A stretch of 64,000 bases of DNA from Escherichia coli (GTDB lineage Bacteria; Pseudomonadota; Gammaproteobacteria; Enterobacterales; Enterobacteriaceae): assembly GCF_017348835.2 (NCBI RefSeq), contig NZ_CP071375.1. The stretch is one strand, 5' to 3'. A program made the translations under genes and the position numbers. Shown here one piece after another: positions 1 through 64,000 of the stretch. The first letter of the stretch is position 1; the number at the start of each line of letters is the position of its first letter. The notes under the pieces were generated by a model. The model was not told the origin of the DNA, did not search any database, and worked only from the letters and a program-made list of their open reading frames with translations.

Positions 1-303
1 TATACTCACGCGCCAACCTTGACCAGCACCGACTGGTATGATGTTGGTATGGAAGATGCGATATCGGGCAGCGCCATAAAAGATGACGATGCATTTAGCG
101 ATTCACAGGCGGATCGCGGTCTATTCCTTAAAGGATATGCCGAAGGACAAAAGAAAACTTGCCAGACCGATTTTACTTATGCCCGAGGACTTTCCGGTAA
201 AAGCTTTCCTGCCAGCTGCAACAATGTTGAAAATACAAGCCAACTGCATGAAGTATGGCAAAAAGGGGCTGATGAAAATGCCAGCACAATACGATTAAAT
301 TAA
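1..303 (+). CDS. yfiL: 3' part of an upstream ORF running in from the window edge (frame 1 open from base 1); probably lipoprotein YfiL, which precedes yfiR in E. coli
   Basis: ORF open from position 1 to stop at 303; position upstream of yfiR; identity by synteny only. Confidence 0.45.
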   Translation, partial: YTHAPTLTSTDWYDVGMEDAISGSAIKDDDAFSDSQADRGLFLKGYAEGQKKTCQTDFTYARGLSGKSFPASCNNVENTSQLHEVWQKGADENASTIRLN

Positions 304-452
304 TTAAAACCCCACAAATAAATTAAACATAAGATTTTACTCATTATGTTTTATTTCTCACAATGATGACGATCGCATGAAAAAATGATATTTTAATGAG
401 CATTCTGAAAAAATATCGATGCATTTCGAGCGAAGATGGTGGGGATCCCTGA

Positions 453-971
453 ATGCGTTTTTCTCACCGACTGTTCTTACTTCTGATTCTCCTGCTGACG
501 GGAGCACCAATACTCGCTCAGGAGCCTTCTGACGTTGCGAAAAACGTGCGTATGATGGTTTCCGGTATTGTCAGTTACACCCGCTGGCCTGCGCTATCAG
601 GGCCACCAAAATTATGTATCTTTTCATCTTCACGTTTTAGTACCGCCCTACAAGAGAATGCCGCGACATCTTTGCCTTATCTGCCTGTCATCATTCACAC
701 TCAACAAGAGGCGATGATTTCAGGCTGCAATGGTTTTTATTTTGGCAACGAGTCACCGACATTCCAGATGGAATTAACCGAACAATATCCGTCAAAGGCG
801 TTATTATTAATTGCCGAACAAAATACCGAGTGCATTATTGGTAGCGCCTTTTGTCTGATCATCCACAATAATGACGTCAGATTTGCCGTAAACCTGGATG
901 CCTTATCGCGTAGCGGTGTAAAGGTCAACCCGGATGTCTTAATGCTCGCACGGAAGAAAAATGATGGATAA
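453..971 (+). CDS. yfiR: YfiR, periplasmic repressor of diguanylate cyclase DgcN
   Basis: 172-aa ORF with N-terminal signal peptide ([24 protein letters not shown]); overlaps start of dgcN; matches remembered YfiR length and context. Confidence 0.9.
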
Positions 972-2187
972 CGATAATTCTCTTAATAAGCGCCCCACGT
1001 TTAAAAGAGCATTACGCAACATCAGTATGACCAGCATATTTATCACTATGATGCTGATCTGGTTGCTGCTTTCCGTGACCTCGGTGCTGACCCTGAAACA
1101 GTACGCGCAAAAAAACCTGGCACTGACAGCAGCAACAATGACTTACAGTCTGGAAGCAGCTGTCGTTTTTGCCGATGGCCCTGCAGCAACTGAAACACTG
1201 GCAGCGCTGGGCCAGCAAGGGCAATTTTCAACTGCAGAAGTACGTGATAAGCAGCAAAATATTCTGGCATCCTGGCATTACACCCGTAAGGATCCAGGCG
1301 ATACTTTCAGCAATTTCATAAGCCACTGGCTCTTCCCTGCCCCCATCATTCAGCCGATTCGTCACAATGGCGAAACCATTGGCGAAGTACGCTTAACCGC
1401 TCGCGACAGTTCAATCAGCCATTTTATCTGGTTTTCGCTCGCCGTACTGACCGGTTGTATTCTGCTGGCATCAGGAATCGCAATTACCCTCACCCGCCAT
1501 TTGCACAATGGCCTGGTGGAAGCACTGAAAAATATCACCGATGTCGTACATGATGTGCGTTCCAACCGCAATTTTTCCCGACGAGTTTCGGAAGAACGTA
1601 TCGCTGAGTTTCACCGATTCGCTCTCGACTTCAACAGTCTGCTGGATGAAATGGAAGAGTGGCAGCTTCGTTTACAGGCCAAAAATGCGCAGCTTCTACG
1701 TACCGCGCTACATGACCCATTAACCGGGCTGGCTAACCGCGCAGCGTTTCGTAGCGGCATCAACACGTTGATGAACAATTCCGATGCCCGAAAAACGTCG
1801 GCGTTACTATTTCTTGATGGCGATAATTTCAAATATATCAATGATACCTGGGGTCATGCGACGGGCGATAGAGTCTTGATTGAAATCGCAAAACGGTTAG
1901 CTGAATTTGGCGGGCTGCGACATAAAGCATACCGCCTGGGCGGCGATGAATTCGCTATGGTGCTCTATGATGTACAGTCGGAATCTGAAGTGCAGCAGAT
2001 ATGCTCAGCACTGACACAAATCTTTAATCTCCCGTTTGATCTTCATAATGGCCATCAGACCACCATGACATTAAGCATTGGTTACGCGATGACCATTGAG
2101 CACGCCTCTGCGGAAAAATTACAAGAGCTTGCCGATCACAATATGTATCAGGCCAAACACCAGCGTGCCGAAAAGCTGGTGAGATAA
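961..2187 (+). CDS. dgcN: Diguanylate cyclase DgcN (YfiN), membrane GGDEF protein
   Basis: 408 aa; two TM segments, HAMP-like region, GGDEF signature (RLGGDEF) near residue 330. Confidence 0.92.
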
Positions 2188-2202
2188 CAAGGATATATCG
2201 AT

Positions 2203-2685
2203 ATGATAAAGCACCTGGTAGCACCCCTGATTTTCACCTCACTAATACTGACTGGCTGCCAGTCCCCTCAGGGAAAGTTTACTCCTGAGCAAGTCGCCGC
2301 TATGCAATCTTATGGATTTACTGAATCCGCCGGCGATTGGTCGCTGGGCTTATCAGATGCCATTCTGTTCGCAAAAAATGACTACAAATTGCTCCCGGAA
2401 AGCCAGCAACAGATCCAAACCATGGCAGCCAAATTGGCCTCGACAGGGCTAACACATGCCCGTATGGATGGACACACCGATAACTATGGTGAAGACAGTT
2501 ACAACGAAGGCTTATCATTGAAACGGGCGAATGTCGTGGCCGATGCATGGGCTATGGGTGGACAAATTCCACGCAGCAATCTCACCACACAGGGTTTAGG
2601 AAAAAAATATCCCATAGCCAGTAACAAGACCGCCCAGGGCCGCGCCGAGAACCGCCGCGTCGCAGTGGTGATTACTACCCCTTAA
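2203..2685 (+). CDS. yfiB: YfiB, OmpA-family outer-membrane lipoprotein
   Basis: 160 aa; lipobox LTGC; OmpA-like C-terminus (NRRVAVVI); third gene of yfiRNB. Confidence 0.9.
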   Translation: MIKHLVAPLIFTSLILTGCQSPQGKFTPEQVAAMQSYGFTESAGDWSLGLSDAILFAKNDYKLLPESQQQIQTMAAKLASTGLTHARMDGHTDNYGEDSYNEGLSLKRANVVADAWAMGGQIPRSNLTTQGLGKKYPIASNKTAQGRAENRRVAVVITTP

Positions 2686-2700
2686 AACACGAGCAAACAG

Positions 2701-2732
2701 ATAAAAAAAAGGGCCAGCCAATTGGCCAGCCC
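2701..2732 (-). terminator. Intrinsic terminator of the rpsP-rimM-trmD-rplS operon
   Basis: On minus strand GGGCUGGCC-AAUU-GGCUGGCCC stem (with G-U pairs) followed by U8 run, just downstream of rplS stop. Confidence 0.6.
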
Positions 2733-2762
2733 TTCTTAACAGGATGTCGCTTAAGCGAAATC

Positions 2763-3113
<351 letters not shown>

Positions 3114-3151
3114 TTAATCTCTTATCCTGGGTAAACTGATATCTCGGGGGC

Positions 3152-3919
3152 TTACGCCATCCCATCATGTTTATGTTGCTGTTGTGCGTGTTCCGTTTTG
3201 AACTCCGCCAGCAACCTTGCTTGCTCTTCAGTCAGAGCCAGGTTTTCCAGAAGTTCAGGTCTTCTAAGCCAGGTACGGCCCAGCGACTGTTTCAAACGCC
3301 AGCGACGTATCTCGGCATGGTTGCCCGACAGTAACACTGGCGGAACTTCCATCCCTTCTAACACCTCAGGCCGCGTATAGTGCGGGCAATCCAGCAATCC
3401 TTCAGCAAAGGAATCTTCCGTTGCCGAGGCTTCATGTCCCAGTACTCCCGGAATAAACCGGGAAACGGAGTCAATCAGCGTCATTGCTGGTAACTCACCA
3501 CCACTGAGAACGTAATCGCCGATTGACCATTCTTCGTCAATTTCGGTTTGGATCACGCGCTCATCTATACCTTCGTAGCGACCGCACACCAGAATCAATT
3601 TTTGATTCGTTGCCAGTTCGCTGACGCCCGCTTGATCAAGCTTGCGTCCCTGTGGTGAAAGATAAATCACCTTTGCGCCTTCACCCGCCGCGGCTTTTGC
3701 TGCATGAATGGCGTCCCGCAAGGGTTGCACCATCATTAACATCCCCGGTCCGCCGCCGTAAGGACGATCGTCCACGGTACGGTGCCGGTCATGCGTGAAA
3801 TCGCGAGGACTCCAGCTCTGGATGCTCAGCAGGCCATTTTTAACTGCCCGGCCAGTTACCCCGTAATCGGTAATTGCGCGGAACATTTCAGGAAACAGGC
3901 TAATTATGCCAATCCACAT
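3152..3919 (-). CDS. trmD: tRNA (guanine37-N1)-methyltransferase
   Basis: 255 aa, [13 protein letters not shown]... classic TrmD N-terminus; operon context. Confidence 0.97.
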
Positions 3920-3949
3920 AGCGCCGTCTTTTACCGTTTATCCGGTGGT

Positions 3950-4498
3950 TTAAAAACCAGGATCCCAATCTACTTCGATTGAACGAGTAGTGAGATCGAC
4001 TTTCTTGATAACCTGCCCATCGAGGAACGGTACGAGACGTTCCTTGATACCAAACGCATCTTTCAGGTTTGCCTTAATGACGAGAACGTCATTGGATCCG
4101 GTTTCCATCATATCGACGACTTTACCGAGATCGTAGCCTTCAGTGGTTACTACCTGGCAGCCCATCAGGTCTTTCCAGTAGTAGTCACCCTCTTCAAGCT
4201 GAGGCAGCTGCGATGAATCCACGACAATTTCACAATTTGTCAGCAGGTTCGCCGCATCACGATCGTCAACGCCTTTCAGCTTGATGATCATGTCCTGATT
4301 GTGGTGCTTCCAGCTTTCCAGCTGGACTTGCTGCCACTGACCCGCCTTCTGGATAAACCAGGGCTGATAGTCAAAAATGCTTTCGGCGTCTTCGGTGGAA
4401 GAAAACACTCTGAGCCACCCACGAATACCGTAAGACGAACCCATTTTTCCCAAAACGATGGGATCAACAGGTGCTTGCGCGGTGAGTTGTTTGCTCAT
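3950..4498 (-). CDS. rimM: Ribosome maturation factor RimM
   Basis: ORF 3950-4507; start chosen at [10 protein letters not shown] (182 aa) by recalled RimM N-terminus. Confidence 0.93.
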
Positions 4499-4516
4499 CA
4501 TGACCACCGTGACAGA

Positions 4517-4843
<327 letters not shown>

Positions 4844-4901
4844 TTACTGATTTCTGGAGAAAATGCAATCAGCAGTTAATAACTCTGTCGCATAAGGTCA
4901 T

Positions 4902-6263
4902 TTAGCGACCAGGAAATCCCGGCGGCATCATCCCCTTCATGCTTCTCATCATCTTCGCCATTCCGCCTTTCTTCATTTTCTTCATCATGCGCTGCATGTC
5001 GTCGAACTGCTTCAGAAGGCGGTTAACGTCCTGCACCTGCATACCGCAACCGGCAGCAATACGGCGTTTACGCGAACCTTTGATGATTTCTGGCTTAGCG
5101 CGCTCTTTCATCGTCATTGAGTTGATGATGGCTTCCATACGCACCAGCACTTTATCGTCCATCTGCGACTTGACGTTATCCGGGATCTGCCCCATGCCCG
5201 GCAGTTTGCCCATCAAGCTGGCCATGCCGCCCATATTTTTCATCTGGCGCAGCTGCTCAAGAAAGTCGTTGAGATCGAAGCCGTCACCTTTTTTCAGCTT
5301 GCTGGCTAATTTCTCTGCCTGCGCGCGGTCAACTTTGCTTTCGATATCTTCGATCAGCGACAGTACGTCGCCCATGCCGAGAATACGCGACGCGATGCGG
5401 TCCGGATGGAACGGCTCCAGCGCCTCAGTTTTCTCGCCAACACCGAGGAACTTGATCGGTTTGCCAGTGATGTGACGAATAGAGAGCGCCGCACCGCCGC
5501 GGGCATCGCCGTCCACTTTGGTCAACACTACGCCGGTAAGCGGTAACGCTTCATTGAATGCTTTTGCCGTATTGGCCGCATCCTGACCGGTCATGGCGTC
5601 AACCACAAACAGGGTTTCAACCGGGTTAATCGACGCATGGACTTGTTTGATCTCGTCCATCATCGCTTCGTCAACGTGCAGACGACCAGCGGTATCCACC
5701 AGCAGCACGTCGTAGAATTTCAGTTTGGCTTCTTTCAGCGCCGCGTTAACGATATCTACCGGCTTCTGACCAACATCAGAAGGGAAGAAATCAACGCCCA
5801 CCTGCTCTGCCAGCGTCTCAAGCTGTTTGATTGCCGCCGGGCGATAGACGTCGGCAGAAACCACCAACACTTTCTTCTTGTGCTTCTCGCGCAGGAACTT
5901 ACCGAGTTTACCAACGCTGGTTGTTTTACCGGCACCTTGCAGGCCCGCCATCAGCACGACCGCTGGCGGTTGCGCAGCCAGGTTCAGGGTCTGGTTCTCT
6001 TCGCCCATCGCCGCAACCAGTTCGTTACGGACGATTTTGACGAACTCCTGCCCCGGCGTCAGGCTCTTATTAACTTCATGACCAACCGCTTTCTCTTTTA
6101 CGCGATTGATAAACTCACGCACTACCGGCAGAGCAACGTCCGCCTCCAGCAGCGCCATGCGCACTTCGCGCAGCGTATCTTTTACGTTGTCTTCAGTGAG
6201 GCGTCCACGGCCACTGATATTGCGCAGCGTGCGCGACAAACGATCGGTTAAATTATCAAACAT
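4902..6263 (-). CDS. ffh: Signal recognition particle protein Ffh
   Basis: 453 aa; GTPase motifs (GLQGAGKTT, DTAGR), Met-rich C-terminal M-domain. Confidence 0.97.
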   Translation of the reverse strand: MFDNLTDRLSRTLRNISGRGRLTEDNVKDTLREVRMALLEADVALPVVREFINRVKEKAVGHEVNKSLTPGQEFVKIVRNELVAAMGEENQTLNLAAQPPAVVLMAGLQGAGKTTSVGKLGKFLREKHKKKVLVVSADVYRPAAIKQLETLAEQVGVDFFPSDVGQKPVDIVNAALKEAKLKFYDVLLVDTAGRLHVDEAMMDEIKQVHASINPVETLFVVDAMTGQDAANTAKAFNEALPLTGVVLTKVDGDARGGAALSIRHITGKPIKFLGVGEKTEALEPFHPDRIASRILGMGDVLSLIEDIESKVDRAQAEKLASKLKKGDGFDLNDFLEQLRQMKNMGGMASLMGKLPGMGQIPDNVKSQMDDKVLVRMEAIINSMTMKERAKPEIIKGSRKRRIAAGCGMQVQDVNRLLKQFDDMQRMMKKMKKGGMAKMMRSMKGMMPPGFPGR

Positions 6264-6429
6264 TGTCTCTCGCCTGGGGTGGAAACGGTTGGCCGCAATC
6301 GCGACACATCATCAGTATTTTGCCGCAGTATAACATGAAGGCGTCTTTGTTGTTATGCAACGGTTGGAGCAGCGTTCACCTGACGCTATACTGCTTCTCT
6401 TTCTTATTGCTCAAACTGTCGACATCACT

Positions 6430-7221
6430 ATGCCCGTTTTTGCTCTGCTCGCGCTTGTCGCCTACTCCGTCAGTCTTGCGCTGATTGTTCCCGGTCTGCT
6501 GCAAAAAAACGGCGGCTGGCGGCGCATGGCTATTATTTCTGCGGTCATTGCGCTGGTCTGCCACGCAATCGCTCTGGAAGCCCGCATCCTGCCCGACGGT
6601 GATAGCGGACAAAACCTCAGCCTGCTGAACGTTGGTTCATTGGTCAGTTTGATGATCTGTACGGTAATGACCATTGTGGCTTCTCGCAATCGTGGCTGGT
6701 TGCTGCTACCCATTGTCTATGCCTTTGCGCTTATCAACCTGGCGCTGGCGACCTTCATGCCCAATGAATACATCACCAATCTGGAAGCTACGCCTGGGAT
6801 GCTGGTGCACATTGGCTTATCGCTCTTTTCCTATGCCACGCTAATTATCGCCGCCCTGTACGCGCTGCAACTGGCGTGGATTGATTACCAACTGAAGAAC
6901 AAGAAGCTGGCGTTTAACCAGGAAATGCCGCCATTGATGAGTATCGAGCGTAAAATGTTCCACATCACGCAGATTGGCGTGGTGCTGCTAACGCTCACGC
7001 TTTGCACTGGCCTGTTCTACATGCACAACTTATTTAGCATGGAAAATATCGACAAGGCTGTGCTCTCTATCGTGGCGTGGTTTGTCTATATTGTGCTGCT
7101 GTGGGGACATTATCATGAAGGATGGCGTGGACGCCGCGTCGTCTGGTTTAACGTTGCGGGTGCAGTCATTCTGACACTGGCCTACTTCGGCAGCCGAATT
7201 GTCCAGCAGTTAATCAGCTAA
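6430..7221 (+). CDS. ypjD: Inner membrane protein YpjD (CcmC/CcsA-like)
   Basis: Start at MPVFALLALVAYSV within ORF 6355-7221 gives 263 aa; polytopic membrane protein, divergent from ffh. Confidence 0.85.
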   Translation: MPVFALLALVAYSVSLALIVPGLLQKNGGWRRMAIISAVIALVCHAIALEARILPDGDSGQNLSLLNVGSLVSLMICTVMTIVASRNRGWLLLPIVYAFALINLALATFMPNEYITNLEATPGMLVHIGLSLFSYATLIIAALYALQLAWIDYQLKNKKLAFNQEMPPLMSIERKMFHITQIGVVLLTLTLCTGLFYMHNLFSMENIDKAVLSIVAWFVYIVLLWGHYHEGWRGRRVVWFNVAGAVILTLAYFGSRIVQQLIS

Positions 7222-7265
7222 ACCCAGAAAAGGAGTTTCCCCTGGAACACATTTCTACTACTACG

Positions 7266-8528
7266 TTGATCATTATTCTGATCATCATGGTGGTCATTTC
7301 AGCCTATTTTTCCGGGTCCGAAACCGGAATGATGACCCTCAACCGCTATCGTCTGCGACATATGGCGAAACAGGGTAATCGCTCGGCCAAACGCGTCGAA
7401 AAACTGCTGCGTAAGCCAGACCGCCTGATAAGCCTGGTGTTAATCGGCAATAACCTGGTCAATATTCTTGCCTCCGCGCTCGGCACTATTGTTGGGATGC
7501 GTTTGTACGGCGATGCGGGCGTGGCAATTGCGACTGGTGTGCTGACTTTTGTCGTACTGGTTTTTGCTGAGGTATTGCCGAAAACCATTGCTGCGCTGTA
7601 CCCGGAAAAAGTCGCTTATCCGAGTAGTTTTCTGCTGGCTCCGCTGCAAATTTTGATGATGCCGCTGGTCTGGTTGCTGAATGCTATCACCCGTATGCTG
7701 ATGCGCATGATGGGTATCAAAACCGATATCGTGGTTAGCGGCTCTTTGAGCAAAGAAGAGTTGCGCACTATCGTGCACGAATCGCGCTCACAAATTTCCC
7801 GTCGCAATCAGGATATGCTGCTGTCGGTGCTCGATCTGGAAAAAATGACCGTTGATGACATCATGGTGCCGCGCAGTGAAATTATCGGTATTGATATCAA
7901 CGATGACTGGAAATCGATTCTGCGCCAACTCTCCCACTCACCTCACGGGCGCATCGTGCTCTACCGTGATTCGCTGGACGACGCCATCAGTATGCTGCGA
8001 GTACGTGAAGCCTGGCGGTTGATGTCGGAGAAAAAAGAGTTCACCAAAGAAACCATGCTGCGCGCCGCGGACGAGATCTATTTTGTGCCGGAAGGTACGC
8101 CGCTCAGCACGCAGTTGGTAAAGTTTCAGCGCAACAAAAAGAAAGTCGGCCTGGTCGTCAACGAGTATGGAGACATTCAGGGGCTGGTGACGGTTGAAGA
8201 TATTCTGGAAGAGATTGTCGGCGATTTCACTACGTCGATGTCGCCAACACTTGCCGAAGAAGTCACGCCGCAAAACGACGGTTCGGTGATTATTGATGGC
8301 ACTGCCAACGTGCGGGAAATCAACAAAGCCTTTAACTGGCATCTACCGGAAGATGATGCCCGCACGGTTAATGGCGTCATTCTTGAGGCACTGGAAGAGA
8401 TCCCTGTCGCAGGCACCCGCGTGCGTATTGGCGAGTACGATATCGATATTCTCGACGTACAGGACAATATGATTAAGCAGGTAAAAGTTTTTCCTGTGAA
8501 ACCGCTGCGCGAGAGTGTGGCGGAGTAA
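7266..8528 (+). CDS. yfjD: CorC/HlyC-family membrane protein with DUF21, CBS and transporter-associated domains (YfjD/CorB)
   Basis: 420-aa ORF, N-terminal TM region, CBS-pair region, C-terminal CorC_HlyC-like domain; synteny. Confidence 0.85.
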   Translation: MIIILIIMVVISAYFSGSETGMMTLNRYRLRHMAKQGNRSAKRVEKLLRKPDRLISLVLIGNNLVNILASALGTIVGMRLYGDAGVAIATGVLTFVVLVFAEVLPKTIAALYPEKVAYPSSFLLAPLQILMMPLVWLLNAITRMLMRMMGIKTDIVVSGSLSKEELRTIVHESRSQISRRNQDMLLSVLDLEKMTVDDIMVPRSEIIGIDINDDWKSILRQLSHSPHGRIVLYRDSLDDAISMLRVREAWRLMSEKKEFTKETMLRAADEIYFVPEGTPLSTQLVKFQRNKKKVGLVVNEYGDIQGLVTVEDILEEIVGDFTTSMSPTLAEEVTPQNDGSVIIDGTANVREINKAFNWHLPEDDARTVNGVILEALEEIPVAGTRVRIGEYDIDILDVQDNMIKQVKVFPVKPLRESVAE

Positions 8529-8582
8529 CGAAAACGGCCCGGCATTCGCATGCAGGGCCGTGAATTATTACGAAAGCAGAAA

Positions 8583-9209
<627 letters not shown>

Positions 9210-9298
9210 CTAACTTCGCTTATTATGGGGATCAGTTTCAGGGTTTCAAGGGAAGCACTCACATTGTCATCAATCTTCGCAACAAGGACCTCGGAAAA

Positions 9299-10177
9299 AT
9301 GAATAATCATTTCAAGTGTATTGGCATTGTGGGACACCCACGGCACCCTACTGCACTGACAACACATGAAATGCTCTACCGCTGGCTCTGCACAAAAGGT
9401 TACGAGGTCATCGTTGAGCAACAAATCGCTCACGAATTGCAACTGAAGAATGTGAAAACTGGCACGCTCGCGGAGATTGGGCAACTGGCTGATCTCGCGG
9501 TAGTCGTTGGTGGCGACGGTAATATGCTGGGCGCGGCGCGCACGCTCGCCCGCTACGATATTAAAGTTATTGGAATCAACCGTGGCAACCTGGGTTTCCT
9601 GACTGACCTGGATCCCGATAACGCCCAGCAACAGTTAGCCGATGTGCTGGAAGGCCACTACATCAGCGAAAAACGTTTTTTGCTGGAAGCGCAAGTCTGC
9701 CAGCAAGATTGCCAGAAACGCATCAGCACGGCGATTAACGAAGTGGTACTTCACCCTGGCAAAGTGGCGCATATGATTGAGTTCGAAGTGTATATCGACG
9801 AGATATTTGCGTTTTCTCAGCGTTCCGATGGCCTGATTATTTCGACACCTACAGGCTCCACTGCCTATTCTCTCTCGGCAGGCGGTCCAATTCTGACGCC
9901 TTCTCTGGATGCAATTACCCTCGTGCCCATGTTCCCGCATACGTTGTCAGCACGACCGCTGGTGATAAACAGCAGCAGCACGATCCGTCTGCGTTTTTCG
10001 CATCGCCGTAATGACCTGGAAATCAGTTGCGACAGCCAGATAGCCCTGCCAATTCAGGAAGGTGAAGATGTCTTGATTCGTCGCTGTGATTACCATCTGA
10101 ATCTGATTCACCCGAAAGACTATAGCTATTTCAACACATTAAGCACAAAGCTCGGCTGGTCAAAAAAATTATTCTAA
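9299..10177 (+). CDS. nadK: NAD kinase
   Basis: 292 aa, [11 protein letters not shown] and NRGNLGFL motifs. Confidence 0.95.
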
Positions 10178-10194
10178 TTTTGCGCCAGCCTCTT

Positions 10195-10236
10195 TACTGT
10201 ATATAAAACCAGTTTATACTGTACACAATAACAGTA
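10195..10236 (+). promoter_or_regulatory. Tandem LexA (SOS) boxes in the recN promoter
   Basis: TACTGTATATAAAACCAGTT and TACTGTACACAATAACAGTA (CTGT-N8-ACAG consensus) 30-70 bp upstream of recN ATG. Confidence 0.7.
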
Positions 10237-10262
10237 ATGGTTTTTCATACAGGAAAACGACT

Positions 10263-11924
10263 ATGTTGGCACAACTGACCATCAGCAACTTTGCTATCGT
10301 TCGTGAGCTTGAGATTGATTTTCACAGCGGCATGACCGTAATAACCGGTGAAACCGGCGCGGGTAAATCTATTGCGATAGATGCTCTCGGCCTTTGTCTC
10401 GGTGGTCGAGCTGAAGCCGACATGGTGCGTACTGGCGCTGCTCGCGCTGACCTGTGCGCCCGTTTTTCACTGAAAGATACGCCAGCGGCTCTGCGCTGGC
10501 TGGAAGAAAACCAACTGGAAGATGGCCGTGAATGCCTGCTTCGTCGTGTAATCAGTAGCGATGGTCGCTCCCGTGGTTTTATCAACGGTACAGCTGTTCC
10601 TCTGTCACAACTGCGCGAACTGGGTCAGTTGCTGATTCAGATCCATGGTCAGCACGCTCATCAGTTACTCACCAAACCCGAGCACCAAAAATTCCTGCTT
10701 GATGGCTATGCCAATGAAACCTCTCTGCTTCAGGAAATGACCGCACGTTATCAGTTGTGGCATCAAAGCTGCCGCGATCTCGCGCATCATCAACAGTTAA
10801 GTCAGGAACGCGCCGCCCGTGCGGAACTGCTGCAATACCAATTAAAAGAACTTAACGAATTTAATCCGCAGCCCGGAGAGTTTGAGCAAATCGACGAAGA
10901 GTACAAACGTCTGGCGAACAGCGGTCAATTGCTGACCACCAGCCAGAATGCATTGGCATTAATGGCCGACGGTGAAGACGCAAACCTGCAAAGTCAGCTT
11001 TACACAGCTAAACAACTGGTGAGCGAATTGATTGGCATGGACAGCAAACTGTCCGGCGTACTTGATATGCTGGAAGAAGCTACCATCCAGATTGCTGAAG
11101 CCAGCGACGAACTGCGCCACTACTGCGATCGTCTGGATCTCGATCCCAACCGACTGTTTGAACTTGAACAGCGCATCTCAAAACAGATTTCGCTGGCACG
11201 TAAACATCACGTCAGCCCTGAGGCATTACCACAGTATTACCAGTCGCTACTGGAAGAACAGCAGCAACTGGACGATCAGGCCGACTCACAAGAAACGCTC
11301 GCGCTGGCGGTAACGAAACATCATCAGCAGGCACTGGAAACGGCGCGCGCATTACACCAGCAACGCCAGCATTATGCAGAAGAACTTGCACAGCTGATCA
11401 CCGACAGTATGCATGCGCTCTCAATGCCGCATGGGCAGTTTACGATTGATGTCAAATTTGACGAGCATCACCTGGGCGCTGACGGCGCCGATCGTATTGA
11501 GTTTCGGGTAACCACCAACCCAGGTCAGCCAATGCAGCCTATTGCCAAAGTCGCATCCGGTGGTGAATTGTCCCGCATCGCATTGGCAATTCAGGTCATC
11601 ACGGCGCGTAAAATGGAAACCCCGGCACTGATTTTTGATGAAGTGGATGTAGGGATTAGCGGTCCAACAGCGGCAGTTGTCGGCAAACTGCTGCGTCAAC
11701 TCGGCGAATCAACTCAGGTGATGTGTGTTACCCACCTGCCACAAGTCGCGGGATGTGGTCATCAACACTATTTTGTCAGCAAAGAAACCGATGGTGCGAT
11801 GACAGAAACGCATATGCAATCTCTGGATAAAAAAGCGCGGTTACAAGAGCTGGCGCGCCTGCTTGGTGGCAGTGAAGTCACACGTAACACACTGGCGAAT
11901 GCGAAAGAACTGCTTGCGGCGTAA
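10263..11924 (+). CDS. recN: DNA repair protein RecN (SMC-like ATPase)
   Basis: 553 aa; Walker A GETGAGKS, long coiled-coil, Walker B at C-terminus. Confidence 0.97.
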
Positions 11925-12072
11925 ACTTTTTTCCTGCTTCACGGTCAGAGTAAACAGCAAAACGCCGTAAGACCGGAAAGCAAAAGGTTTTAAAGTGATG
12001 AAAGGTCTATTATCATCGGCATATTACAGATGAGCCACGTACTGCTCGGGCCCGAAAAGGAATCAAATCACT

Positions 12073-12414
12073 ATGCGCTGTAAAACGCTGACTGCTGCAG
12101 CAGCAGTACTATTGATGTTGACCGCAGGCTGTTCCACTCTGGAGCGAGTGGTTTACCGTCCTGACATCAACCAGGGGAACTATCTGACCGCTAACGACGT
12201 ATCCAAAATACGTGTTGGCATGACGCAACAACAAGTTGCGTACGCATTGGGTACACCGCTGATGTCCGATCCATTTGGTACGAATACCTGGTTCTATGTC
12301 TTCCGCCAGCAACCAGGTCATGAAGGTGTAACGCAGCAAACGCTGACGCTAACCTTTAACAGTAGCGGTGTGTTGACCAATATTGATAACAAACCTGCGC
12401 TGAGTGGTAACTAA
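12073..12414 (+). CDS. bamE: Outer membrane protein assembly factor BamE (SmpA)
   Basis: 113 aa, lipobox LTAGCS, matches BamE. Confidence 0.93.
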
Positions 12415-12440
12415 TAATAAAGTTGCTCTCAAAGACGTTA

Positions 12441-12468
12441 AAAAAGGTGCTCAATGAGCACCTTTTTT
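12441..12468. terminator. Bidirectional intrinsic terminator between convergent bamE and ratB
   Basis: AAAAA-GGTGCTC-AAT-GAGCACC-TTTTTT: 7-bp stem flanked by A-run and T-run. Confidence 0.65.
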
Positions 12469-12475
12469 CTGTCCG

Positions 12476-12766
12476 TTATTTATTCGCTGATTTTTCTGCT
12501 CGTTGCCTGCGAAGCTCTTTCGGATCGGCAATGAGAGGGCGATAAATCTCCACCCGATCGCCATCATGCACACTATCGCTTAGTTTTGCCGGACGGCTGT
12601 AAATGCCGACTTTGTTTTTAGTTAAATCGATATCGGTACGCAATTCCAGCAAGCCACTGGCGCGAATAGCTTCTTCAACCGTCGCGCCCTCCTGCAGCGT
12701 CACGCGCTGCAGGTACTGCTTCTCAGGTAGCGCATAAGCCACCTCAACGGCAATTTTACCTGGCAC
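12476..12766 (-). CDS. ratB: RnfH-family ubiquitin-like small protein RatB (YfjF)
   Basis: Start at [19 protein letters not shown] (96 aa) within the 124-aa ORF; overlaps ratA stop region. Confidence 0.82.
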
Positions 12767-13232
12767 TGTAAACCTCTTTCGCACGAACCGTAAAAGCCTG
12801 GACCATATTAGACGCCAGCTCTTTAAACACGCGACCAAAGGCGAGCTCAATCAACTTATTGGTAAACTCAAAGTCGAGATGAAACTCGATACGACACGCC
12901 TCCTGGCTCAGCGGCGTAAACTTCCATCCACCAATCAATTTCTTGAACGGCCCATCCACCAGATTCATAAGAATACTTTGGTTACTGGTCAACTGGTTGC
13001 GGGTAGTAAACGTTTTGCTGATCCCAGCCTTAGAGACATCTACCGCCGCAGTCATCTGCCCAGGAGTAGACTCCAGAATCCGACTTCCGGTACAACCCGG
13101 CAAAAACTGAGGATAAGACTGAACGTCATTCACTAACTGATACATTTGCTCCGCGCTGTAGGGTACCAGTGCGGTCCGGCTAATCTGAGGCATAACAATT
13201 TCCATCAACAAAAATCCAACAAATAATATCAT
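12756..13232 (-). CDS. ratA: Ribosome association toxin RatA (YfjG), SRPBCC/polyketide-cyclase-like fold
   Basis: 158-aa ORF; conserved smpB-adjacent gene; the true start may be the internal MPQISRT. Confidence 0.85.
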
Positions 13233-13363
13233 TTATCCTGCTGTAAAAAAAACGCTATCCCGGCGCTGGGTAACATCGGGTTCATGCTAAGATAGAGCCT
13301 TGTCCCCCGCAGGATTGATATGGGGTGTTTTCGATTTCAGATTACCGATGATTCACGACGCTT

Positions 13364-13846
13364 ATGACGAAGAAAAAAGCACATAAACCTGGTTCAGCGA
13401 CCATCGCGCTTAACAAGCGCGCCCGTCACGAATACTTTATCGAAGAAGAGTTCGAAGCGGGACTTGCCCTGCAAGGCTGGGAAGTTAAATCCCTGCGCGC
13501 AGGAAAAGCCAATATCAGCGACAGCTACGTCCTTCTGCGTGACGGAGAGGCATTTCTGTTTGGCGCTAACATCACGCCAATGGCCGTGGCCTCCACGCAT
13601 GTGGTGTGCGATCCTACCCGTACCCGCAAGTTACTTCTCAACCAGCGCGAACTGGACTCATTGTACGGTCGCGTCAATCGAGAAGGCTATACCGTAGTGG
13701 CGCTCTCCCTGTACTGGAAAAATGCCTGGTGCAAAGTGAAAATCGGCGTCGCCAAAGGTAAGAAACAGCACGATAAACGTTCAGATATCAAAGAGCGCGA
13801 ATGGCAGGTGGATAAAGCGCGTATCATGAAAAACGCCCACCGTTAA
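13364..13846 (+). CDS. smpB: SsrA-binding protein SmpB
   Basis: 160 aa, [48 protein letters not shown]... Confidence 0.97.
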
Positions 13847-14060
13847 ACCTGCACTCCAATTATTGACCAGTTCCTCACCGCGCCTCCCTCTCCGGCGGCG
13901 CGAATGAACATCTTATTGGTTATCACATCCGACACAAATGTTGCCATTCCATTGCTTAATCGAATAAAAATCAGGCTACATGGGTGCTAAATCTTTAACG
14001 ATAACGCCATTGAGGCTGGTCATGGTGCTCATAAATCTGGTATACTTACCTTTACACATT

Positions 14061-14423
14061 GGGGCTGATTCTGGATTCGACGGGATTTGCGAAACCCAAG
14101 GTGCATGCCGAGGGGCGGTTGGCCTCGTAAAAAGCCGCAAAAAATAGTCGCAAACGACGAAAACTACGCTTTAGCAGCTTAATAACCTGCTTAGAGCCCT
14201 CTCTCCCTAGCCTCCGCTCTTAGGACGGGGATCAAGAGAGGTCAAACCCAAAAGAGATCGCGTGGAAGCCCTGCCTGGGGTTGAAGCGTTAAAACTTAAT
14301 CAGGCTAGTTTGTTAGTGGCGTGTCCGTCCGCAGCTGGCAAGCGAATGTAAAGACTGACTAAGCATGTAGTACCGAGGACGTAGGAATTTCGGACGCGGG
14401 TTCAACTCCCGCCAGCTCCACCA
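14061..14423 (+). ncRNA. ssrA: tmRNA (SsrA), 363 nt, ending in CCA
   Basis: Starts GGGGCTGATTCTGGATTCGACGGG, contains tag-reading-frame region and tRNA-like 3' end GGTTCAACTCCCGCCAGCTCCACCA. Confidence 0.97.
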
Positions 14424-14550
14424 ATCATGATTGGACGGTGTAAGGACAACACCAACAAAAACAGGAAGTTAGCAGTCTCAGCAGGACACCGACCAGACGG
14501 TGAGGAGACAAAAAAGGATACGCAAAGGAGCCGCGGCTCCTGGCGACATG

Positions 14551-14575
14551 AAAGCCCACAGATGTGGGCTTTTTC
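14551..14575 (+). terminator. Intrinsic terminator downstream of ssrA, just past the ypjA stop
   Basis: GCCCAC-AGAT-GTGGGC hairpin followed by TTTTT. Confidence 0.6.
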
Positions 14576-14583
14576 GTTGATGG

Positions 14584-17500
14584 TCAGAACGACCAGTTCA
14601 CACCAGCCACCGCGTTCCACGGGGATTCCACATCGGCACCGTTGCTATACCCCACCCCGAGATGCCCGCTTAACGTACTGCTGAATGAGGCTTTAATACC
14701 TGCCTGGTATATTCCACGTCTGCCCGACAAATCATTGACGAAATTACCGTCATTATTCACCTTCACCCGGTTATCATCGACAAATTCTTTGCGCACAGCC
14801 GCCTTCAGCCACGGCTCAACTTCCATACCGTTCCCCAGACGCATGTTGTAACTCAGCGTTGCACCCAGTTCACGATATATACTGCGGGTATCGACTGATT
14901 TCGATTCCATGCCATTGGATAAATGATATTCGGGGTTATCAGCGGTGAACCCCGTTAACGATGCATACGGCGTCAGGTTCCAGTTACCATCAGTAAATCG
15001 CATCCCGGTTTCAATGTGACCGCCCAGCCCGTTGCTGTGGTAACTGCCATTGGCGGCTCCACCGCTGCTCATTTTACCGGCTACGTTACTTTCAAAACGG
15101 TTCAGCTTCACGACACCGTCCAGATAGAAACCACTTTCATGTTCCCAACTGGCATAGCCGCCCAGAGAATAACTGCCCACACTGCCATGTCCTCCGCGAT
15201 CAAAACCGATATGTGAATGGGAATAACCCATAAAAGCGCCCAGCGTCGCAATCCCCTCAGGAATATCATTACGGCTGTCGATCCCCACTGTCATTCCGGT
15301 CAGCGTCTGCTCAAACCCGGCCCCCGCATCGGTGGTGACATTATTACGGGTGTTATACGTCGCCCCCCAGACATTATTGTTGTGTGAACTCGCTTTCATT
15401 ATGTTCAACCGCTCGCGAATACTGTTTAGCTCAGCATCAAATACCAACGGTAATGTTGCTGCCATATTGAGTACGGCTGCGGTAGAAGGCGTGATGCGTT
15501 TCTCCGGAACGGGTGTCGGCGTTGGCTCGGGAGTCGGGTCTGGTTTCGGATCCGGTTTTGGGTCTGGTTTTGGATCCGGCTTCGGATTTGGGTTGGGATT
15601 TGGGTTGGGATCCGGGTTGGGTTTGACATCATTGGTCAGGTTCCAGTTGCTGTTGCCATCGCTTTTCAGGACATACTCATAGGTCCCAAGATCAACGAAA
15701 CCGCCAGTATTGCCCAGCGAAAACGAAGCATCCCCTCCCCCTGTTTTCACCAGCGTCATCGCGTCGTCAGACTGAGGACTGACGCCGGTATCCTGAACAA
15801 AGATTTTAAAATTACCAGTGGCGTTGTTGCTGACGACCAGTTGATCACCGCGGGAGCCAGCAACGTTGGTATGCAGGTAGAAATTACCGCTACCGGAAAG
15901 TTCATTGGTTGTCAGCGTATTGTAGATACCGTTAGTTGTGGCAGGCGCTGCTGTTTGTGCTGATAAATAAACATCACCGTCGTTGAGTAGCAAACTGTTT
16001 ACTCTATATTCGCAGTTGCTGGTACCTGCACAGGAATTATTGCTGTTAAGCCAGACACTGCCCCGGCTGGCAGCCATCAGGTCGGCAAGCGTTGTATCGA
16101 CGCCATTTCCCAGAGTTAATGCCGCGCTATCGGTAATCCGGACCGCCCCTACGAGTTTAACTGGCGTAACATTATCCCGTGGCGTCATTAACGACAGGCT
16201 TCCTGTCGCGCCACTGACCGATGCATCCGCCAGCGTACCTGCGTAGACGATTGCCGTACCGCCAGCGACCTGGAGATCTTCTGCCCGGGCCAGAGCCTGA
16301 AACTCATCTTTTGACCGCCCAAGGGTATATTGCCCGCCAGAGTTAACCTTTGTAGCGGAGTCCTGACCCAGGTTTTGCATTGCACCACCCTTGCCAACCG
16401 TGGAGTAGCGAGCTTCGGTACCTGCTAATACCAATAAATTACCACCATTTTCCAGCAACATATTGGTCGCTAAATTTCCGGCAATGGAAAAGGTGCCGTA
16501 CTGGTGAGTACCGCTGATTTCAATACCGTTAGCTGTGCTCGTCTGGAGAGCGGCACCGCTGTTCTGGACGATATCTGTCGCTTTGCCATTATCATTGACT
16601 GTCAGCGTACCGCCTTCATTTATCGTTGTTTTTATTGCCTCACCGTTAGCCGAAACTGTTTGTATTCCGCCGTCGTTAATCGTTGTCTCATTCGCCACAC
16701 CCTCGACGATTTGTTCGCCGCCGGTGAGCGTCGTGCCTGTCGCAGTGGCTTTTATTTTGACGATCTCCCGTCCGCCCGTATTGACCTGTGTTTTGGCGGA
16801 AGTGGTGTCTGACTCCACGGTTAACACGCCGCCATTTGCCAGCAGGATATTGTTCGCCGCATCCTGCTCGATGCTGAACACGACGCCATCTGCGCGTGTC
16901 CCTGTGACACGCGTCGCCTTGGTGGTTGCAACCAACGCGCCCTGGCTACTCTGCTGTATCCCCGTTGCGCTGCCTTTCTCCCGCACATCGAGTGTGCCGC
17001 CGTCATTAAGCACCGAGTTTTCAGCCAGACCGCCCTCATTAACTACCTGTGAACCGCCATTAATAATGGAACCTTCCGCTGTCCCGTTTGCCATAATTTG
17101 TTGTAGGCCAGAGACGATATCGGTGTTGATTGCCTTACCATAACTCTGAACGGTTTGCGTGCCACCATTGATGTGTGTTTTATCTGTTGACCCACCATCA
17201 ACAATTTGTTCACCACTTTCGAAATTTGCCTCAGTGGCTAAACCATATACCGTTTGCTTGCCACCTTTGATATTTGCTTTATCAGAAGTGGCACTGGCAT
17301 ATATTGTTTGGGTGCCCGCACTATTAAGTACAGTGCCAACATCTTTTCCATAAACATCCATTTTGCCGTTGACATTAATAATCGTATCAACTGCCCGGGA
17401 ACCAGTGACGACTGTTAATGAGCCAGCGTTTTCCAGCACTACATTTTTAGCTTCTGAATTCCTGATGTAGAAAGCATCACCATAACTGTTGGTTCCTTCG

Positions 17501-19170
17501 ATAAGTGTTCCGGAAGTCGTGGAAGCAATTAATGCGCCGCCGGATTGTTGCTCAACATGCTTAGCCTCACCACCGTCCTGAACCTCCAGAACGCCGCCAT
17601 GATTAAGTCTGGTGGTATCTGTTTTGGCCTCCTTCTGGACAATCAGCTTACCGCCAGCATCAATGGTAGTATTTTTCGCCGAGGTTTTAGCCACTACCGT
17701 CAATTCGCCGGTATTTTCCAGCACAACATAATTAGCCTCCCCTCCGGTAATAGTGAAGTGAGAGAGCTTGTTGTATCCTTCGATATCAGTCCCTGCGCCC
17801 GTGTTGGCAACTAAAGCACTGCCCGTCTCCTGGTTAACCCCATGTGCAATACCGCCGGTATAGACAATCAGCGAGCCTCCGGCGCTAATATTGCTGCCAG
17901 TTGCCGTACCATCTTTCTCAACAACCTGGCGGCTCCCAGAGGAGATATTCGTCGTGTCAGCTTTCCCGCCGCTCTTGATATTTTGCGTTCCACTGTTGAT
18001 ATTGGTGCCCGTGGCAATACCATGATTATTAATATTCTGTGTGCCACCATTAATTATGGTATTTGTCGCGTTTCCGGCAACATCCATAACCCCGCCATTA
18101 TCTATTCGGGTAGCATCAGCTTTAGCATTCGTTAAAACTGACATTGTTCCTTTATCTTTAATAATCGTCTTGTTTGCCGAACCATATGCGTTTATGTCTA
18201 AATGACCACCGTGTTCCAGCAACACATTGTCTGCAACGTGATTGTGGATGGAGAATGCCCCTTCACTATTCGTACCGCTCACCGTCGTACCGTTAGTGTT
18301 TGTTTTTAAAATTGCACCATCGTGCTGGGTAACATTTGTTGCCGTACCACCACTAACATCAAGCACGCCACCGGAATAAACTTCAATAACATCCGAGGTG
18401 CTGGTGTTATCAACAATTTGCGTGCCACCAGCATAGATCTGCGTATTTTTTGCCGTTGACTTACTATTCAGAGACTGAGTTCCGCCTTCAATCGTGTTGT
18501 TCAGCGCACGGCTCTCATATACTCTTTGCTCACCGCCATTTTTAATGGTGGTTGTTTCTACTGTGCTCTGTTCAACATACTGTCGACCACCATTTATGGT
18601 TGTGTTCGTTGCCAGACTTCCTTGCGTGATGTCCTGAGAGCCAGACTTATTTATCGTTGTACTGTCGACATGCCCCTGAGTTGTTACTCGTTGGCTGCCA
18701 CCATCAATGATTGTTCCATTCGCAGTCCCCCCACTTATGTGTGAATTACCCCCCTTAATTGTCGTTCCATTGCTGATACCACCTGTATAAACGTCCTGAT
18801 TGCCACTCTCGATTATTGTACCTGTGGAAATACCCCCGTCATGAATTGTCTGTCTGCCCCCGTTAATGGTTGTATTATTAGACTGCCCCACATAATTGTT
18901 ATGCCTTGCTACATCTTGATATCCACCAGATTCAATAAGACTTCCATTAGATATCCCACCATAAACATTCTGCTGGCCATGGTTGATAATATGAGTGTTA
19001 TTTGTTGTACCTCGTTCATCTACTCTTTGGGTGCCATCTACAGTCTCATCGTTTACCACACCAATAACATCAGGAGTGAAGGCCGCCATCCCGGGCGGGG
19101 CATATATCAAGGCAGATATCAATAAGGAAAGTACTGAGCGGCGACAATAATGGGGACTGGTCCTGTTCAT
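14584..19170 (-). CDS. ypjA: Large autotransporter adhesin-like protein (YpjA family): signal peptide, long repetitive passenger, Pro-rich linker, C-terminal beta-barrel
   Basis: ORF 14584-19299; start placed at MNRTSPHYCRRSVLSLLISALIYAPPGMAAF (signal peptide) giving about 1528 aa; passenger built of about 19-aa Gly/Thr/Asn-rich repeats; barrel ends ...NWSF. Confidence 0.85.
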   Translation of the reverse strand: MNRTSPHYCRRSVLSLLISALIYAPPGMAAFTPDVIGVVNDETVDGTQRVDERGTTNNTHIINHGQQNVYGGISNGSLIESGGYQDVARHNNYVGQSNNTTINGGRQTIHDGGISTGTIIESGNQDVYTGGISNGTTIKGGNSHISGGTANGTIIDGGSQRVTTQGHVDSTTINKSGSQDITQGSLATNTTINGGRQYVEQSTVETTTIKNGGEQRVYESRALNNTIEGGTQSLNSKSTAKNTQIYAGGTQIVDNTSTSDVIEVYSGGVLDVSGGTATNVTQHDGAILKTNTNGTTVSGTNSEGAFSIHNHVADNVLLEHGGHLDINAYGSANKTIIKDKGTMSVLTNAKADATRIDNGGVMDVAGNATNTIINGGTQNINNHGIATGTNINSGTQNIKSGGKADTTNISSGSRQVVEKDGTATGSNISAGGSLIVYTGGIAHGVNQETGSALVANTGAGTDIEGYNKLSHFTITGGEANYVVLENTGELTVVAKTSAKNTTIDAGGKLIVQKEAKTDTTRLNHGGVLEVQDGGEAKHVEQQSGGALIASTTSGTLIEGTNSYGDAFYIRNSEAKNVVLENAGSLTVVTGSRAVDTIINVNGKMDVYGKDVGTVLNSAGTQTIYASATSDKANIKGGKQTVYGLATEANFESGEQIVDGGSTDKTHINGGTQTVQSYGKAINTDIVSGLQQIMANGTAEGSIINGGSQVVNEGGLAENSVLNDGGTLDVREKGSATGIQQSSQGALVATTKATRVTGTRADGVVFSIEQDAANNILLANGGVLTVESDTTSAKTQVNTGGREIVKIKATATGTTLTGGEQIVEGVANETTINDGGIQTVSANGEAIKTTINEGGTLTVNDNGKATDIVQNSGAALQTSTANGIEISGTHQYGTFSIAGNLATNMLLENGGNLLVLAGTEARYSTVGKGGAMQNLGQDSATKVNSGGQYTLGRSKDEFQALARAEDLQVAGGTAIVYAGTLADASVSGATGSLSLMTPRDNVTPVKLVGAVRITDSAALTLGNGVDTTLADLMAASRGSVWLNSNNSCAGTSNCEYRVNSLLLNDGDVYLSAQTAAPATTNGIYNTLTTNELSGSGNFYLHTNVAGSRGDQLVVSNNATGNFKIFVQDTGVSPQSDDAMTLVKTGGGDASFSLGNTGGFVDLGTYEYVLKSDGNSNWNLTNDVKPNPDPNPNPNPNPKPDPKPDPKPDPKPDPTPEPTPTPVPEKRITPSTAAVLNMAATLPLVFDAELNSIRERLNIMKASSHNNNVWGATYNTRNNVTTDAGAGFEQTLTGMTVGIDSRNDIPEGIATLGAFMGYSHSHIGFDRGGHGSVGSYSLGGYASWEHESGFYLDGVVKLNRFESNVAGKMSSGGAANGSYHSNGLGGHIETGMRFTDGNWNLTPYASLTGFTADNPEYHLSNGMESKSVDTRSIYRELGATLSYNMRLGNGMEVEPWLKAAVRKEFVDDNRVKVNNDGNFVNDLSGRRGIYQAGIKASFSSTLSGHLGVGYSNGADVESPWNAVAGVNWSF
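15527..15631 (-). repeat. In-frame tandem hexanucleotide repeat tract inside ypjA encoding a (Pro-Asn/Asp/Lys)n linker
   Basis: DNA shows repeating ggatccggttttgggtctggtttt... units; translation PNPDPNPNPNPKPDPKPDPKPDPKPDPTPEPTPTP. Confidence 0.75.
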
Positions 19171-19552
19171 AAATTTCATCCTCTGAAAAGTGAATACTGA
19201 GTAGCGTTTAAGCAACCTTAGCTCTGCTGCAACATCAGCCCACAGGCACCAGACCAGGGGATTCATCCTGAAGAGACAGCGCAAGTGTATTGTGTTCACC
19301 GCTCATCAAAGACATCATGATGAAATGATGATATTCCGCATAAGAATGAGTCATTTTTTAAACGCAGTGCGCTGAAGTGTGGTTGGATAAAAAAGTCAAT
19401 CTATTCAGGAAACACGGGCGTATTCTTTTCTTTCGACATTCAGGCAGTCGGCAAAATAAAATGATTTACATAATCGTTTCTGATGAATATCTTCTGCTCA
19501 CATAAAAATCACACAATAACTTTGATATCGCAGATTGTTTTACTTCTACAGC

Positions 19553-19745
19553 ATTCGTCCCCCCATTGTTGGGGAAATATAGATTGGGCCAGAGCTCGAA
19601 AGTTAATACCACGTTTGCACAACTCCTCCAACAGCACGACAAGATGCCACATACTGCGCACCAGTCGGTTCAGTTTACAGACTAGCAGTGCGTACCCTGC
19701 CGATAATGTCCTGAGCAGTTTTTTCAGTCCGGACCTCCTGCCACG
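19553..19745 (-). pseudogene. pinH: Internal fragment of a Pin/Hin/Gin-family serine DNA invertase (remnant, no start, no catalytic N-terminus, no HTH)
   Basis: Minus-strand translation RRSGLKKLLRTLSAGYALLVCKLNRLVRSMWHLVVLLEELCKRGINFRALAQSI aligns with the invertase core ...[45 protein letters not shown]; flanked by stop codons. Confidence 0.6.
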
Positions 19746-20104
19746 GTTTTACGTTGAAGAGGTAACCCTGAGCACGCAGTTCTTCAGTCAGGCGTGGTGC
19801 ACCGTAACGCTGTTATTGCTGGGTAAGATCAAAAAACTTTCAGGCAGCTAAGGAAAGTTGAACCAGACATTAGATGAAATATTTCAACCAATTACAGCAC
19901 TAATTCAACACCGCCAGATCGCCAAATAAATCAAGGGGTTACGTGAAAGTGCAGCCCCTTTTTCTTTGGTAGTGACAGCAAAATGGATGTAGTGTGAAGA
20001 ATAATCCCGTTTAATCAATCAATAATACATATTGTTTCAATCTACGTTATTATCTCTTTGTAAAAATTGCCATTTATTCATCATTGAAAACTGCTTTTAG
20101 AACT

Positions 20105-21559
20105 TTATACAATAGAACTATTCACAACAGGACTATTCTCAACAGGATCATCCTCAGAGGAACTATCATCAAAGTCATCATCCATAAATAAAATATCATC
20201 GAATGGTGCCACGCCCGTGATTAGTTTTATTTTATTATTACGATCAGACAAGACTCCATTTAAACCGTTTTCGCTGACGGATTTTAATAATTTCTCATAA
20301 CTCTTATTGTCATCAGGCACATTAAAAATACACGGTGCATCAACATCAAACAATGAAGTTCTCCAATTCACATTTTTAATATCATAGTTACGGAAGTTCT
20401 GTCCAGAAAAGAAGCATCCCTTAAAATCCAACCCACCTAAATTATATAAACCACCCTCTCCTTTTTGTAGAGTAATATTAATTCTGGCTATCTCCCGGAC
20501 AAAACTTCCTTTTTTATATTTGAATACCGTTTCAAGATTTTCCCCAGACAGCTTGACTTCTGGGAATAATTTGAAATTAAACCCTACATCATTATTATTC
20601 AAAGTAGATGAACGGAAGATGGAAAAAGCTTGCAGCGCTGAATTATAGCTTTCGATTTTATCTTGAGGCTGCGCTCTTGGTAAAAATATATAGCAGCACT
20701 CATAAAAATTGAATAAACGTTCTGATGAATTTCCATTTTTATCAAATAATATCCCCCGGAACTCCTTCACAAAGGCATCCGTTATTTTTTGAATATCTAT
20801 GGTGTGTTCCTTTGACTCTGACAAAGATGGAGCCTGTTGAAGTGCATTGCTCATCTGGTTAAGGAACATCTGCATTTCTTTCAATTTATCTCCATAGTGG
20901 CCTTTAACTTGCTGAGAGTTTTTAGTTACAGGTGAAACCTTATCTATTTGGTTGTCATATAAATTACGTGGTTCCATAGAGACATTTGGTTGCGTTTCTA
21001 AAATAACACTACGCGTACTACCTGGCTTTAATGAATCAACATGAAACTCACTTTTTCTTATATTGCCGAATAGGGTCTGTTCATCTCTCTTAGCGGATTG
21101 AAAAAAATGATCAACATTATTTTTATTCGATGACAGGTCAGTTTCAGAAACCGCATTTTCTTTGTTCTCCAGCTTTAGTTTAATGAGAAGATCTTCCCAG
21201 ACCTGCTTGCTTAAACATACTACGTCAGGCTCACCATCAGTAACTAACTCTTCATTATTATCAAAGTATACGTTGAATACTTTTAAGTTATTTTCATCAA
21301 CATCATATTTAATACGTTTTAATTGCTCTCCAGATCCCATAATGACAAAGGCGTTGCCTTCATGATATATACATTCAGACATCATTTTTTGTAAAGTTTC
21401 AAGAGCACCGCGATACGTCGCTGAGGCAGCTTCCTTACAAATTAATTTTATAATACTATGAGCTAGTAGCTCCATGGGGTTGGAAGAATTGTTTCCATTA
21501 CAATTCCTGCTAGCAAAAAATGCGCTAGTGTTAAGTTCGTTGCTTTTACTAACTAACAT
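20105..21559 (-). CDS. Hypothetical 484-aa protein of unknown function (probably the YpjC family), low-GC gene with C-terminal pentapeptide-like repeats and acidic tail
   Basis: Long ORF in very AT-rich DNA; residues about 395-430 read LDFKG-CFFSG-QNFRN-YDIKN-VNWRT-SLFDV (x-D/N-hydrophobic-x-x periodicity); C-terminus DDDFDDSSSEDDPVENS; no signal peptide or TM evident. Confidence 0.6.
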   Translation of the reverse strand: MLVSKSNELNTSAFFASRNCNGNNSSNPMELLAHSIIKLICKEAASATYRGALETLQKMMSECIYHEGNAFVIMGSGEQLKRIKYDVDENNLKVFNVYFDNNEELVTDGEPDVVCLSKQVWEDLLIKLKLENKENAVSETDLSSNKNNVDHFFQSAKRDEQTLFGNIRKSEFHVDSLKPGSTRSVILETQPNVSMEPRNLYDNQIDKVSPVTKNSQQVKGHYGDKLKEMQMFLNQMSNALQQAPSLSESKEHTIDIQKITDAFVKEFRGILFDKNGNSSERLFNFYECCYIFLPRAQPQDKIESYNSALQAFSIFRSSTLNNNDVGFNFKLFPEVKLSGENLETVFKYKKGSFVREIARINITLQKGEGGLYNLGGLDFKGCFFSGQNFRNYDIKNVNWRTSLFDVDAPCIFNVPDDNKSYEKLLKSVSENGLNGVLSDRNNKIKLITGVAPFDDILFMDDDFDDSSSEDDPVENSPVVNSSIV

Positions 21560-22073
21560 TGTCTATTCCTCAATTAATGTCTACATGGCTATTTTTAATG
21601 TTATTACTGTTTGTCACTATAAAAATCGCTCATTTGAGACAATTGCTGACATTAACTGTTTCACATGCTACGCATGGAACTTTTAATTAAATTAGCACAG
21701 GAATGTTAAATTTAATAAACAAAAGGTTATTTCGCTGTATGATAAAAACCACCCGTTATAATTTATTAGTGAAATTCGTTTTTCGAGTGTTAGAAATTTA
21801 TATCTAAATAGCGTTGATTAATGAGAAATGCCAGACTCCTGTAACGCTCATAAGACTCATCTGCCTGCGACGGGTGTTCTGGTCAGTAGTAGATGTTTAA
21901 GGCGTGCCAGAGACATTTCATACTTACTCTACGGCATTGTTCTACATACATTGGTTGTGGTACTCACTCATCATCAGTGAGCGAACAGAGAATAGTTCAG
22001 TGATTTGAGTAATTAACCTGATTAAATGAAGGGGTATAATAAATGATAATACTCTGGCTTTATCGTTAATTAC

Positions 22074-22300
22074 TTAATTCCACATGTAAGCAATTTGCCC
22101 GCTTGGCATAGCGAGCATTTTTTCCAGGTACTTTTGAATGAGTACTGATGGATAAATACATTGCAGTGGCGTGCCACGTACCAAAACACCAGCCCTCATT
22201 CGAAACCACCCACCGCACTTCTTCCTTGAAATGGCGTTAGTCATGAAATATAGACCGCCATCGAGTACCCCTTGTACCCTTAACTCTTCCTGATACATGA
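22074..22300 (-). pseudogene. Possible degraded N-terminal stub of a P4-family tyrosine integrase immediately 3' of ileY
   Basis: Minus-strand translation ...VLDGGLYFMTNAISRKKCGGWFRMRAG... resembles the integrase N-terminal motif ...LADGGGLYL...GSKYWRMKYR...; short, stops at 22074; weak similarity. Confidence 0.35.
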
Positions 22301-22308
22301 ATGATGAT

Positions 22309-22384
22309 TTGGTGGCCCTTGCTGGACTTGAACCAGCGACCAGGCGATTATGAGTCGCCTGCTCTAACCACTGAGCTAAAGGGC
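22309..22384 (-). tRNA. ileY: tRNA-Ile (anticodon CAU, lysidine-modified, AUA-reading)
   Basis: Minus strand reads GGCCCTTTAGCTCAGTGG...CGACTCATAATCG...GGTTCAAGTCCAGCAAGGGCCACCA; cloverleaf with CAT anticodon. Confidence 0.92.
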
Positions 22385-22944
22385 CTTGAGTGTGCAATAA
22401 CAATACTTATAAACCACGCAATAAACATGATGATCATATGATGTAAATAACAGATTTTTATGCGTTCTCATTCATCCTTGCTCGTCATTACACGCGACAT
22501 AAAACCCGACACCGCCTCTATTCGCAAAGTCGATACTCGCAGTCAACAAGCAAATGTTAATAATTAACACTATCTATAGTTATCATCGATTCAATGATAC
22601 TTTGTAATGATTTTGTATCTAATAATATAACTTTATTACATTAGCTGAAGAGTTTTCGCATCATTATGATATCTGTTACTTTTCACGCCATAAAAATAAA
22701 CTTCATATAGCAATATATTCTTTCATAGATCTTATTCTGCTAATCATTAGTTTCGTATGAGCGATTTTTGACAGTTGCCTCTCCAGACCACATCGATAAT
22801 TAAAAAAACAGATTTAAGCATTATCCTTTTCCATATAAATATTGGATAAAAGTAGGACATCTGTTTGCAATTACTTTCACAACAATTAAACATTTTTATG
22901 TTTCCATATACACCATATTACTCTACCATTAGAGGAACTTTATT

Positions 22945-34638: not shown

Positions 34639-35043
34639 TTAGATCAGGAAATCGTCGAGAGATTTACCTTCTGCCAGCGCCTGAGCAATTGGCTTCGGTG
34701 TACGGCCCTGACCGGTCCAGGTTTTAGTTTCACCGTTAACATCGGTGAATTTATATTTCGCCGGACGCGGCTGGCGTTTTTTACCAGCGCGTGGTGCAGC
34801 AGCAGAGCTATTACCCAATAACTCTTCCGGGTTAATTCCGTCAGCTTTCATCAGCTCCAGCCAGGTGCTAATTTTTTCCTGGCGCTCTGCCAGTTCACGC
34901 TGCTGCTGTTCTTCTTCTTCACGTCTTTCTTTAGTGACAACCCTGAATTTTTCGAGCATTTCTTCAAGAACGTCAATGGAGAATTCGCGAGCCATCGCAC
35001 GGAGGGTGCGAATGTTATTTAAACTTTGTAACATTACGGACAT
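34639..35043 (-). CDS. stpA: H-NS paralogue StpA
   Basis: 134 aa, [45 protein letters not shown]... Confidence 0.96.
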
Positions 35044-35710
35044 AATAAAGAAAACCTTTTAACGCCAAAACAAAAAAGTATTTCGTCGCGTAGTGTAAGC
35101 GATCACTTATTATATTTCCACAAAATTTAATCTATTTACAGTCCTGCGCGAGATTATTTCAGCTGTTATTTTCTGAAACTCTCAGAATAATTTCAAGATT
35201 ATATATTAGCCATTTTGATGAGTAATTTAGGTTATTGGTGAACAGAGTGGCGCTCTCTGCTCGCTCATTCCGCAAGCCTGACAAAACCGAAGTGAATAAA
35301 AATGCAATATAACAGAATAAAAGAAAATACCCCTCACTGGTGCTTTCTGCTGTTAATGTACATTTTCTGGCATAAAAAATGCTGTAAATGACCCGGTCAC
35401 GACATACACCGAATTCTCTACGCTTATAGCGTTACCTCCCCCCCAAACTTTCATTAGTGAAATTAAAGGCAATGTCATATCTAATTGATTTAATTGAAAA
35501 TAAATCATATCGGCATGTAAAAATCCACAATGTACAAAAAACGAGCCGTTACGGAATATTTTATCTACAAAAACTGACTAAATAAAAATTTTTCACTAAT
35601 TGATTAGTCATAGCCAGCGATATACGCTATGCGAAAATGCAGATGGCAATGAGATCCACTGCTTTCATCTCCATTAACATCCCATTACGCTTTTATTAAG
35701 GAGCATTAGC

Positions 35711-36159
35711 ATGTTCTCACCGCAGTCACGCTTGCGTCATGCAGTTGCAGATACGTTCGCGATGGTTGTTTACTGTTCTGTCGTGAACATGTGTATTGAA
35801 GTTTTCCTCTCCGGAATGAGCTTCGAACAGTCTTTTTATTCCAGATTGGTAGCGATTCCGGTGAACATCTTAATTGCATGGCCATACGGTATGTACCGCG
35901 ATCTGTTTATGCGGCGGCACGCAAAGTTAGCCCGTCGGGCTGGATAAAAAATCTGGCGGATATCCTGGCTTATGTGACGTTCCAGTCACCGGTGTATGTG
36001 GCGATCTTGTTAGTGGTGGGCGCAGACTGGCATCAGATTATGGCGGCGGTCAGTTCAAACATCGTTGTTTCGATGTTGATGGGGGCGGTTTATGGCTACT
36101 TCCTCGATTATTGCCGCCGACTGTTTAAAGTCAGCCGTTACCAGCAGGTAAAAGCCTGA
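35711..36159 (+). pseudogene. alaE: L-alanine exporter AlaE (YgaW) with an apparent 1-bp deletion frameshift
   Basis: Two overlapping ORFs (35711-35947 and 35878-36159) in different frames together reconstitute a 149-aa AlaE-like protein; the frame breaks in the run ATGCGGCGGCACGC about 35911-35920. Confidence 0.75.
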
Positions 36160-36195
36160 CTCTTCTTTTCGCGACTGGCATCGCCAGTCGCGTCT

Positions 36196-36540
36196 TTAAC
36201 TGGCTTCGCCAAATAAACCATTCAAATAACGTTCAAGCGCAACACGCGAACTAAAGCCATGCGGGATACCGTAATGCTCGTGTCGCTCGCCTGCTAAATA
36301 GAGCGGAAATTGTTGATAATGATCGCAAGTTTTAATATCGGAAGCGGGTTCAGCCAGTGGCGAACTACGTTCTTTTAATGTTGGATGAATTACCAGTGCG
36401 GTACGTCCCATTCGCGCTTCGCGATTAACATAGACATAATTTTCCCCACGGCGGTAACCATACGCTTTCTGGGTTACCACATCGACAGTAAAACCGACTT
36501 TTTCAAGTACGCGCGCCACCTCGTCTGGTCGTAAATACAT
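36196..36540 (-). CDS. ygaC: Conserved protein YgaC (DUF2002)
   Basis: 114-aa ORF; synteny between alaE and ygaM. Confidence 0.85.
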
Positions 36541-36691
36541 ATTTGATCCTCGTTATTATCAACCGCGGGCCTACCTTACCTGATTGCGCATTAACAACGC
36601 TTTCAGAAAAGTCCATAAAGCCGCGATGAACCTCAGTTAAGAAAATTATGGTCTACACTGAAAATTACATCGAATTCTAATGGGGGATCAT

Positions 36692-37021
36692 ATGTTTAAC
36701 CGACCGAACCGCAACGACGTTGATGATGGCGTGCAGGATATCCAGAATGATGTCAATCAATTAGCTGACAGCCTCGAATCTGTATTGAAGTCCTGGGGCA
36801 GCGACGCCAAAGGGGAAGCTGAAGCCGCACGCAGTAAAGCTCAGGCATTGCTGAAAGAAACCAGGGCGCGAATGCATGGTCGTACTCGCGTCCAGCAAGC
36901 CGCACGCGATGCCGTTGGCTGCGCGGATTCTTTTGTTCGTGAAAGACCCTGGTGTAGCGTGGGTACAGCAGCTGCGGTAGGTATTTTTATCGGCGCACTG
37001 TTAAGCATGCGCAAATCGTAG
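36692..37021 (+). CDS. ygaM: Ribosome-associated, membrane-anchored protein YgaM (ElaB/YqjD family)
   Basis: Start at MFNRPNRNDVDDGVQDIQNDV (109 aa); C-terminal TM anchor. Confidence 0.88.
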   Translation: MFNRPNRNDVDDGVQDIQNDVNQLADSLESVLKSWGSDAKGEAEAARSKAQALLKETRARMHGRTRVQQAARDAVGCADSFVRERPWCSVGTAAAVGIFIGALLSMRKS

Positions 37022-37052
37022 TGCAAAAATGATAATAAATACGCGTCTTTGA

Positions 37053-37081
37053 CCCCGAAGCCTGGCTTCGGGGTTTCTTTT
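37053..37081 (+). terminator. Intrinsic terminator after ygaM
   Basis: CCCCGAAGCC-TG-GCTTCGGGG stem followed by TTTCTTTTT. Confidence 0.7.
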
Positions 37082-37140
37082 TACCTGGTGAATCACAAAA
37101 ATCCCCCTACCCCGTCACGCTCATATCCAGGGTAATTTCG

Positions 37141-37268
37141 ACCACTATTTGCTATATATTGTGTGGTTGAATCTTTTTTCAACTACATCTAGTATCTCTG
37201 TATCAACAGAGAGACAACCCGACGCGTATCATCGCGCCGTATCTTCATTTTAAACGGAAATACGAATC
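37141..37268 (+). promoter_or_regulatory. nrdHIEF promoter region with probable NrdR/Fur operator sequences
   Basis: AT-rich partial palindrome ACCACTATTTGCTATATATTGTGTGGT resembling an NrdR box upstream of nrdH; sites not individually verified. Confidence 0.35.
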
Positions 37269-37514
37269 ATGCGCATTACTATTTACACTCGTAACGATTG
37301 CGTTCAGTGCCACGCCACCAAACGGGCGATGGAAAACCGGGGCTTTGATTTTGAAATGATTAATGTCGATCGCGTTCCTGAAGCGGCAGAAGCGTTGCGT
37401 GCTCAGGGCTTTCGTCAGTTGCCGGTAGTGATTGCTGGCGATCTTAGCTGGTCTGGTTTCCGTCCGGACATGATTAACCGTCTGCATCCAGCGCCACACG
37501 CGGCCAGTGCATGA
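37269..37514 (+). CDS. nrdH: Glutaredoxin-like protein NrdH
   Basis: 81 aa, redox motif CVQC ([21 protein letters not shown]). Confidence 0.96.
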
Positions 37515-37921
37515 GCCAGCTCGTCTACTTCTCCAGCAGCTCCGAAAACACGCAGCGTTTTATCGAACGTTTAGGTCTGCCCGCGGTGCGCATCCCGCTC
37601 AATGAGCGGGAACGGATTCAGGTAGACGAGCCTTACATCCTGATCGTGCCCTCTTACGGCGGCGGCGGTACGGCTGGCGCGGTGCCACGACAGGTAATTC
37701 GCTTTTTAAACGACGAGCACAACCGGGCGTTGCTTCGCGGCGTTATTGCTTCTGGTAATCGCAACTTTGGTGAGGCGTATGGCCGCGCCGGAGATGTGAT
37801 TGCCCGGAAATGCGGCGTGCCGTGGCTGTACCGTTTTGAACTCATGGGTACGCAAAGCGATATCGAAAACGTTCGTAAAGGAGTAACCGAATTTTGGCAA
37901 CGACAACCGCAGAATGCCTGA
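37511..37921 (+). CDS. nrdI: Flavodoxin-like protein NrdI
   Basis: 136 aa, [23 protein letters not shown]...; overlaps nrdH stop and nrdE start. Confidence 0.96.
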
Positions 37922-40038
37922 CGCAGGAAACGATGGATTACCACGCGCTGAATGCGATGCTTAACCTCTACGATAGCGCAGGTCGCATTCAGTTCGATAA
38001 AGACCGCCAGGCCGTTGACGCCTTTATTGCGACGCATGTGCGTCCGAACAGTGTGACCTTCAGTAGCCAGCAGCAGCGCCTGAACTGGCTGGTCAACGAA
38101 GGTTACTATGATAAAAGCGTTCTTAATCGCTACTCTCGCGACTTTGTCATTACGCTGTTTGCCCACGCACACACCAGCGGTTTTCGTTTCCAGACATTCC
38201 TCGGGGCATGGAAGTTTTACACCAGCTATACGCTGAAAACATTCGACGGTAAGCGTTATCTGGAAGATTTTGCTGATCGAGTCACGATGGTGGCGCTGAC
38301 GCTGGCACAAGGCGATGAAACACTGGCGACGCAGCTCACTGATGAGATGCTGTCAGGACGCTTTCAGCCAGCCACGCCGACATTCCTCAACTGCGGTAAG
38401 CAGCAGCGCGGCGAACTGGTTTCCTGTTTTCTGCTGCGTATTGAAGACAATATGGAGTCGATTGGCCGGGCGGTAAATTCCGCACTGCAGCTGTCGAAAC
38501 GCGGCGGCGGCGTGGCATTTTTGCTGTCGAATCTGCGGGAAGCGGGCGCGCCAATTAAACGTATTGAAAATCAATCTTCTGGCGTAATTCCGGTGATGAA
38601 AATGCTGGAAGACGCATTTTCCTATGCCAACCAACTCGGCGCGCGTCAGGGGGCAGGTGCAGTCTATTTACATGCTCATCATCCCGATATTCTGCGTTTT
38701 CTCGATACAAAACGGGAAAATGCCGACGAAAAAATCCGCATTAAAACACTGTCGCTGGGCGTGGTGATCCCGGATATCACTTTCCATCTGGCAAAAGAGA
38801 ATGCGCAGATGGCGCTGTTTTCGCCCTATGACGTTGAGCGAGTTTATGGCAAGCCGTTTGCCGATATCGCCATTAGCGAACACTATGACGAACTGGTTGC
38901 CGATGAACGCATCCGCAAAAAATACCTCAACGCCCGTGATTTCTTCCAGCGACTGGCAGAAATCCAGTTTGAGTCCGGCTATCCCTACATCATGTATGAA
39001 GACACGGTAAACCGTGCTAACCCTATCGCCGGGCGCATAAATATGAGTAATCTCTGCTCAGAAATTTTGCAGGTTAACAGCGCCTCAGAGTATGACGAGA
39101 ATCTCGACTATGCCCGCACAGGCCATGATATTTCCTGCAATTTAGGTTCGTTGAATATTGCGCACACCATGGATTCCCCCGATTTTGCCCGCACGGTAGA
39201 GACTGCCGTGCGCGGTTTAACGGCAGTATCAGATATGAGTCATATCCGCAGCGTGCCGTCCATCGAAGCCGGAAATGCCGCCTCGCATGCCATCGGACTA
39301 GGGCAGATGAATTTACACGGCTATCTGGCGCGAGAAGGCATCGCTTATGGTTCGCCGGAAGCACTGGATTTCACCAATCTCTATTTCTATGCCATCACCT
39401 GGCACGCACTGCGTACCTCGATGTTGCTGGCACGCGAACGCGGTGAAACCTTCGCCGGGTTCAAACAGTCACGCTATGCCAGTGGTGAATATTTTAGCCA
39501 ATATCTGCAAGGGAACTGGCAGCCGAAAACGGCGAAAGTTGGCGAACTGTTTGCCCGTAGCGGTATTACGTTACCTACCCGTGAGATGTGGGCGCAACTG
39601 CGCGACGACGTGATGCGCTACGGCATTTACAACCAGAATCTTCAGGCGGTGCCGCCAACCGGTTCTATCTCTTATATCAACCATGCTACGTCGAGTATTC
39701 ATCCGATTGTGGCGAAAGTAGAGATACGCAAAGAGGGCAAAACAGGACGCGTTTACTACCCTGCCCCGTTTATGACTAACGAGAATCTGGCGCTGTATCA
39801 GGATGCTTACGAAATCGGCGCAGAAAAGATCATCGACACCTACGCGGAAGCGACTCGCCATGTCGATCAGGGTTTGTCGCTGACGCTGTTTTTCCCCGAT
39901 ACCGCCACCACTCGCGATATCAACAAAGCGCAGATTTACGCCTGGCGCAAGGGTATCAAAACGCTCTATTACATTCGCCTGCGTCAGATGGCGCTGGAAG
40001 GCACTGAAATTGAAGGCTGCGTCTCCTGTGCACTTTAA
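37894..40038 (+). CDS. nrdE: Class Ib ribonucleotide reductase alpha subunit NrdE
   Basis: 714 aa; RNR large-subunit active-site region (NLCSEI) and C-terminal redox cysteines (CVSC). Confidence 0.97.
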
Positions 40039-41007
<969 letters not shown>

Positions 41008-41266
41008 GTGGGTTATTTTCAAAAATATCACTACCCGCTGCAGGGAAATAATTCCCTCCAAATAGCTTTATATCACGCAAATAATTTGTGGTGATCTACA
41101 CTGATACTCTGTTGCATTATTCGCCTGAAACCACAATATTCAGGCGTTTTTTTGCTATCTTTGACAAAAAATATCAACTTTTCTCGATTTGCTCTCAGCC
41201 CTTATATCATGGGAAATTCCGGCGATTTGCTCACATCAATATTCATGCCACATTTGCCCTCAGGGG

Positions 41267-41294
41267 TTGCCTCAGATTCTCAGTATGTTAGGGT
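41267..41294 (+). promoter_or_regulatory. proU osmoresponsive sigma70 promoter (P2-like): -35 TTGCCT, -10 TAGGGT
   Basis: TTGCCT at 41267-41272 and TAGGGT at 41289-41294 with 16-bp spacer, about 70 bp upstream of proV. Confidence 0.55.
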
Positions 41295-41362
41295 AGAAAA
41301 AAGTGACTATTTCCATTGGGTAATGTATCGACATAAACAAATAACAGGAATCTTTCTATTGC

Positions 41363-42565
41363 ATGGCAATTAAATTAGAAATTAAAAATCTTTATAAAAT
41401 ATTTGGTGAGCATCCACAGCGAGCTTTCAAATATATCGAACAAGGACTTTCAAAAGAACAAATTCTGGAAAAAACTGGGCTATCGCTTGGCGTAAAAGAC
41501 GCCAGTCTGGCCATTGAAGAAGGCGAGATATTTGTCATCATGGGATTATCCGGTTCGGGTAAATCCACAATGGTACGCCTTCTCAATCGCCTGATTGAAC
41601 CCACCCGCGGGCAAGTGCTGATTGATGGTGTGGATATTGCCAAAATATCCGACGCCGAACTCCGTGAGGTGCGCAGAAAAAAGATTGCGATGGTCTTCCA
41701 GTCCTTTGCCTTAATGCCGCATATGACCGTGCTGGACAATACTGCGTTCGGTATGGAACTGGCCGGAATTAATGCCGAAGAACGCCGGGAAAAAGCCATT
41801 GATGCACTGCGTCAGGTCGGGCTGGAAAATTATGCCCACAGCTACCCGGATGAACTCTCTGGCGGGATGCGTCAACGTGTGGGATTAGCCCGCGCGTTAG
41901 CGATTAATCCGGATATTTTATTAATGGATGAAGCCTTCTCGGCGCTCGATCCATTAATTCGCACCGAGATGCAGGATGAGCTGGTAAAATTACAGGCGAA
42001 ACATCAGCGCACCATTGTCTTTATTTCCCACGATCTCGATGAAGCTATGCGTATTGGCGACCGAATTGCCATTATGCAAAATGGTGAAGTGGTACAGGTC
42101 GGCACACCGGATGAAATTCTCAATAATCCGGCGAATGATTATGTCCGTACCTTCTTCCGTGGCGTTGATATTAGTCAGGTATTCAGTGCGAAAGATATTG
42201 CCCGCCGGACACCGAATGGCTTAATTCGTAAAACCCCTGGCTTCGGCCCACGTTCGGCGCTGAAATTATTGCAGGATGAAGATCGCGAATATGGCTACGT
42301 TATCGAACGCGGTAATAAGTTTGTCGGCGCAGTGTCTATCGATTCGCTTAAAGCCGCGTTAACGCAGCAGCAAGGTCTTGATGCGGCGCTGATTGATGCG
42401 CCGTTAGCAGTCGATGCACAAACGCCTCTTAGCGAGTTGCTCTCTCATGTCGGACAGGCACCCTGTGCGGTGCCCGTGGTCGACGAGGACCAACAGTATG
42501 TCGGCATCATTTCGAAAGGAATGCTGCTGCGCGCTTTAGATCGTGAGGGGGTAAATAATGGCTGA
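41363..42565 (+). CDS. proV: Glycine betaine/proline ABC transporter ATPase ProV (tandem CBS domains)
   Basis: 400 aa; Walker [10 protein letters not shown], signature LSGGMRQR, Walker B ILLMDE. Confidence 0.97.
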
Positions 42566-43622
42566 TCAAAATAATCCGTGGGATACCACGCCAGCGGCGG
42601 ACAGTGCCGCACAATCCGCAGACGCCTGGGGTACACCGGCTGCTGCACCGACTGACGGCGGTGGTGCTGACTGGCTGACCAGTACGCCTGCGCCAAACGT
42701 CGAGCATTTTAATATTCTCGATCCGTTCCATAAAACGCTGATACCGCTCGACAGTTGGGTCACTGAAGGGATCGACTGGGTCGTTACCCATTTCCGTCCC
42801 GTCTTCCAGGGTGTGCGCGTTCCGGTTGATTATATCCTCAACGGTTTCCAGCAATTGCTGCTGGGTATGCCCGCACCGGTGGCGATTATCGTTTTCGCTC
42901 TCATCGCCTGGCAGATTTCCGGGGTCGGAATGGGCGTGGCGACGCTGGTTTCGCTGATTGCCATCGGCGCAATCGGTGCCTGGTCGCAGGCAATGGTGAC
43001 TCTGGCGCTGGTGTTAACCGCCCTGCTGTTCTGTATCGTCATCGGTTTGCCGTTGGGGATCTGGCTGGCGAGAAGTCCGCGAGCGGCGAAAATTATTCGT
43101 CCACTGCTTGATGCCATGCAGACCACGCCAGCGTTTGTTTATCTGGTGCCAATCGTCATGCTATTTGGTATCGGTAACGTGCCGGGCGTGGTGGTGACGA
43201 TCATCTTTGCTCTGCCGCCGATTATCCGTCTGACCATTCTGGGGATTAACCAGGTTCCGGCGGATCTGATTGAAGCCTCGCGCTCATTCGGTGCCAGCCC
43301 GCGCCAGATGCTGTTCAAAGTTCAGTTACCGCTGGCGATGCCGACCATTATGGCGGGCGTTAACCAGACGCTGATGCTGGCCCTTTCTATGGTGGTCATC
43401 GCCTCGATGATTGCCGTCGGCGGGCTGGGTCAGATGGTACTTCGCGGTATCGGTCGTCTGGATATGGGGCTTGCCACCGTTGGCGGCGTCGGGATTGTGA
43501 TCCTCGCCATTATCCTCGATCGCCTGACGCAGGCCGTTGGGCGCGACTCACGCAGTCGCGGCAACCGTCGCTGGTACACCACTGGCCCTGTCGGTCTGCT
43601 GACCCGCCCATTCATTAAGTAA
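42558..43622 (+). CDS. proW: Glycine betaine/proline ABC transporter permease ProW
   Basis: 354 aa; long N-terminal extension then ABC permease TM core; overlaps proV stop. Confidence 0.97.
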
Positions 43623-43678
43623 CTCTGCACTTGCCCGGTGACGCCGGGCATATCACCCTGCCAAAAAAAGGAATAACA

Positions 43679-44671
43679 ATGCGACATAGCGTACTTTTTG
43701 CGACAGCGTTTGCCACGCTTATCTCTACACAAACTTTTGCTGCCGATCTGCCGGGCAAAGGCATTACTGTTAATCCAGTTCAAAGCACCATCACCGAAGA
43801 AACCTTCCAGACACTGCTGGTCAGTCGTGCGCTGGAGAAATTAGGTTATACCGTCAATAAACCCAGCGAAGTGGATTACAACGTTGGCTACACCTCGCTT
43901 GCTTCCGGCGATGCAACCTTCACCGCCGTGAACTGGACGCCACTGCATGACAACATGTACGAAGCTGCCGGTGGCGATAAGAAATTTTATCGTGAAGGGG
44001 TATTTGTTAACGGCGCGGCACAGGGTTACCTGATCGATAAGAAAACCGCCGACCAGTACAAAATCACCAACATCGCACAACTAAAAGATCCGAAGATCGC
44101 CAAACTGTTCGATACCAACGGCGACGGTAAAGCGGATTTGACTGGCTGTAACCCTGGCTGGGGCTGCGAAGGTGCGATCAACCACCAGCTTGCCGCGTAT
44201 GAACTGACCAATACCGTGACGCATAATCAGGGGAACTACGCGGCGATGATGGCTGACACCATCAGTCGCTACAAAGAGGGCAAACCGGTGTTTTACTACA
44301 CCTGGACGCCGTACTGGGTGAGTAATGAGCTGAAGCCAGGGAAAGATGTGGTCTGGTTGCAGGTGCCGTTCTCTGCACTGCCGGGCGATAAAAATGCCGA
44401 TACCAAACTGCCGAATGGCGCGAATTACGGCTTCCCGGTCAGCACCATGCATATCGTTGCCAATAAAGCCTGGGCCGAGAAAAACCCGGCAGCAGCGAAA
44501 CTGTTTGCCATTATGCAGTTGCCAGTGGCAGATATTAACGCCCAGAACGCCATTATGCATGACGGCAAAGCCTCAGAAGGCGATATTCAGGGCCATGTTG
44601 ATGGCTGGATCAAAGCCCACCAGCAGCAGTTCGATGGCTGGGTGAATGAGGCGTTGGCAGCGCAGAAGTAA
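43679..44671 (+). CDS. proX: Glycine betaine-binding periplasmic protein ProX
   Basis: Start at [21 protein letters not shown] (signal peptide; 330 aa) inside ORF 43631-44671. Confidence 0.95.
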
Positions 44672-44677
44672 TTTTTA

Positions 44678-44755
<78 letters not shown>

Positions 44756-44862
44756 GCCTACAAACCACACCGCACATTTCAACAATCTATCTTTCATCCC
44801 ATATTCATCAACATCCGCTATTATTGATTTCCAGCTTAATCATCACCTGATGAACAAAAATA

Positions 44863-46047
44863 ATGACCAAACCTAATCATGAGCTTAGCCCGGCGCTAAT
44901 CGTGCTGATGTCTATCGCCACCGGTCTGGCGGTCGCCAGCAACTATTACGCCCAGCTATTGCTCGACACCATCGCGCGTAACTTTTCCCTTTCCGCCAGT
45001 TCGGCAGGCTTTATTGTTACCGCCGCGCAGTTGGGCTATGCCGCCGGTCTGCTGTTTCTTGTTCCCCTCGGTGATATGTTTGAACGCCGCCGCCTGATTG
45101 TCTCGATGACCTTACTGGCGGCATGCGGCATGTTGATTACCGCCAGCAGTCAGTCGCTGGCGATGATGATCCTCGGTACGGCATTAACCGGTTTATTCTC
45201 AGTCGTGGCACAAATTCTGGTTCCACTGGCAGCGACGCTGGCTTCACCGGACAAACGCGGCAAAGTGGTTGGCACCATTATGAGCGGTCTGCTGTTGGGG
45301 ATCTTGCTGGCACGAACCGTTGCCGGGTTACTGGCAAACCTCGGCGGCTGGCGCACCGTCTTTTGGGTTGCCTCGGTGTTAATGGCACTGATGGCGCTGG
45401 CATTATGGCGTGGTCTGCCACAAATGAAATCAGAAACCCACCTCAATTACCCACAGTTGTTGGGTTCCGTTTTCAGTATGTTTATCAGCAATAAGATCCT
45501 GCGCACCCGCGCGTTGCTGGGCTGCCTGACCTTTGCCAACTTCAGCATTCTCTGGACCTCAATGGCCTTTTTGCTTGCCGCTCCACCTTTTAACTACAGC
45601 GATGGTGTCATTGGTCTGTTTGGACTTGCGGGAGCTGCCGGAGCGTTGGGCGCTCGTCCAGCGGGCGGTTTTGCCGACAAGGGCAAATCGCACCACACAA
45701 CAACTTTCGGTCTGCTTCTGCTGTTACTTTCATGGCTGGCAATCTGGTTTGGTCACACTTCCGTACTGGCGTTGATTATCGGCATTCTGGTGCTGGACCT
45801 CACCGTACAGGGCGTGCATATCACTAACCAGACGGTAATTTATCGAATACATCCTGATGCGCGTAATCGCCTGACCGCAGGTTACATGACCAGCTACTTT
45901 ATTGGCGGTGCCGCCGGTTCGCTAATTTCAGCCTCAGCCTGGCAACATGGCGGTTGGGCTGGCGTTTGTCTGGCTGGCGCGACGATTGCCCTGGTTAACT
46001 TACTGGTCTGGTGGCGAGGTTTTCATCGTCAGGAAGCCGCAAATTAA
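44863..46047 (+). CDS. ygaY: MFS transporter YgaY (intact 394-aa reading frame)
   Basis: 12-TM MFS-like hydrophobic profile; position between proX and ygaZ. Confidence 0.8.
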   Translation: MTKPNHELSPALIVLMSIATGLAVASNYYAQLLLDTIARNFSLSASSAGFIVTAAQLGYAAGLLFLVPLGDMFERRRLIVSMTLLAACGMLITASSQSLAMMILGTALTGLFSVVAQILVPLAATLASPDKRGKVVGTIMSGLLLGILLARTVAGLLANLGGWRTVFWVASVLMALMALALWRGLPQMKSETHLNYPQLLGSVFSMFISNKILRTRALLGCLTFANFSILWTSMAFLLAAPPFNYSDGVIGLFGLAGAAGALGARPAGGFADKGKSHHTTTFGLLLLLLSWLAIWFGHTSVLALIIGILVLDLTVQGVHITNQTVIYRIHPDARNRLTAGYMTSYFIGGAAGSLISASAWQHGGWAGVCLAGATIALVNLLVWWRGFHRQEAAN

Positions 46048-46170
46048 GCAATCAGCAACCGTTTTCGTGGCTTTACACTTATAAGGGTGTTAAGAAGCCC
46101 ATCAGTCTGATAAGGTTAAGATATTCATTCAGTCTATTTATAATATTAACAATCGTTAAGCGTACACTCT

Positions 46171-46908
46171 ATGGAAAGCCCTACTCCACAGCCTGCTCCT
46201 GGTTCGGCGACCTTCATGGAAGGATGCAAAGACAGTTTACCGATTGTTATTAGTTATATTCCGGTGGCCTTTGCGTTCGGTCTGAATGCGACCCGTCTGG
46301 GATTCTCTCCTCTCGAAAGCGTTTTTTTCTCCTGCATCATTTATGCAGGCGCGAGCCAGTTCGTCATTACCGCGATGCTGGCAGCCGGGAGTAGTTTGTG
46401 GGTTGCTGCACTGACCGTCATGGCAATGGATGTTCGCCATGTGTTGTATGGCCCGTCACTGCGTAGCCGTATTATTCAGCGTCTGCAAAAATCGAAAACC
46501 GCCCTGTGGGCGTTTGGCCTGACGGATGAGGTTTTTGCCGCCGCAACCGCAAAACTGGTACGCAATAATCGCCGCTGGAGCGAGAACTGGATGATCGGCA
46601 TTGCCTTCAGTTCATGGTCATCGTGGGTATTTGGTACGGTAATAGGGGCATTCTCCGGCAGCGGCTTGCTGCAAGGTTATCCCGCCGTTGAAGCAGCATT
46701 AGGTTTTATGCTTCCGGCACTCTTTATGAGTTTCCTGCTCGCCTCTTTCCAGCGCAAACAATCTCTTTGCGTTACCGCAGCGTTAGTTGGTGCCCTTGCA
46801 GGCGTAACGCTATTTTCTATTCCCGTCGCCATTCTGGCAGGCATTGTCTGTGGCTGCCTCACTGCGTTAATCCAGGCATTCTGGCAAGGAGCGCCCGATG
46901 AGCTATGA
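46171..46908 (+). CDS. ygaZ: L-valine exporter subunit YgaZ (AzlC family)
   Basis: 245 aa polytopic membrane protein; 11-bp overlap with ygaH. Confidence 0.88.
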
Positions 46909-47233
46909 GGTTCTGCTGCTTGGGTTACTGGTTGGCGCGGCGAATTATTGCTTCCGCTATTTGCCGCTGCGCCTGCGTGTGGGTAATGCCCGCCCAACCA
47001 AACGTGGCGCGGTAGGTATTTTGCTCGACACCATTGGCATCGCCTCGATATGCGCTCTGCTGGTTGTCTCTACCGCACCAGAAGTGATGCACGATACACG
47101 CCGTTTCGTGCCCACGCTGGTCGGCTTCGCGGTACTGGGTGCCAGTTTCTATAAAACACGCAGCATTATCATCCCAACACTGCTTAGTGCGCTGGCCTAT
47201 GGGCTCGCCTGGAAAGTGATGGCGATTATATAA
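46898..47233 (+). CDS. ygaH: L-valine exporter subunit YgaH (AzlD family)
   Basis: 111-aa small membrane protein translationally coupled to ygaZ. Confidence 0.88.
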
Positions 47234-47323
47234 CCCACAAGAATCATTTTTCTAAAACAATACATTTACTTTATTTGTCACTGTCGTTACTATATCGGCT
47301 GAAATTAATGAGGTCATACCCAA

Positions 47324-47854
47324 ATGGATAGTTCGTTTACGCCCATTGAACAAATGCTAAAATTTCGCGCCAGCCGCCACGAAGATTTTCCTTATCAGGA
47401 GATCCTTCTGACTCGTCTTTGCATGCATATGCAAAGCAAGCTGCTGGAGAACCGCAATAAAATGCTGAAGGCTCAGGGGATTAACGAGACGTTGTTTATG
47501 GCGTTGATTACGCTGGAGTCTCAGGAAAACCACAGTATTCAGCCTTCTGAATTGAGTTGTGCTCTTGGATCATCCCGTACCAACGCGACGCGTATTGCCG
47601 ATGAACTGGAAAAACGCGGTTGGATCGAACGTCGTGAAAGCGATAACGATCGCCGCTGCCTGCATCTGCAATTAACGGAAAAAGGTCACGAGTTTTTGCG
47701 CGAGGTTTTACCGCCGCAGCATAACTGCCTGCATCAACTCTGGTCCGCGCTCAGCACAACAGAAAAAGATCAGCTCGAGCAAATCACCCGCAAATTGCTC
47801 TCCCGTCTCGACCAGATGGAACAAGACGGTGTGGTTCTCGAAGCGATGAGCTAA
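47324..47854 (+). CDS. mprA: MarR-family repressor MprA (EmrR)
   Basis: 176 aa; wHTH region; directly upstream of emrAB. Confidence 0.95.
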
Positions 47855-47900
47855 CGCGTCATCTCGCTCAAAAATCCAGATTTATAAAAGAAAAAATGAC

Positions 47901-47932
47901 CGGCCAGCATCGCAACATGCTGGCCTTTTTGG
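47901..47932 (+). terminator. Strong intrinsic hairpin between mprA and emrA (possible attenuator/partial terminator)
   Basis: GGCCAGCAT-CGCAAC-ATGCTGGCC (9-bp stem) followed by TTTTTGG. Confidence 0.5.
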
Positions 47933-47980
47933 CAAGCAGGTCGGCTCAGCCGATGAGTTAAGAAGATCGTGGAGAACAAT

Positions 47981-49153
47981 ATGAGCGCAAATGCGGAGAC
48001 TCAAACCCCGCAGCAACCGGTAAAGAAGAGCGGCAAACGTAAGCGTCTGCTCCTCCTTCTCACCTTGCTCTTTATAATTATTGCCGTAGCGATAGGGATT
48101 TATTGGTTTTTGGTACTGCGTCATTTCGAAGAAACCGATGACGCATACGTGGCAGGGAATCAGATTCAAATTATGTCTCAGGTGTCTGGCAGCGTGACGA
48201 AAGTCTGGGCCGATAACACCGATTTTGTAAAAGAAGGCGATGTTCTGGTCACTCTCGACCCGACAGATGCTCGCCAGGCGTTTGAAAAAGCCAAAACTGC
48301 ACTGGCTTCCAGCGTTCGCCAAACCCACCAGCTGATGATTAACAGCAAGCAGTTGCAGGCGAATATTGAGGTGCAGAAAATCGCCCTCGCGAAAGCACAA
48401 AGCGACTACAACCGCCGTGTGCCGCTGGGCAATGCCAACCTGATTGGTCGCGAAGAGCTGCAACACGCCCGCGACGCCGTCACCAGTGCCCAGGCGCAAC
48501 TGGACGTCGCGATTCAACAATACAATGCCAATCAGGCGATGATTCTGGGGACTAAACTGGAAGATCAGCCAGCCGTGCAACAGGCTGCCACCGAAGTACG
48601 TAACGCCTGGCTGGCGCTGGAGCGTACTCGTATTGTCAGTCCGATGACCGGTTATGTCTCCCGCCGCGCGGTACAGCCTGGGGCGCAAATTAGCCCAACG
48701 ACGCCGCTGATGGCGGTCGTTCCAGCCACCAATATGTGGGTGGATGCCAACTTTAAAGAGACGCAGATTGCCAATATGCGTATCGGTCAGCCGGTCACTA
48801 TCACCACCGATATTTACGGCGATGATGTGAAATACACCGGTAAAGTGGTTGGTCTGGATATGGGCACAGGTAGCGCGTTCTCACTGCTTCCGGCGCAAAA
48901 TGCGACCGGTAACTGGATCAAAGTTGTTCAGCGTCTGCCTGTGCGTATCGAGCTGGACCAGAAACAGCTGGAGCAATACCCGCTGCGTATCGGTTTATCC
49001 ACGCTGGTGAGCGTCAATACCACTAACCGTGACGGTCAGGTACTGGCAAATAAAGTACGTTCCACTCCGGTAGCGGTAAGCACCGCGCGTGAAATCAGCC
49101 TGGCACCTGTCAATAAACTGATCGACGATATCGTAAAAGCTAACGCTGGCTAA
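47981..49153 (+). CDS. emrA: Multidrug efflux membrane-fusion protein EmrA
   Basis: Start at MSANAETQTPQQPVKKSGKRKR (390 aa); single N-terminal TM, HlyD-like coiled-coil. Confidence 0.95.
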   Translation: MSANAETQTPQQPVKKSGKRKRLLLLLTLLFIIIAVAIGIYWFLVLRHFEETDDAYVAGNQIQIMSQVSGSVTKVWADNTDFVKEGDVLVTLDPTDARQAFEKAKTALASSVRQTHQLMINSKQLQANIEVQKIALAKAQSDYNRRVPLGNANLIGREELQHARDAVTSAQAQLDVAIQQYNANQAMILGTKLEDQPAVQQAATEVRNAWLALERTRIVSPMTGYVSRRAVQPGAQISPTTPLMAVVPATNMWVDANFKETQIANMRIGQPVTITTDIYGDDVKYTGKVVGLDMGTGSAFSLLPAQNATGNWIKVVQRLPVRIELDQKQLEQYPLRIGLSTLVSVNTTNRDGQVLANKVRSTPVAVSTAREISLAPVNKLIDDIVKANAG

Positions 49154-49169
49154 TCCAGAGGTGCGTGTG

Positions 49170-50708
49170 ATGCAACAGCAAAAACCGCTGGAAGGCGCGC
49201 AACTGGTCATTATGACGATTGCGCTGTCACTAGCGACATTCATGCAGGTGCTGGACTCCACCATTGCTAACGTGGCGATCCCCACTATCGCTGGGAATCT
49301 GGGCTCATCGCTCAGCCAGGGAACGTGGGTAATCACTTCTTTCGGGGTGGCGAATGCCATCTCGATCCCGCTTACCGGCTGGCTGGCAAAGCGCGTCGGG
49401 GAAGTGAAACTGTTCCTCTGGTCAACCATCGCCTTTGCTATTGCGTCGTGGGCGTGTGGTGTCTCCAGCAGCCTGAATATGCTGATCTTCTTCCGCGTGA
49501 TTCAGGGGATTGTCGCCGGGCCGTTGATCCCGCTTTCGCAAAGTCTATTGCTGAATAATTACCCGCCAGCCAAACGCTCGATCGCGCTGGCGTTGTGGTC
49601 GATGACGGTGATTGTCGCGCCAATTTGCGGCCCAATCCTCGGCGGGTATATCAGCGATAATTACCACTGGGGCTGGATATTCTTCATCAACGTGCCGATT
49701 GGCGTGGCGGTGGTGTTGATGACACTGCAAACTCTGCGCGGACGTGAAACCCGCACCGAACGGCGGCGGATTGATGCCGTGGGGCTGGCACTGCTGGTTA
49801 TTGGTATAGGCAGCCTGCAGATTATGCTCGACCGCGGTAAAGAGCTGGACTGGTTTTCATCACAGGAAATTATCATCCTTACCGTGGTGGCGGTGGTGGC
49901 TATCTGCTTCCTGATTGTCTGGGAGCTGACCGACGATAACCCGATAGTCGATCTGTCGTTGTTTAAGTCGCGCAACTTCACCATCGGCTGTTTGTGTATC
50001 AGCCTCGCGTATATGCTCTACTTCGGCGCGATTGTTCTGCTGCCGCAGTTGTTGCAGGAGGTCTACGGTTACACGGCGACCTGGGCAGGTTTGGCCTCTG
50101 CGCCGGTAGGGATTATTCCAGTGATACTGTCGCCGATTATCGGCCGCTTCGCGCATAAACTGGATATGCGCCGACTGGTAACCTTCAGCTTTATTATGTA
50201 TGCCGTCTGCTTCTACTGGCGTGCCTATACCTTTGAACCAGGTATGGATTTTGGCGCGTCGGCCTGGCCGCAGTTTATCCAGGGGTTTGCGGTGGCCTGC
50301 TTCTTTATGCCGCTGACCACCATTACGCTGTCTGGTTTGCCACCGGAACGACTGGCGGCAGCATCGAGCCTCTCCAACTTTACGCGTACGCTGGCGGGGT
50401 CGATCGGCACATCGATAACCACGACCATGTGGACTAACCGTGAGTCGATGCACCATGCGCAGTTGACTGAGTCGGTAAACCCGTTCAACCCGAATGCCCA
50501 GGCGATGTACAGTCAACTGGAAGGGCTTGGGATGACGCAACAGCAGGCCTCCGGCTGGATTGCCCAGCAGATCACTAACCAGGGGCTGATTATTTCCGCC
50601 AATGAGATCTTCTGGATGTCAGCTGGGATATTCCTCGTCCTGCTGGGGCTGGTGTGGTTTGCTAAACCGCCATTTGGCGCAGGTGGCGGCGGAGGCGGTG
50701 CGCACTAA
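49170..50708 (+). CDS. emrB: Multidrug efflux MFS pump EmrB (14-TM)
   Basis: Start at MQQQKPLEGAQLVIMTIALSLATFMQVLD (512 aa). Confidence 0.95.
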   Translation: MQQQKPLEGAQLVIMTIALSLATFMQVLDSTIANVAIPTIAGNLGSSLSQGTWVITSFGVANAISIPLTGWLAKRVGEVKLFLWSTIAFAIASWACGVSSSLNMLIFFRVIQGIVAGPLIPLSQSLLLNNYPPAKRSIALALWSMTVIVAPICGPILGGYISDNYHWGWIFFINVPIGVAVVLMTLQTLRGRETRTERRRIDAVGLALLVIGIGSLQIMLDRGKELDWFSSQEIIILTVVAVVAICFLIVWELTDDNPIVDLSLFKSRNFTIGCLCISLAYMLYFGAIVLLPQLLQEVYGYTATWAGLASAPVGIIPVILSPIIGRFAHKLDMRRLVTFSFIMYAVCFYWRAYTFEPGMDFGASAWPQFIQGFAVACFFMPLTTITLSGLPPERLAAASSLSNFTRTLAGSIGTSITTTMWTNRESMHHAQLTESVNPFNPNAQAMYSQLEGLGMTQQQASGWIAQQITNQGLIISANEIFWMSAGIFLVLLGLVWFAKPPFGAGGGGGGAH

Positions 50709-50716
50709 GTACAACT

Positions 50717-50744
50717 AAGCCAGTTCATTTGAACTGGCTTTTTT
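50717..50744 (+). terminator. Intrinsic terminator after emrB
   Basis: AAGCCAGTTCA-TT-TGAACTGGCTT hairpin followed by TTTTT. Confidence 0.6.
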
Positions 50745-50771
50745 CAATTAATTGTGAAGATAGTTTACTGA

Positions 50772-51287
50772 CTAAATGTGCAGTTCCTGCAACTTCTCTT
50801 TCGGCAGCGCCAGTTCTTCGTTGCTGTTGATGCGCACGTCACGTTCCAGAATGCTACGCGCAACATCCTGTGCTTCCTGCAACGAGTGCATCTGGTAAGT
50901 GCCACACTGGTAGACGTTCAGTTCCGGGATCTGATTCTGATCCTGCACTTTCAGCACGTCTTCCATTGCCGCTTTCCAGGCATCAGCAACACGCTGCTCA
51001 TCTGGCGTACCAATCAGACTCATATAAAAACCGGTGCGGCAGCCCATTGGCGAGATATCGATAATCTCTACACCATTACCGTTAAGATGGTTACGCATAA
51101 AACCAGCAAACAGGTGCTCCAGAGTATGGATCCCTCTTTCTGGCATCACTTCTTTGTTCGGCACGCAGAAGCGCAGATCGAACACGGTGATTGCGTCGCC
51201 ATGCGGGGTGTTCATTGTTTTCGCCACCCGAACTGCAGGCGCTTCCATCCGGGTATGATCGACTGTGAAGCTATCTAACAACGGCAT
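50772..51287 (-). CDS. luxS: S-ribosylhomocysteine lyase LuxS (AI-2 synthesis)
   Basis: 171 aa, [25 protein letters not shown]...; metal-binding HTLEH motif. Confidence 0.97.
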
Positions 51288-51355
51288 TTAGCCACCTCCG
51301 GTAATTTTTTTAAAAATTTTCTGAACTCTTTCTTCCCAGGCGAGTCTGAGTATAT

Positions 51356-51433
51356 GAAAGACGCGCATTTGTTATCATCATCCCTGAATTCAGAGATGAA
51401 ATTTTGGCCACTCACGAGTGGCCTTTTTCTTTT
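51356..51433 (+). ncRNA. micA: MicA (SraD) small regulatory RNA
   Basis: GAAAGACGCGCATTTGTTATCATCATCCCTGAATTCAGAGATGAAATTTTGGCCACTCACGAGTGGCCTTTTTCTTTT in the luxS-gshA intergenic region; terminator hairpin plus U-tract. Confidence 0.82.
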
Positions 51434-51436
51434 CTG

Positions 51437-53020
<1,584 letters not shown>

Positions 53021-53065
53021 TTAATTAGCATAACTGTAATGGTGACCATATGTGCAGGCCTACAA

Positions 53066-53494
53066 TTAGTGCCACCACATCATGCCCTGAACGGTCGCTG
53101 CTGCAACTGCAACATAGCGTAACGCTTTACCAAGGCACAAAAAAAAGATTACCGGCCCCCAGGAGATGCGCATCCATCCCGCTAACAGACACAGTAAATC
53201 GCCAACCACGGGCATCCAGCTTAATAATAGCGTGACTGCACCATAGCGTTTCAGCCAGCCGGTAGCTTTCTCTTGCCAGCGCGATGTTTTACGCAATGGA
53301 AAGAAACGCCCAAGGATAACGTTAGTTAACCCTCCAAGGCTATTACCCATTGTTGCTGTTAAAACTAAAACCCAGGGATGACTGATCCCGGAAAGCAACA
53401 TTGCCACCAGCACGACTTCGGAGTTGCCGGGTAATAGTGTAGCGCTGAGAAAACTACTGGCAAACAACGAGAAAAGCGATAACGCTTCACTCAC
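53066..53494 (-). CDS. yqaA: DedA/SNARE-associated family inner membrane protein YqaA
   Basis: 142-aa membrane protein; overlaps yqaB stop by 4 bp. Confidence 0.88.
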   Translation of the reverse strand: MSEALSLFSLFASSFLSATLLPGNSEVVLVAMLLSGISHPWVLVLTATMGNSLGGLTNVILGRFFPLRKTSRWQEKATGWLKRYGAVTLLLSWMPVVGDLLCLLAGWMRISWGPVIFFLCLGKALRYVAVAAATVQGMMWWH

Positions 53495-54057
53495 AGCAAG
53501 CGAACATCCACAGCGTCCATGCCTGCTGCACGGGCCGCCTGAATACCGAAATCGGCATCTTCAAAGACCACACACTGCGTCGGTTGCACGCCCATACGCT
53601 GCGCGCACAACAAAAATGTGTCTGGCGCGGGTTTATGGTGTTTGACGTGATCAGCAGCGACGACGGCGTCAAAATAACGGCGTAATCCCAGGTGCGCCAG
53701 CAATGCCTCAGCGATGGCGCTTTCACTCCCCGTTCCTACAGCCATTGGGCGACGACCATGCCAACCTTTCACCACATCAACAAGAGGAAGCGGTTCGACG
53801 CTATCCAGCAGCATACTTCTTACTGCTTCTGTTTTTTCACGCGCTAACGCATGCGGGTCGAGATCGGCCTGATTCAGCTCAATAATTGCCTGAGCAATAC
53901 GCCAGGTGGGCGATCCATTAAGCGCAATCATCGCCTGAACATCGTACTGAAGACCGTAGTGCCCTAATACTTCGCGCCACGCTTTACGGTGCGTAGGCTC
54001 CGTATCCAGGATTGTGCCATCCATATCAAAAATTAAACCTGCATAACGCTCGTACAT
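53491..54057 (-). CDS. yqaB: HAD-superfamily sugar phosphatase YqaB
   Basis: 188 aa; HAD motif I GLIFDMDGTILDTE near N-terminus. Confidence 0.88.
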   Translation of the reverse strand: MYERYAGLIFDMDGTILDTEPTHRKAWREVLGHYGLQYDVQAMIALNGSPTWRIAQAIIELNQADLDPHALAREKTEAVRSMLLDSVEPLPLVDVVKGWHGRRPMAVGTGSESAIAEALLAHLGLRRYFDAVVAADHVKHHKPAPDTFLLCAQRMGVQPTQCVVFEDADFGIQAARAAGMDAVDVRLL

Positions 54058-54202
54058 GGTCTTCTCGCAAGTCGAAAAATATGACGCTACTTTAGCGTAA
54101 TTGCTTGATTTTGTCGCTGATGGCGAAGGAGAAGAAAATTCAGGAAATGGATAAAGTAGTTATTTAGAAATGAGATATTTTTGAAGGAAATTTTTTGGAG
54201 AA

Positions 54203-54337
54203 GATGGTGCATCCGGGAGGATGACTCACTGGCGTTCGCCCTTCGGGCCGTTGCTAAAGCAACGTTATCCTTCCTGGTGCCTGCGATTAATTCCGCTACC
54301 TCTTCGATATCTTCATTGCTGAAGATTTCGGAGAATA
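54203..54337 (-). repeat. About 135-bp tRNA-linked repeat (copy 1): tRNA-Arg 3'-end mimic plus long hairpin, downstream of argQ
   Basis: Begins with tRNA-Arg acceptor-like TGGTGCATCCGGGAGGAT; inverted repeat CCGGGAGGAT...ATCCTTCCTGG; near-identical to copy 2. Confidence 0.6.
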
Positions 54338-54414
54338 TGGTGCATCCGGGAGGATTCGAACCTCCGACCGCTCGGTTCGTAGCCGAGTACTCTATCCAGC
54401 TGAGCTACGGATGC
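54338..54414 (-). tRNA. argQ: tRNA-Arg (anticodon ACG)
   Basis: Reverse complement GCATCCGTAGCTCAGCTGGATAGAGTACTCGGCTACGAACCGAGCGGTCGGAGGTTCGAATCCTCCCGGATGCACCA. Confidence 0.93.
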
Positions 54415-54475
54415 ATCGGGAAAATTTATTTTACTGCTGATATTGATATCGCTACTAAAGCCATATCAAGTAAGA

Positions 54476-54612
54476 GATGGTGCACCAGGGAGGATTACTC
54501 GCCTTGCGGCTCGCCCTTCGGGCCGTTGCTGGCGCAACGTTATCCTCCCTGGTGCCTGCGGTTAATTCCGCTACCTCTTCGATATCTTCATTGCTGAAGA
54601 TTTCGGAGAATA
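54476..54612 (-). repeat. About 135-bp tRNA-linked repeat (copy 2) between argZ and argQ
   Basis: TGGTGCACCAGGGAGGAT ... ATCCTCCCTGGTGC perfect 13-bp inverted repeat enclosing about 45 nt; shares the 3' 60 bp with copy 1. Confidence 0.6.
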
Positions 54613-54689
54613 TGGTGCATCCGGGAGGATTCGAACCTCCGACCGCTCGGTTCGTAGCCGAGTACTCTATCCAGCTGAGCTACGGATGC
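54613..54689 (-). tRNA. argZ: tRNA-Arg (anticodon ACG)
   Basis: Sequence identical to argQ copy. Confidence 0.93.
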
Positions 54690-54751
54690 ATCGGGAAATT
54701 AATTTTACTGCTGATATTGATACCGCTACTAAAGCCATATCAAGTAAGAGA

Positions 54752-54828
54752 TGGTGCATCCGGGAGGATTCGAACCTCCGACCGCTCGGTTCGTAGCCGA
54801 GTACTCTATCCAGCTGAGCTACGGATGC
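54752..54828 (-). tRNA. argY: tRNA-Arg (anticodon ACG)
   Basis: Sequence identical to argQ copy. Confidence 0.93.
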
Positions 54829-54892
54829 ATCGGGAAACTTACTTTACTGCATATTTTTTGATACCGCTACTAAAGCCGTATCAAGTAAGAGA

Positions 54893-54969
54893 TGGTGCAT
54901 CCGGGAGGATTCGAACCTCCGACCGCTCGGTTCGTAGCCGAGTACTCTATCCAGCTGAGCTACGGATGC
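54893..54969 (-). tRNA. argV: tRNA-Arg (anticodon ACG)
   Basis: Sequence identical to argQ copy. Confidence 0.93.
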
Positions 54970-54972
54970 AAA

Positions 54973-55065
54973 TGGCGGTGAGGCGGGGATTCGAACCCCG
55001 GATGCAGCTTTTGACCGCATACTCCCTTAGCAGGGGAGCGCCTTCAGCCTCTCGGCCACCTCACC
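54973..55065 (-). tRNA. serV: tRNA-Ser (anticodon GCU), long variable arm
   Basis: Reverse complement GGTGAGGTGGCCGAGAGGCTGAAGGCGCTCCCCTGCTAAGGGAGTATGCGGTCAAAAGCTGCATCCGGGGTTCGAATCCCCGCCTCACCGCCA. Confidence 0.93.
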
Positions 55066-55380
55066 ACACGCCTCTTACGAGTGCTTCGAAGAACTTGCTT
55101 ATCGCTCATCGTCGCTGCGTGGCGCACATATTACTTTCTGAGACTTATAAGTCAAACAATTTTTCCCACACTTTTATCGTTTGCACACTTCACGCTCAAT
55201 TAGTCTGTAAAAACGTCAAAAAGAGTGTTTTATCAACAGAAAAACGGAGGTCTGACAGATAGCAGTAATGTAAAAAAATGGAGACTTAAGTTGAATGAAC
55301 GGGAGTAAAGCGAAAAGACTATAGAGTGAAGGAGAAATTTTTAGGGTGCGTCTCACCGATAAAGATGAGACGCGGAAAGA

Positions 55381-55566
55381 TTAGTAACTGGACTGCTGGG
55401 ATTTTTCAGCCTGGATACGCTGGTAGATCTCTTCACGGTGAACAGAAACTTCCTTCGGGGCATTTACGCCAATACGTACCTGGTTGCCCTTTACCCCTAA
55501 AACTGTCACGGTGACCTCATCCCCAATCATGAGGGTCTCACCAACTCGACGAGTCAGAATCAGCAT
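55381..55566 (-). CDS. csrA: Carbon storage regulator CsrA
   Basis: 61 aa, [61 protein letters not shown]. Confidence 0.98.
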
Positions 55567-55800
55567 TCTTTGCTCCTTGAAAGATTAAAAGAGTCGGGTC
55601 TCTCTGTATCCCGGCATTATCCATCATATAACGCCAAAAAGTAAGCAATGACAAACACATTACATCTAAGCAGTCATGGCATTACATTCTGTTAAACCTA
55701 AGTTTAGCCGATATACACAACTTCAACCTGACTTTATCGTTGTCGATAGCGTTAATGCGAATGCCGTGAAGCGAGTCCACGGCATTGCCTGACGCTTATA

Positions 55801-58431
55801 TTATTGCAATTTCGCGCTGACCCAGCCTTTCACACTGGCTAACGCTGCAGGTAAGGCCGCAGCATCCGTACCACCGGCTTGCGCCATGTCAGGACGTCCA
55901 CCACCCTTGCCGCCCACCTGCTGAGCGACCATACCAATCAGCTCCCCTGCTTTCACACGATCTGTGACGTCCTTAGATACGCCTGCAATCAGAGAAACCT
56001 TACCTTCGGCTACCGTTGCCAGCACGATAATTGTCGACCCCAGCTGATTTTTTAAATCGTCAACCATGGTACGCAACATTTTCGGCTCAACACCGCTAAG
56101 CTCGCTAACCAACAGCTTAACACCATTAACATCAATTGCCTTACTGGAAAGATTTGCGCTCTCCTGTGCGGCAGCTTGTTCTTTAAGCTGTTGTAGTTCT
56201 TTTTCTAACTGACGCGTACGTTCCAGTACTGAGCGCACTTTATCAGCCAGATTATTGCTATCGCCTTTCAGCAGATGCGCGACTTCGCTTAAGCGATCGC
56301 TGTCTGCATGAACGGTGGCGATAGCACCTTCTCCGGTTACCGCTTCGATACGACGAACGCCTGCAGCAGTACCCGATTCAGAGATGATGCGGAACAGACC
56401 AATATCACCAGTGCGGCTGGCGTGAGTACCGCCACACAGCTCGGTGGAGAAATCGCCCATGCTCAGCACGCGTACGCGCTCATCATACTTCTCGCCGAAC
56501 AGCGCCATCGCACCTTTCGCTTTCGCCGCTTCGAGATCCATGATGTTGGTTTCGATCGGCAAATTGCGACGAATCTGTGCGTTCACCAGGTCTTCGACCG
56601 CACGAATCTCTTCTGGTTTCATCGCTTCGTTGTGTGAGAAGTCGAAGCGCAGCACCTTGTCGTTAACCAGTGAACCTTTCTGCGATACATGAGTACCCAG
56701 AACCTGGCGCAGCGCAGCGTGCATCAGGTGCGTTGCGGAGTGATTCAGACGAATACGGGCGCGACGAGCCTCATCAACATCAGCCTGCACAGCGTCGCCC
56801 ACTTTCAGAGAACCCGCAGCAAGTTTACCGATGTGACCAATCGCCTGGCCGTATTTCTGCGTATCTTCCACCACGAAGGAGAAGTTAGCGCCTTTCAGTT
56901 CGCCTTTATCACCAACCTGACCGCCGGATTCCGCATAGAATGGCGTTTGATCCAGCACGACCACAGCTTCCTGGCCTGCATTGATGGCATCAACCGCTTT
57001 ACCATCAACAAACAGCGCAGTCACTTTGCCGTTCAGTTCCAGATGGTCATAGCCTTTAAATTCAGATGCACTGTCAACACGGATCATTGCGTTGTAATCG
57101 GCACCAAAGCCGCTGGCTTCGCGCGCGCGACGACGCTGCTCTTCCATTGCAGCTTCAAAACCAGCTTCGTCAACTTTGATGTTGCGCTCACGACAAACAT
57201 CAGCCGTCAGGTCAACCGGGAAGCCATAGGTGTCGTACAGACGGAAAGCAGTTTCACCATCCAGCGTATCACCAGAAAGTTTTGCCAGCTCTTCATCCAG
57301 CAACGCCAGACCGCGCTCCAGAGTACGAGCAAACTGCTCTTCTTCAGTCTTCAGCACCTGCTCAACCTGCGCCTGCTGGCGTTTCAGGTCTTCACCCGCA
57401 GAGCCCATAACGTCGATCAGCGGACCAACCAGTTTGTAGAAGAAGGTTTCTTTCGCGCCGAGCATATTACCGTGACGCACTGCGCGACGAATGATACGAC
57501 GCAGTACATAACCACGGTTTTCATTGGACGGCATTACGCCATCCGCGATCAGGAACGCACAAGAACGAATGTGGTCAGCGATTACGCGCAGCGATTTATT
57601 GCTCAGATCGGTTGCGCCAGTGACTTTCGCTACCGCCTGGATCAACGTGCGGAACAGGTCGATGTCATAGTTAGAGTTAACGTGTTGCAGCACCGCAGCA
57701 ATACGCTCCAGACCCATACCGGTATCTACAGACGGTTTCGGCAGCGGTTCCATCGTGCCATCGGCCTGGCGGTTGAACTGCATGAAGACGATGTTCCAGA
57801 TCTCAATGTAGCGGTCGCCGTCTTCTTCCGGACTTCCCGGAGGGCCACCCCAAATGTGGTCGCCGTGATCGTAGAAGATTTCGGTGCACGGGCCGCACGG
57901 ACCAGTGTCACCCATCTGCCAGAAGTTGTCAGATGCGTATGGCGCACCTTTGTTATCGCCGATGCGAATAATACGTTCGCGCGGGATCCCTACTTCTTTT
58001 TCCCAGATTTCGTAGGCTTCGTCGTCGCTTTCATAGACGGTAACCCACAGACGCTCTTTCGGCAGGGCAAACCATTTTTCGCTGGTCAGCAGTTCCCATG
58101 CAAACTGAATGGCATCGTGTTTGAAATAGTCGCCGAAGCTGAAGTTGCCCAGCATTTCGAAGAAGGTATGGTGACGCGCGGTGTAACCGACGTTTTCCAG
58201 GTCGTTGTGTTTACCACCCGCACGCACGCAGCGTTGGGAAGTGGTAGCGCGGGAATAATTACGCTTGTCGAGCCCAAGGAACACATCCTTGAACTGGTTC
58301 ATCCCGGCGTTGGTAAACAACAAAGTTGGGTCGTTATGGGGTACCAGGGAGCTGCTGGCAACTACCTGATGTCCCTTACTATGGAAAAAGTCGAGAAACG
58401 CCTGACGGATCTCAGCGGTGCTCTTGCTCAT
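55801..58431 (-). CDS. alaS: Alanine--tRNA ligase AlaS
   Basis: 876 aa, [31 protein letters not shown]... Confidence 0.97.
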
Positions 58432-58558
58432 AATTATCCTGAAATCAAGCTAACGAAATATCGCCACCAGCTCCAGCGTGTCTTAACCGCCGGGCTGGTA
58501 ACTGAAAAGTGGGAATAAGATAAGTTTTCTTGACTGGGAAGTAAAATACCGTATGCGT

Positions 58559-59059
58559 TCAGTCGGCAAAATTTCGCCAAATATCCTGGATATCTTCCAT
58601 CAGATAGCCACGATAGAGCAGAAAACGCTGGATCTTAACTTTTTCTGAAAAGACAGTTGGCAAAGGTTCACCATATTTTCGCGTCGCCTGATCGCGCGCC
58701 AGTGCGCACCAGTCGATGTCACATTCACGCATCGCTTTTTCTGTCGCTTCGCGGGAAATACCTTTCTGATTCAGTTCCTGGCGAATACGCGCAGGTCCAT
58801 AACCTTTGCGGCTACGGCTGGCGATAAAGCGCGCAACAAATCGGCTGTCATCGAGATAGCCATGTTCATGGCACCAGGCAATAACGCGCTCGTAATCTTC
58901 TGCCGTAGCATCAATCTCTTCTGGGCCATTTTTGCCCATAATCGGTGCCGCGAGTTTACGTCGCAGTTCTTGCTCACTGTGATCGCGCACCGCCAGAATG
59001 CGTACCGCACGATCCAACAGGCGAGCATATGCCGGGCGACGGGACGTTGATTCTGTCAT
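58559..59059 (-). CDS. recX: RecA regulator RecX
   Basis: 166 aa directly downstream of recA. Confidence 0.95.
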
Positions 59060-59127
59060 GGCATATCCTTACAACTTAAAAAAGCAAAAGGGCCGCAGAT
59101 GCGACCCTTGTGTATCAAACAAGACGA

Positions 59128-60268
<1,141 letters not shown>

Positions 60269-60766
60269 TCAAGTGTTTTGTAGAAATTGTTGCCACAAGG
60301 TCTGCAATGCATACGCAGTAGCCTGACGACGCACCGCATCACGGTCGCCGCTGAAGCATTCCCGCCGGGTAATGCCTTCACCGCGGGCAGTGGCAAAAGC
60401 AAACCAGACGGTGCCGACAGGCTTCTCTTCACTGCCGCCATCCGGCCCGGCGATACCACTAATAGACACGGCGTAATCAGCACGAGCCGCTTTCAGTGCG
60501 CCTATCGCCATTTCCACCACGACGGGTTCGCTCACCGCGCCATGCTGCGCCAGCGTCTCTTCGCGTACGCCGATCATTTGCGCTTTGGCTTCGTTACTGT
60601 AGGTGACAAATCCGCGTTCAAACCAGGCGGAACTGCCGGCAATATCGGTAATCACTTTCGCTACCCAACCGCCGGTACAAGACTCAGCAGTTGTTACGGT
60701 TGCGCCACGGGCTTTCAGCGCCTGCCCAACCTGTTCGCTTAACTGCATCAGTTCACTGTCAGTCAT
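60269..60766 (-). CDS. pncC: NMN amidohydrolase PncC (YgaD, CinA-like)
   Basis: Start at MTDSELMQLSEQVGQALKARGATVTTAESCTGGW (165 aa). Confidence 0.9.
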   Translation of the reverse strand: MTDSELMQLSEQVGQALKARGATVTTAESCTGGWVAKVITDIAGSSAWFERGFVTYSNEAKAQMIGVREETLAQHGAVSEPVVVEMAIGALKAARADYAVSISGIAGPDGGSEEKPVGTVWFAFATARGEGITRRECFSGDRDAVRRQATAYALQTLWQQFLQNT

Positions 60767-60910
60767 CACAACCTCTGTCAGTCAAAAATTTATGCCGGAC
60801 AAGATAGCACTTTCGTCAGGAAGATGGTGTTGGCGTTGCAATTTTACGAGGAGGATTCAGAAAAAAGCTGATTAGCCAGAGGGAAGCTCACGCCCCCCTC
60901 TTGCAAATAG

Positions 60911-64000: not shown

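Follow-up and report, generated by a model that had tools for sequence, protein, structure and literature searches.

What are the two structured elements that follow argZ and argQ in the serV-argVYZQ operon, and what happens to them once they have been transcribed? The window (the whole stretch of DNA that was analysed, 64 kb of an Escherichia coli genome) contains four identical tRNA-Arg(ACG) genes and one tRNA-Ser(GCU) gene, identified by ARAGORN and Rfam, which lie on the minus strand in the order serV-argV-argY-argZ-E2-argQ-E1, where E2 and E1 denote the two elements (Table 1).

The elements and their place in the operon

E2 begins 1 base past the CCA of argZ and E1 begins 1 base past the CCA of argQ, both on the minus strand; the 64 nt argV-argY spacer and the 62 nt argY-argZ spacer contain no repeat element. 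A sequence-only reading of this locus had described two elements of about 135 bp that differ from these spacers, and both observations hold, with measured lengths of 135 nt (E2) and 133 nt (E1). The span it proposed, 54203-54612, ends at the correct nucleotide and starts 2 nt too far out. It had also placed the elements inside a transcribed operon, which is borne out: E1 and E2 both lie, with near certainty, within the serV-argVYZQ transcription unit, and there is similarly little doubt that E2 is transcribed, because the tRNA genes on either side of it are both expressed from the upstream promoter.

E1 and E2 are identical at 122 of 135 positions (90.4%). The identical stretch they share is 51 nt (54287-54337 and 54562-54612); the shared stretch had thus been correctly noticed, but it is shorter than the 60 bp reported, and it forms the 5′ part of the transcribed element rather than a tail. 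On the plus strand, the elements start with TGGTGCATCCGGGAGGAT (E1) and TGGTGCACCAGGGAGGAT (E2), which correspond to the reverse complement of the tRNA-Arg 3′ end, AUCCUCCCGGAUGCACCA. In the transcript, the E1 tail matches this 3′ end at 18/18 positions and the E2 tail at 16/18, in agreement with the proposed copy of the tRNA-Arg T-stem and acceptor 3′ strand; at the E2 position, the tail is an 18/18 match in K-12, RM9872, SCPM and OkiPb01707. The interior of both elements is a conserved module, AACGUUGC-N4-GCAACGGCCCGAAGGGCGA followed by a small GC hairpin. GCAACGGCCCGAAGGGCGA is present exactly in E1 and in E2, and the core 19-mer occurs twice in the window at up to 3 mismatches, compared to 0.09 occurrences expected by chance.

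The predicted fold of the E2 transcript has a perfect 14-bp stem that encloses three small hairpins and leaves ACCA unpaired (-69.9 kcal/mol, z = -9.6), where the stem is perfect because of the two changes in the tail (G>U and A>G). E1 is predicted to form the same closing stem with three mismatches (z = -3.1), and the first 55 nt of the elements fold into two more hairpins. The z-scores support the stable structure anticipated for the minus-strand transcript. Of the long, nearly perfect stem-loop that had been described, the fold-back is retained and the single long stem-loop is replaced by a stem that closes three hairpins; the description as nearly perfect fits E2 alone, in a handful of strains, and does not fit E1. 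In particular, an exact match to the 83-nt body of E2 is found in 1 of the 5,358 E. coli genomes having a match, and the perfect-stem variant in one or two of ~5,400 complete genomes. The perfect 14-bp stem of E2 is a rare, strain-specific variant. Its interpretation as a sign of minihelix selection was considered and is weakened by this rarity, together with the mismatches in the acceptor-like part of 22-23 of 25 arg-type repeats. Further, the 5′ arm (GCACCAG+GGAGG) looks like the acceptor 5′ strand of tRNA-Arg (GCAUCCG, with 2 changes) joined to the 5′ strand of the T-stem (GGAGG), with matches at 10/12 positions, a degree of similarity that pairing with the tail alone would enforce.

Table 1. 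Positions of the tRNA genes, the two repeats and their parts in the window
Feature	Position	Strand	Basis
serV, tRNA-Ser(GCU), heads the operon	54973..55065	-	ARAGORN; Rfam tRNA 56.8 bits
argV, tRNA-Arg(ACG); followed by a plain 64-nt spacer here and by a TLR in K-12	54893..54969	-	ARAGORN, Rfam, K-12 comparison
argY, tRNA-Arg(ACG); followed by a plain 62-nt spacer	54752..54828	-	ARAGORN, Rfam
argZ, tRNA-Arg(ACG); CCA abuts E2	54613..54689	-	ARAGORN, Rfam
argQ, tRNA-Arg(ACG), final tRNA gene; CCA abuts E1	54338..54414	-	ARAGORN, Rfam
Spacer between E2 and argQ, 63 nt	54415..54477	-	Alignment with the plain spacer after argY
E2, TLR in the argZ-argQ spacer, 135 nt, orthologue of K-12 raZ	54478..54612	-	RtT bits (below gathering score), core match, fold, K-12 comparison, TLR naming in PMC8144298 supplement
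E2 hairpin X1, CUCCGAAAUCUUCA-GCAA-UGAAGAUAUCGAAGAG	54576..54609	-	Fold; both-sided changes in 7/13 pairs (25 arg-type repeats)
E2 hairpin X2, GCGG-AAUUAA-CCGC	54558..54571	-	Fold; both-sided changes in 4/4 pairs
E2 5′ arm GCACCAGGGAGGAU, pairs with the tail	54542..54555	-	Inverted repeat, fold
E2 conserved TLR core, hairpins B + C + D	54501..54539	-	Alignment to Rfam RtT model positions ~60-130
E2 hairpin B, ACGUUG-CGCC-AGCAACG	54524-54539	-	Invariant in 25 arg-type repeats
E2 hairpin C, GCCC-GAA-GGGC	54513-54523	-	Invariant in 25 arg-type repeats
E2 hairpin D, GCC-GCAA-GGC	54501-54510	-	Covarying in 25 arg-type repeats
E2 tail AUCCUCCCUGGUGCACCA, tRNA-Arg 3′ end copy with 2 changes	54478..54495	-	Comparison with tRNA-Arg
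E1, TLR after argQ, 133 nt, orthologue of K-12 raQ	54205..54337	-	RtT bits, core match, fold, tail 18/18
E1 hairpin X1	54301-54334	-	
E1 hairpin X2	54283-54296	-	
E1 5′ arm	54267-54280	-	
E1 hairpin B	54249-54264	-	
E1 hairpin C	54238-54248	-	
E1 tail	54205-54222	-	

Membership of the tRNA-linked repeats

E1 and E2 are almost certainly tRNA-linked repeats (TLRs), an enterobacterial family, and correspond to the arg-operon copies raQ and raZ of K-12. The arg repeats are already known: after its first description in 1978, the family was catalogued in 1999 and taken up again in 2021, with the arg copies included. The 2021 account cites Egan & Landy 1978 and Rudd 1999 as sources for the family, applies the TLR name to 22 repeats distributed over ten K-12 loci, among them raV/raZ/raQ, describes the tRNA-operon copies as having no known function, and gives as the hallmark an 18-19-nt identity with the 3′ end of the linked gene; its supplement lists raQ/raZ/raV within a deletion that removes argY/Z/Q (PMC8144298). 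The sequence-only reading had not recognised the elements as members of a named family.

The assignment is based on the tail that copies the tRNA 3′ end, on the location of both elements directly downstream of a tRNA- or rRNA-operon gene on the same strand, on core homology with other members, as both elements align to the Rfam RtT model, and on orthology to the catalogued TLRs of K-12, which carries repeats at the corresponding junctions behind argV, argZ and argQ. A tail-only search of K-12 located 5+1 lys, 4 tyr, 3 arg, 1 pro and 3 serX repeats, and every one of their tails matches at 18/18 positions; moreover, 14 of the 14 tail-located lys, tyr, arg and pro TLRs carry a shorter, 18-nt form of GCAACGGCCCGAAGGGCGA, GCAACGRCCCGRAGGGYG, with at most one change. 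The scores against RtT (RF00391) are 30.0-33.5 bits for E2 and 21.2-27.0 bits for E1, below the gathering score of 45, and the K-12 arg copies score 22.8-31 bits, compared to 101 for proK, 47-60 for lys and 46 for serX. The alignment of the arg form covers only model positions ~49/60-130, with long identical runs, and the complete RtT architecture (5′ arm, T′-hairpin, hairpins A, B, C and D, tail) is absent from it: the arg 5′ arm runs straight into hairpin B.

Comparison to the nearest relatives refines this placement. Like the K-12 TLRs, E1 and E2 lie immediately behind a tRNA gene and on its strand, have the 18-nt tail and the common core, and are matched by K-12 copies after argZ and argQ; they differ in that K-12 has three arg copies, with an extra one after argV, where this strain has two, and in that the E2 tail carries two substitutions here and its closing stem is perfect. 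RtT/rttR of the tyrT operon (RF00391) belongs to the same family, with hairpins B, C and D and the GAGUAAUCC junction in common, and the K-12 tyrT operon is laid out similarly, with one repeat between its last two tRNA genes and three past the last gene. The RtT tail, however, derives from tRNA-Tyr and the arg tail from tRNA-Arg; the arg form, scoring 21-33.5 bits against the required 45, has neither the T′-hairpin nor hairpin A of the ~130-nt model; and the tyrT repeats bear an annotated 29-aa tpr ORF, whereas the arg form has no tpr-like ORF.

The 5S-linked TLRs RrA, RrB and RrF also share the core and a tail that copies the 3′ end of the upstream RNA, but there the tail is the 5S rRNA 3′ end and the repeats are located behind a terminator, between terminators T1 and T2 of rrnA, rrnB and rrnD (PMC8144298). 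RrA/B/F are the only TLRs whose ends have been mapped, whose half-life has been measured and whose binding partners have been tested. In particular, their 5′ ends lie 3 nt past the 5S end and their 3′ ends 3 nt past the repeated 18 nt, the half-life is ~2.5 min, and recognition of the repeat by RNase E has been proposed (PMC8144298). A more distant parallel is 3′ETS-leuZ (Lalaouna et al. 2015, as cited in PMC8144298), an RNA freed from a tRNA precursor by processing nucleases, as the arg repeats may be; it differs in being a sponge encoded at one locus that base-pairs with known sRNA targets, and in having neither a tRNA-3′-end copy nor the TLR core.

The TLRs occur in ~22 copies beside the most highly transcribed E. 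coli genes, and no function has been assigned to the tRNA-operon members. The present analysis adds that the arg copies are the shortest TLR form, missed by Rfam-based annotation, that their copy number is polymorphic among strains, and that the core reaches beyond the Enterobacterales.

Conservation across loci and strains

A genome scan of 120 fetched loci yielded 171 core matches; a few of the loci were disregarded, as they represent chance hits to coding sequence of unrelated phyla (Archangiaceae, Clostridia, Rhizobiaceae, Actinacidiphila and others). Across the 171 matches, the tail after the core equals at least the final 15 nt of the adjacent upstream tRNA gene for tRNA-Tyr (53 matches), Lys (40), Arg-ACG (19), Pro (10) and Glu (3), and approximately a dozen further matches end in the 5S rRNA 3′ end; the tails follow species-specific tRNA variants. 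The interior ~45 nt is common to repeats on tRNAs for Tyr, Lys, Pro, Glu and Ser and on 5S rRNA. Overall, the core was found with at least 8 kinds of stable-RNA genes, in the gammaproteobacterial orders Enterobacterales, Orbales, Oceanospirillales, Alteromonadales and Vibrionales. It comes after the T-loop TTCGA in fragments from at least 7 tRNA species, or GAGAGUAGG in 5S fragments, and is always preceded by the inverted complement of the host gene's 3′ end. Copies at different loci within one genome diverge greatly outside the core. In Yersinia nurmii (L033), a long form carries GAACCGAGCGGUCGGAAGUUCGA before the core, a 23-nt stretch of the tRNA-Arg 3′ half that comprises the anticodon-stem 3′ strand, the variable loop and the 5′ half of the T-arm.

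The arg-repeat hairpins are under constraint at the RNA level. Among 25 arg-type repeats from 13 genera, compensatory changes occur in hairpins X1, X2 and D; 85% of cells are paired, compared to 33-48% in slid controls, and none of 500 shuffles reached the observed covariation. The primary sequences of hairpins B and C are nearly invariant across TLR types, from Escherichia to Gilliamella, Marinobacterium and Aestuariibacter. Two positions in the outer, acceptor-like part of the closing stem are unpaired in 22-23 of the 25 repeats, so the imitation of the tRNA end is imperfect, and this imitation may be of no importance.

It is beyond reasonable doubt that the number of arg repeats differs among E. 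coli strains, ranging from one to three: K-12 and RM9872 have three, the strain of the window, F2_81, SCPM and OkiPb01707 have two, and ST131 has one. TL20 has a single copy with an internal deletion, and in OkiPb01707 the terminal copy is absent, with a boundary exactly at the CCA junction.

Proposed mechanism and rival explanations

The best overall explanation, with a probability of roughly three in four, is that E1 and E2 are TLRs that act as co-transcribed dummy tRNA ends, excised by the tRNA 3′-end machinery and gained or lost by recombination. Each copy consists of a 55-nt leader with two hairpins, the 5′ arm, a TLR core of three small hairpins and the tRNA-3′-end copy, where pairing between the 5′ arm and the copied end lets the RNA display an imitation acceptor/T-arm end of tRNA-Arg. 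RNase E is an endonuclease with a site preference, and cuts just past the CCA of tRNA precursors. The imitation 3′ end is followed by a U and a pyrimidine/A-rich stretch, as are real tRNA ends, suggesting that RNase E would cut right after the repeat as well. Such a cut would free the repeat as a discrete, short-lived RNA, and would leave argQ with a 62-63-nt leader like those of the other units; the sequence fits this dummy-unit layout, as the 63 nt after E2 and the plain spacer after argY are identical at 60 of 63 aligned columns. Copy number would shift when the tRNA 3′ end undergoes recombination or slippage with the identical tail of the repeat, and also through unequal crossing-over of tRNA-plus-repeat units. 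The arg copies would then be dispensable, self-homogenising passengers of tRNA gene arrays that require no trans-acting function. A literature search found no experiments on the arg copies, and their processing and stability are extrapolated here from the 5S-linked members. The suggestion of RNase processing sites or an RNA by-product, made from the sequence, agrees with the leading idea for the TLR family in the literature (PMC8144298).

That this account of a processing mimic and by-product is the whole story is given slightly less than even odds. In its pure passenger form, it leaves unexplained both why the sequences of hairpins B and C vary so little between TLR types and between taxa and how one core came to lie within fragments of many stable-RNA genes. 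There is a slim chance that the core is more than a passenger, namely a sequence-invariant RNA module of ~45-60 nt placed within tRNA T-loop or 5S 3′-end fragments. If so, its distribution over stable-RNA genes and bacterial orders would imply a dedicated route for moving or copying it between such genes and a sequence-specific protein or RNA partner that reads hairpins B and C, and the role of the imitation tRNA end would be to bring the module out by way of tRNA processing. With a specific partner for the core, the TLRs would constitute a growth-rate-coupled output of stable-RNA operons.

The sequence-only reading had favored decayed tandem duplicates of a tRNA-Arg gene whose remains became structured spacers, an interpretation that stands for the last 18 nt, probably extends to the 5′ arm, which resembles acceptor and T-stem strands joined together, and finds some support in the tRNA-Arg stretch retained ahead of the core in the Yersinia long form. 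It does not stand for the ~45-nt interior, which has no tRNA-Arg counterpart and is shared with the Tyr, Lys, Pro, Glu, Ser and 5S repeats; the pseudo-tRNA hits it suggested looking for are missing, with zero matches on either element from the tRNA covariance model (RF00005, E-value up to 10) or ARAGORN, and core invariance across bacterial orders is not expected from random decay. Decay is therefore judged unlikely as the full origin of the elements. It is similarly improbable that the arg repeats are functional sRNAs, such as a regulator or sponge whose invariant core captures a protein or RNA. The near-invariant hairpins B and C and the compensatory changes in X1, X2 and D would suit such a role, as would an output tied to growth-rate-controlled tRNA promoters, and the family offers a precedent: RrA/B/F were predicted, and shown in vitro, to bind CsrA and Hfq (PMC8144298). 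In the same study, however, the 19 tRNA-operon TLRs have predicted CsrA-binding scores below 0.01 and are stated to have no known function, an earlier stringent-response claim for rtT is noted to have been withdrawn, and strain TSS107 has all 22 TLRs deleted (PMC8144298), so the TLR set is not essential. Moreover, strains tolerate one to three arg copies and an internal deletion, and the structure prediction places the arg-repeat GGA triplets within the paired closing stem.

The elements could instead be footprints of a small mobile or insertion-prone module that entered the T loop, or a site near the 5S 3′ end, and left a duplicated gene 3′ end as its flank. The constant position of the core after TTCGA or GAGAGUAGG, always behind the inverted complement of the host 3′ end, is compatible with insertion, as are the 18-nt direct repeats that flank the unit and the precise presence or absence at the CCA junction in OkiPb01707. 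This origin is nevertheless rather improbable: the analysis revealed neither an enzyme nor terminal inverted repeats, nor any recent identical copies at unlinked loci, the non-core sequence is very different between loci of one genome, direct-repeat recombination explains the precise loss equally well, and unequal crossing-over accounts for tandem arrays. T loops are known integration sites, and a related candidate, an integrase att-site scar, was rejected as a reading of its own and survives only within this improbable mobility account; no integrase context was seen, and the reading is unfit because the core occupies the middle of the would-be crossover segment. A short peptide is hardly credible, whether encoded by AUG AAG AUA UCG AAG AGG UAG in X1 or by a tpr-like basic frame across the core. 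Both copies contain a six-codon X1 ORF and the tyrT repeats bear tpr, but a Shine-Dalgarno sequence is absent, the AUG sits within a stem, and the ORF varies between copies (MKVWKRWR in K-12 raV, MKVSKR in raQ); because it is not conserved and substitutions track base-pairing rather than codons, the coding interpretation is rejected. Finally, it is very improbable that the hairpins are transcription terminators or attenuators of the operon. E1 does follow the final tRNA gene, and other TLRs adjoin intrinsic terminators, for example after lysQ, lysV, proK and serX; E2, however, lies between argZ and argQ, both necessarily transcribed, and no U tract follows the stem of either element. A minus-strand scan found no intrinsic terminator within E1 or E2, and on this ground, together with the position of E2 between expressed tRNA genes, the terminator reading is rejected; the sole terminator-like site on that strand is weak and is located at 54098-54084, 107 nt past E1.

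Two tRNA-linked repeats follow argZ and argQ

The serV-argVYZQ operon carries two elements, E2 directly after the argZ CCA and E1 directly after the argQ CCA, confirming the two copies and the location given in the sequence-only reading, with small corrections. The elements are 90.4% identical; the identical stretch previously put at 60 bp is real, and comprises the first 51 nt of the two transcript copies. The tRNA-Arg 3′ end AUCCUCCCGGAUGCACCA is repeated at the end of each element, matching at 18/18 positions in E1 and 16/18 in E2. Spacers of 64 nt (argV-argY) and 62 nt (argY-argZ) contrast with one of 198 nt between argZ and argQ, lengthened by E2 at its start. In an alignment of the 63 nt after E2 with the plain spacer that follows argY, 60 of 63 columns are identical; within the tRNA array the repeat therefore acts like one more dummy unit. 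The 511-nt query has 100% identity to E. coli strain PE164 and matches in 5,425 of 5,426 complete genomes.

Features of the operon and its surroundings (window coordinates)
Feature	Coordinates	Strand	Basis or remark
csrA	~55381 upward	minus	
serV	54973-55065	minus	ARAGORN + Rfam
argV	54893-54969	minus	ARAGORN + Rfam
argY	54752-54828	minus	ARAGORN + Rfam
argZ	54613-54689	minus	ARAGORN + Rfam
E2	54478-54612	minus	135 nt
E2 six-codon ORF	54585-54605	minus	in hairpin X1
E2 5′ arm	54542-54555		
E2 tail	54478-54495		
argQ	54338-54414	minus	ARAGORN + Rfam
E1	54205-54337	minus	133 nt
E1 six-codon ORF	54310-54330	minus	in hairpin X1
Terminator-like site	54084-54098	minus	6-bp stem, 3 GC pairs

Both elements are tRNA-linked repeats (TLRs), E2 being the raZ repeat and E1 the raQ repeat; they are catalogued members of a known family and not new. 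Parsing of E. coli K-12 places elements after argV, argZ and argQ, and a K-12 search with tails only recovered 5+1 lys, 4 tyr, 3 arg, 1 pro and 3 serX repeats, every one of them with an exact 18-nt tail. Rfam gave no tRNA-like signal in E1 or E2, even at E-values up to 10. The model of RtT, the tyrT-operon repeat (RF00391), aligns to both below its 45-bit threshold (E2, 30-33.5 bits; E1, 21-27 bits), with long identical runs at model positions ~60-130 (AACGUUGC..GCAACGGCCCGAAGGGCGA..GAGUAAUCC). Among K-12 TLRs, the pro (101 bits), lys (47-60 bits) and serX (46 bits) copies exceed the threshold and the arg copies alone do not, which explains why the latter are absent from RefSeq annotation. The K-12 tyrT locus is arranged in the same way as this operon: tyrT and tyrV have a single RtT copy between them, another three follow tyrV, and all four terminate in the tRNA-Tyr 3′ end. 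The family is described under this name by Stenum et al. (PMC8144298; Front Microbiol 2021), where Egan and Landy 1978 is cited for its first observation and Rudd 1999 for a K-12 count of 22 copies at ten loci; the same article records that a stringent-response role for rtT was withdrawn in 1994, and its strain table lists a strain with all 22 TLRs deleted, one deletion taking argY/Z/Q together with raQ/raZ/raV.

The E1 and E2 RNA folds are constrained. E2 is predicted to form two 5′ hairpins (X1 and X2) followed by a perfect 14-bp stem (GCACCAGGGAGGAU / AUCCUCCCUGGUGC) that encloses three small hairpins (B, C and D) and leaves ACCA unpaired, with a folding energy of -69.9 kcal/mol versus -37.7 for shuffles (z = -9.6). 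E1 follows the same plan, with three mismatches in its closing stem (z = -3.1). The fold-back proposed earlier is predicted to be stable, but multi-branched instead of a single long stem-loop. Covariation was counted against the E2 fold in an alignment of 25 distinct arg-type repeats from Escherichia, Enterobacter, Citrobacter, Klebsiella, Kosakonia, Phytobacter, Pantoea, Serratia, Brenneria and Hafnia. Paired cells amounted to 85.3%, compared to 33-48% with slid partners, and none of 500 shuffles reached the observed covariation, although the sequences are related and the shuffle figures overstate significance. Compensatory changes fall mostly in X1 (7/13 pairs), X2 (4/4) and D (2/3). Hairpins B and C do not vary in this set, owing in part to ascertainment by the search pattern; they are likewise conserved in the tail-based K-12 census, where the core was not used to find copies. 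In 22-23 of the 25 repeats, the acceptor-like outer stem has two positions that do not pair.

Core, tail and long forms across genomes

An exact 19-nt core, part of the interior module common to TLRs, was scanned against 100,044 species genomes, yielding at least 171 matches at no fewer than 120 loci. Among the matches listed, the post-core sequence equals the last 15 nt or more of the tRNA gene directly upstream on the same strand: tRNA-Tyr (at least 53), tRNA-Lys(UUU) (at least 40), tRNA-Arg(ACG) (at least 19), tRNA-Pro (at least 10) or tRNA-Glu (at least 3); at least about a dozen carry the 5S rRNA 3′ end. Species-specific tRNA variants are mirrored in the tails, as with UUCCUGGGUGCACCA in Hafnia and Yersinia. 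Conservation of 5S-linked TLRs was reported only within Enterobacteriales (PMC8144298); beyond Enterobacterales, core plus cognate tRNA tail (Arg-CCG, Glu, Pro, Lys) is also present in Oceanospirillales, Alteromonadales, Vibrionales and Orbales, at loci from Marinobacterium (L009), Amphritea (L110), Aestuariibacter (L115), Photobacterium (L026), Gilliamella (L048-L052) and Zophobihabitans (L058). Pectobacterium (L097 800-950, L019, L020, L098) has tandem 74-nt units with core AACGUUGCGCAGCAACGGCCCGAAGGGUGA, then a hairpin and CAUAAAAAAA; neither a tRNA nor a 5S tail is present, and the units look as though they derive from the 5S-linked form by loss of the hallmark.

Long forms retain more of the host gene than short forms. 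In Yersinia nurmii (L033 120-281), the core lies between GAACCGAGCGGUCGGAAGUUCGA and AUCUUCCUGGGUGCACCA, within the T loop of a 3′ half of tRNA-Arg, and in the 5S form between GAGAGUAGG and AACUGCCAGGCAU; upstream of the core, both carry the host 3′ end as an inverted complement. The shortest form is that of the E. coli arg repeats, in which the 5′ arm leads straight into hairpin B. Long-form TLRs, including those of K-12 at proK (L130), at serX (L128) and after lysQ (L129 1354-1509), are host tRNA gene 3′ halves whose T loop is interrupted by the core after UUCGA; ahead of them, the T arm and acceptor 3′ strand recur as an inverted complement. Often these repeats are found downstream of the tRNA's intrinsic terminator, with a second copy of that terminator after the repeat. 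The literature available to this analysis yielded no statement of this arrangement. Downstream of proK, near its TLR, L130 76-155 scores 69 bits as Rfam naRNA4 (nucleoid-associated ncRNA 4, a REP-derived family), above the gathering score.

Variation between strains

Arg TLR copy number differs between strains: three in K-12 and RM9872; two in the window strain, F2_81, SCPM-O-B-8794 and OkiPb01707; and one in an ST131 isolate and in TL20. In OkiPb01707, the last tRNA-Arg abuts sequence found after the E1 tail elsewhere; the terminal copy is missing exactly at the CCA junction, the outcome that recombination between the 18-nt direct repeats would give. The sole arg TLR of TL20 (L127), after its fourth tRNA-Arg, lacks the 5′ arm and half of hairpin B through an internal deletion, indicating that an intact structure is not needed for viability.

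The perfect E2 stem is a rare variant. Its tail has CUGGUGC in place of the tRNA CGGAUGC, which turns two mismatches with the 5′ arm into pairs and lowers the family hallmark to 16/18. The 83-nt body of E2 has an exact match in one genome; F2_81 has CUGGAGC and one stem mismatch, and the remaining E. coli examined have the true tRNA tail and two. Either selection for pairing or a quasipalindrome template-switch mutation may account for the perfect stem.

Processing and alternative readings

E1 and E2 lie within the transcription unit, and the 5S-linked TLRs (RrA/B/F) provide a precedent for their processing. RrA/B/F begin 3 nt past the 5S end, at a known RNase E site, end 3 nt past the repeated 18 nt, have a half-life of ~2.5 min and bind Hfq and CsrA in vitro; the repeated 3′ end was proposed to direct RNase E cleavage (PMC8144298). 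In the arg copies, tail and 5′ arm would imitate a tRNA end. Directly downstream come U and a pyrimidine/A-rich stretch, as they do after every real tRNA-Arg, and therefore RNase E would cut just after the repeat, releasing a short-lived ~135-nt RNA and leaving argQ with a standard leader. Copies would be gained and lost via recombination between tRNA ends and repeat tails.

The earlier interpretation as duplicated, decayed tRNA-Arg genes is correct in part; a purely decayed origin fails, since the core is common to repeats on other genes. That invariant core would suit a dedicated regulatory RNA, a possible reading that is unsupported for the tRNA-operon copies; the 19 tRNA-operon TLRs score <0.01 as CsrA binders (PMC8144298). 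A mobile module would account for the core's presence across gene types, but neither an enzyme nor recent copies were seen.

As in K-12, csrA lies directly upstream of the serV promoter region, noteworthy only since 5S-linked TLRs bind CsrA in vitro; the adjacency is probably coincidence because arg TLRs are predicted non-binders. X1 contains a six-codon ORF (AUG AAG AUA UCG AAG AGG UAG), basic like the tpr ORF of tyrT repeats; a peptide reading was rejected, as the ORF has no ribosome-binding site and is unconserved between copies or strains. A terminator reading was also rejected, the scan having found no intrinsic-terminator-like site on the transcribed strand of either element. The sole such site downstream of argQ is weak, 107 nt beyond E1 and ~25 nt before the yqaB start. 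The operon may end by Rho-dependent termination or read through into yqaB; at tyrT, Rho-dependent termination was reportedly described long ago.
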